DNA from: Eledone cirrhosa
Taxonomy: Eukaryota
Assembly (NCBI GenBank): GCA_964016885.1
Contig: OZ024743.1
Location: 291,524,001-291,588,000 of the forward strand
DNA: 64,000 bases
Reading direction: 5' to 3'
Part shown: in pieces, positions 1 through 64,000 of the stretch
Layout of the letters: each line of letters opens with the position of its first letter
Numbering within the stretch: the first letter of the stretch is position 1
Translations under genes and position numbers: made by a program
Notes under the pieces: model-generated
Told to the model about the DNA's origin: nothing
Database searches by the model: none
What the model saw: the letters and a program-made list of their open reading frames with translations, nothing else

Positions 1-925
1 ACGCAGCTTAATCTATTGGCGGTTAACCCTATGTAGCGATTACGGGACGTGGGTGTTTCGACCTCACATTTGTAGACAATGTTACTGGAGAGGCATGTCC
101 CGAATAGAGGGCAGTCAACCCGATTCCTATAATTACAGTTAGTACTCGCTACAGGGTTGCACGTGTTACTACGGCTAGGTAATTTAGCTAAATTTGAAGC
201 AGTGATATGTGCAAGGTTAAGAGTCGTAGAGTAAGATATTTTAATGGTATTTCTATTTTTAAATGTTATTATATTTATGTGCTGAGGGGAAATGCTTCTT
301 AATAAGGGAGAGAAAGATCTTAGATAATGGTGTAGCCTCCTCCATATTATATGGTGTGTTATACCATATAATGCGTTAGGATCTATTTTTCCTTGGTCTA
401 TGCTCATACTTAGTATATATATGCTACCTTATCGACAAATCCACTCCGAGCAAGAGCTTCATTGTAATACGTGGAATGATCGGTGATAATATGCCCGTTA
501 GTAGATATATGGGAAAGCCTGAAAGAAAAGTTTCTTAACAGGTTTTTGGTTATGTTGGCAGGATGATTAGAATCCTTACTTATGTAATTAAGAGTATGAT
601 TCGGCTTTCTCTACCTGTAGTGCAAGCTATTAGACCAAGTTAGGGTAACGTTGAGGTAATTAACGAGTTTGGCCTCAAACTGTATGGAGAGGTTGAAGCC
701 TTTAAAGAAGGCTGTGAGTTCTTTTCTGAACCTGTCGCAAGCGCGTGGACCGCATTTTGTCATGGTCAAAATAGCGTCATCTAGGTACACACCACCACCC
801 ACGTTGGTGAATTCTTCCTTGATAGAGAAAAGAAGGAAAAGGCCGATAAGATCAGTAACCTCTGCCGAATCACTGGCGCCCATACTCACGTCGAATGGGG
901 TATTATTAGATTGTTTTATCCAAAT
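1..925 (-). mobile_element. Penelope-like element, decayed RT C-terminal half + linker + GIY-YIG endonuclease start (Naiad-like), running off the left edge of the window
   Basis: Minus-strand translation gives FDVSMGASDSAEVTDLIGLFLL and GVYLDDAIL (compare Naiad-type FDVTMGSYDGAE / GLYRDDGL). Near 1-140 it gives NCNYRNRVDCPLFGTCLSSNIVYKCEV...RYIGLT, a Cys motif plus GIY-YIG. Stops and frameshifts are present. Confidence 0.85.
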
Positions 926-927
926 AG

Positions 928-1850
928 AATATTCGATAAATATTCCGTTGTGGCCGACGCGAAGGGCTAATTTCGGTTATTTGTTGGAGATTTCTTCATA
1001 GAAGCCTCATTCTTATAGCCTCGTCTATTCGATTTTTTTATATAGTTAATTATGCTAATTGGGAGAGGAAATGTATATATTTTATATTGTGATTCTATAG
1101 ACATGTTTTATGATATATAGCTCTGATTATTTAATTTATTATTTTTTCATTGAGCCACAAAGTGACCCGTTGCAAAACACGTATATGTATATATATATAT
1201 ATGTAACTTTTTATATGTAATAATCACCCATTAGGTTGAGATACAAATTTGGCTGTATTGTGCTGTGCTTTCTAGCAAAAAGGCCACCAGTCGTAAGCAA
1301 CTACCACACCCCTTCCAACCTGACCGCGACTACGTTACGATACTTAGCCATTTTGAATGAATTCTTGGCGATCATTTTGGAAAATGTAGTGTCTAGATAA
1401 GAGCAAATCTCCTGATGAATCCGGTGCTCGAGGTTATATAATTATTACATAATTATTGGAAAGCTCAAAATGCGGATGAAACCATGGTAGAGGTTATTAA
1501 ATGTATTCTATTTTCTCCTAGTTTATTTTACATATAATTCTGTTTAGTTGACTGTATCAGGGCGATTACGCTGTCGAAATATTCGATAAATATTCCGTTG
1601 TGGCCGACGCGAAGGGCTAATTTCGGTTATTTGTTGGAGATTTCTTCATAGAAGCCTCATTCTTATAGCCTGGTCTATTCGATTTTTTATATAGTTAATT
1701 ATGCTAATTGGGAGAGGAAATGGTATATATTTTATCTTGTGATTCTATAGACATGTTTTATGATATATAGCTCTGATTATTTAATTTATTAGTTTTTCAT
1801 TGAGCCACAAAGTGACCCGTTGCAAAACACGTATATGTATATATATGTAT
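928..1850 (+). repeat. Tandem ~650-bp pLTR-like repeat (about 1.4 copies), inverted relative to the adjacent PLE ORF
   Basis: AATATTCGATAAATATTCCGTTGTGGCCGACG recurs at 928 and 1578. The unit contains an HHR, ends in (TA)n and is homologous to 60924-61985. Confidence 0.8.
1406..1495 (+). ncRNA. Type I hammerhead ribozyme with a long loop 2
   Basis: AATCTC-CTGATGA-ATCCG...CGGAT-GAAA-CCATG-GTA-GAGGTT: stem I 6 bp, stem II 5 bp, palindromic stem III ACCATGGT, GUA site. Confidence 0.85.
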
Positions 1851-1877
1851 ATGTAAACGTTTATATATATATATATT

Positions 1878-1924
<47 letters not shown>

Positions 1925-1930
<6 letters not shown>

Positions 1931-2625
1931 GTATATATAGTATATTTGGCAATATACTGTATGCTTAATTAAAAGCATTTTGAATTCCCTGCGATATTAT
2001 TTTAAAGTAGTGACTATATCACTTACATCTTTTTACAACAAACAAAGGGAGATAAGCTAAAATATCTGTTTCATACTGTTGGTAATCATCAGAGCTTAGC
2101 ACTCGCTTTGTCTGTTGAAAATTATAAATGTTGGATTCTAATAGAATTCCAGTAACAATCAGAAACTGATTATATAGAGCGATTGCCGGTCAAGCAAAAA
2201 TTGAAAGTTAGAATTGGTGCTCTGAAATAGCGATGTATACATGAATGTATATATAATATATTTGGCAATATACTGTGATTAATTAAAAGCATTTTGAAGA
2301 CATTGTGCTATTATTATAAAGTAGTGACTACGTGACTTACTTCTTTTTTCAACAAATAAAGGGAGATAAGCTAGCAGATCTATTTGATGCTCTTGGTAAT
2401 CACCAGAGCCTAGCACTCGATTTGTCTGTTGAAAATTATAAATGTTTGATTCTTATAGATTTCCAGTAATAATCCCTTTGTTTGCTGAAAAAAGAAATAA
2501 GTGACATAGTCACTACTTTAAAATAATAGCGCAAGGTTTTCAAAATGCTTTTAATTAAGCAAACAGAATATTGCCAAATATACTACATATACATTCGTGT
2601 ATACATTGCTATTTCAGAGCACCAA

Positions 2626-2632
<7 letters not shown>
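1925..2632. repeat. (TA)n-flanked ~310-bp tandem duplication followed by an inverted partial copy
   Basis: TATTTGGCAATATACTGT...AAAAGCATTTTGAA occurs at ~1943 and ~2259; its reverse complement lies at ~2476-2630. Confidence 0.75.
2053..2098 (-). ncRNA. Degenerate minimal type I hammerhead (second, more decayed copy at 2367-2412)
   Basis: TAAGCT-CTGATGA-TTAC CAACA GTAT-GAAA-CAGATATTTT-AGCTTA. Combining the two copies restores the palindrome ACAGATCTGT. Confidence 0.65.
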
Positions 2633-2657
<25 letters not shown>

Positions 2658-2658
<1 letters not shown>

Positions 2659-3179
2659 GGAAAAGATGAAACGAAATTTCATTTCTCACTCTTAGTACGG
2701 CTGTTACTTAAATATAAGTATGTATACTTACATACATATATGCATACAGACGTACAGTAGTATGTATATATATATATATACATACATGCACACATATATA
2801 TATATGTACGTATGGATTTACCGAACATTTATTATTAACTCGGCCGATTAACTCACTCGATATGCAAATTAGGCTGCTCAGCCGTTAACATGCATAAGGA
2901 AAGTATATACTTTCAGACGTTCAATCATCTAGCAGGAAGGTATTCGGTGCTAATAAGCTTGAAACTAGTACATCGTTCCTTCGTCAGTGTTGAACAAAAG
3001 GGCAAAGATGGTTGCTAAACACTGTACGGCGTAATTCGGGATGTTTGTTTACAAACAAACCGAGCATTATAATAAATGTTCGGTAAATCGATACGTACAT
3101 ATATATATATGTGTGCATGTATGTATATATATACATACTACTGCACGTCTGTATACATATATGTATGTACGTATACATA

Positions 3180-3182
<3 letters not shown>
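2658..3182. mobile_element. Dispersed, internally inverted copy of the 462-bp HHR repeat family
   Basis: 2658-2838 matches the array unit in array orientation. 2838-3182 is the reverse complement, including the octamer and GAAAGTATATACTTTC. The HHR at ~2945-2975 has lost CTGATGA. (TA)n on both sides. Confidence 0.85.
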
Positions 3183-3224
<42 letters not shown>

Positions 3225-3225
<1 letters not shown>

Positions 3226-3398
3226 GTTAGAACAGTGATATATACAGTTGCTTAAGTTTCCTTCTGTTATACACCCCAACTCATTCACCCTGTTATATAA
3301 AAAGAAAATAATTTCTCTTTACATAACAAGCTGAATGAGTTAGGGTGTGAAACCAACCGAAATTTAAGTACATATATATGTCACTGTTGTAACTAATA
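3225..3398. repeat. Imperfect fold-back (palindromic) element between TA runs
   Basis: TTAGTTAGAACAGTGATATATA...CACCCCAACTCATTCA pairs with TGAATGAGTTAGGGTG...TATATGTCACTGTTGTAACTAA. Confidence 0.65.
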
Positions 3399-3458
3399 TA
3401 TACTTGACTCAACGTATGAACTGTGTTCTCTTACTCTTGTAATATCTACCAAATTTAT

Positions 3459-3516
<58 letters not shown>

Positions 3517-4667
3517 TAAAATAACAGATTAAAGTTTAAGCAAAGAATCGCTGCTTTCACCCTTAACGGGATCTTCTGAAATTCTTTGGATTTTAGTCTT
3601 CAATTTTATTATTATTACTATTATTATTATTACTATATATATATACACCGGCATTCCCCAACCCACGCCGTTAATTGGTTCCAATTGTCCAGTCCTATGT
3701 CGAAAAACGCCGAATGTCACATTCACCTCCTGTAAAACGTATGCTGAATGTTTTTCAATTAATACAAGCATCGTTATATATTTTTATTGTTTTTATTTTA
3801 GAATTATGTTATGTTTTAATAGATTTGGCAGAGCGTCATAAGGTTGAGTGGACATATCATGAGGTTTATGTTTGCCATATAATATCAAGGAAGACCGCCT
3901 TACCTCACAAACTGACGAAACTTCATGTATAAATGGATTACCTACCCATAGAACTCTAATCATATATATGATTAACTTGATTAATCAGTTATAAATGTAA
4001 TGATAAGTAGAGAGTCACAAATTAAAATCGGTTTTCCACTTGAACATAAAATACCTTTTTAAGTGTGTTTCGATAGAAACTATAATCTTATACAACTTCC
4101 AAGCTAAATCATTAAAAGATATAAGAGTTATATTTGATAAAAGTAAAATGAAAAATGTATACTCTTTGTATCATTATTTTACATAGAATTTAGTAAATAA
4201 CGATTATTGAAGAGAAAATATTCCATTACAATAGTTATTGATATTGTTGTGTTTTAGAATCTACCAAGCTACTATAATGTAACTGGGTAAGTTATGTTTA
4301 CCCTGATTATTATGTTGTTTACCCTGAAAACATTATGATGTTTACCCTTAAACATCATAATGACATAGTTTATTATATAACGAAAAATAACATCTAATCG
4401 GCTCTATGCTAGTCATGCCAAAGTTGTGTTTTATTCAGGAATGGAATGATTAAGATTATATTAACTGATATCTCCTTTCGCTTTGTAATATAACATGTTT
4501 GCTGCATTGTTTTTCTTTTCTTTCGTATTTAAAATCGAATTTTACATTTGTCAATCGATTGTTGATGATAGCTGTTTCAAGGCAAGAATTAATTGCTTAT
4601 TAGTCGATGAAACATATGTCAATGCTTGGAATAAACCCTATTATATCCCTTATCCTTGTTAGTCATC

Positions 4668-4669
4668 AT

Positions 4670-4701
<32 letters not shown>

Positions 4702-5022
4702 TTTTCGTCCGCTTTTCCCTGCTTGCAAGGGTGGGACGGGAACTGATTCTGGCTTGATTTCTACAGCTGGATGCCCATCCTAACACCAACCTCATTTACA
4801 GTGAGTGCTGGGTTTTTTTTTGCCGTGGCACCTCCACGACCACTTTGCAGTGGAATGATAGGGACCCCAGTCCCTATCATCTCATTTCTACAGCTGAGTA
4901 AACTGGAGCAATGTGAAATAAAGTGTCTTGCTCAAGGAAACAACACATCACCCGGTCTGAGAATTGAACTCACAACCTTTCGATTGCAAGGCCAATGCTC
5001 TAACCACTAAGCCATGTGCCTC
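4668..5022 (-). mobile_element. tRNA-derived SINE with a Deu/Nin-like central domain and (GAT)n tail
   Basis: Minus strand shows A-box TGGCTTAGTGG and B-box GAGTTCAATTC. The central block CAGCTGAGTAAACTGGAGCAATGTGAAATAAAGTGTCTTGCTCAAGG is visible on plus, and (CAT)n at ~4668-4700 is the tail. Confidence 0.75.
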
Positions 5023-5124
5023 CATATATATATATATATATATATACGGAGTGAGAGTAGGAGGGAAATTGTTGAATATATCGAAGGCTATATGCAGTGT
5101 TATTCCGGGTTATTATCTGGATTG

Positions 5125-5318
5125 GTGGTGGATTGGCAGTATCGGTAGAGAGTCGGATGCTATGCTTTGACGCACCGAGTTACGGCCCTTGCCATTCTGA
5201 GTTCGGATCCCGCCGAGGATAACTTTGCCTTTCATTCTTACGGGGTCGATAAAATATAGCACCAGTAATACACTGGGATAATTGCTGGCCTTTTGCCAAA
5301 AGTAGAAACAATTATTAT
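5125..5318 (+). mobile_element. tRNA-derived SINE (octopus OR-type-like family)
   Basis: TGGCAGTATCGGTAG A-box, GAGTTCGGATCCC B-box, body CTTTGCCTTTCAT...GGGGTCGATAAAA...GTAGAAACAATTATTA. Multiple copies in the window. Confidence 0.8.
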
Positions 5319-5470
5319 CTCCATGATTCATATTTCACAGGCTAATTTCGAACACATACCACCAGTCTCTTGTATGATGAAGATCATTTTTTGAAGGAAT
5401 TGTTTTGCATTATTGGGAAGAAATTAAACATATATTTTAAGTTGTATGAAATTGATGAAATATCTTTTTA

Positions 5471-5550
5471 CCATCTGATGAGCTCAGCCCGATGGTATGA
5501 GTAGGAAGAGAACTAACTAGCCATCGACCTCAGCGAAATATATATTATGG
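5471..5550 (+). ncRNA. Type I hammerhead ribozyme candidate
   Basis: CCAT-CTGATGA-GCT...(CGATGG/CCATCG inner helix)...AGC-GAAA-TATATATT-ATGG, with palindromic stem III and an AUU site. Confidence 0.7.
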
Positions 5551-5736
5551 AGATGAAAATAAACCTGAATAGACATCATAAGGTCTTCGATATAAATAAT
5601 ACACAACAATGCTCCGGCTTATACCTTTATTCAGGGATGTCGTTGACTACTTCATTTTGTCTGCACCATAGCTAACCGACCAGAATGTGATTTGCACATC
5701 CCTGGGCTGTTACTTCTTGGTTAACAAAATACATAC

Positions 5737-5800
<64 letters not shown>

Positions 5801-8800
5801 CATCCGTATGTAAATGAGTTTCATAAGCTCATAAACCTACGCATAAATCTATAAGATTCTAGCTTTCTTTAGCTTCAGCAAAAAACAGGGAGATATGTAG
5901 ATTTGATGAACTCTAGTAAGTAAGAAATGATGGCATCGTCAATTACTTTCCTCTGTTTTAGCTGAAGCTCGGTGTAACAATGGACACAACCTTAAACATA
6001 CATATCGAAAGGCCTTTAATATTGTTCATAAACATCCTGCATATTATTCAATATCCAATAGGTACATTTATATATATATATATATAAATATCAAAACTTA
6101 ATATCGACGCGATCTTAAAGAAGTTGTCGTAATTTTTTATAATAATGTATTTTGGGAATATTCAATTAGAAGTACACGGGAATTTACATATATATAATTA
6201 TATATGTATATTATTTTTTGTGGATAGGTATATTTGGTTTTGATCTTATTTATGTTAGTGTATATCATACAGACACACACACATATATATATACATGTGT
6301 GTATGTGTGTGTGTGTGTGTGTGTATGTGTGTGTGTGTGTGTGTGTGTGTATGCATGCGTGTGTGCGTGTGCGCGCGCCTGTGTTTGTGTATGTGAAACT
6401 GGCCTTATTCGAGAATTCTGCCATTAAAATAACTCTTCCTACACACATCTCATCGTTCGTAAGTTAGAATTAGGAGAATACTATCTCTTGTTTAGACGGG
6501 GATTCCATTTATTGGATAAGTCCATTATACGATTGGTATATCGACTAAAGGTAAAGAAAAGGAACATTGGCATTAGCGGAAATTGTATTGACTGCTTAAA
6601 AGGAGAAAAACGAGCAGCGAAATCTTTCTCCTTCTGTCAGTATGCTGTCAGTATGCCACTATTCACATAACAAATATACTGAAGAGATGTGCAAGTGGAA
6701 GTAATAGTAGAACTTGGAAAAGATGCCGATGGGCTTTTATTTACGAATTTACATTCTTTGTTTAAATAGTGGGTGGATGGATCATACACGATAATTTCGT
6801 TACTAAAACATAAGCTAATGTAAACGACAATCCTCTTCTCTACAAATGTAATGTTCGAAGGCCTGTAAGAGGCATAATTCTAGATGAATCTAAATGCTGG
6901 TTCACCGTTAACAAATGAGGTTTTGAGAAAACGATTTGATGTATTTATCTCTTCCCCATCACAGATGTATTTAATCAAGTTAGCTTTAAGTTGATCTATT
7001 GTATACATTTGATCACTGAAATATATTTCAGTGTATAGTTGTAATATGGCATACTAAGATTATCATTGTTGTTATTATGTTCCTGAAGTTAAATATTACC
7101 TTCTAAAATTTTCGAACAATTTTGAAAATAAGGGATAAAAAAAACTATTCTGTTGTGAATCGTACCAAGCGCTGAGGCGAAATTTGAGATTCTGTGTTAC
7201 GGCTGCTATCCACCACTTCCGTCTATAGGGGTTTGTTTACCGGATTTCCTAAAGCTGTTTTCACAGATATTCAATTGCGTTAGAAACCTTACTCCCTTCT
7301 AAAATTATTTGAACCGACTCAACGCTTCAATGCTATTTATCGCAACCACTATAATGTCGCCTTAGTGCAGGTTATTCCCCTTGATACGCCAAATTCAACG
7401 ACATAACCAGCAGAGTCCACGTCGCGTTGTACGTCCCGTCACAATTGGAGCCAGCTGGCCTCGACAGCAATGACGGTACAAGACCAATCAAGAGAGCTCT
7501 TCGTCCATTTGAATAACGTAAATCCCTAAACTGGAACGTCATGTACCGCGACAAGTTACCGCCTCAAACATTGCCGCTTCGAAAGTAAACTCAGGTACCA
7601 CCACGCACAATGCTAAGAGGGAAAAAGTATCCTGACACTTAGTTTTCTGAGTTTTAATTCTGTTGTAAGCTTTTTTGTGGTAGAATTAATCTGGCACCCT
7701 ATACAATAATACAATCTTTGCTTTTGTGTATATTTAACGGAGAAAATTCAGTTCAATTTGTCTTTATTTCCAGCTTTAGGAGAGCTTGTGTTCTTGATTC
7801 AGTCAGAACGCCTATAAGCGTATCAGGGGCACTTACCAAACTTTAATAAAAATCTAATCCTTCATCGGTTTTGATTAATCGCAGCGAGGTTCAATAGCAG
7901 TAATGATAAATTAAAACAGAATTGCTATAACATTTTTTTCCAATATATAATTATAATGAAAGAAATTATAGATATCGTATATGATTTTGAAAATAGGTAG
8001 TGTTATGTTTAGAATTTCAAATTAAATTTTCTCATATATATAAACATTTCGATTTCACTATTATAATCTATAGATACGACAAAATAGTATATGAAATTTT
8101 TAAACATATATTTTTCGTAAATTGTTAATTATAAATCGAACGTATTTGTGCGTATCCATATAATTGCTTGTCCTTTCTGCCTAAATATAAACAAAAGGCA
8201 GCATATGCACAAACAAGATCATATAACATTAACATGCACACATGTGAGCGCGCGCGTGTTCGCTTTGCACTTTTAAAGCCGCGGATCTAATTCCATTGCG
8301 TGCCGTGTGTGTAACGACGGGTAGATGGAAACTGTGTGGAAGACCATCGTAAGACAGTACCGGTACTTCTTAGGAACAGCCTTATTACACAATGTATCAA
8401 GGGGAATATGTAGGATGCACAATCACGTGTATGTTCATTTCATTAGAAGAATATTCTGTTCGACAACCAGCTGGAAAACTGGTCCTCCAAAGCACCATTT
8501 CATTTCTTCATATGTATCTTTAATTGAATTTAAGACAGAGCAATATATTTACGTTTTGTTTCACTATTTACAGACATTGTTACGTTTAACAAAATTCCTA
8601 TTGGTTGAAATCCGATTCCTAATGAAGGACAATATGATGACATGCTATATATATGATGCAATACAATAGAAACCTAATATGGGGTTGCATATGAATGCAG
8701 GAGTACTTTTGAGAATTCATTAAATTTACTCTATCAACTGATTTGATATCTATTTTCTGTGGCATTATAATTAAACTCAATAGTTACGTTATACAACATG

Positions 8801-8806
8801 ACATAA

Positions 8807-8990
8807 ATAATTGTTTCTACTTTAGGCACAAGGCCAGCAATTATCCAGTGCATTACTGGTACTTTATTTTATCGACCCCGTAAGGATGAAAGGCAAAGTC
8901 AACCTCGGCGGGATTTGAACTCAGATCGTAAAGGGACGTAACTATGCTGGAAAGCATGGCGTCCGACCCTCTACCGATACTGCCAATTGA
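8807..8990 (-). mobile_element. SINE, same family as 5125-5318
   Basis: Reverse complement of the family body: AATTGTTTCTAC...TTATCGACCCCGTAAGGATGAAAGGCAAAG...GGGATTTGAACTC. Confidence 0.8.
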
Positions 8991-9030
8991 CATAAATAAT
9001 GAAACTTATTTGAGAAAGTAGCTCTCTCTC

Positions 9031-9067
<37 letters not shown>

Positions 9068-9263
9068 GGTGGGGGTGGGGGGTGTATGTGTGTGTGTATG
9101 TGTGAGTGTGTGTCTGTGGTGCTATTAAGTTAGACATTGCCTGGGCTAATACTGGCCGAAACCTATCGAAGTTATCAAAGTAAAATGTATATATATCTAT
9201 ATTTTTATATATATATATATATATAAATACGTACACAAACACACATACACACACACACACATA

Positions 9264-9358
<95 letters not shown>

Positions 9359-9364
9359 CCTATC

Positions 9365-9559
9365 GGCCTGATTTGCATATTTGCAGGCTGGCCGATCAGT
9401 TAGATCAACATATTAGCAAATTCATTGACCAGCTAGATTTGCATATCAGCGCGACTGGCTAGTCAGTTTCCTGTATACGACCGAAAAATCGGCGGCTTTG
9501 CCACATTAAAAAATGCACATATGACTGATCAGTCAGTCTGCTAATATGCAAATCAGGCC
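9365..9559. mobile_element. MITE-like inverted-repeat element carrying three octamer motifs
   Basis: Terminal inverted repeat GGCCTGATTTGCATATT / AATATGCAAATCAGGCC, plus an internal ATTTGCAT at ~9437. A (TA)n run lies just to its left. Confidence 0.55.
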
Positions 9560-9784
9560 CATCAGACACTCTATATTTTAGAAAATATATATAGACCATA
9601 TATTTTCACTAGCTCTGACATTTGGCAGGTGAACAGTGAGTTGTACTGATGAAGGGGGATAACCAAAAAACATTACTGTCATGGGATAACCATTTAAATA
9701 ATTATTATGAGTAAACGATGTATGTAACATCAGCATATTTCTTAATGTCAATCCTATACACACACGTGCACACACATACATACA

Positions 9785-10234
9785 TGGTGGCTGCCAACTC
9801 GTTTTCGAGTACGGCCACTACTTTATATCCATGTAGGACAACCCCTACCAATGCGCTGAACGAGTGTGGCTTTTTAGTCCTGCCAGTGACTTTAAAAATC
9901 TGGTACAAACACGACACTTGGGACAATTATTGACACATAGTGCTGGGCCCTTGGTACCATGTGACGACAAGTGCAGAGAGATCTCCAGATATAAAGCAAT
10001 GCCTGTGCCGTGAAGCTTTTATAGTGAGCAAAGGCACTGCACAAAGTCAGTTCCACTCTCTTAACCAATATGATATTTACCAAAAAGAACAAGTCAACAT
10101 CATTGGATACCATCAGGGTTGCAGGTGGTATATCAGAGTTTTCCTTCTCCTAGAATTCTGCCTTGACAAAGGCTAAAGGGTCATCTCTCCCGGTGATTTT
10201 GGATGGCCATTGACTCTTAAGAGCTCCTTTGCAG
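9785..10234 (-). mobile_element. Non-autonomous bipartite RTE-derived element, copy 1
   Basis: 5' part TAGCCTT...AGGC...CTAGGAGAAGGAAAACTCTGA resembles an RTE 5'UTR. The 3' part encodes an RTE-type terminal C2H2 finger. (ATGT)n tail. Confidence 0.7.
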
Positions 10235-10260
10235 ACATACATACATACATACATACATAC

Positions 10261-10710
10261 ATGGTGGCTGCCAACTCGTTTTCGAGTACGGCCACTACTT
10301 TATATCCATGTAAAAGAACCCCTACCGATGCGCTGAACGAATGTGACTTTTTAGTCCATCCAGCGACTTGAAAATTCTGGTACAAAGACTACACTTGTGA
10401 CCATTATTGACACATAGTGCAGGGCCCATGGTACCATGTGATGACAAGTGCAGAGAGATCTCCAGATATAAAGCAATGCCTGTGCTGTGAAGCTTTTATA
10501 GTGAGCAAAGGCACTGCACAAAGCCAGTCCCACTCTCTTAACCAAGATGATATTTACCTAAAAGAAGAACAAGTCAACATCATTGGATACCAGCAGGGTT
10601 TCAGGTGTTATATCAGAGTTTTCCTTCTCCTAGAATTCTGCCTTGACAAAGGCTAAGGGGTCATCTCTCCCAGTGATTTTGGATGGCTATTGAGTCTTAA
10701 GAGCTCCTTT
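10261..10710 (-). mobile_element. Non-autonomous bipartite RTE-derived element, copy 2 (tandem with copy 1)
   Basis: Near-identical to 9785-10234. Encodes CSLCTRIFKSLDGLKSHIRSAHR*. Separated from copy 1 by (CATA)n. Confidence 0.7.
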
Positions 10711-10860
10711 ACATACATACATACATACATATATACATACATACATACATATATGTATATATATATATATATTAATAAAAGGAATTCCAACTTTGTCTGA
10801 TTTACTCGTTTTATTTACAATCCTTTAAAATATATAATGGTATTAGAATGAAATAGTATG

Positions 10861-11075
10861 GTAGAATATTAAATGTTAAGTGTTAATTGAACAAGTACTT
10901 TCATGCTTTCGGAATCTTCCGTTTCATATTGTATGGTGGCAGTCAAGTTTGCAATTTTCAACTGTGGGAACAGTTGAAAATAGCAAAGTTGACTGTCACC
11001 ACACAATATTAACCTGAAGATTGCGAAAGCATGAAAGTACTTGTTCAATTAACACTTAAAATTTAATATTCTACT
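10861..11075. repeat. Fold-back element with ~105-bp arms, containing an HHR
   Basis: GTAGAATATTAAA...TTTTCAACTGT / ACAGTTGAAAA...TTTAATATTCTAC. Confidence 0.8.
11009..11047 (+). ncRNA. Minimal type I hammerhead
   Basis: AAC-CTGAAGA-TTGC GAAA GCAT-GAAA-GTAC-TT-GTT: palindromic stem III AGTACT, CUU site. A decayed mirror copy lies at ~10887-10925 on minus. Confidence 0.7.
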
Positions 11076-11851
11076 AAATTTTATATTTTCACTATTAACA
11101 CCTTATGAGTTTATATCTGATTATATATTTTATTTTATTTTATATTAATCTATTTTATTTTATTTTATTTATTTTATTTAGATTCTTCTTTGAATAACTA
11201 CCCCCCCCCCACCACACACACACACACTCATACTTACTTGTCACTCGCCCCTTCAAATATACTATAATTATATCCAATTCCCTTTTATGCTCCTTTCTAT
11301 TGTACAATACAGTATGTTGATTATAATTTTATGCTCTTTCATATCCTCCATACATTTCTTGTTTCTGTCCCCATTAGCCTACCATAACTCTATTTAAAGC
11401 CTGTTTATTAGATAACGTTATTCAACTGATAGTTGAATATTTCATTTTTTCCAGATATATTTTTATAGTGATATATTTAAATTAGGGGATTTTGATTACT
11501 TAAACCATAGCTAAATTTGTATGGACTTATTATGTATTTTATTTACTTTCAATATTAATTAATTTAATAGGGTTTTCTCGTCATTTATCCGGGTTTGTTT
11601 CCTAAATTTTTTACTTAACTGCATGTGACACCTAAGTAAATACTTTTGTTTTTGTTTTTTGATTTCCGGTTGATTGTATTTATTTATATATACTACCGTG
11701 CGTAGTATGTCTGTCTGGCTCTCATTCTCTTATTCACAAACGGCTCTCCACCAACCATGTAATTATGTATATGATACTATGTTCAATATTTAATATTAAA
11801 ATTTTATATCATTCCACTCTTTGTAAACATACTACTGATCATTATTATTTA

Positions 11852-11908
<57 letters not shown>

Positions 11909-11921
11909 TATAATCTGAGTT

Positions 11922-12155
11922 TTTCGACTATTAATAATAACATTCGATTCGTTTGCAATTATGCAAACATGCCTCATTTTTAAACCCATGTCAGTAGAAT
12001 GAACCCTTCATTCTTGCTCTTGTGTTGGCATGCAGTTCTGTTTAGAAGCCAACACAAGAGCAAGTATGAAGGGTTCATTCTACTGACACGGCTTTAAAAA
12101 TATGGCTATTTTGCATAATTGCAAACGAATCGAATGTTATTATTAATAGTCGTAA
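11922..12155. repeat. Fold-back element with ~105-bp arms
   Basis: CGACTATTAATAATAACATTCGATTCGTTTGCAATTATGC...TGTGTTGGC pairs with GCCAACACA...GCATAATTGCAAACGAATCGAATGTTATTATTAATAGTCG. Confidence 0.8.
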
Positions 12156-12759
12156 ATTACCGGCACCGAACAATAGTTTATGCGTAGCTAGATTTCAACA
12201 GATTGAGGAAGCGATAAACGGAACTGGGGAGTAGGGGGTTATAGACAGTTTGAGGACAGTTACATTCAAGACAACCGCAACACCAGCAAGGGGAGCAGTA
12301 GCAGCACAAACAGCAGCCACACCACCAACAACAACATCGACCACATCAACTACACAGGACGTTATAGTAGCAGTGATATTAATAACCTGTTGTAGCACCA
12401 ACCATATCTCTACCCGTTAGCCAAGCTGTGGCAATAAAAACAATAACAATAATGAATCTGTTAGGAAAAAGACGGCAACAAAAAGCTTTAGTGTTGTCTT
12501 TCGCTGTAAATCAAATCTTACAGTAATAATAATAGTAATCGATTCTATCCTTTGGCACAAGAGCAGCTATAATCCCAGTGCATAATAATTATTTGTAACA
12601 AGAATTGTAGTCAGTCGTATCTACATTGGTATTAATAATAACAATGGTAACGACAACGCCCGGACAAAAAGGAACTGCTAAACTGAGGATGCGATATGTA
12701 GGTAGCGGACATAAGAACAAAAAACATACATATTGGAATATATATATATATATATATAT

Positions 12760-13320
12760 CTAGGGCGGGTAAAATTCCAGTGATCTATGGACGAGTTCTC
12801 TCCAGCGGTCTCTGTCCCTCATCGCTGCCTTGTCCTGCGTCTCCAGCAGACCAGTGTCTGTCCTTAGGGCATCAACATACGTTAAGCTTGGTCTTCCTCT
12901 TCCAGTGTGTCCATGTAGGGGCTCCCAGAGGAGCACTGAGTGCAATGCCAACTCTGGAGGTCGGTGAGTATGCCCACCTAACCTCAGTCTCCCCTGTGTC
13001 ACTTTTGAGCTGACTTTTGGGAGGCTCCCATACAGCTCTGAGTTCTTCATCCTCAGTGTATACTGATTAATGTTCAGAGCCATCCTCCGCATTCTTGAGT
13101 ATCACCCATCCACAATCTGAGTGATTTTCTTGGTCATTGTCCAAGTGTCAGACCCGTAGGGCATCACGGACTCCACTACAGCAATGAAGAGGCGGATTTT
13201 CAGGTCTTTACGAAGGTCCGACTTCCACACCGATCTCAAGCTGTGGCACGCCACCCAGGCTTTGCTCTTACTCTCAACCACATCATCTTCTGTATTCCCA
13301 ATCTGTGCTCCCAAATACTG
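12760..13320 (-). mobile_element. RTE/RTEX-group LINE, 3' segment (RT thumb and C-terminus), decayed
   Basis: YLGAQI...KAWVACHSLRSVWKSDLRKDLKIRLFIAVVESVMPYGSDTWT and RLRLGGHTHR...LLWEP...GRGRP...MRDRDRWR. The 3' end abuts (TA)n. Confidence 0.9.
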
Positions 13321-14740
13321 CACTGGCGGTATCAAGTGAGACCCTGGTGTCGAGGAGAAAGAACAAAAGTAAGCACGTCAGCTCTGCAGACCCAACAGTG
13401 TGTACAGCCAGAGAACATCTGAGAGCTGCCAAGGACCAATTATATGCTGATCCAACGGAGGAGAGGATGGATACTGTGGAGGTGGTTAGGGAAGAACTCT
13501 GTAACGCATACACTGAGGCCAGAGAGGAAGCACTGATATAGAAGATCAGAAGTGTGGGGAGAGCGGTTGACAGGTCTGGATGTAAGGAGAGCTGGATGAT
13601 CATCAAGGAGATCACAGGGAGGAAGAGAATGTGCTTGAGTCAGATCCAGGGAGTAGGGCCCGAGGATAGGAAGAAGAAATGGCTAGAGCATTTTATGACC
13701 CTAGTAGGAGAGTCGCCCTCCATAGCCCAGAGCATGGGGAGATCAGGCGGCTGTTTGAAGAACATGATATTGAGACAGAGCCCTTCAACAGAGAGGAGCT
13801 TCAGAGAGCCAAGAAGAAGATCAATGAGGGCAAGGCTCAGGGAGAAGATGGAGTGGCATCAGAGGTGATGAAGAGTTGGTGATTTTGACGATATCTTCCT
13901 GGGGTTCTGTAACCAGGCACTGGAGAAAGGCGTTGCCCCGAATCAGTGGAGGATCAGTAACATCGTGCCAGTGCCAAAGAAGGGAGATCTCTCTAACACC
14001 AACAACTACAAGCGGATCTCACTGACGTCATTGTGGCAAGGACCCTCAACAGGATGATTCTTAACAGAATCCAGCCTGAGCAGGAGAAGAAGCTCAGGGA
14101 CAACGAGAACGGCTTCAGAGAGGGAAGATCAACCACAAGTCACATCCTGATTTATAGGAGGTTATTAGAGCGAGCTAGAACAAAGTGCCTTCCTGCGGTC
14201 ATGGCTTTCATTGACTTTAGGAAGGCCTTTGCTTCTGTTGACCCTCACTGCCTGATGAAGATCTTACAGGCTTATAGAATCCCCAAGAAGATAGTGGATC
14301 TGATATCACTGCTCTACACCAACACCAAAGACCAAGTCATTACACCTGATGCGATGACAGAGTTCTTTGAGATAATGGCTGGAATGCTCCAGGGAAATAC
14401 ATTGGCTTCCTACCTTTTTATCATCATAGTGGACTGTTGTATGCGCCTGTGACTGGAGAAACACCAGGACTCTGGCTTTACTGTAGCACCGGCTCAGAGC
14501 AAGAGAGTTAAGGCGATAAAGATATCGGATGCTGAATTTGCCCACGACATAGCTTTAGTGACATATACAGTGAAGGAGGAAGATGATTTGATGCAGGAGG
14601 TAGAGACTGTGTCGATGAGTGTGGGCCTGAGAGTGAATGAGACGAAAACAAAATATCTAGTAGAGAATGTTGAGAAGCCAGAGGGGATTACTAATGTAGG
14701 TGGACATCCTGGATTTGGGAGCAAAGATTGGGAATACGGG
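13321..14740 (+). mobile_element. Same RTE/RTEX LINE, inverted upstream segment with the RT core, decayed
   Basis: VPKKGDLS..NY, NGFREGRST, FIDFRKAF, GMLQGNTLASYLF, EFAHDIAL, GLRVNETKTKYL. Several frameshifts. Ends at (TA)n. Confidence 0.9.
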
Positions 14741-14784
14741 ATATATATATATATGTGTGTGTGTGTAGTCCATGGGACGAGTTA

Positions 14785-14925
14785 GGTAGAAGTGGTTATA
14801 CAACAGTTAGTTCACCATACCGAGAACAATTGTTTCAACTTAGCGGATCCTCAGCTCGTTTCACCTTAGCTAAGGTTAAACAATTGTTCTAAGTATGGTG
14901 AACTAACTGTTGTGTAACCACTTCT
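14785..14925. repeat. Fold-back element containing an HHR
   Basis: TAGAAGTGGTTATACAACAGTTAGTTCACCATAC / GTATGGTGAACTAACTGTTGTGTAACCACTTCTA. Confidence 0.75.
14821..14858 (-). ncRNA. Minimal type I hammerhead with essentially no stem II
   Basis: CGAG-CTGAGGA-TCCGCTAAGTT-GAAA-CAATTG-TT-CTCG: palindrome ACAATTGT, GUU site. Confidence 0.65.
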
Positions 14926-15135
14926 ATATATATATATAATAAGGTGTCGGGAACAGATGGCTGAGCTCTTGCCGTTTCAACAGCTAGTTCCAGTCTGGAA
15001 CCAGCAGCTGAAACCGTAAGGGCTCAAATATCGGGTCTCAATATAAATATTTGCTCTAGGGTTCTTATATATTTGATATATATTTATCCTTGGATTTTAG
15101 TCTTCAAATTTATTATTATTATTACTATATATAAA

Positions 15136-15325
15136 GGGCGGTGAATTGGCAGTATTAGTAGAGGATCGGGCATGCTTTCCAGCATAGTTACGTCCCTTTA
15201 CTATCTGAGTTCAAATCCCGCCGAGGTTAACTTTGCCTTTCATCCTTACGGGGTCGATAAAAATAAAGTACCAGTAATGTACTGGATAATTGCTGGCCTT
15301 GTGCCAACAGTAGAAACAATTATTA
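15136..15325 (+). mobile_element. SINE, same family as 5125-5318
   Basis: GGCGGTGAATTGGCAG...GAGTTCAAATCCCGCCGAGG...GGGGTCGATAAAATAAAGTACCAG...GTAGAAACAATTATTA. Confidence 0.8.
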
Positions 15326-15328
15326 CTC

Positions 15329-15395
<67 letters not shown>

Positions 15396-16167
15396 CGACA
15401 ATAAACACGAAATATCTATGGTCTACGGCTCTCAAAATAGGCGTTCACAGCCTACCTAGAAATCTATTGATACAAAATATATATAGAATTAAATTTTCGA
15501 CATTTACAGCTAATTAGGGATGATTTGTAACAAGAATATGCACAGATTAATTAATGTACCTCGAAAAAAGGATGACCTGGAAGACATAGCTACGTCTAAA
15601 ACATGTGTTTGTACTGAGACAATAGAACAAGGCAAGACTATCACGTGCCAGAAAACGAGAGGTCATGGGGAAAGTAGTGGTCAACGCAACGAAGTATGAA
15701 GGTGATCCGCGTGCATCGCAAATAGTATTTTAAATTTACACAGAGATTGATAGATAATATAAATGTATGTATGCTTGTGTGTTTATTTCTGTGTGTGTAT
15801 GTTCTTATTCTTGTTTTTGCACACGCGTATGTTCATAGTAAGTAATCCGTTAAACGTTTAACTGATATAACAGTTGCATGATCTTCGTTGTTATCGACAG
15901 AGGATCCAGAACATAAATTTGTTTGCATGTATACGTGTATTGTTGCATAACCTTCAGCCGTTAAACGTCATGCGTGAAGAAATTGGTTTTGTGAAGTTCT
16001 AAAAGGTTATCATGAGTCAAATGAAAGCCACGTTTGCAATAGACAGTAAACAATCAAAATATGACAGTTGTGGCTTTATCAGAGCAACAGCTAGTAGAAT
16101 AAATTTTGACATCAACTCTTCATGCCGAATTTGGAGTTCAAATGGCATCATGCACTCTATTCTCACT

Positions 16168-16237
<70 letters not shown>

Positions 16238-17191
16238 GATACACATGCACCCATATATATATACACTCATAGGTGTGTGTGTGTGTGCGTGCGTGCATAT
16301 TCGTGCATGTGTCAAGGAATATGTATGTAGAATATATACAAATGTAGACGTGTGTATGTATTGAATATTTATGTGTATATCGTTATGAGCTTAAAATAAG
16401 TACGTAATACTCCTGTACGCAAATATGAACTATCTGAAAATATATGTAGTTTATATTATCACATCCCATATCATAGGGAGTATGTGCACCCTATGTTTTA
16501 CAACAGCCAGATATCTTCCTTAAACTGGTCATTTTATAGTATACGCTCCCTCACACATATATATACGCCTTAATATACATACAGCATTCAACACAGAGAC
16601 ACTCAAGTCCACGACACTAACAGTAACGTAGATTGATATCTCACTGCGAAACTATGAATTAGTATAATCTGAGAATATTTAATTTCTTATAAATATTTAC
16701 GAACTCCCAATTGTAGTTATCGCAATCAGAAGAATCGTAAATTCAAACTTATGGTTCATGGAATAGGGAATTTTCAAATACCTCGCTCCACACCAATTAT
16801 GTAGTTCGTTTATTGTTATCGTAATGCATCCAGAAAAACAAATAAACACTTTGTTCGTATGTGTGCATGTGTGAATGCGTGCTTAAGTGTAGGTGCGGGT
16901 TTCTATGCTATTGCGTTTTAATATTTAATTTTAATATGTATATGTTCCAATTCGTAATAATTAGGCCCCTCTGTAACCGTGGTTAAAATATGTATTTTCA
17001 AATGCTTCCCACCGTTGATTATCTCGTATTTTATCGCTTTATAATACGGAGATATAGTCTCATTGAAAGTGTTTAGATTTACCAGTGTTTTAAACTAGTT
17101 TCCCCTATGCACTCACATTGAACTTGTCAGCTGACAGGTCAATTTCCAAAATTTCAAGACTCAGCACTTACGCATAATAAAGAATACATAC

Positions 17192-17274
<83 letters not shown>

Positions 17275-17329
17275 GAACGATCGACTTTCGTCAAATCGGA
17301 CCGAAGAAGCAATGTTTCGGTTGGTCTTT

Positions 17330-17480
17330 CCAGTTGTTAATACAATCTATCGGTCGCGATTGCAGGTAGAAGGAGCAACGTAAAATAAAGTGTCATGCTC
17401 AAGGACATAACGCATCGCGCCGTCCGGGAATCGAAATCACAACCACACGATTGCAAATACAATTCTCTAACCACTCACCC
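17330..17480 (-). mobile_element. Decayed tRNA/Deu-type SINE fragment
   Basis: AAATAAAGTGTCATGCTCAAGGACATAACGCA...CCGGGAATCGAA resembles 4900-5010. Confidence 0.6.
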
Positions 17481-17531
17481 TTCACTATATATATATATAT
17501 ATATAATATATATAATATATGTATATATATA

Positions 17532-17661
<130 letters not shown>

Positions 17662-17685
17662 AATGTCTTTATATATATATATATA

Positions 17686-18810
17686 TATTGTTATACTTTG
17701 GGAGGGTCATGTTCCCAATAAGAAACACACGCACCAGTTGCTTTCACTTCAATTTATTATAATAAATTTATAATAAATTTATAAATTTATAAATTTCTGC
17801 TTGCTTGGTTCCACAACCAGATAGTTGTTTATATATAGTCATAGTTCTTTCGTCACACACTCTGTGACCTCTTCAGTGACTGGGGATTCATTTCTTTGTT
17901 TCTGTGCCTCTCCTTTGTTCTGTCCTACGCCATTTTGTTTCTGTGTGTGTCTTGTGTGCTCAGTCTGCGCATGCGCCACATCCGGGTGTCTGTGTGTGTT
18001 TATGTTCATTTATTTATTTGTTTATTTACATGTTACTGGTTGGTTGTTTGTTCTATGTGTGTGTGTGTTTTCATTTTGTCCTTAATTGTAAGTTGTGATG
18101 TTGCTGTTCCACTCATATTTTCTATTTAATTTTGGTTGTAATTCTTTTATGTTTATTGCCTCTGTAATTTGTCTAAACATTGCGTCTTTTCTGTGTGTAG
18201 ATTCTATTTTTATTTCTATGTTCTCTAATTTACCCTTGTGTTCTATTTTAGCATGTTGGTAGAGTACAGATGATTCTTTATTATCTTGAAGGTCTCGCCA
18301 GTGTTCATTTATCCGTTCCCCTACACTACGAGCTGTCTCACCTATGTACACTCTATTTTTGTCTCTACATTGTCCTTCAGTACATCTTATGCTATACACT
18401 ACATTTCTAGTTTTACAGTTAATATGGGGGCTTATTTTACAGGTTATACATTTCTTATCTATACATGAGGGTCTTTGAAAAGGGTATGTCTTGCTAATAA
18501 GTGTTTTTACGGAGGTACCTGGTCTTTCTACTATCTTAATATTGAGTTTATGTTTATTTAGGGCCCTTCTAAATTTGTAAGCTAATTCACCTCTAGGGGT
18601 TGTATCGATGAACATTACACTCTGGTATTTATTGCTATCATACCATGAGTTTATTCTATTAGCCTTGTTCCTAGTTCTTTATATTCTATTCCAAAATTTG
18701 CTCCTATACAAGGGGCAGGTCCCATTTATGTCATTATTTACCATTCTTTCCCATTTGGTTCTGGCTCCTCTATACACTCTGATTTTATCTCTCTGATTGT
18801 AGCCAGAGAA
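17686..18810 (-). mobile_element. Penelope-like element (Neptune-like): Cys linker + GIY-YIG endonuclease + 3' pLTR
   Basis: ORF 18082-18615 gives CIDKKCITC...CKTRNVVYSIRC...C...VYIGETARSVGERINEH...RQITEAINI...LNRKYEW. An HHR lies downstream and the 3' end is at (TA)n. Confidence 0.9.
17837..17881 (-). ncRNA. Type I hammerhead in the PLE 3' pLTR
   Basis: AGTCA-CTGAAGA-G-GTCACA GAGTG TGTGAC-GAAA-GAAC-TA-TGACT, with a CUA site. Confidence 0.8.
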
Positions 18811-19401
18811 AAACATATGCCCAAGAGGAAGGAGCAGCCATTGGTGTTAGCATTGCAGGCGACATAGCTAACTTATTCATGGTATGGTGGGACAGTAGAC
18901 TTAAACTTAAACTTAAAGAACAATTAGAAGACCCCTTAACCCTGATAATGTACTCCCGCTACGTAGATGATATAAACATCGTAGTTAAGGCACCCCCACT
19001 AGAGAACAGTCAGGAACTAGAGAAAAACACAATGGAAAGCATCCAGCAAATAGCAAACTCCATCCACCAGAGCATTAGAGTTACTATAGACTACCCATGT
19101 AAACACCCCAACCATCGATTACCAGTACTAGACACAGAGCTGTGGTTAGATACCATTAACAACAAAAAACAAATCCTCCATTCCCATTATGCAAAACCCA
19201 TGACTTCCAAACATCTGATCCACCGAAACTCGGCCGTTTCGGACCATACCAAAATCAACATACTGATTGCGGATTTGGTACGGGTGATGAGAAATGTGTC
19301 CCGCATGTGCAACCCCGAAGAACTAGAGAGACACATACAACACTTCATCCACCGTATGCAGTTCTCTGGCTACAATCAGAGAGATAAAATCAGAGTGTAT
19401 A
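18811..19401 (+). mobile_element. Same PLE, inverted RT segment
   Basis: QEEGAAIG...ANLFM, YSRYVDDI, LPVLDTELW, HYAKPM...IHRNSA, MQFSGY. The last 40 bp duplicate 18771-18810 in reverse. Confidence 0.9.
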
Positions 19402-19416
19402 TATATATATATATAT

Positions 19417-19601
19417 AACGAAGGAGTTATGGTAAGGGGCCAGATGGTCCATAATGCACTCAATAATTAGGGTAGTAGAATGGGTAATAGGAAAATATAT
19501 GGCCCCGATGTTAGAGCTCAAGCCGTTTCGACGGATATTTCTGGACTGAAATAGCCATCGAAACGGCTTGAGTTCTGCCGTCGGTGTCATACATTTTCCT
19601 A
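19417..19601 (+). mobile_element. (TA)n-embedded short element: ~70-bp head plus ~115-bp hairpin
   Basis: Homologous to 60711-60903, 42186-42305 and, in part, 14945-15040. Hairpin GAGCTCAAGCCGTTTCGA...TCGAAACGGCTTGAGTTC. Confidence 0.7.
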
Positions 19602-20758
19602 TATATAAAGTATATATATATATATACAAATAAAGATTCAGCGAGAATCGCATTTCGGCGGGCAGCAAAAGCGAAGCCAAACGCAAAAATCAGAAGTGAT
19701 ACTGGCAAAGTGCTCAATAGTTAAAAACCTGAGCTAAACAATGTGTTAAGCAGCCATACAAAACTGAAAAGGTGGTCAAGAAGGCATTAACCACCCAAGC
19801 CAATAAACCAAATCAAGCTAAACATGTCAAAACAAAATAAATGATAAAAAATAAATGTATATGTAAATTAAAGCGTAAATATTTCGCTCCTTATAACAGT
19901 CTTTCTCCTCTTTCTCTGTTTGTTTGAGCACACTTCTCTGAGTGGTTTTGGGCTGCACTTTCTAGCAGCTCGTCCCTGAGAGGACACTGGTTCACTGCCC
20001 TTAAACACGCTGTGACTTCTCTCTCCCACGTGTAGTAGGACGTCCGCTTTAAAAATTCTCTTAGTGTTGTCTGAAATGTATAGCCTAACACACGTTGATG
20101 AACCTGGGTTATTACATTTCCGTCAACAACTTACTGGCGAAACACATCACTTTGGATTTGTACGTGTGTTATATAGTTATAGAGGTATTTATTTACGCTT
20201 TAATTTATATTTTTAATTATCGTGTCTATATTCTGCCATTCATAGGTTATAGATTCCATACACTGGTGGTTTTTCCCTGTTTTATTGATGGCGCACTGTA
20301 TCTATCTCTAGTGTGTTACCTTTTCAACATATTGTATTTTAAAGTGCCCTGAATTTCCTCTCCGTTGTGCACATTATCTACAGGGAACCGCGAGAGTCTA
20401 TGGCTCCGTTAATGTATCGTGATATATGTATATATATATATATGAAAAAAGGAAAATAATGATTTCACCTGTAGTTAATATAATTTTACAAAACAAACAT
20501 ATAATTTTACAAAACAAACATATCCTAATAGAAGTGGAGTATTCCAACACTTACACACATTCGATAATTGAAGAGAAGACAACCCTTCGCAGGCACACTA
20601 CAATTTCACTAGTCCCAACTAATGTATATGTGAACTTGAATACTTGAGTAGATATGTGTGTGTGAAGATATGTATGTATATGTGTGCGTATGCATGTCTG
20701 TAGGTGTACACGTATATGTGTATGCATGTGTGTGTATGTATGCACGTATATATATATT

Positions 20759-20839
<81 letters not shown>

Positions 20840-21061
20840 GAAAGTTAGAGTTAATAGCTCATACTGAAACCCTGTAATTAACAAGCTCAAAGTATAAATA
20901 CTGAGCATTATAATAATATATGTAGTAAGAAACACAGTAAATCGTGTGTCTAATATTACGAGGGTTGAATAACCACATTTGTTTGAAATATTTAACCATG
21001 AAGCAGACAGAATGATAAAATAAAATAAAATTAAACAAACCGCCTCAATAACAATTATATA

Positions 21062-21139
21062 TCTCGGACAGATTAGGGATTAATCTGTTTCGCCCTGAGT
21101 GTGTTTGTAACAGATAATCAACGGGCATCATCAGCGAGA
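21062..21139 (-). ncRNA. Full-size type I hammerhead with a canonical GUC site
   Basis: TCTCG-CTGATGA-T-GCCC...GGGC-GAAA-CAGATTA ATCCC TAATCTG-TC-CGAGA: stem I 5 bp, stem III 8 bp. Confidence 0.9.
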
Positions 21140-21485
21140 GAATCTGATTAAATGCGACAAACACTTAGTAGTAACGTACACACAGAAAAATGAATTCATC
21201 ACCTCGTGTGCCGTAAGGCAAAGGTGGTGTGAGTGTATTGGTTAGAAATAACAGTCCAACACACGCAACATAATAAGCTCACCTCTTGAGGGAGCCGAGA
21301 GATATTAACTCTAACTTTCATTATATTCGGCTCCCTCAAGAGGTGAGTTTATTAAGTTGCGTGTGTTGGACTGTTATTTCTAACGAATACACTCACACCA
21401 CTTTTGACTTGCGGCACACGAGGTGATGAATTCATTTTTCTGTGTGTACGTTACTACTAGGTGTTTGTCGCATTTAATCAGATTC

Positions 21486-21563
21486 TCTCGCTGATGATGC
21501 CCGTGGATTATCCGTTACAAACACACTCAGGGCGAAACAGATTAACCCCTAATCTGCCTGACT
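21486..21563 (+). ncRNA. Mirror hammerhead copy, probably inactive
   Basis: Same sequence as 21062-21139, but GUC is changed to GCC and the 3' strand of stem I from CGAGA to TGACT. Confidence 0.7.
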
Positions 21564-21703
21564 GATATACATGTTATTGAGGCGGTTTGTTTAATTTAAT
21601 ATAATTTTATCTTTCTGTCTGCTTCATGGTTAATTATTTCAAACAAATATAGTTCTTCAACCCTCGTAATATTAGACACACGATTTACTGTGTTTCTTAC
21701 TAC

Positions 21704-21742
<39 letters not shown>

Positions 21743-21803
21743 GCATATATATGTGGATATCTGTATGTATATATATATATTATTATATATATATATAAAA
21801 CAT

Positions 21804-21897
21804 TGCCCCAGGTGAGGATCGAACTCACGACCTTCAGATTCCTCTGACTTCAGATGTGATTATAAGACTGACGCGCTGCCTACTGCGCTACCGATAT
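21804..21897 (-). tRNA. Intron-containing tRNA pseudogene: elongator tRNA-Met-type body with a TAT anticodon
   Basis: TCGGTAGCGCAGTAGGCAGCGCGTCAGTCT-TAT-A[21-nt intron]ATCTGAAGGTCGTGAGTTCGATCCTCACCTGGGGCA, followed by ATGTTTT. The first three acceptor-stem bases read ATA instead of GCC. Confidence 0.85.
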
Positions 21898-22065
21898 TTT
21901 AACTTTAATTATATCTCATAAAATAATACAACTGGCTTTCCACAAAATACATATAGTTAGCACCCCAAACACTTAAATTGCGTTATACTAACATATAACC
22001 TAATGTTTGTTGAGTGAGATGGTTACCAGTCAGAGTTTAGCTTTAAGCTATCTTTGTAATTGTAT

Positions 22066-22181
<116 letters not shown>

Positions 22182-22954
22182 AATATAGGTATATAGGTGG
22201 GAGTACATCAGCATGTGTAAATATATGGGTATGTATGAACTAGAATATGTTTATGGGTTGTATGTATGTTTATATGTAGGGGAGTAAACATGTGAGCTAG
22301 CGGGATCGCTCCACCTCCCCTCCCAAATCAATATCAATAACATACAAATGTTCCAAAACTAACCTCTTTCCTGCCATCCATTTTTTTATCAAAAGACATG
22401 TATGTATCTTACACCTCATTAACCCGCACCGGAGACACACACCCACGTTCATCTTTAATATAGAACATTGTTGAAGTTTTTCTTTATGAATTTAAGATAG
22501 TTGATTCAGCTATGAGAAAAGAATTTGAAAAGTATATTCCCATTATATTTTATTCACCAAAAGTCATCTATTTAAATGGAATCACCAGGAGGGCACTTTG
22601 ACAAAGCCTTTCTAAAACATTCCTTAAACAACTCAACACCTCGCAACTCCAATCTCATTCAATTATCTTCCTTTTACCATTCACTATTTCTTTTCAGCGC
22701 TTGTGTGTATGTATATGCTTTAATTCCTTTATCAACACTCCTTCACTCCCATACTCATTAACACCCCTCCTCAGACACACCCAAATCTCTTATATATAGT
22801 CACACAGCTCAACACAACCTGAGATCAGTTTCACAATCGCCACCGACGAATGCGAGAAAGTTCTTCTGGAAAGTTAACAGAGAAACTTTTAAATATCACC
22901 TCTCCGGATTTAACAAAAAACTTAGTAGATATACAAAACCAAATTGTTAAATTA

Positions 22955-23088
22955 TAATTGTTTCTACTTTTGGCACAAGGCGAGCAATTACCCAGTACAT
23001 TACTGGTACTTTATATTATCGACCCCGTAAGGATGAAAGGCAAATTTAACCACGGCGGGATTTGAATTCAGACCGTAAAAGGACGTAA
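22955..23088 (-). mobile_element. 5'-truncated SINE, same family as 5125-5318
   Basis: AATTGTTTCTACTTTTGGCACAAGG...TATCGACCCCGTAAGGATGAAAGGC...GGGATTTGAATTCAG. Confidence 0.75.
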
Positions 23089-23200
23089 ATATTATAAAAT
23101 TATTTTTTTAGAAATACAAGTGAAGTCTTTATTTTCCCCTTTTCAAATATACCTAACTCTACCAAGGATTTCACACATTTTCCAATATATATAAATATAA

Positions 23201-23313
<113 letters not shown>

Positions 23314-25101
23314 TAGATATAAAATGTAATATTTAAATTATTTTGACCACCTATGTGTAGAACTGATTGTTCTGGTATGCAAAGCTCGATGAAATGCATT
23401 AATAAAGCACTCGATATATATATATATATACATATTTAAAATCAGATAATCACATAACTACTAGGATGATATAAAATAATCACATAACACATAACTACTA
23501 GAACGACATTTGAAACTATAGTGTTTGTCTGAATTTTATTACTTTTAATTAGTGACATTTAAAAATGTTTAGTAGTGCATTGTCAAAGAAGAATATTTAT
23601 TTAAGAGCGCGATAACCTCCTACCAAATGTAATATGAAAAAGACATTTCAGTCAATTGAAAATCCGTCTATATTAAATGAAACTTGATTGTCTCCCCTCT
23701 TAATATCATCATTTCACATGAATTCAAAAATTGTATTTCTTTCCATTATGCCCTTACGAATAATTGACATTAAGGGCAATACCCTTGCATTTTATTCCAA
23801 GTGTAATTTCAAATGTTTAAATATTAATTTTAGTTTGAATTGTTACGTTCTACTGCCATCCATGTTAATCAATATTGCTGTTTCTTCCTCGTGGCACATA
23901 CTCTTCACATTATCATTTTCGTAATGTCATTTCAGCTTTTAGATAAAGGAAGATCTGGAACAGATGCCGTAAGACAAATTGTCCATTGCTTCCAATATTC
24001 CACTCCTTGGCTGGTAATTTATTTATTGACACAGAAGTGATATAAACCAATGTTGCGCTCAGCGTGATTTGTAGTAATGATACAAAGAAACAGAATAAAC
24101 ACCACAAATAATTTAATATAACGCTCTAAATAAACAAAACTAAACAAATATTCATCTCATTATAAAATATGAATTTAAGAACTACGTTATTGTCAGGAGT
24201 CAATAAGAAGTGCGAGAGAGTCTACGAGATATTTTCGATCAATGTCAGAATATGTAGAATGAGAGATATTTCTGAAAATCAGAGATAACATTTTGATTGT
24301 AGTTTTGTCCTATCCGAACTAAAAGGGGGACAAAAAAAAACAAGTGTTATATAAGAAACAAACACACAGCCACCAAAGCAAACGGGAATTTTCCATCACA
24401 CACAGATAGAATATATGGCAGAAGGTACTCCTATTATGTAGAAATACATATACGAGTCAGTAACAGCCAAGTATAAAAACGTACTAAGCATTTTGTTTAA
24501 GAAATAGAGAGAGCATAATGCATGTATTCATCGTCCGATGTAATACAGAATGATCGAAGCTGTAACAGGCTTGATAATAAGTTTGCTCAGGGCTAAACCA
24601 TAAGAGGGTCAATAATAAAATTAATGTCATAACATCAAAGCGAGTGGACTTCAATTTTGTCTGAATTTAACAACGCATACGACTCTAAACATTAACATGC
24701 TCTTCAATCATACAACACATGAATTTTAAATTTAACTGGTCAAGTGATCACTGCATCCATTGAAACCTATTTATAATATGCAGTGATATAATACATTTCT
24801 CCAATAATTTCCAAATACAAAAACTGTAAAATGTTAACTGGTCATTTCACTATAAAATGTTACACCTTTTCTCAATGTAAAAGCCAATAAATTCTTATAA
24901 TATATATAATTGTTTCTACTTCTTGGCACAAAGCCTAATTCATCAAACCACATCATGAATTTCTTCGAATGAAACAGTTCTAGTCCCGTAGAAGCCATTT
25001 CTATATTAAATATTTATATATACTCTACTAGGTATTGAGTACCTTACTTACTGTGTTTACACTCGATTAAATCTGGGACACACACACAAATATATATAAA
25101 A

Positions 25102-25203
<102 letters not shown>

Positions 25204-25212
25204 GTGTGTTTC

Positions 25213-25253
<41 letters not shown>

Positions 25254-25258
<5 letters not shown>

Positions 25259-25686
25259 CAGGTACACATATATATATGTACGTATCAGTTTAGCGGACGT
25301 TTATTATAACGCCCGCTTTGTCCGTTTGTAAACAAACGGACAGCCTGATTTATGCCGTACGGTGTTAAGGCAACCACGTCACCTTTTTGTTCAACACTGA
25401 CACAGGAACGATGTATTAGTTTCAAGCTTCTTAGCTATCATCAGCACCGTATACCCTTCTGCTAGATGGTTGAACGTTCGAAAGTATATACTTTCCCTAT
25501 GAAAATTAACGGCTGAGCAGCCTAATTTGCATATCGAGTGAGTTCAGTCGGCCAGGCGTACTGAAAACGATAAGTTGTAATGGAATGAGACGAAATTTCA
25601 TTTCTCACTCTTAGTACGGCACTTACTTAAATTATAAGAATGTATGTATACGTACATACATATATGTATACAGACGTACAGTAGCA

Positions 25687-25740
<54 letters not shown>

Positions 25741-26591
25741 CAGGTACACATATATATATATACGTATCAGTTTAGCGGACGTTTATTATAACGTCCGCTT
25801 TGTCCGTTTGTAAACAAACGGACAGCCTTATTTATGCCGTACGGTGTTAAGGCAAGCACGTCACCTTTTTGTTCAACACTGACACAGGAACGATGTACTA
25901 GTTTCAAGCTTCTTAGCTATCATCAGCACCGTATACCCTTCTGCCAGATGGTTGAACGTTTGAAAGTATATACTTTCCTTATGAAAATTAACGGCTGAGC
26001 AGCCTAATTTGCATATCGAGTGAGTTCAGTCGGCCAGGCGTACCGAGAACGATAAGTTGTAATGGAATGAAACGAAATTTCATTTCTCACTCTTAGTACG
26101 GCACTTACTTAAATGTAAGTATGTATGTATACGTACTTACATATATGTATACAGACGTACAGTAGCATGTATATATATATTTATACATACAGGTACACAT
26201 ATATATATGTACGTATCAGTTTAGCGGACGTTTATTATAACGCCCGCTTGTCCGTTTGTAAACAAACGGACAGCCTGATTTATGTCGTACGGTGTTAAGG
26301 CAATCACGTCACCTTTTTGTTCAACACTGACACAGGAACGATGTACTAGTTTCAAGCTTCTTAGCTATCATCAGTACCGTATACGCTTCTGCCAGACGGT
26401 TGAACGTTCGAAAGTATATACTTTCCTTATGAAAATTAACGGCTGAGCAGCCTAATTTGCATATCGAGTGAGTTCAGTCGGCCAGGCGTACCGAAAATGA
26501 TAAGTTGTAATGGAATGAAACGAAATTTCATTTCTCACTCTTAAGTAAGTGCCGTACTAAGAGTGAGAAATGAAATTTCGTTTCATTCCAT

Positions 26592-26595
<4 letters not shown>
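25254..26595 (-). repeat. Short array (~3 units) of a diverged subfamily of the 462-bp HHR repeat, ending in a ~50-bp inversion
   Basis: HHRs at 25408-25450, 25890-25932 and 26338-26380 (minus), with an octamer in each unit. 26543-26595 is the inverted family 3' end, running into (TA)n. Confidence 0.9.
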
Positions 26596-26677
<82 letters not shown>

Positions 26678-26685
26678 CATATATG

Positions 26686-26767
<82 letters not shown>

Positions 26768-27605
26768 CATATATGTATTAACTAACAGAATAGAGCGATC
26801 GTTATACTGTAACCATCGCTTAAAATCTACATTTTCATATTATAAATACTACCAGGATTGAACGCCTGTCTCTATCCCCGTTTGATTGTCAAAATAGATA
26901 TTAACATTCTTTATTAGTCTTAATTCTATCAACTCTTCTATTATTTACCTTTTAATACAAACTGCTATAGATAAAATGAGATTTCTGATTTCTTGATTCA
27001 ATTCCCTAATGCATATACCAGCTGGCTACTAACATTGATGTTATTTAGTAGCAATCGAAATCTCCCCCTTCCCCAATTGACACTTTATAATTAATACCTC
27101 TGCACCAAATGACCAGCCCTGTCCACTGTCCAGTTGGTCAAGTAGAGATTAAAATTGGCACACCCAAAATTCTTATTTAGATTTACTCATGGTATTCTCA
27201 TTAGAAACCCATTATATACTTGTTTAGCAGTAAATTAATTTACCATCTGTCATATACTATCCCCTCTGTTCCTTCCTCTTTTACTAATATAAATACTTCA
27301 ATTTTTCTGATTTTATCCAATTTATCCAAAATCTCTGAAGAAGTGACAACTGATTATACATTTGCTATCGAATACTTGCTAACATTATATGATTACGCAA
27401 GCAGCGATACATAGGTATTCGGTCTGTTACAGAAACATATGTCAATACCTAATAAATTCCTTTTTTAACAAAAGCACTTTCATTTTATATTCATCCTTTT
27501 CTACATTTTCTCCGGAATATAATTTATACTCGTTGAGCAAACCTGCACGTACGCTGTTCATCTCTAAAGTAACGATATAGTATCACTACATTATTGATAA
27601 CCTGA

Positions 27606-27650
<45 letters not shown>

Positions 27651-27653
27651 CAT

Positions 27654-28064
27654 TGGGAGAGATGACCCCTTAGCCTTTGTCAGGGCAGAATTCTAGGAGA
27701 AGGAAAACTCTGATATAACACCTGCAACCCTGATGGTGTCCAATGATGTTGACTTGTTCTTCTTTTTGGTAAATATCATCTTGGTTAAGAGAGTGGAACT
27801 GGCTTTGTGCAGTGCCTTTGCTCACTATAAAAGCTTCACGGCACAGGCATTGCTTTATATCTGGAGATCTCTCTTCACTTGTCGTCACATGGTACCATGG
27901 GTCCAGCACTATGTGTCAATAATTGTCACAAGTGTAGTGTTTGTACCAGAGTTTTCAAGACGCTGGCTGGACTAAAATGTCACACTCGTTCAGTGCATCG
28001 GTAGGGGTTCTCCTACATGGATATAAAGTAGTGGCCGTACTCGAAAACGAGTTGGCAGCCACCA
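27654..28064 (+). mobile_element. Bipartite RTE-derived element, copy 3 (5'-truncated)
   Basis: Reverse complement of 9785-10190. 27933-28004 encodes CSVCTRVFKTLAGLKCHTRSVHR*. Confidence 0.75.
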
Positions 28065-28782
28065 TATATACATATATATATATATACATCCATATATATA
28101 TGAGTGTGCGTGTGTGTGTCTGGATGTTTTTGTGTATACAAAGAGAGATTTCTAAAGTTAACCCATTGTGTAAAGAGATAATATTGACCTCCCTCCATAT
28201 ATATGTGTGTGTGTGTGTGAGTGAGAGAGATAGCTAGTGTGTGTGTGTGCGTGTGTGTGTGCATGTGCGCAATAACATACATTGAAAGTTATATAGGCAG
28301 ACGCACAAATGTATATACTGACAATCATATCATATGTGTACCTACTTTGAAAGCAAATTCGACTTCAATTATGAAGTTAGGATTAACGGCTCATAACGAA
28401 ACTATATAATATTAATGTATTAGTTGAAGAGGAAATCAAGATGAATGAGAATAGCAGAAAAGATGAGGTGCATATAGTGCTTCTTGAATATAATTCCTTG
28501 AAATTTCCTGTCAATTTAGAAATTAATTTCAGAAGAAATGGGAGGCCAAGAACCGTTAAAATAGAAAAGGGCATTTCAAATCGCAATCACTATGTTGCCA
28601 TATTAAAACTAAATTTAAGTGAAACTGTTTTGGATCAAATAATTATATCCAGCAACGATATTGTTTCTACCACAATTATTTATTTATAAATTAAGAGATA
28701 TTAAACGATGAATTCACCAACATATATACATACCTTTATACGACAAGCTTACAAACACATAATATATATATATATATGTATG

Positions 28783-28817
<35 letters not shown>

Positions 28818-28850
28818 GTATGTATATATATATATATATGTATATGCATA

Positions 28851-28939
<89 letters not shown>

Positions 28940-29621
28940 GTATATAAATATATATATATATATATGTAAATAGGGAGAAAAAGACACGATCATTAGGAAG
29001 AAAAATATTTTTTTCTTTTTATTTTTTCTCTTTGTTCTTGGTTAGAAAATGTTTAAAGCAGAATATTTTACTGTGTGTGAAGTGTTAAGGTATTAGTTAA
29101 TTTATATATATATATATATATTTATATACAGAGAGACTGAGAGGGGGAGAGCGGGAAAGAAAGAGAGAGAGAGTATGTGTGTAACCAAAGTTTCATACAT
29201 TTAACATGTGCAACCAATGGTTTGGGGGTCAAGTCGTGTAATGGAGGAAGCACTTTTAAACCGGTCAATCATTCAGGTATATGGACGAAAATATGAAAAG
29301 GGAAGTTGATGTCTCTAGTCTGAATCTTACTCCTAATGGTAGCTATGTATATTCGATGTATTGGAAATAGATGCCTTGTGAAACCTGTTTGCATACGAAC
29401 TTATCAAATATTCGTGCTTATCAAAATGTCATAGAGTCAACATAACTTTTCTTGGAATGGTATAGTCCCTAACCTCTGAGGGAGTCGTAGGGGCGTTATA
29501 TTGATGTACGTTTCTAGGGTATTTTAAGCCTGAAAACAGCAGATTTCTTTCAGAGAAGGAAAATAGAGTGAATGAATGAAAGTGAGAAAGTGATAAAGAG
29601 GAATAATCTACACTTCTACAT

Positions 29622-29722
29622 GTTTTATCGACCTCGAATGCTTGACAAACAAAGTTGACGTCGGCGGGATTCGAACACAGAGTTCAGAGAGTTGAAAAGA
29701 ATACCACCAACGTTCTAACAAC
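29622..29722 (-). mobile_element. Decayed SINE head
   Basis: TTTTATCGACC...AAAGTTGAC...GGCGGGATTCGAAC...GCCAATTCGCCGCCTT. Confidence 0.6.
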
Positions 29723-30016
29723 TCAGCCAATTCGCCGCCTTTAGTTACTGAACGTTATCCTTTTAGTGTTTATCGCGGATATTATGTCTGAATTGCTAGG
29801 GTTTATATATTATTGCACTTCTACTATAATTTATGAGCGTGTAAGGTAACATCTATTTGTAGTAAATCGAGTCTGATCAGCTAATTTTGACAAGAATGGA
29901 ATATTACAGCTATTGTAACGAAACCGTCGTAAATAATTTAAATTAATCAATTAATCCTTGTTAGTCTTTATTCTATTTATATATTATACACCCATATAAA
30001 CATAATATATATATGA

Positions 30017-30079
<63 letters not shown>

Positions 30080-31328
30080 GAATTAGTATATCTACTAACA
30101 TATATATACAGATGCATACCTATGCCAGCAAATATATAGGTTGTGTCTTAGTAACTTTGTGGTTCAATGCATGGGGATGCAGAACAATAATATGAGAGAC
30201 GCAAAATAAGAAAATTATAAAAGTTAACTTACTTACTAAAATTTCACTCCAACTAATTAGTTTCTGAAAGGGAATAAACATAGTTTCCGAAGAAACGTAC
30301 GGAGAAGCCTTTCGTCATCAGGGAAGTCTATTCTCAGCTAGGTTTCCAGGCAATACGTGGACACAGGGAACTTATACAAAAATAATTCAGTGGATGGAAA
30401 AAAGCAAAGCGTGGACTAAGTTCCAAGACATTGAGAAAATCACTACCTACTAATTCGGTGGCAAATTCAAAAGAATCAATCACGTGAAATCGAGGTCAAT
30501 CAATGAAGAGTGGTTTGTTAAGAAGACAGCAGCCGGACTGTTACTATGAACTATAGTAGCAGTTTTGGCCAATTTTGGCTCGACAAAGTAATTTGGAGAT
30601 AATTATAAAGAATTAGTATATCTACTAACATATATATACAGATACATACCTATGCCAGCAAATATATAGGTTTTGTCTTAGTAACTTTGTGGTTCAATGC
30701 ATGGGGATGCAGAACAATAATATGAAAGACGCAAAATGAGAAAATTATAAAAATTAACTTACTTACTTAAATTTCACTCCAACTAATTAGATTCTGAAAG
30801 GGAATAAACATAGTTTCCGAAGAAACGTACGGAGAAGCCTTTCGTCATCAAGGAAGTCTATTCTCAGCTAAGTTTCCAGGCAATACGTGGACACAGGGAA
30901 CTTATACAAAAATAATTCAGTGGATGGAAAAAAGAAAAGCGTGGACTAAATTATTTTGTCGAGCCAAAATTGGCCAAAACTGCTCCTATAGTTCATAGTA
31001 ACAGTCCGGCTGCTGTCTTCTTAACAAACCACTCTTCACTGATTGACCTCGATGTCACGTCATTGATTCTTTTGAATTTGCCACCAACGCGGTAGGCAGT
31101 GATTTGTTCAATGGCTTGGAACTTAGTCCACGCTTTGCTTTTTTCCATCCACTGAATTATTTTTGTATAAGTTCCCTGTGTCCACGTATTGCATGGAAAC
31201 TTAGCTGAGAATAGTCTTCCCTGATGATGAAAGGCTTCTTCGTTCGTTTCTTCGGAAACTATGTTTATTCCCTTTCAGAAACTAATTAGTTGGAGTGAAA
31301 TTTTAGTAAGTAAGTTAATTTTTATAAT
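30080..31328. repeat. ~530-bp tandem repeat (about 1.6 copies) followed by a ~375-bp inverted copy, TA-flanked
   Basis: GAATTAGTATATCTACTAAC recurs at 30080 and 30610. 30953-31328 is the reverse complement of ~30195-30592. Confidence 0.85.
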
Positions 31329-31342
31329 TTTCTCATTTTACG

Positions 31343-31538
<196 letters not shown>

Positions 31539-31599
31539 TATATATATATATATATAATGGAAAAAAGTAAGTTAATTTTTATAATTTTCTTATTTTACG

Positions 31600-31656
<57 letters not shown>

Positions 31657-31787
31657 GGAGGTGAGTTTTATTGTAGTACAATAAAGCAATGCAGATATCG
31701 GATAAGAAGTATACTCCAGTCCTACAGTTTGTAGGACTGGAGTATACATAATATAAGATCAAAAGATGGTTAAAGGAGTTCCATGTA

Positions 31788-31854
31788 TTTCATTATGCGC
31801 ATTTCAAAAACAAACATCATCATGCAATAATATTTGTGTTTTCATCAGATAAAA
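31788..31854 (-). ncRNA. Type I hammerhead (left arm of the fold-back)
   Basis: TTTTAT-CTGATGA-long stem II-GAAA-TGCGCA-TA-ATGAAA. Confidence 0.8.
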
Positions 31855-31970
31855 CAGGAGAACATGATATGAAGGCTAAAAAACACTTGTGGATAGTACA
31901 GTTTGATATATGTTGATTTAAAACTGCACTATCCACAAGTGTTTTTTAGCCTTCATATCATGTTCTCCTG

Positions 31971-32037
31971 TTTTATCTGATGAAAACACAAATATTATTG
32001 CATGATGATGTTTGTTTTTGAAATGCGCATAATAAAA
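31971..32037 (+). ncRNA. Type I hammerhead (right arm of the fold-back)
   Basis: TTTTAT-CTGATGA-AAACACAAATATTATT GCAT GATGATGTTTGTTTTT-GAAA-TGCGCA-TA-ATAAAA: 6-bp stem I, palindrome ATGCGCAT, AUA site. Confidence 0.85.
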
Positions 32038-32069
32038 TACATGGAACTCCTTTAACCATCTTTTGATCT

Positions 32070-32101
<32 letters not shown>

Positions 32102-32102
<1 letters not shown>

Positions 32103-32224
32103 ATGGAAAAAATGAAATTTCATTTCTCACTCTTAGTACGGCTGATACTTAAATATAAGTATGTATACGTACATACATATATGTATACAGACGTACAGTA
32201 GTATGTACATACATACATACATCT

Positions 32225-32268
<44 letters not shown>

Positions 32269-32672
32269 ATTAAGCTGTACACTGTTCGGCAACCATTATT
32301 TCCCTTTTGTTCAATACTGACAACTAACTCACTCGATATGCAAATTTGGCTGCTCAGCCGTTAATGTGCATAACGAAAGTATCTACTTTCAAACGTCCAA
32401 TCGATTGACAGGAAGGTATACACTGCTGATGACAGCTAAAAAGCTAGAAACTAGTTCATTGTTCTTTTGTCAGTGTTGAACAAAAGGGCAACGATGGTTG
32501 CCGAACACTGTACGGCTTAATTCGGGCTGTTTGTTTACAAACAAACCGAACATTATAATAAATTTTCGGTAAATCCATACGTATATATATATATATGGGT
32601 GCATGTATGTATGTATATACATACTTCTGTACGTCGGTATACATCTATGTTTATAAGTATACATACTTATAT
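32102..32672. mobile_element. Dispersed, internally inverted copy of the 462-bp HHR family, with an HHR at 32420-32462 (+)
   Basis: 32102-32322 is in array orientation. The inverted part contains the octamer and ACACTG-CTGATGA-CAGC TAAAAA GCTA-GAAA-CTAG-TT-CATTGT. Confidence 0.85.
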
Positions 32673-32676
32673 TTAT

Positions 32677-33465
32677 GGCTCGTCTATCGGTCGCTGTCTT
32701 CAATTTTAAAAGCTGACTAAACGTAATGCAATAACTCTAAGGTAATGTACCTTATTGAGTACTTACTGCGCACCCCGACTGCATTCGTTAGCTTGGCTGC
32801 AACCAGAGCTTCGATGATGCTGTATTATTATCTCCTAGAATTAACAATTAATTGATTAATTTAATTAGACAATTATATTGATTGGTTAATTGTTTATGTT
32901 TGTTTAATAACTTCTAGTTGAATGCCTTATTCGCTTTGTGTAAAGGAATGTATTCCTTTGTTCAAAATTTGAATTTGACCGCCCAAACCGAAGGTTACCT
33001 CTCTTCGGGAAAACGATGTGCCTACCAGCAACGTTTACTGCTATCTAATCACAACCGGGCGGACTTAGAAGGAACCCTTTTTGACGAAGTAAATTCCACT
33101 CTTCTATCTTCCAAAACCAATAACTTGAAGGCCCCTGCAAATGGATTTTGTCGATTTCGGATTTACAGAAAACTAGCGGAGATAGTATATGTTATACGTG
33201 ATGTATATTATATATTATATGTTATATATTATGTGTTATATGTGGTATCGACGCGATGATCCAGGTTTGTCAGATTTTCCTGAGTTCAGTTTTTTTCGTC
33301 GCTTTGGTGACTGCGGCTCGTCTATCGGTCGCTGTCTTCAATTTGCAAAGCTGTCTAAAAGTAATGTTATAACTCTAAGGTAATATACCTTATTGAGTGC
33401 TTAGCTGCACACCCAGACTGCATTCGTTAGCTTGGCTGCAACCAGAGCTTCGATGATGCTGTATT
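32677..33465. repeat. ~150-bp direct terminal duplication with a ~638-bp period; body loosely related to 41130-41700
   Basis: GGCTCGTCTATCGGTCGCTGTCTTCAATTT...CTTCGATGATGCTGTATTA occurs at 32677 and ~33315. Confidence 0.7.
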
Positions 33466-33533
<68 letters not shown>

Positions 33534-33541
33534 TATATATA

Positions 33542-33586
<45 letters not shown>

Positions 33587-34478
33587 ATATATATTAAATG
33601 AATGATGCTTTCGAGTGACCATAGCTGTACAGACAGCTCGTTAGTAGAGTCATCTGTGTTTACCTTTCTTCAATTACGTAGACACATTTTACATATAAAA
33701 CAGAAAGACATCACTAATTTATTTCACCTTGGGTGCTTGAATGAGCCCCTAATCTATAACTTTCCCTAATACCGAGGGCAGCCACACCATTATGAACCCA
33801 CGCAATATTATTTCACAAAGTGGGAGAAACAATTAGATAACCTAACACATCGTGGTTAATCGAAAAGACCGGACACTTGTAGTTTGATTGCCTTGAAATA
33901 TGTATTTATTCCATTATATTCAGCCGAGGGCTAGTGAAAATGCACATGGATGAATATGTTATTAAATCTCCGAAATTAATTAACAATATAATAGACAAAC
34001 ATACATGCACGGATATCTAAATCTACCTAGATGTATACATACTTGAAAACTAATATATTTCTGTGCGAATATATTGCTTTGTCAGTGTGGGGAAAATGGT
34101 TTGTGTTTGAGCATATGGAGTAACTAGATGTAATTTGAATGAAATAACTATATCAAACCATATAGACTTTACTGCAAAATAAATTTAGTAAAGTTGACAA
34201 ATTGTTTTATATTCTTGACTATTTTGCTTTTCTTCGGGAATTGATTGAATTGAATTGAAACATTTCTTTATCTAGAGAATATACTCGAGTTGATAAAATG
34301 TCTATCATTATTATTATATTTTTAAAATTATTATTTGCATTATGTATACACATAAAAAACAATGTGTGTATATGTGTATAGATATTACATATATATATAT
34401 ATATAGCAGAATGTGTGTATTTAAATCTCTCTCACAGCCACTTTTTTCTCTCACTCTCTCAGACTCCCGCTCTTTCTC

Positions 34479-34959
<481 letters not shown>

Positions 34960-35385
34960 GTGTGTTATTTTCGATATTCATTGCCACTTTACTCCAATGA
35001 GAATGCATATTCTGTAAGTGAATGCATATGTAATTCCACACATGGTCATATGCAGTTATTCGTTTTCTGCTTTTCTCCTTCCTTCTTACTAATCATTGAT
35101 ATTACGATAGAATGAATCAGTAGGGAAAAGAAAAGACAAAATCCTTATTGAATATGTTCGATGAAAATTTGTTTGGTCACGCGGAACATGATTACTAAAT
35201 TAGATTCAAGCGTTAGTGGCAAAAACATTGCAAAATTCTATATGGTGTGTTTGTATATGGAGTAAGCATATGGATTCCAAAGAACCCTTTGAATACAAGT
35301 AGTTATATATCGGTATACATATATATGTGTGTAGGTGTGTGTGTTTCTGTGTGCATGTATATATATATATATATATGTGTATATA

Positions 35386-35481
<96 letters not shown>

Positions 35482-36561
35482 AATCTCTATATATATATAT
35501 AGATACACACACATACACACACAAATATATATGTATATATATATATACATACATTCATTCATACATTCAAAAATATATACATATATATCCATACATTTAT
35601 ATATATCTGTGTTTGTTTGTATAAATACGTAAATTTCATATATTATATGCATTAGTATGTAGGTGTGTGTAGCGATTTTTTATTGTATCAATGTTTTTAC
35701 TTATGTACGTACGTATGTATGTGCTTGCGGATACATGAATGTATGTAAATATGTAATTACGCATATATGTTTACATGTTTTTTTGTTTTTTTTTATATAC
35801 GCACTTACGTATGTATGTGTGTACGTACATTCTTATTCTTGACAAATGACATAATACAACGAGAAATATACAATACGAATATCTCGGATTTGGGAGAAAA
35901 TAATGAACACTTATAGAACACCGTGGTGATATTTTGATTATTTTGTCTCATTTTCTTTTCACGTTTATAATATTTATTCTGTTTCTAAAAGTATTGTATT
36001 TTTCTTTTTTTTTCGATGTATTTTTTTATCTTGTTAAGTATGAAGAAAACCTAGAATTTCTTCATTCGAATAGCTCTATATTTTTCAAGTCATCCATAAA
36101 CAACGTTTCTACAGTTTCGCACACAATTGAAAATAAGAATTCAATAAGTTAACTATCAAGAATGTAAGATTGCGATTGCAAAGATACGGGAACGATGACG
36201 GATTGTTGATCAACGTTTCGTACATTTGGCAATGCCCTTTGGTCCCAGTTTTGAATCACTTACCCGATAGGTTGCTCATTCTACGTGCTGACAAAAAGAA
36301 TAAAAGATAGACAGCGAAATTTCATCAACAGAAGGCCACGCACCTTGAATGATAGGTGTTGAATGGACCCCCAAATCACAATAGCAACATCAACAACAAT
36401 TACGATTATAGTATTGATGATGACTATTACTTTATTATTGTCACTTGGGCATCAAATGTGCATACGCTACAAGAAGAGGTTACAAAACATTATGACGTCT
36501 TTATATGCTGAAATGTAATTAGTAAGAAGACACATTTGAAAACGAATGTTTCCAGCGAAAA

Positions 36562-36750
36562 TAATTATTTCTACTTTGGCACAAGGCCAGCAAATACCCC
36601 ATACATTACTGGTACTTTATTTTATCGACCCCGTAAGGATGAAAGGCAAAGTTAACCTCGGCGGGATTTGAACTCAGACCGTAAAGCGGCGGAACTATGC
36701 TAGAAAGCATGGCGACCAACCCTCTACCGATACTGCCAATTCACCGCCTT
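36562..36750 (-). mobile_element. SINE, same family as 5125-5318
   Basis: TTTCTACTTTGGCACAAGGCCAGC...TTTATCGACCCCGTAAGG...GGGATTTGAACTCAG...TGCCAATTCACCGCC. Confidence 0.8.
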
Positions 36751-36769
36751 TTTCCACAGAAAATAATAT

Positions 36770-38050
36770 TAGGTAGCCTGCAGAATTACACATGTTTTAA
36801 AGAACTAGTAGCCTCTCCCAACCTACTTTCCCGGTCCTATTATTACAAGGAGAATGTTATTTCCGATCATGTCCGCCCATTGACATACTTTCCATCAACT
36901 ATTTTGTAGCTACTTACTCTACACATTTTAACTTGAAAAATTCAATTGGGGATCCTACATTGTTATCAAACTTTCTTTAACAGATTAGTTAGTTAAGGTT
37001 CCATGAATCCTTCATGATATGTATATTCTTCCTACCACTAATCACCTACAGAATGCTAGTTTGAAAGCCTCCAAGATGAGAGGCCCATAATGTTTGTACA
37101 CACTTGACGCAGCACTAGATCATACACGAATATAGGTCTGGTATATAACAGTGTATGATAAGGAGCAACTACGACCTCTCACGCAAAGTATATGTGCTGT
37201 TTTTTTAACTTTGGTACATGTAAGCATATGAAGACTTATGTAATTTCGAGAATTCTACGCTGAGGAACTGGCAGTAGATAAACCTTTTCAGGAAGCGCAT
37301 GGGTGGATGATTTAGCTTGTGTTATCATGCTTTGGCTTAGAGCAAAATGGTGACACCACAATATATAAAGAAGGCAAATAATAGGTTGACTCCCTAAAAT
37401 TCACTATTTAATGATAGCTCCTTCATTCTGTGACTGGGTAAGGTATGCTGCCTTGCTAGTTGCGTAGATTGCATTGCCACCCCTCTAGAGATACCTTCTA
37501 AAGAAACTCCTATCAAGTGATAGGTTCATCACTGTTATGAGCAAGAATAAAAGATTTGTAGAACGCATTTTTTCCAAGCGTGACAATCAAGCAGATAATT
37601 ATATGCGGTAAATCTGTAGACCTGTGCCATTTAACCTTCATTAACATTTTTCAATGTAGAGGAAAGCGTATCTATGTTTGGCTTCTCGTGATGGCACGAA
37701 ATCATTCGAATAAATCCACAGCTTTTGAGAGGGCAAAGAAAGGGACCTGAATATCTGATTTATTCGACTCATACTTCCGATTAAAGGATATGGAGTTCAA
37801 ATACTATGTCACTACTTCCTAGAGAAACACATTCTCCTATTGAAAACATTTGATCACTATTCGTAACTATTTTTTAACACGGATAGATTTTGTGCAGCAT
37901 AGATGTAAACCTGCTCTTGATAATTATATCTGGAATGGTCCACCTTGATTTTCATGTTAGTCTGGAGATGATACACTTAATTCCTGCGATCAAATATAAT
38001 ATACCAGGTTTTGTATTGTAATCTCCGTGTTCAGGTTAAAGTGTCACCCA
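36770..38050 (-). mobile_element. Possible very old CR1/Jockey-group LINE remnant
   Basis: Only faint motif echoes on minus, such as YTV...TRPIFVY near 37110-37160 resembling RPILEY. No ORF. Confidence 0.3.
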
Positions 38051-38179
38051 TGGTCAGGATCATCATTATTATTGTTATCATTATTCTTGAATTAAGCCAT
38101 TTGGGATGAAGAAAGAATGGGAAAGGCCACAACAAAAAACTAAGGTAATAGGCTTTCCTACTTTTACTTATTTCAAGTA

Positions 38180-40790
38180 ATACACATAGTCTAGGATCGG
38201 CTTGGAAGCAAGGTCACTTACTCAACGACCTCAGGTCGCTGAACATAGATGTGGTGACAATTAGCGAGACCAGAATTTCTAACGCACGAATCTTTGCAAC
38301 CCTCTTCGGCGGCTACGAGGTGTACGCATCTCCAAGTCTTCCCGGATCTGGGGGTGGAGTGGCTGTGCTATTTCGGAAAGGCATCGATATTTGAATACGC
38401 ACCATCTTTATGCAGAAGGTAAGATGTTGGTGGTAGGCGTGACCATCAGCGAAGTCTCTGCTTTCAGGCTAGAGGCTGACTATACCCCAACAGCGGCAGG
38501 ACAGCCCAATTTCTTCAGATAACTTGAGAACTTTCTAGGAATGTCCCGTTATTTAGAGTTGTTGGGGGACTGGAACGGTATCTTTTATACACACTGGGAT
38601 TATGTGGGACTAACAGATAGGTTAAGAGGGTGTACAATCCTCACAAATCTACTAAGACGCTTCTAACTGTCGGACAGGTACCGACTAGATTTCCTGAATG
38701 AGCAAATATGGACGTGGACAAATCGCATCAGGTCATCCAGATCATATTTAGAAAGGGTAATCTGTAGGGAAATAAATAAGTATAGTATAGGGTGTCTACG
38801 ATTCAAAGTAGTCGATTACACAGACCAACATTTGTATTCTGTGTGGTTAATCAGGGACCTGGTAACTGGAAGCTAAACACGTCATTTCCGGAGCGCAAAT
38901 ACTATACAGACCGGAGCAGTATATTAGCTATGCGAGCGTTGATTTCAGCAATCATCAACAAATGGTGGTTCACCCTAAAAAGGGCTATCAGAGGAGAATC
39001 GATAACGTTTAGTAAGGCTGAAATGATGCAGAAAACTAAAGTAGAGGAAGATCCAGATTGAAAAGTTGAAGAGGGACTTACGCAAGACATCACAACCAAC
39101 ATGCTCGCGGTGAGATTGGCCGTGGACCAATTCTTCAATGGTAAGCACGAAAACTACATTGTTAAATCTAAGGCACGAGCTCTAAGAAACGAGGGAACGA
39201 AAGCTCTTCGATAGACTCGAGTGACAGAGGAACAACGTGGTAACAAAACCACAATTAGGTCTTTGGCGGACCTAGGCGGAAGGGAGCAAAATGTTTCCAA
39301 GCAGATGTGTGAGCGCTTTCGGATGCAATTTGCTCGGGGGTACTCGTAGGTTGGAGAGTGTGGCGGACATCAGTCTGTACCTCCACAGCCTATCACGTAT
39401 CTCGATAGCCGATGCTGGGCGCTGTGATAGGCCGATAATTTCGACAGAGATTCGGGATGCCCTAGTCGGCGAAATTCACAAAGTTTGGATGGTCAGCCCT
39501 ACGAGCTTTACATAAATATTCTAGACCTTTCCTCCAATCTTCTCAAAGCCCTCTAATGCAACTGGCAGAGACGGGGCTTAGTGACGCTGATGAAGAAGAA
39601 CGAGAACAGGATGTACACATTAGATAACGTCAAGCCCATAACTCTGCTCAGCACAGAGTTTAAGATTCGGGCCAATATGTTAGCGAATAGATTGGTGCTT
39701 TTCGTCGAGGATCTGTTAGGGGACGCGCAAATGTGTGCAGTCCCGCGCAGCTTCTTACACGACAATCTCCATCTCATGCGATATATAATAGAGAGGTTAG
39801 GGTGTAAACCTGTCTCCGGTGGGGCTCTGATCAATTTAGATCAATCGAAATCCTTCGATAGGGTCGACCAATGATACTTCGATTCTGTCCTCAAGGCAGT
39901 TAGTTTCAGTCCTGTCTTCAGAGGCTGGGTTGCTGCAATGCACAGAGGTACCTGCTCGGTGGGCAAAGTTAGTGGCCACCTTTCGGAACCGTTTCAGATC
40001 TCCGGATCGGTCCGTCAAGGGTGACCTCTTTCCTGCCTTCTGTATGTCTTGAATCTCTAGCCTTTACTGCGGACGCTTGAGTTGTTGCAGGGCAGCTCAC
40101 TCGAACCGGGACGTGGAATGGCTGTGTCGGCATACGCGGACGACATCACCGTGATTTTGTCGAATACTTTGGAAATCGAGGTTGGCCACCCACACATGGA
40201 GGAATAGGAAAATTTGACGGGAGCGAAACTAAAACCAGAAAAGTCTGTGGACTTGCAGATATTGCACATGGAGAGGCAAGCACATTCCATATAACAACGT
40301 TGACGGGCGTTAGACGGACGGACAGGAGAAGTTGCTCTGGATTTCGTTCGGACCAGACATCCAGGTGGTTAAACATTGGGATGAGGTGATGATCAGGGTA
40401 GCCATTCTCACCCAGAAATGGGCCGAAAGGAAGCTTTCTATGAAAGGTCGGGCAGAGGTGGCGAACACGTACATCGCATCCGTCATCTACTACCATCTGT
40501 CCCTCGTTCCTTGCCCACGTCGCGCCTCGGCAAAATGGAGCGGGTTATCTTCAAGTTGTTGTCGAGGGCTGGGCATGCTGTGGCTAATGATTTTCAAACA
40601 TGCGCAATAGCTGCGGCATCTCCAGATCTTCCATCTAATTGGTGAACAGGTGTGGTTGCCATTTTTGAGACGGGCATTTCCGCAGCTCGTTTCGTTGACT
40701 GAGCTGCAGTCCAGAGTCAAGAAGAGACGAAACTGGGCGCATGGCATCTGGAATGTTGCCAGGCACTCTCTACACTCTACTATAAAAGTG
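38180..40790 (+). mobile_element. L1/Tx1-group LINE ORF2 (APE endonuclease + RT), heavily decayed
   Basis: LNDLRSLNIDVVTISET, GDWN, WTWTN...SRSYL, WKLNTS, KPITLLSTEFKI, LDQSKSFDRVD, SVRQG*PLS, AYADDI, W..RKLSMKGR. Confidence 0.85.
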
Positions 40791-41696
40791 ACGTATGTGT
40801 GTGAGTGTGTTCCAGCGTGAGTGTGTTTGTTTATAAAATCGTTGTTGAAATACCAAGATATGCTAATGGGACATTAAACAACGAAATTCATACGTTCTGT
40901 CTCAGACACCTAAGTCATCTATTAACATCAAATGTTCGATACAAATACGCATTCTACAAGTTAAAAGCAATAGCAATTATTTAATGCACTTACATAAATA
41001 TTTTATTTTCAAAAACATTTAAAATTTTAGAACAACAATTTACTCGTAATATATGCGTTGCCCTTATTTCAGAAAGTTTCGTTACAGTTTTATATTTATA
41101 TATATTTTTTCTCATAGCCTATATAATTAATTAATAAATTGATTAATAGATTGATTAATTATTTATAGTTTATTTGATAACCTAGTTGAGAGCTTGCCTT
41201 GGAGACTGTGAATAAATTCCTTTGTTCACACTTTTGAATTTGCCCACCATGTCCGGATGTGTAACTTCCTCTATTCTTGAGGAAGAACACGTGACCCCGC
41301 TACCACGAGTACTTAACATTGTAGTTAATAAGCTACGCTGGTGGATAACGGAACGAAATGCTTGCGAGAAAGGGATATGCTCATTCCATCTTTGGATAGA
41401 TTACAGGCTTACATGTTACGGAACTTGGAGTGCAGCTTTCAAACTCCCAGAAACCAATATTTATATATCTATCGATCAGGTCCAAGTTCGTATTTAACCT
41501 GTTTGTATTTTCGTTGTTGTAGTGGCAATGTGGCAACAAGTCTCCGTTCGTAATTTTCACTGTCTCACACCCCTAACGTATTGTTATTACTCTGAGGTAT
41601 GTTTTATCGATATTCCCTCATTGAGTGCTTTGTAACAGCCTCAAGAGATTGATTTCGAAAGACGGCAAACGCAGCTACAACATCGATTTTAATCAC

Positions 41697-41740
<44 letters not shown>

Positions 41741-41763
41741 AGTGTGTGTGGGTGTGTGTGTGT

Positions 41764-41817
<54 letters not shown>

Positions 41818-42185
41818 TCATTTATTTATATATATACTTCAAAGACGTTCTATCTGTTCTACCACTTCGCCCGTGTATGTATATATATATAATTCTACCT
41901 TTGAAAGTAACATTCTAATGCTACAGATATTAACGAACACGTTCATGTTTTTATGTTTATATATTTGTTTGTTCACTATCTAAACCATATATATATACAT
42001 ATGTATATATTCGATCGATAATAGTGATGTTTAATGTTGGTAATTAATAATTTAAAGATTATTACAATAGGATTTTAACATTTCTTTGAATATACATACG
42101 AACGCATAAACACACAACTACAGACTCATAATATGTATAATTATATATCTCGCTATATAGACATATATATATATATATATATATA

Positions 42186-42305
42186 TAGGAAAATAGTGAG
42201 GGAGTATCCAACGGCTGAGCTCCAGTTATCCACTCTACTACCCTAAGTATCGAGTACTCTGGTGCGTTATGGTCCACCTGATTCCTTACCATACTTCCTC
42301 CGTCA
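42186..42305 (-). mobile_element. Head+hairpin family copy that has lost the hairpin centre
   Basis: Reverse complement of the 60711 head (GGTAAGGAATCAGGTGGACCATAACGCACC) joined to a single arm remnant GGCTGAGCTC. Confidence 0.6.
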
Positions 42306-42341
42306 TATATAAATATATATATATATATGTGTGTGTACATA

Positions 42342-42382
<41 letters not shown>

Positions 42383-42436
42383 CGTTTCTGAATTTGTTTA
42401 GCAAGATTCTTTATCTGAAAACGTGTGTTGAAACCG

Positions 42437-42588
42437 ATATTGTGATACTTTGGGACGATCATGTTGCCAATAAGAAACACGCACTAGTTGCTTTCACTCC
42501 AATTTATTATAAATTAAATTTATAATAAATTGGAGTGGAATATGTGGTGCGTGTGTTTATTAATGGCAACATGACCCTCGCAAAGCAT

Positions 42589-42595
<7 letters not shown>
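42437..42595. repeat. Fold-back made of two 3' termini of a PLE family related to 17686-17770
   Basis: TATTGTGATACTTTGGGA...CAATAAGAAACACGCAC...CAATTTATTATA matches 17686-17765 and is mirrored at ~42520-42595. Confidence 0.7.
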
Positions 42596-42631
<36 letters not shown>

Positions 42632-43229
42632 TGTGTCTCTGTATGTGTGTAGTCACATTCTTATTTGCATTTATTTAGTCATATATACATAGATATTCAT
42701 ATATCATGAATATAAAACTGTAGCTCTGCTTCCTAAAAGCTAAAATTTAATATTGTACCATGTATATGTATCTAATATATAAAAAGAAACAATAAATATT
42801 TCATATTATTGAATGAGACCGTAGTCTAAAACTGTATTAATATTTATGAATGAAAAATCAATGGTGTTTCAATCCTACTGAAAGATTATGAACGGTAACA
42901 ACAATGAAACCAATATAAAGTTATGTATGGTATGTGTACATGATAATTGGAAACCTTGGTGTGATTTTAACCGTTTGCTCTATCTTATACCTGGATGAAA
43001 AAGTATTTCTATGCTGAACTATGAAAAATTAGATATAAAACAGGTATACTTCGATAAAATATGTAGACTTAAACCATACGTAGCTCTGTTTATGTTTTAA
43101 TATTTATATATATTTCGTCAAATGAAATGAAAAAGTATATACATCTGAATATTATAGATCACATAAAAATAATTTAACTCTAGTAGACCAACATATATAT
43201 ATATATGTATATACTATATATGTATATGT

Positions 43230-43274
<45 letters not shown>

Positions 43275-44362
43275 CATGTATGCATGTATGTATTTATTGT
43301 TTCCCTTTCCTTATCGAACAAAGCAATTTTCTAAAAGATATGAGATATATGAAAACCAAAACACCCATACACCACACCAGTCTTCAATAAAGTAAACGTA
43401 TAGAATTCATATAGACTCCTATGCAACAAGCACTTTTTTGAAAGATTACGTTTTCTGAATAAAAAGAAAAAACGAACCCTTGAGCACAACTATTGTTGGA
43501 AAATGTGTTCTTACTTCTTAATTTTTGTTTGAATTTCATACATTATTTCTAACTTCATCTATTATATCTGGGTCAATATTTTTTCGCTAAATTAAGAAGA
43601 AAATGTGTTCTACTTCAAGTTCAGAAGACTATATTAGAAATATATTATTAAACTCCTTTTTAAGAAAATTTAGTGTTATTTATAACAACTTAGATATGGA
43701 AATGAACAAGAGAAATAATATTTTCAAGTAAATTTATATCGTATAATTTAAACACGCCCGATTTATATCTCCTTATATTGAGGACTAGGTTTCCATTTTG
43801 CTGCATGGCATTCACTATAGATTTCGTCGACCGAATTATCGTATAGAGTTGTTTGCAGACATATTATAACGTAAAACTTCATGAAGCAACGTAACATTGT
43901 TTACACAAAGGTACGTTGAGGTATAATTATTCTGCTGTAGAAGGAAAGGCAGTGAACAAATGACTGAAATAGTTAGGGGGATAACTCATGAAGCAGATAT
44001 TCATTTACCACTTGAATGAACACCAATCGCTGAAGTTTAAGGATGATCCAACTATTCAAGTTTTAGAAAATTATACTCGAGAGCTTCAAGAACTAGATGT
44101 TATCAAAAGATAACACAATCTAATTTCTCCACCATTTTCTTTTAACATTCATTCCAGTCTTCCTCCCTCTGTAATACTGGTGTAACCGTGTAAAACTTCA
44201 GCCCACTTCTTTCATATACATTTAAATATCTTAAGTTAGTATTTGTTCATTCACTCTCGTAGAGTCACGTGGATTTTACAAGTAACTACTTACACGAGAT
44301 GGAACAGAAAAATAAAAAGATATCGTTTGAATTAATCCAAGTTCACACTCGCACACATACAC

Positions 44363-44467
<105 letters not shown>

Positions 44468-44794
44468 GATAGAGAGTGTGGGTGAGAGAAATTACGGAAG
44501 ACACCGAATTTAATAGCTCACGCGCTCAATGAGATATCAAGGGTGCAGTTTATTGCTTGTTCGTTGCATGAGAGAGCAAACAAATAGCTATTTAGTGTGT
44601 TTTGAGGCAGTGTTCTTCATATGTATATATATATATGTATATAGTATTTAATTAGTATTTTTAATTAGTATTTTTAATTATTATTTGTAATTACTATTTT
44701 TCAATCGAGCTAACTTGGTTGTTTGCAATGCGAACACATGTTTCTTGTATCAGTGTTTATGCCTATCATATATTCATTTACGGCTCGAACATAT

Positions 44795-44889
44795 TCCTTT
44801 TTTTTTTTCGCTATTTAATTGTAAAAGACTATTTGAGTTTATAACTCTATATAAAATATATATGTATATATATGAAGGACACACACACG

Positions 44890-44946
<57 letters not shown>
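44795..44946 (+). repeat. Left copy of the direct duplication flanking the array (putative target-site duplication)
   Basis: TCC(T)11CGCTATTTAATTGTAAAAGAC...GAAGGACACACACACGC(AC)n(AT)n is repeated at 57874. Confidence 0.85.
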
Positions 44947-44952
<6 letters not shown>

Positions 44953-45363
44953 TGAAACAAAATGAAAACGAAATTTCATTTCTCACTCTTAGTATGGCAC
45001 TTACTTAAATGTAAGTATGCATGTATACGTACATACATATATGTATACAGACGTACATTAGCATGCACATATATATATATACATATATATATACATATGC
45101 ATACAGGTACACATACATATATGCACGTATCAGTTTAGCGGCGCTAACGTCGCTTGGTTCGTTTGTAAACAAACTGAACAGCCTGAATTTATGCCATACG
45201 GTGTTAAGGCAACCACGTCACCTTTTTGTTCAACACTGACACAGGAACGATGTACTAGTTTCAAGCTTGTTAGCTATCATCAGCACTGTTTACCCATCTG
45301 CCAGATAGTTGAACGTTCGAAAGTATATACTTTCCTTATGAAAATTAACGGCTGAGCAGCCTA

Positions 45364-45371
45364 ATTTGCAT
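45364..45371 (-). promoter_or_regulatory. Octamer motif ATGCAAAT (one per unit), candidate snRNA-type distal element
   Basis: ATTTGCAT on plus in all array units and in the diverged copies at ~2862, 25.5-26.5 kb and ~32338. Function is inferred. Confidence 0.5.
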
Positions 45372-45703
45372 ATTGAGTGAGTTAAATCGGTCAGGCATAC
45401 CGAAAACGATAAATTGAAACAAAATGAAAACGAAATTTCATTTCTCACTCTTAGTTTGGCACTTACTTAAATGTAAGTATGCATGTATACGTACATACAT
45501 ATATGTATACAGACGTACAGTAGCATGCACATATATATACATATATATATACATATGCATACAGGTACACATACATATATGCACGTATCAGTTTAGCGGC
45601 GCTAACGTCGATTTGTTCGTTTGTAAACAAACTGAACAGCCTGAATTTATGCCATACGGTGTTAAGGCAGCCACGTCACCTTTTTGTTCAACACTGACAC
45701 AGG

Positions 45704-45748
45704 AACGATGTACTAGTTTCAAGCTTGTTAGCTATCATCAGCACCGTT
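45704..45748 (-). ncRNA. Minimal type I hammerhead, representative array copy (first at 45246-45290, last at 57636-57680)
   Basis: AACGGTG-CTGATGA-TAGC TAACAA GCTT-GAAA-CTAG-TA-CATCGTT: 7-bp stem I with one G.U, palindrome ACTAGT, predicted cut between 45711 and 45710. Confidence 0.9.
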
Positions 45749-48700
45749 TACCCATCTGCCAGATAGTTGAACGTTCGAAAGTATATACTTTCCTTATGAA
45801 AATTAACTGCTGAGCAGCCTAATTTGCATATTGAGTGAGTTCAATCGGTCAGGCATACCGAAAACGATAAATTGAAACAAAATGAAAACGAAATTTCATT
45901 TCTCACTCTTAGTATGGCACTTACTTAAATGTAAGTATGCATGTATACGTACATACATATATGTATACAGACGTACAGTAGCATGCACATATATATATAT
46001 ACATATATATATACATATGCATACAGGTACACATACATATATGCACGTATCAGTTTAGCGGCGCTAACGTCGCTTTGTTCGTTTGTAAACAAACTGAACA
46101 GCCTGAATTTATGCCATACGGTGTTAAGGCAACCACGTCACCTTTTTGTTCAACACTGACACAGGAACGATGTACTAGTTTCAAGCTTGTTAGCTATCAT
46201 CAGCACCGTTTACCCATCTGCCAGATAGTTGAACGTTCGAAAGTATATACTTTCCTTATGAAAATTAACGGCTGAGCAGCCCAATTTGCATATTGAGTGA
46301 GTTAAATCGGTCAGGCATACCGAAAACGATAAATTGAAACAAAATGAAAACGAAATTTCATTTCTCACTCTTAGTATGGCACTTACTTAAATGTAAGTAT
46401 GCATGTATACGTACATACATATATGTATACAGACGTACAGTAGCATGCACATATATATATATACATATATATATACATATGCATACAGGTACACATACAT
46501 ATATGCACGTATCAGTTTAGCGGCGCTAACGTCGATTTGTTCGTTTGTAAACAAACTGAACAGCCTGAATTTATGCCATACGGTGTTAAGGCAACCACGT
46601 CACCTTTTTGTTCAACACTGACACAGGAACGATGTACTAGTTTCAAGCTTGTTAGCTATCATCAGCACCGTTTATCCATCTGCCAGATAGTTGAACGTTC
46701 GAAAGTATATACTTTCCTTATGAAAATTAACGGCTGAGCAGCCTAATTTGCATATTGAGTGAGTTCAATCGGTCAGGCATACCGAAAACGATAAATTGAA
46801 ACAAAATGAAAACGAAATTTCATTTCTCACTCTTAGTATGGCACTTACTTAAATGTAAGTATCTATGTATACGTACATACATATATGTATACAGACGTAC
46901 AGTAGCATGCACATATATATATATATACATATATATATACATATGCATACAGGTACACATACATATATGCACGTATCAGTTTAGCGGCGCTAACGTCGCT
47001 TTGTTCGTTTGTAAACAAACTGAACAGCATGAATTTATGCCATACGGTGTTAAGGCAACCACGTCACCTTTTTGTTCAACACTGACACAGGAACGATGTA
47101 CTAGTTTCAAGCTTGTTAGCTATCATCAGCACCGTTTACCCATCTGCCAGATAGTTGAACGTTCGAAAGTAAATACTTTCCTTATGAAAATTAACGGCTG
47201 AGCAGCCTAATTTGCATATTGAGTGAGTTAAATCGGTCAGGCATACCGAAAACGATAAATTGAAACAAAATGAAAACGAAATTTCATTTCTCACTCTTAG
47301 TATGGCACTTACTTAAATGTAAGTATGCATGTATACGTACATACATATTTGTATACAGACGTACAGTAGCATGCACATATATATATATACATATATATAT
47401 ACATATGCATACAGGTACACATACATATATGCACGTATCAGTTTAGCGGCGCTAACGTCGCTTTGTTCGTTTGTAAACAAACTGAACAGCCTGAATTTAT
47501 GCCATACGGTGTTAAGGCAACCACGTCACCTTTTTGTTCAACACTGACACAGGAACGATGTACTAGTTTCAAGCTTGTTAGCTATCATCAGCACCGTTTA
47601 CCCATCTGCCAGATAGTTGAACGTTCGAAAGTATATACTTTCCTTATGAAAATTAACGGCTGAGCAGCCTAATTTGCATATTGAGTGAGTTAAATCGGTC
47701 AGGCATACCGAAAACGATAAATTGAAACAAAATGAAAACGAAATTTCATTTCTCACTCTTAGTATGGCACTTACTTAAATGTAAGTATGCATGTATACGT
47801 ACATACATATATGTATACAGACGTACAGTAGCATGCACATATATATATATACATATATATATACATATGCATACAGGTACACATACATATATGCACGTAT
47901 CAGTTTAGCGGCGCTAACGTCGCTTTGTTCGTTTGTAAACAAACTGAACAGCCTGAATTTATGCCATACGGTGTTAAGGCAACCACGTCACCTTTTTGTT
48001 CAACACTGACACAGGAACGATGTACTAGTTTCAAGCTTGTTAGCTATCATCAGCACCGTTTACCCATCTGCCAGATAGTTGAACGTTCGAAAGTATATAC
48101 TTTCCTTATGAAAATTAACGGCTGAGCAGCCTAATTTGCATATTGAGTGAGTTCAATCGGTCAGGCATACCGAAAACGATAAATTGAAACAAAATGAAAA
48201 CGAAATTTCATTTCTCACTCTTAGTATGGCACTTACTTAAATGTAAGTATGCATGTATACGTACATACATATATGTATACAGACGTACAGTAGCATGCAC
48301 ATATATATATATACATATATATATACATATGCATACAGGTACACATACAAATATGCACGTATCAGTTTAGCGGCGCTAACGTCGCTTTGTTCGTTTGTAA
48401 ACAAACTGAACAGCCTGAATTTATGCCATACGGTGTTAAGGCAACCACGTCACCTTTTTGTTCAACACTGACACAGGAACGATGTACTAGTTTCAAGCTT
48501 GTTAGCTATCATCAGCACCGTTTACCCATCTGCCAGATAGTTGAACGTTCGAAAGTATATACTTTCCTTATGAAAATTAACGGCTGAGCAGCCTAATTTG
48601 CATATTGAGTGAGTTAAATCGGTCAGGCATACCGAAAACGATAAATTGAAACAAAATGAAAACGAAATTTCATTTCTCACTCTTAGTATGGCACTTACTT

Positions 48701-51700
48701 AAATGTAAGTATGCATGTATACGTACATACATATATGTATACAGACGTACAGTAGCATGCACATATATATATATACATATATATATACATATGCATACAG
48801 GTACACATACATATATGCACGTATCAGTTTAGCGGCGCTAACGTCGCTTTGTTCGTTTGTAAACAAACTGAACAGCCTGAATTTATGCCATACGGTGTTA
48901 AGGCAACCACGTCACCTTTTTGTTCAACACTGACACAGGAACGATGTACTAGTTTCAAGCTTGTTAGCTATCATCAGCACCGTTTACCCATCTGCCAGAT
49001 AGTTGAACGTTCGAAAGTATATACTTTCCTTATGAAAATTAACGGCTGAGCAGCCTAATTTGCATATTGAGTGAGTTAAATCGGTCAGGCATACCGAAAA
49101 CGATAAATTGAAACAAAATGAAAACGAAATTTCATTTCTCACTCTTAGTATGGCACTTACTTAAATGTAAGTATGCATGTATACGTACATACATATATGT
49201 ATACAGACGTACAGTAGCATGCACATATATATATATACATATATATATACATATGCATACAGGTACACATACATATATGCACGTATCAGTTTAGCGGCGC
49301 TAACGTCGCTTTGTTCGTTTGTAAACAAACTGAACAGCCTGAATTTATGCCATACGGTGTTAAGGCAACCACGTCACCTTTTTGTTCAACACTGACACAG
49401 GAACGATGTACTAGTTTCAAGCTTGTTAGCTATCATCAGCACCGTTTATCCATCTGCCAGATAGTTGAACGTTCGAAAGTATATACTTTCCTTATGAAAA
49501 TTAACGGCTGAGCAGCCTAATTTGCATATTGAGTGAGTTCAATCGGTCAGGCATACCGAAAACGATAAATTGAAACAAAATGAAAACGAAATTTCATTTC
49601 TCACTCTTAGTATGGCACTTACTTAAATGTAAGTATCTATGTATACGTACATACATATATGTATACAGACGTACAGTAGCATGCACATATATATATATAT
49701 ACATATATATATACATATGCATACAGGTACACATACATATATGCACGTATCAGTTTAGCGGCGCTAACGTCGCTTTGTTCGTTTGTAAACAAACTGAACA
49801 GCATGAATTTATGCCATACGGTGTTAAGGCAACCACGTCACCTTTTTGTTCAACACTGACACAGGAACGATGTACTAGTTTCAAGCTTGTTAGCTATCAT
49901 CAGCACCGTTTACCCATCTGCCAGATAGTTGAACGTTCGAAAGTAAATACTTTCCTTATGAAAATTAACGGCTGAGCAGCCTAATTTGCATATTGAGTGA
50001 GTTAAATCGGTCAGGCATACCGAAAACGATAAATTGAAACAAAATGAAAACGAAATTTCATTTCTCACTCTTAGTATGGCACTTACTTAAATGTAAGTAT
50101 GCATGTATACGTACATACATATTTGTATACAGACGTACAGTAGCATGCACATATATATATATACATATATATATACATATGCATACAGGTACACATACAT
50201 ATATGCACGTATCAGTTTAGCGGCGCTAACGTCGCTTTGTTCGTTTGTAAACAAACTGAACAGCCTGAATTTATGCCATACGGTGTTAAGGCAACCACGT
50301 CACCTTTTTGTTCAACACTGACACAGGAACGATGTACTAGTGTCAAGCTTGTTAGCTATCATCAGCACCGTTTACCCATCTGCCAGATAGTTGAACGTTC
50401 GAAAGTATATACTTTCCTTATGAAAATTAACGGCTGAGCAGCCTAATTTGCATATTGAGTGAGTTAAATCGGTCAGGCATACCGAAAACGATAAATTGAA
50501 ACAAAATGAAAACGAAATTTCATTTCTCACTCTTAGTATGGCACTTACTTAAATGTAAGTATGCATGTATACGTACATACATATATGTATACAGACGTAC
50601 AGTAGCATGCACATATATATATATACATATATATATACATATGCATACAGGTACACATACATATATGCACGTATCAGTTTAGCGGCGCTAACGTCGATTT
50701 GTTCGTTTGTAAACAAACTGAACAGCCTGAATTTATGCCATACGGTGTTAAGGCAACCACGTCACCTTTTTGTTCAACACTGACACAGGAACGATGTACT
50801 AGTTTCAAGCTTGTTAGCTATCATCAGCACCGTTTACCCATCTGCCAGATAGTTGAACGTTCGAAAGTATATACTTTCCTTATGAAAATTATCGGCTGAG
50901 CAGCCTAATTTGCATATTGAGTGAGTTCAATCGGTCAGGCATACCGAAAACGATAAATTGAAACAAAATGAAAACGAAATTTCATTTCTCACTCTTAGTA
51001 TGGCACTTACTTAAATGTTAGTATGCATGTATACGTACATACATATATGTATACAGACGTACAGTAGCATGCACATATATATATATACATATATATATAC
51101 ATATGCATACAGGTACACATACATATATGCACGTATCAGTTTAGCGGCGCTAACGTCGCTTTGTTCGTTTGTAAACAAACTGAACAGCCTGAATTTATGC
51201 CATACGGTGTTAAGGCAACCACGTCACCTTTTTGTTCAACACTGACACAGGAACGATGTACTAGTTTCAAGCTTGTTAGCTATCATCAGCACCGTTTACC
51301 CATCTGCCAGATAGTTGAACGTTCGAAAGTATATACTTTCCTTATGAAAATTAACGGCTGAGCAGCCTAATTTGCATATTGAGTGAGTTCAATCGGTCAG
51401 GCATACCGAAAACGATAAATTGAAACAAAATGAAAACGAAATTTCATTTCTCACTCTTAGTATGGCACTTACTTAAATGTAAGTATGCATGTATACGTAC
51501 ATACATATATGTATACAGACGTACAGTAGCATGCACATATATATATATACATATATATATACATATGCATACAGGTACACATACAAATATGCACGTATCA
51601 GTTTAGCGGCGCTAACGTCGCTTTGTTCGTTTGTAAACAAACTGAACAGCCTGAATTTATGCCATACGGTGTTAAGGCAACCACGTCACCTTTTTGTTCA

Positions 51701-54700
51701 ACACTGACACAGGAACGATGTACTAGTTTCAAGCTTGTTAGCTATCATCAGCACCGTTTACCCATCTGCCAGATAGTTGAACGTTCGAAAGTATATACTT
51801 TCCTTATGAAAATTAACGGCTGAGCAGCCTAATTTGCATATTGAGTGAGTTAAATCGGTCAGGCATACCGAAAACGATAAATTGAAACAAAATGAAAACG
51901 AAATTTCATTTCTCACTCTTAGTATGGCACTTACTTAAATGTAAGTATGCATGTATACGTACATACATATATGTATACAGACGTACAGTAGCATGCACAT
52001 ATATATATATACATATATATATACATATGCATACAGGTACACATACATATATGCACGTATCAGTTTAGCGGCGCTAACGTCGCTTTGTTCGTTTGTAAAC
52101 AAACTGAACAGCCTGAATTTATGCCATACGGTGTTAAGGCAACCACGTCACCTTTTTGTTCAACACTGACACAGGAACGATGTACTAGTTTCAAGCTTGT
52201 TAGCTATCATCAGCACCGTTTACCCATCTGCCAGATAGTTGAACGTTCGAAAGTATATACTTTCCTTATGAAAATTAACGGCTGAGCAGCCTAATTTGCA
52301 TATTGAGTGAGTTAAATCGGTCAGGCATACCGAAAACGATAAATTGAAACAAAATGAAAACGAAATTTCATTTCTCACTCTTAGTATGGCACTTACTTAA
52401 ATGTAAGTATGCATGTATACGTACATACATATATGTATACAGACGTACAGTAGCATGCACATATATATATATACATATATATATACATATGCATACAGGT
52501 ACACATACATATATGCACGTATCAGTTTAGCGGCGCTAACGTCGCTTTGTTCGTTTGTAAACAAACTGAACAGCCTGAATTTATGCCATACGGTGTTAAG
52601 GCAACCACGTCACCTTTTTGTTCAACACTGACACAGGAACGATGTACTAGTTTCAAGCTTGTTAGCTATCATCAGCACCGTTTACCCATCTGCCAGATAG
52701 TTGAACGTTCGAAAGTATATACTTTCCTTATGAAAATTAACGGCTGAGCAGCCTAATTTGCATATTGAGTGAGTTAAATCGGTCAGGCATACCGAAAACG
52801 ATAAATTGAAACAAAATGAAAACGAAATTTCATTTCTCACTCTTAGTATGGCACTTACTTAAATGTAAGAATGCATGTATACGTACATACATATACGTAT
52901 ACAGACGTACAGTAGCATGCACATATATATATATACATATATATATACATTTGCATACAGGTACACATACATATATGCACGTATCAGTTTAGCGGCGCTA
53001 ACGTCGATTTGTTCGTTTGTAAACAAACTGAACAGCCTGAATTTATGCCATACGGTGTTAAGGCAACCACGTCACCTTTTTGTTCAACACTGACACAGGA
53101 ACGATGTACTAGTTTCAAGCTTGTTAGCTATCATCAGCACCGTTTACCCATCTGCCAGATAGTTGAACGTTCGAAAGTATATACTTTCCTTATGAAAATT
53201 AACGGCTGAGCAGCCTAATTTGCATATTGAGTGAGTTCAATCGGTCAGGCATACCGAAAACGATAAATTGAAACAAAATGAAAACGAAATTTCATTTCTC
53301 ACTCTTAGTATGGCACTTACTTAAATGTAAGTATGTATGTATACGTACATACATATATGTATACAGACGTACAGTAGCATGCACATATATATATATACAT
53401 ATATATATACATATGCATACAGGTACACATACATATATGCACGTATCAGTTTAGCGGCGCTAACGTCGCTTTGTTCGTTTGTAAACAAACTGAACAGCCT
53501 GAATTTATGCCATACGGTGTTAAGTCAACCACGTCACCTTTTTGTTCAACACTGACACAGGAACGATGTACTAGTTTCAAGCTTGTTAGCTATCATCAGC
53601 ACCGTTTACCCATCTGCCAGATAGTTGAACGTTCGAAAGTATATACTTTCCTTATGAAAATTAACGGCTGAGCAGCCTAATTTGCATATTGAGTGAGTTC
53701 AATCGGTCAGGCATACCGAAAACGATAAATTGAAACAAAATGAAAACGAAATTTCATTTCTCACTCTTAGTATGGCACTTACTTAAATGTAAGTATGCAT
53801 GTATACGTACATACATATATCTATACAGACGTACAGTAGCATGCACATATATATATATACATATATATATACATATGCATACAGGTACACATACATATAT
53901 GCACGTATCAGTTTAGCGGCGCTAACGTCGATTTGTTCGTTTGTAAACAAACTGAACAGCCTGAATTTATGCCATACGGTGTTAAGGCAACCACGTCACC
54001 TTTTTGTTCAACACTGACACAGGAACGATGTACTAGTTTCAAGCTTGTTAGCTATCATCAGCACCATTTACCCATCTGCCAGATAGTTGAACGTTCGAAA
54101 GTATATACTTTCCTTATGAAAATTAACGGCTGAGCAGCCTAATTTGCATATTGAGTGAGTTCAATCGGTCAGGCATACCGAAAACGATAAATTGAAACAA
54201 AATGAAAACGAAATTTCATTTCTCACTCTTAATATGGCACTTACTTAAATGTAAGTATGCATGTATACGTACATACATATATGCACGTATCAGTTTAGCG
54301 GCGCTAACGTCGCTTTGTTCGTTTGTAAACAAACTGAACAGCCTGAATTTATGCCATACGGTGTTAAGGCAACCACGTCACCTTTTTGTTCAACACTGAC
54401 ACAGGAACGATGTACTAGTTTCAAGCTTGTTAGCTATCATCAGCACCGTTTACCCATCTGCCAGATAGTTGAACGTTCGAAAGTATATACTTTCCTTATG
54501 AAAATTAACGGCTGAGCAGCCTAATTTGCATATTGAGTGAGTTAAATCGGTCAGGCATACCGAAAACGATAAATTGAAACAAAATGAAAACGAAATTTCA
54601 TTTCTCACTCTTAGTATGGCACTTACTTAAATGTAAGTATGCATGTATACGTACATACATATATGTATACAGACGTACAGTAGCATGCACATATATATAT

Positions 54701-57700
54701 ATACATATATATATACATATGCATACAGGTACACATACATATATGCACGTATCAGTTTAGCGGCGCTAACGTCGCTTTGTTCGTTTGTAAACAAACTGAA
54801 CAGCCTGAATTTATGCCATACGGTGTTAAGGCAACCACGTCACCTTTTTGTTCAACACTGACACAGGAACGATGTACTAGTTTCAAGCTTGTTAGCTATC
54901 ATCAGCACCGTTTACCCATCTGCCAGATAGTTGAACGTTCGAAAGTATATACTTTCCTTATGAAAATTAACGGCTGAGCAGCCTAATTTGCATATTGAGT
55001 GAGTTAAATCGGTCAGGCATACCGAAAACGATAAATTGAAACAAAATGAAAACGAAATTTCATTTCTCACTCTTAGTATGGCACTTACTTAAATGTAAGT
55101 ATGCATGTATACGTACATACATATATGTATACAGACGTACAGTAGCATGCACATATATATATATACATATATATATACATATGCATACAGGTACACATAC
55201 ATATATGCACGTATCAGTTTAGCGGCGCTAACGTCGCTTTGTTCGTTTGTAAACAAACTGAACAGCCTGAATTTATGCCATACGGTGTTAAGGCAACCAC
55301 GTCACCTTTTTGTTCAACACTGACACAGGAACGATGTACTAGTTTCAAGCTTGTTAGCTATCATCAGCACCGTTTACCCATCTGCCAGATAGTTGAACGT
55401 TCGAAAGTATATACTTTCCTTATGAAAATTAACGGCTGAGCAGCCTAATTTGCATATTGAGTGAGTTAAATCGGTCAGGCATACCGAAAACGATAAATTG
55501 AAACGAAATGAAAACGAAATTTCATTTCTCACTCTTAGTATGGCACTTACTTAAATGTAAGTATGCATGTATACGTACATACATATATGTATACAGACGT
55601 ACAGTAGCATGCACATATATATATATACATATATATATACATATGCATACAGGTACACATACATATATGCACGTATCAGTTTAGCGGCGCTAACGTCGCT
55701 TTGTTCGTTTGTAAACAAACTGAACAGCCTGAATTTATGCCATACGGTGTTAAGGCAACCACGTCACCTTTTTGTTCAACACTGACACAGGAACGATGTA
55801 CTAGTTTCAAGCTTGTTAGCTATCATCAGCACCGTTTACCCATCTGCCAGATAGTTGAACGTTCGAAAGTATATACTTTCCTTATGAAAATTAACGGCTG
55901 AGCAGCCTAATTTGCATATTGAGTGAGTTAAATCGGTCAGGCATACCGAAAACGATAAATTGAAACAAAATGAAAACGAAATTTCATTTCTCACTCTTAG
56001 TATGGCACTTACTTAAATGTAAGTATGCATGTATACGTACATACATATATGTATACAGACGTACAGTAGCATGCACATATATATATATACATATATATAT
56101 ACATATGCATACAGGTACACATACATATATGCACGTATCAGTTTAGCGGCGCTAACGTCGCTTTGTTCGTTTGTAAACAAACTGAACAGCCTGAATTTAT
56201 GCCATACGGTGTTAAGGCAACCACGTCACCTTTTTGTTCAACACTGACACAGGAACGATGTACTAGTTTCAAGCTTGTTAGCTATCATCAGCACCGTTTA
56301 CCCATCTGCCAGATAGTTGAACGTTCGAAAGTATATACTTTCCTTATGAAAATTAACGGCTGAGCAGCCTAATTTGCATATTGAGTGAGTTAAATCGGTC
56401 AGGCATACCGAAAACGATAAATTGAAACAAAATGAAAACGAAATTTCATTTCTCACTCTTAGTATGGCACTTACTTAAATGTAAGTATGCATGTATACGT
56501 ACATACATATATGTATACAGACGTACAGTAGCATGCACATATATATATATACATATATATATACATATGCATACAGGTACACATACATATATGCACGTAT
56601 CAGTTTAGCGGCGCTAACGTCGCTTTGTTCGTTTGTAAACAAACTGAACAGCCTGAATTTATGCCATACGGTGTTAAGGCAACCACGTCACCTTTTTGTT
56701 CAACACTGACACAGGAACGATGTACTAGTTTCAAGCTTGTTAGCTATCATCAGCACCGTTTACCCATCTGCCAGATAGTTGAACGTTCGAAAGTATATAC
56801 TTTCCTTATGAAAATTAACGGCTGAGCAGCCTAATTTGCATATTGAGTGAGTTAAATCGGTCAGGCATACCGAAAACGATAAATTGAAACGAAATGAAAA
56901 CGAAATTTCATTTCTCACTCTTAGTATGGCACTTACTTAAATGTAAGTATGCATGTATACGTACATACATATATGTATACAGACGTACAGTAGCATGCAC
57001 ATATATATATATACATATATATATACATATGCATACAGGTACACATACATATATGCACGTATCAGTTTAGCGGCGCTAACGTCGCTTTGTTCGTTTGTAA
57101 ACAAACTGAACAGCCTGAATTTATGCCATACGGTGTTAAGGCAACCACGTCACCTTTTTGTTCAACACTGACACAGGAACGATGTACTAGTTTCAAGCTT
57201 GTTAGCTATCATCAGCACCGTTTACCCATCTGCCAGATAGTTGAACGTTCGAAAGTATATACTTTCCTTATGAAAATTAACGGCTGAGCAGCCTAATTTG
57301 CATATTGAGTGAGTTAAATCGGTCAGGCATACCGAAAACGATAAATTGAAACAAAATGAAAACGAAATTTCATTTCTCACTCTTAGTATGGCACTTACTT
57401 AAATGTAAGTATGCATGTATACGTACATACATATATGTATACAGACGTACAGTAGCATGCACATATATATATATATATATATACATATGCATACAGGTAC
57501 ACATACATATATGCACGTATCAGTTTAGCGGCGCTAACGTCGCTTTGTTCGTTTGTAAACAAACTGAATAGCCTGAATTTATGCCATACGGTGTTAAGGC
57601 AACCACGTCACCTTTTTGTTCAACACTGACACAGGAACGATGTACTAGTTTCAAGCTTGTTAGCTATCATCAGCACCGTTTACCCATCTGCCAGATAGTT

Positions 57701-57873
57701 GAACGTTCGAAAGTATATACTTTCCTTATGAAAATTAACGGCTGAGCAGCCTAATTTGCATATTGAGTGAGTTAAATCGGTCAGGCATACCGAAAACGAT
57801 AAATTGAAACAAAATGAAAACGAAATTTCATTTCTCACTCTTAGTATGGCACTTACTTAAATGTAAGTATGCA

Positions 57874-58091
<218 letters not shown>

Positions 58092-58394
58092 GAGAGAGAA
58101 AAGATGAAGTTGGAAATAGCACGGGTCTGTTTTTCTTTTTTGATTCGTCATTGTGACATTATCAAAAATATAGTGTTATTAAAAAGATAATGTTATTAAA
58201 AAACGAGAGGGACAATTCTTTTTTTTTAAATGTGTTTATGAAGTATATAAAGTATATGAGAAAATTATCGGTTTCGATGTATTAAGATACATCTTGTCAG
58301 ATTCAGTAAAAAAGGTTAATTAAAAAGAGTTGGTACGAGTAAAGGAAGGTTTAAAATTAAACTCAAAATCGAATGTTTGAGTAAAATTTCTTCC

Positions 58395-58446
58395 ATCATG
58401 CTTCCTGAAAAGTTGGCTCATTTCCAACTTTTCAGGAAGCATGATG
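58395..58446. repeat. Perfect hairpin with ~23-bp arms
   Basis: CATCATGCTTCCTGAAAAGTTGG / CCAACTTTTCAGGAAGCATGATG. Confidence 0.8.
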
Positions 58447-58467
58447 CTTGATTTAGCAGGAAGAGGG

Positions 58468-58503
58468 TCTTAACGTTTCAGACGCTAGTTCTTCATCAGA
58501 AGA
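58468..58503 (-). ncRNA. Minimal type I hammerhead
   Basis: TCTT-CTGATGA-AGA ACTAGCG TCT-GAAA-CG-TT-AAGA: palindrome AACGTT, GUU site. Lies downstream of the PLE RT on the same strand. Confidence 0.8.
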
Positions 58504-59019
58504 ATAAATGAGATATAAGATAGATTGAGGGGACGGGTTGGTTGGAACTGGAAAAAATGTCTTTAGATAAAAATAACAGGTCAATTCATGTTGACGTTTC
58601 TTGCAAAACTGTTGGTGCTGGCGTATTGTGCATGATTTATTTTTTTAGAAAAGTGGATGATGGAGCGCGTCTACCTGAAATGGAAAAAGAACCCTTTCGT
58701 AAAAACAGCTATACTTGTGCATATATGTGTGTGTGTGTGTGTGGGGGTGTGTTATTATACGTCCGTACGATGCTAAGAAGAAATGTGTGTGTATATGTGA
58801 GTAAAAGAGTATGTGTGTGTGTGCATATAAGTACGAAGCTATGAGCAAAAGTATGTTAATATAACGGTGTGTATGTGTATATACAGAGCAGTGAAGGAAA
58901 AGTGGAGTCAGTATATATAATCGGCCTGTATTAGTTGTAAGATTAGATGTTAATGATCAAGAGAAAGCGATAGGAATCTAGGGGGATAATAATGGACGGG
59001 GTATTAGAGAAATTGGGGA

Positions 59020-59850
59020 GGTCAGTTGAGTCCAAGAGGAGAATAGGACCCAGGTTGTTGAATCAAACTTTGCTCAGTGCTGGTGCGCGAGGGCTGTGAT
59101 ATATGATGTAAAAGGACATCCAGGACTGAAAAGAATAGGGAAGAATGACCAGGAGAACAGAAATGACGGACGACAGAAATATCGTGATAGAGAGGTGGCG
59201 CCGATGCAGTCGTCGATATAACGACCGTACAGCGGAAAAGTCGGTCCAGCGTACTGGGAGAAGATCTGGGCGTCGACGTAGCCAACAAACAAGTTGGCAT
59301 AGTTTGGACCCATGTTGGTTCCCATCGCTACCAGAAAAAGAAAAGCCATCGAGGGTCAGAACAAGCTCAGCCAGACGGAGAAGAGTGGTAGTGCTGGGGT
59401 AAGGGGTAGGGCGTAAATCTAAAAAAAAATGTTGGAGAGCGCGGAAGCCATCATCCCTCACGATGGCGGTATAGAGAGAGGTGATGTCCATGGTAAAGAG
59501 AAAGCGGGAGGGACCAGGAGTGAAGGAGAAGGAGGTGAAGAATCTAAGGGCATGATTTGTATCGTGCATTTGGGAGGGGAGATTGCCGACCAACCGGGCG
59601 AGGAAGGTGTCTAAATATTCAGAAATTATCTCAGTGGGGCAGTTGTACGCAGAAACGATAGGAAGGCCGGGATTATTTTGTTTGTGTATTTTTAGAAGGA
59701 AGTAGATGGTGGGTGTGCGAGGGGTGCTTACAATAAGGTTCAGGACTGTAGGTGGTATGAGATAGGAGGAGATGAGCTCGTGGATGGTGGAGGACACGAA
59801 CCGTTGGTAGCCAGGACTGGGGTCGGAGGATAAAGGGGGGTAAAACACGG
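59020..59850 (-). mobile_element. Penelope-like element RT fragment (Penelope/Poseidon-like), with internal deletions
   Basis: [54 protein letters not shown]. Confidence 0.9.
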
Positions 59851-59908
59851 TTATATATATCAAGATATATATATATATAAATATATATATATATGCATAT
59901 ATATATAT

Positions 59909-59997
<89 letters not shown>

Positions 59998-60039
59998 CGA
60001 TATTAACAAATGGAAACTATATTTATAAAACCCTATTTA

Positions 60040-60100
60040 TTTCATTATACATATTTCAAGGATACCAAGTTAAATTATGGTATGCCTTCATCAGACAAAA
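60040..60100 (-). ncRNA. Type I hammerhead candidate
   Basis: TTTTGT-CTGATGA-AGG C ATACCA...TGGTAT C CTT-GAAA-TATGTA-TA-ATGAAA; stem I has two G.U pairs. Confidence 0.6.
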
Positions 60101-60287
60101 TACAATATATATCAGTTTTATAAATAAACATTGACGTACCCTTTCAAAATTCGACCATTACTTTTGGAGGACATCAGGACAATTTCTCTAATACCCCGTC
60201 CATATCCACTCCAAATACTTGTCGAGTGCTTAATATCAGTTATAAAAATATTTACTTGTTGTACCCCAACAATTTAAATAGAACTTT

Positions 60288-60420
<133 letters not shown>

Positions 60421-60606
60421 TTGCACAACAAATCAGTATATTAGCAAACCATACACGAGGCGCACGTTTTTTTTAACCTGTGTATGGCTGTATCATCGAG
60501 TATGGAGTGCTAATTTTTCATGGAACTAATTCTATACCCGACTCGTCTTTGGACTCCGTGCTCTACCTAGTATGGATAGAGCCTCCTTGTTTATTCCCAC
60601 TGTATA

Positions 60607-60691
<85 letters not shown>

Positions 60692-60710
60692 ATATATATA
60701 TATGTATATA

Positions 60711-60903
60711 TAACGAAGGATGTGGTAAGGAACCAGGTGGACCATAACGCACCAAAGTACTCAATACTTGGGGTAGTAGAGTGGGTAATAGGAACCGGTA
60801 AGACCCCGACGGCTGAGCTCAAGCCGTTTCGACGGCTAATTCTGGACTGAATTAGCCGTCGAAACGGCTTGAGCTCAGCCGTCGGGGTCTTACCGGTTCC
60901 TAT
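60711..60903 (+). mobile_element. Head+hairpin short element with perfect ~55-bp arms
   Basis: ATAGGAACCGGTAAGACCCCGACGGCTGAGCTCAAGCCGTTTCGACGGCTAATTC tggact GAATTAGCCGTCGAAACGGCTTGAGCTCAGCCGTCGGGGTCTTACCGGTTCCTAT. Confidence 0.8.
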
Positions 60904-60971
60904 ATGTATATATATATATATATATTTTGGCGCGATCACTTTGGAAAATTAAATGTCTAATTTTGAGTTCG

Positions 60972-61045
60972 CTCCTGATGAGTCCGAAACTCTGGACATA
61001 TCCTGTTATTGGATGTCTTAAAATACGGACGAAACCATGGTAGAG
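60972..61045 (+). ncRNA. Type I hammerhead with a hairpin inserted in loop 2
   Basis: CTC-CTGATGA-GTCCG...(GACATATCC/GGATGTC)...CGGAC-GAAA-CCATG-GTA-GAG. Confidence 0.85.
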
Positions 61046-61626
61046 ATAATTTCGGTATGTACACATTTCTTCTAAGTTTGAATTTACACCTAATTGTGCA
61101 TGGTTGACGGTATATTTAGTCACTTTCTACATGCTGTTGAAATGTTGGATAAATACCCTATCGGGGCCACCGCGAAGAGGCCGCTTTCGGTTATTTGTCG
61201 AACATTTCTTCATAGGAGCCTTTATTCTTATAGCTTGGTCTAATTGATTTTTTATATGGTTAATTATGCTAATTGAGAGAGGAAATGGTACATATTTTAT
61301 CTAGTGATCCTAAGAACATGATTTATGATATATTGCTCTGATTATTTAATTTATTAATTCTTCATTGAGCCACAACGTGACCGGTTGCAAAACATATATA
61401 TCTATGACTTTATGTATATGTAAACATTTATATTTAAAAATCTGCCGTTAGGTTGAGATACAATTGGGCGATATTGGGCTGCGCTTTCTAGCAACAACCT
61501 ACCCGCCGTAAGCAACTAATCACATTTTTTCTAACTTGACCACTGCCACGTCACGATTCTTAGCCATTTTTGAATCTATTTTTGGCGCGATCACTTTGGA
61601 AAATTAAATGTCTAATTTTGAGATCG

Positions 61627-61700
61627 CTCCTGATGAGTCCGAAACACTCGACATATCCTGTTATTGGATGTCTTAAAATACGGACGAAACTATGGTAGAG
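61627..61700 (+). ncRNA. Second tandem hammerhead copy
   Basis: As 60972-61045, with stem III ACTATGGT. Confidence 0.8.
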
Positions 61701-61980
61701 ATAATTACGGTATATACACATTTCTTGTAAGTTTGGATTTACACCTAATTGTGTATGGTTGACGGTATATTTAGTCAGTTTCTACATGCTGTTGAAATGT
61801 TGGATAAATACTCTATCGGGGTAACCCCGAAGAGGCCGCTTTCGGTTATTTGTCAGAAATTTCTTCATAGGAGCCATTATTCTTATAGCTTGGTCTAATT
61901 GATTTTGTATATGGTTAATTATGCTAATTGGGAGAGGAAATGGTACATATTTTATCTAGTGAATCTAAGGACATGATTTA

Positions 61981-62067
<87 letters not shown>

Positions 62068-62069
<2 letters not shown>

Positions 62070-62496
62070 ATTTACAAGAATCAAAGCTATGTTCAAAGCA
62101 TTTATTCACTTACAATTGTTTCATCCAAACCTCGGCTTGGAGTCTTCGGAGCATTTTTCAATGTTTGTACATAATTGACCTCCTTTCCGACGCAAGAGAC
62201 ATACAGATACATATATATATATTGATGTACAGTGACATATATTACACTATACTATTTGTGTACAGCTATTCAAATTCAAGATCAAAATCAAAATCAAAAT
62301 TAAAATAAAAATCAAAATTACAATATTAAAATACATTCGGCAGATAACACAGATAATGGATGAGGATAGTTTGATAGTCAGATCTAGTAGGTAGTGTATG
62401 CGTTAGTTACACGTGGAGCATGCAAGTGTGTCTCATTTTTATACGATTATTGTGTGAATAAATGCTTTGAACATAGCTTTGATTCTTGTGAATTCT
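62068..62496. mobile_element. Element with ~40-bp inverted ends and a mutated HHR at 62107-62153 (-)
   Basis: GAATTTACAAGAATCAAAGCTATGTTCAAAGCATTTATTCAC is mirrored at ~62454-62495. HHR: TGCT-CCGAAGA-CTCCAAGC CGAG GTTTGGAT-GAAA-CAATTG-TA-AGTG, with a U4C core change. Confidence 0.65.
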
Positions 62497-64000
62497 ATAT
62501 AACTGCTCTGTAGAACAACTGATGTTATTACATTGAGCTATTTATGTTACTGGTAATAAGGTAGTAATAAATTACTGACCTTCACTGTTTAAGGTTTAAA
62601 ATATACATAACTATAAAAAGTTTAATATATACATAACCATAAATAGTATCCTTAATATTATAGATATATATACAGAGAGATAGAGAGAGGGGGGAGTGAG
62701 GGAGAGATTGAGAGAGATTTTCCCTACGATCATAGATGCCTGTGTTTCTGTAATACTAATTCATAAGATTAATCCTGTTAGTCATATATTACCATAGTTT
62801 TGCAAAATTATCATCATAGTTTAGCCTAAAGCCATCTTCAGTACTGCAAAAACGTGTTCATTTGCTTTCCAGCACTAAACAACAGGATATTTCTCAGTCC
62901 ATTTTCTAAAACATCACTTTCTAAACAAAGCAGGACCAATGAAAAAAAAACACTGACTAATATATATCTGTATTATACATATTTATCTCCAGTAAGCTAG
63001 TGTCAACATTCCAGTGGGAAGTGCCATATTCCACTTATGAAAGCGCGAAGAAACCCTTAAATGGAAATGCTATCAGGCTTCACCTTCAATTTATTTTCCT
63101 CCTAGCTTCACACTCAGACTGTTGGTGATTATCTTTGAATGCTTTTCTAATGTCGATTTAATTTAAAATATATAGTATAAATAGATTGCACAAATAACTG
63201 TCTAATATATGTTTAGAAAGAAGTATTATATTCAGTTATATCTTAACCGATCGATGGTGATTTGTCCATTTCTTTACCCCGTTATTTTTCGGTGTGATAG
63301 TCAGCTTTGACATTTTTCATGTTTATTATACTTCAACATTTGTCAATTGTGTATAGAAACCATTCTAATATCGTGTATCTTCTTGCCTGAACGTCAGCTA
63401 GAAAAGTGAATTGTGTAACTTTGCAATGTATAGTTTATTGCAAACTTTCATGTCATTTACCAAATCTAAACACGATATAGGCGTATATAAGCCGATAGAA
63501 TCTGCTTAAATAGAATCTTCTGTGAAAAGAGCTTCTGTGTTATCGCTTTCAAACCAATTCTTAGCACTATTTCTTTAGATATTCAGATTTCTTCTATTCA
63601 ACAAATCCAATGACTTGGAACGGAATCTGTCGACTAGAAATATATATAGCAGCAGCAACATCAGAAATCCGGCAATGATTTTATTCCCATATAATGCCTT
63701 TTGGGGAGGTTATCTTTCTTTGAGTGGAAAGAAATTAAACAGTTAATGTAGACACGTTAAAATATTGTACTATTTCGTACCTTTAACACACACGAATATG
63801 AATGTGAATCAGCATAAGAGCAACATCAGATTCTAGAACAACGTAATATTCGTTAAAGTATATGCTAAACTTGTGTACTCGATTTATGTAGAACAGAAGT
63901 AATAGCAGTAAAAACTACGAAACAGTTAATCCTAATATCCCTTAAACTTTGATCTCTCATTATTGTATGTAACAATAAAATAGAGAAACTGAGAAACAAT

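Follow-up and report, generated by a model that had tools for sequence, protein, structure and literature searches.

The locus described here raises the question of why 12.9 kb of genomic DNA should consist of one short unit repeated head to tail, each copy carrying what reads as a self-cleaving hammerhead ribozyme, and, if such an array was laid down from RNA, by which enzyme and from what template. It lies in a 64-kb window (the whole stretch of DNA analysed, positions 291524001-291588000 of contig C4 in a 3.0-Gb genome). We found that the array is a single insertion belonging to a huge mobile family, dispersed and running to tens of thousands of units in the genome, rather than a special locus, and that this family works like a non-autonomous Penelope-like element (PLE), its insertion scars being of the PLE type. 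The array is very probably an insertion of a non-coding, non-autonomous metazoan non-LTR retrozyme, mobilised in trans by a Penelope-like RT/GIY-YIG protein.

The array and its hammerhead motif

The array spans 44947..57874 on the minus strand (GC ~36%) and comprises 28 units of 458-464 bp, one of them shortened to 382 bp, with a 76-bp 5'-truncated piece. An earlier note on this DNA had described a ~12.9-kb array of 28 hammerhead units of ~462 bp, and this was borne out by 28 minus-strand sites and by TRF, which returned a period of 462 over 44947-54283 (20.2 copies) and 54271-57874 (7.8 copies) with 98-99% matches; the break between the two blocks is the single 382-bp unit (54187..54568, minus strand), which has an 80-bp deletion in its TA-rich part and retains its hammerhead. 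Units are numbered e1-e462 along the ribozyme strand, on which the predicted cleavage site is e156/157. The array terminates at 44947 with the long 3' end of the family, set in a (TA)n microsatellite target (44905..44949), and its terminal unit includes a 60-nt "tail" (44950..45009, minus strand) between the family's two fixed 3' ends, the putative RT start sites; at the other side it is truncated at e387, and it has no inverted arm. The ends of the element, of which the 3' is fixed and the 5' truncated, show no LTR architecture. The unit has no ORF, its only stop-to-stop frames of 131-133 codons being found in 3 of the 28 units and running through the TA tract, and ARAGORN detected no tRNA genes within the 64-kb window.

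Both sides of the array carry a direct duplication of ~155 bp (~110 bp of unique sequence plus the TA run) on the plus strand, the left copy at 44795..44952 and the right copy, which is joined to the 5'-truncated end and has the longer TA run, at 57874..58032. The copies differ by one substitution, one indel and TA length. This is probably an unusually long target-site duplication, as compared to the 8-10 bp given for rotifer PLEs in the literature; within the family, long flank duplications are rare (1 of 65 other solo arms, at locus L201).

In the example unit the type I hammerhead occupies 45704..45748 on the minus strand and, judged from sequence, would be cleaved between 45711 and 45710, exactly where the earlier note had placed the cut. 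The other minus-strand hammerheads start at 45246, 46166, 46628, 47092, 47554, 48016, 48478, 48940, 49402, 49866, 50328, 50790, 51252, 51714, 52176, 52638, 53100, 53562, 54024, 54406, 54868, 55330, 55792, 56254, 56716, 57178 and 57636. The 45-nt motif quoted in the note is identical at 25 of the 28 sites; those at 45246 and 54024 have single stem I changes, and that at 50328..50372 has the sole change in a catalytic core (GAAA>GACA) and is presumably inactive. The claim that each unit has a complete core is thus correct for 27 of 28. As to the stems, the 7-bp stem I (including one G.U) and the ACUAGU palindrome stand as described, whereas for stem II we prefer a drawing with a U.U mismatch followed by 4 bp (AGCU/AGCU). 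Within the palindrome, a single A-U pair closes CUAG and makes up stem III.

The note had proposed a search with Rfam hammerhead models, and here the outcome was unfavorable: no hammerhead family of clan CL00010 reached its gathering threshold in the window, the best being HH9, which scored 18.5 bits (E=0.13) where 52 are required, and the other Rfam matches in the window were microsatellite-driven miRNA only. Because Rfam does not call the hammerhead, its identification depends on its anatomy and on comparative evidence. In 30 first-order Markov windows, each of 64 kb, a strict type I descriptor had 0 matches. Taken alone, the 62-nt motif has a fold no more stable than that of shuffled sequences (z=-0.9), and its minimum free energy is -13.9 kcal/mol, though that fold uses a shifted stem I; the 96-nt motif with extended stem I reaches z=-3.4. 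In RNAfold predictions the extended stem I is firm, the inner stem I has pairing probabilities of 0.18-0.80 with a competing register, and an inter-unit stem III is absent; the ACUAGU duplex amounts to -6.8 kcal/mol. We discounted the z of -7.8 for the monomer fold because it comes mostly from TA-rich hairpins.

Two weak features of the motif have counterparts in axolotl hammerheads (PMC7229834): the single-pair stem III with its palindromic tetraloop is shared by HHR_Amex1, and the U.U with which stem II begins by HHR_Amex2. As monomers these two are inefficient (6% and 22% cleavage), whereas dimers of either cleave far better. In contrast to these two and to newt satellite 2, to which we assume the unit sequence to be unrelated, the motif here joins both weak features and adds a long extended stem I. 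Of nine predicted Xenopus dimers, only one was cleaved in vitro (Li, Clavereau and Pollet 2026, bioRxiv 10.64898/2026.07.22.740005).

To assess conservation we used 55 units, drawn from 62 loci that had been picked through a motif lying outside the ribozyme. Conservation was 98.0% at the 11 positions of the core as compared to 88.8% for other non-CpG positions (P ~0.004, for copies that are not independent), and not equal in the two, the outcome that the earlier note had named as counting against its reading. Subfamily changes fall at tolerated positions: N7 (U/C), loop II, the outer end of stem I and one stem I pair that varies among subfamilies without losing its pairing (G.U, A-U, U.G). Contigs from run X1 vary at the same ribozyme sites as the subfamilies, with no core variant listed at 5%. 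In 10 hand-picked alignment rows, 95% of 185 cells of the named structure were paired, with 2 double changes; 10 of 500 shuffles scored as high, which makes the support modest, and slid controls gave 26-42%. By such comparison the ribozyme appears to be real and under selection across subfamilies.

Non-LTR retrozymes of metazoans are known from coral, mussel and axolotl (Cervera and de la Pena 2020, PMC7229834). As that paper and the Xenopus preprint (bioRxiv 10.64898/2026.07.22.740005) describe them in the portions available to us, they are non-coding, low-GC tandem units with a type I hammerhead each, forming dimers to long multimers and co-existing with autonomous PLEs, all of which holds for the present family and genome. 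Low GC (<50%) and short tandem units are found here (462 bp, GC 0.36), and the units carry a type I hammerhead with NUH site, core and three stems, the core being intact in 27 of 28. The unit length is slightly above the 150-450 bp of PMC7229834 and within the 51-972 bp of the preprint, and arrays of 62, 180 and 300 units have already been published in these two sources. The preprint calls "active" those arrays with at least two consecutive complete ribozymes and a minimum free energy below -5 kcal/mol; the present array, with runs of 11 and 16 consecutive intact cores and -13.9 kcal/mol, would count as such on sequence and folding only. The family thus has, at the sequence level, every feature of metazoan non-LTR retrozymes, as the earlier note had proposed, and would be a known kind of system. 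It differs from the 24 of 57 Xenopus families that match known repeats, mostly PLEs, in showing no pLTR homology in the regions compared. In searches of published papers we found no description of the 462-bp family. What the family adds is a large number of mechanistic scars, together with an intact and very young candidate helper of matching tail length; the scars (tail, inverted arms, TA target) are not reported for retrozymes in the available portions of PMC7229834 and the preprint.

Family size and insertion scars

A 34-nt core pattern had 11,574 exact matches in the genome (a backwards control pattern had 0), and a 19-nt motif from the 3' end had 25,030. Searching for the core with a different upstream sequence, which we tried as a route to an autonomous parent, gave 4,841 matches and led to a 422-bp subfamily, to which most of them belong. 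We mapped 121 loci, mostly those listed first on contig C1 together with top BLAST matches, so the proportions given are those of this sample. Most mapped copies are dispersed insertions of 1-3 units, and the 12.9-kb array has young counterparts on other contigs with which it shares 97-99% identity. The window itself has three siblings of the array: two older head-to-head inverted copies, one at 2653..3178 with one long and one short 3' end and one at 32109..32675 with a decayed hammerhead at 32426(+), and a minus-strand copy at 25161..26692 that has three hammerhead units (448-482 bp, ~87% identity) and a short inverted arm. Runs X4 and X5 (organisms B and C) each yielded one low-depth contig 98-99% like the unit, possibly through carry-over rather than wider distribution.

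The note had also suggested mobilisation by PLE machinery, and the (TA)n targets, inverted arms and two-ended tail lend this support. Head-to-head pairs numbered 73 in the 121 loci (38 of 62 in the set chosen by 3' motif). In 58 of these pairs a long end (near e460) on one arm was combined with a short end (near e400) on the other; 1 was long+long, 1 short+short, and 13 had another end. At the commonest short end the TA run lies at e400 (27 of 90, with another 13 at e402) and at the long end it lies at e460, so that the commonest spacing of the two fixed 3' ends is 60 nt. Long ends were followed by TA-rich DNA in 83 of 107 cases and short ends in 59 of 82, as compared to 2 of 22 for other ends and a background of 15%.

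These are the habits of PLEs with a C-terminal GIY-YIG domain (Penelope/Poseidon, Neptune, Nematis), for which 5' truncation, partial tandems, an inverted 5' copy, AT-rich or microsatellite targets and a hammerhead in the repeat are described in PMC8557442, PMC3846280 and PMC11167929. In such insertions the tail is found at one end only (PMC8557442; PMC3846280), and PMC11167929 showed it to be the sequence separating two internal sites at which RT starts. The present family differs in having no ORF, multi-unit arms, and a tail of 60 nt as compared to 30-40 bp. Non-autonomous PLEs of Chlamys such as MRC1 are likewise non-coding derivatives with multicopy head-to-tail insertions; however, they share 3' sequence with an autonomous partner and belong to a clade without canonical hammerheads (PMC8557442). 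By analogy with PMC11167929, one could envision the PLE endonuclease nicking (TA)n and RT starting at one of two internal sites 60 nt apart, often one per strand, which would leave two arms head to head, one of them with a long end and the other with a short one; this structure is what we observe, and the enzymology would follow the account in that paper.

The RNA stage and the nature of the template

An RNA stage has left traces in the copies themselves. Of 233 unit pieces, 3 were A>G-hypermutated, always on the ribozyme strand (14 of 17, 11 of 15 and 10 of 17 changes being A>G), and none was T>C-hypermutated. The three pieces come from 2 of the 108 loci; both arms of L092 share 11 A>G changes, and L154 has 10. 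When the three hypermutated pieces are set aside, A>G and T>C changes number 75 and 60, a slight skew. We take the hypermutation to be ADAR editing fixed by reverse transcription, and its strand specificity points to an edited RNA template and an RNA stage on the ribozyme strand. Mobilisation would accordingly begin, as the hypermutation indicates for ancestral templates, with transcription of the hammerhead strand. The hammerhead would then cut after GUA, probably as a double hammerhead paired through ACUAGU or with protein help; the anatomy of the motif and the selection on it make such cleavage likely.

As to the template that the RT copies, the cleavage site is crossed by 55 of 97 arms, and 5' ends fall at the site once as compared to 2.2 expected; we therefore rejected a cut linear monomer as template, since 5' ends do not pile up at the site and arms cross it. 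Where 5' ends seem to gather at unit position 1, the alignment is mostly to blame: a short unit end lies upstream in most of the 27 cases listed. Because the RT would read through the ribozyme site into further units, the template should be either a circle or an uncut multimer. Some insertions look as if copied from one template: at C1:50.60M, 7 units differ by 0-1 base across both inverted arms; at C1:49.58M the units alternate as (AB)n, with 13 differences between A and B and 0 among A units over the first six units; and C1:19.31M reads ABAB. A monomer or dimer circle would explain such arrays, and a transcript of a uniform donor array would do so equally. The idea that the (AB)n pattern results from every second ribozyme being dead found no support: cores are intact in A and B, and B has only stem changes. 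The 12.9-kb array, on the other hand, is a mosaic of unit variants and not the product of a single circle, and it agrees cleanly neither with a circle nor with a uniform donor array. Its variants show no dominant period (lag means 2.9-3.6). It shares variant G256T with loci on two other contigs (C2 and C279); in 5 of 5 units this variant is coupled to T25G, a linkage that spans the cleavage site rather than falling within the cut monomer.

For a circle as template, we put the chance slightly short of even. Alternatively, the same family and the same PLE machinery could use uncut linear multimers transcribed from existing arrays, with circles absent or a by-product and the hammerhead serving only to trim transcript ends; this is a serious contender that we would nonetheless not bet on. 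In its favor, hammerhead cleavage was not needed for insertion by the one reconstituted PLE, uncut RNA being the dominant substrate, ribozyme mutants still inserting and RNA-seq showing no ends at the site (PMC11167929); many arrays of the family, including the present one, are heterogeneous, and the recurrence and linkage of G256T fit as well. However, the core is under selection across subfamilies, as the comparisons indicate, and the identical units on inverted arms and the exact (AB)n fit the copying of a circle, with the reservation already made for homogeneous donor arrays. Under the retrozyme reading, the 12.9-kb array itself would have begun as a multi-unit insertion with at least two variants, followed by local growth or turnover to 28 units, an origin that we consider rather likely.

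Local turnover of this kind is also what ordinary satellite DNA would show if it had grown by unequal crossing-over around a fossil ribozyme from a long-dead element, and units 18-19 of the array do resemble units 24-25, as local duplications would. A sister array on C3, at least 52 kb long in our sampling, behaves as such a satellite should: GUG occupies the site in 52 of the 52 ribozymes read. Since its ribozymes are dead, long arrays need no active ribozyme, and size is uninformative on activity; one genome thus holds both fates, arrays with intact ribozymes, such as the 12.9-kb array, and a giant array with dead ones. For the family as a whole, however, a satellite origin is quite improbable, because the copies are for the most part scattered insertions of 1-3 units that have fixed ends and inverted arms, the young arrays on other contigs are 97-99% identical, and 27 of 28 cores are intact here. 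That the array length or the flank duplication is an assembly artefact might be suspected from near-identical units, but it is very improbable given that the units carry distinct variants, that the flank copies differ by substitution, indel and TA length, and that a second long duplication exists at L201. A DNA-level rolling-circle (Helitron-like) element with an internal tandem repeat and an incidental ribozyme match, which the family would resemble in its tandem units, TA targets and, in all but 1 of 65 solo arms, lack of detectable target-site duplication, is scarcely credible and largely refuted by the strand-specific A>G hypermutation, the 5' truncations and inversions, the two-end tail and the selection on the ribozyme, which argue for an RNA intermediate.

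A candidate helper

For animal retrozymes the mobilising enzyme and the template that it uses are a proposal in PMC7229834, and bioRxiv 10.64898/2026.07.22.740005 argues from co-occurrence and pLTR similarity. The unit itself has no ORF with RT and GIY-YIG of the kind found within autonomous PLEs. We tentatively regard a young Neptune/Nematis-type PLE seen in the window as the likeliest helper, at somewhat less than even odds. This family has 39,563 candidates in the genome, the best 150 at 97-100% identity, and open frames of up to 1167 aa, the copy with the 1167-aa frame being at C1:48765187-48768687; the C-terminal position of its GIY-YIG domain and the cysteine motif of its linker place it, by sequence and by the description in PMC8557442, as Neptune/Nematis-type. 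Pfam gave weak GIY-YIG and RVT_1 matches on pieces of the helper and none on the whole 1167-aa ORF. The family targets TA and has two 3' ends there with exactly 60 nt between them (20 and 19 of the 55 ends), a spacing equal to the commonest in the unit; as other families in the loci have spacings of ~56, 79, 95 and 116 (few copies), the match is suggestive and not unique. Taken together, helper and scars bring the question of the retrozyme enzyme and its template within direct reach of the in vitro PLE assay described in PMC11167929.

Homology between unit and helper was not detected: 154 and 101 of 300 shuffles aligned as well, and five long-ORF helper copies had none. Nor was unit homology found in 28 GIY-YIG 3' regions drawn from 10,595 candidates. 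PLE fragments near copies of the family, considered as a parent in tblastn searches of the 121 loci with three PLE peptides, are separate neighbouring insertions. A homologous autonomous parent may exist among unsampled PLE families. Alternatively, and in our view rather unlikely, a viroid-like circular RNA parasite with no homology to its helper could have been captured by a Neptune/Nematis-type PLE through mimicry of geometry (two RT starts 60 nt apart and a TA target), its monomer or dimer circle being copied repeatedly from both nicked strands into inverted arrays. If so, these loci would document directly, at the genomic level, that a retrozyme circle undergoes rolling-circle reverse transcription, the enzyme would be named, and the open step of the retrozyme life cycle would be closed.

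The copy of the candidate helper in the window is truncated and inverted (17690..19418); it retains a GIY-YIG ORF (18082-18678, minus strand), an RT piece (18783-19418, plus strand) and a hammerhead-like motif (17837-17881, minus strand).

Further arrays and copies of the 462-bp family

A sister array of the 462-bp hammerhead family, extending over at least 52 kb, lies on another contig of the genome (G000:C3:12272000-12324500); it was sampled at loci L125-L127 and L265-L269. All ribozymes read there (52/52) carry GUG at the cleavage site together with an altered base in stem II, and the array is a satellite expanded from a dead copy. At L201 (G000:C1:56900400-56905800) we observed a second insertion with a long flank duplication, of about 260 bp. 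Sequencing runs X4 and X5, labelled as two other organisms, each yielded one low-depth contig 98-99% identical to the 462-bp unit, for which the simplest reading is carry-over.

The candidate helper and autonomous Penelope-like elements

Both 3' ends of the candidate helper Penelope-like element (PLE), as well as the unit's long end (the family's outer fixed 3' end), are positioned at TAT|CG. The helper's long end and unit positions e425-e438 also have in common a 14-nt near match (GAAAYGAAATWTCGT), which is not significant by alignment. Among autonomous copies, a 1167-aa PLE frame (L111:1688-5188) contains a long Asn/Thr/His-rich insert N-terminal to the reverse transcriptase (RT), resembling rotifer PLEs, in which, according to PMC3846280, a long insert of this composition precedes the RT. 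The upstream pLTR of the PLE at L115 (G000:C1:2083300-2089300), which falls outside the hypermutation count, appears to carry A>G hypermutation when its sense strand is read, and is likely a further editing fossil.

Other hammerheads and retroelement pieces in the window

A second hammerhead-bearing tandem, consisting of two ~655-bp units on the plus strand (60930-61980) and closed by (TA)n, has a type I core, with a long insertion in stem II and a loop reading CAUG; it has no relation to the 462-bp family. Hammerhead-like cores also occur as head-to-head minus/plus pairs with unequal ends in TA (21134/21491, 30321/31221 and 31848/31977) and singly at 11014 on the plus strand, and these likely represent other PLE-type families. 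At other loci, a GIY-YIG ORF lies upstream of the 11014-type motif. A tRNA-like sequence with an intron-sized insert (21804-21897, minus strand; Rfam 37.1 bits), for which ARAGORN made no tRNA call, is probably a pseudogene or SINE head. Retroelement fragments at 611-976 and 59063-59890, both on the minus strand, and at 12760-14785 include two pieces that by eye are PLE-like RT, and a LINE-like RT is also among them (RVT_1, E=8e-16).
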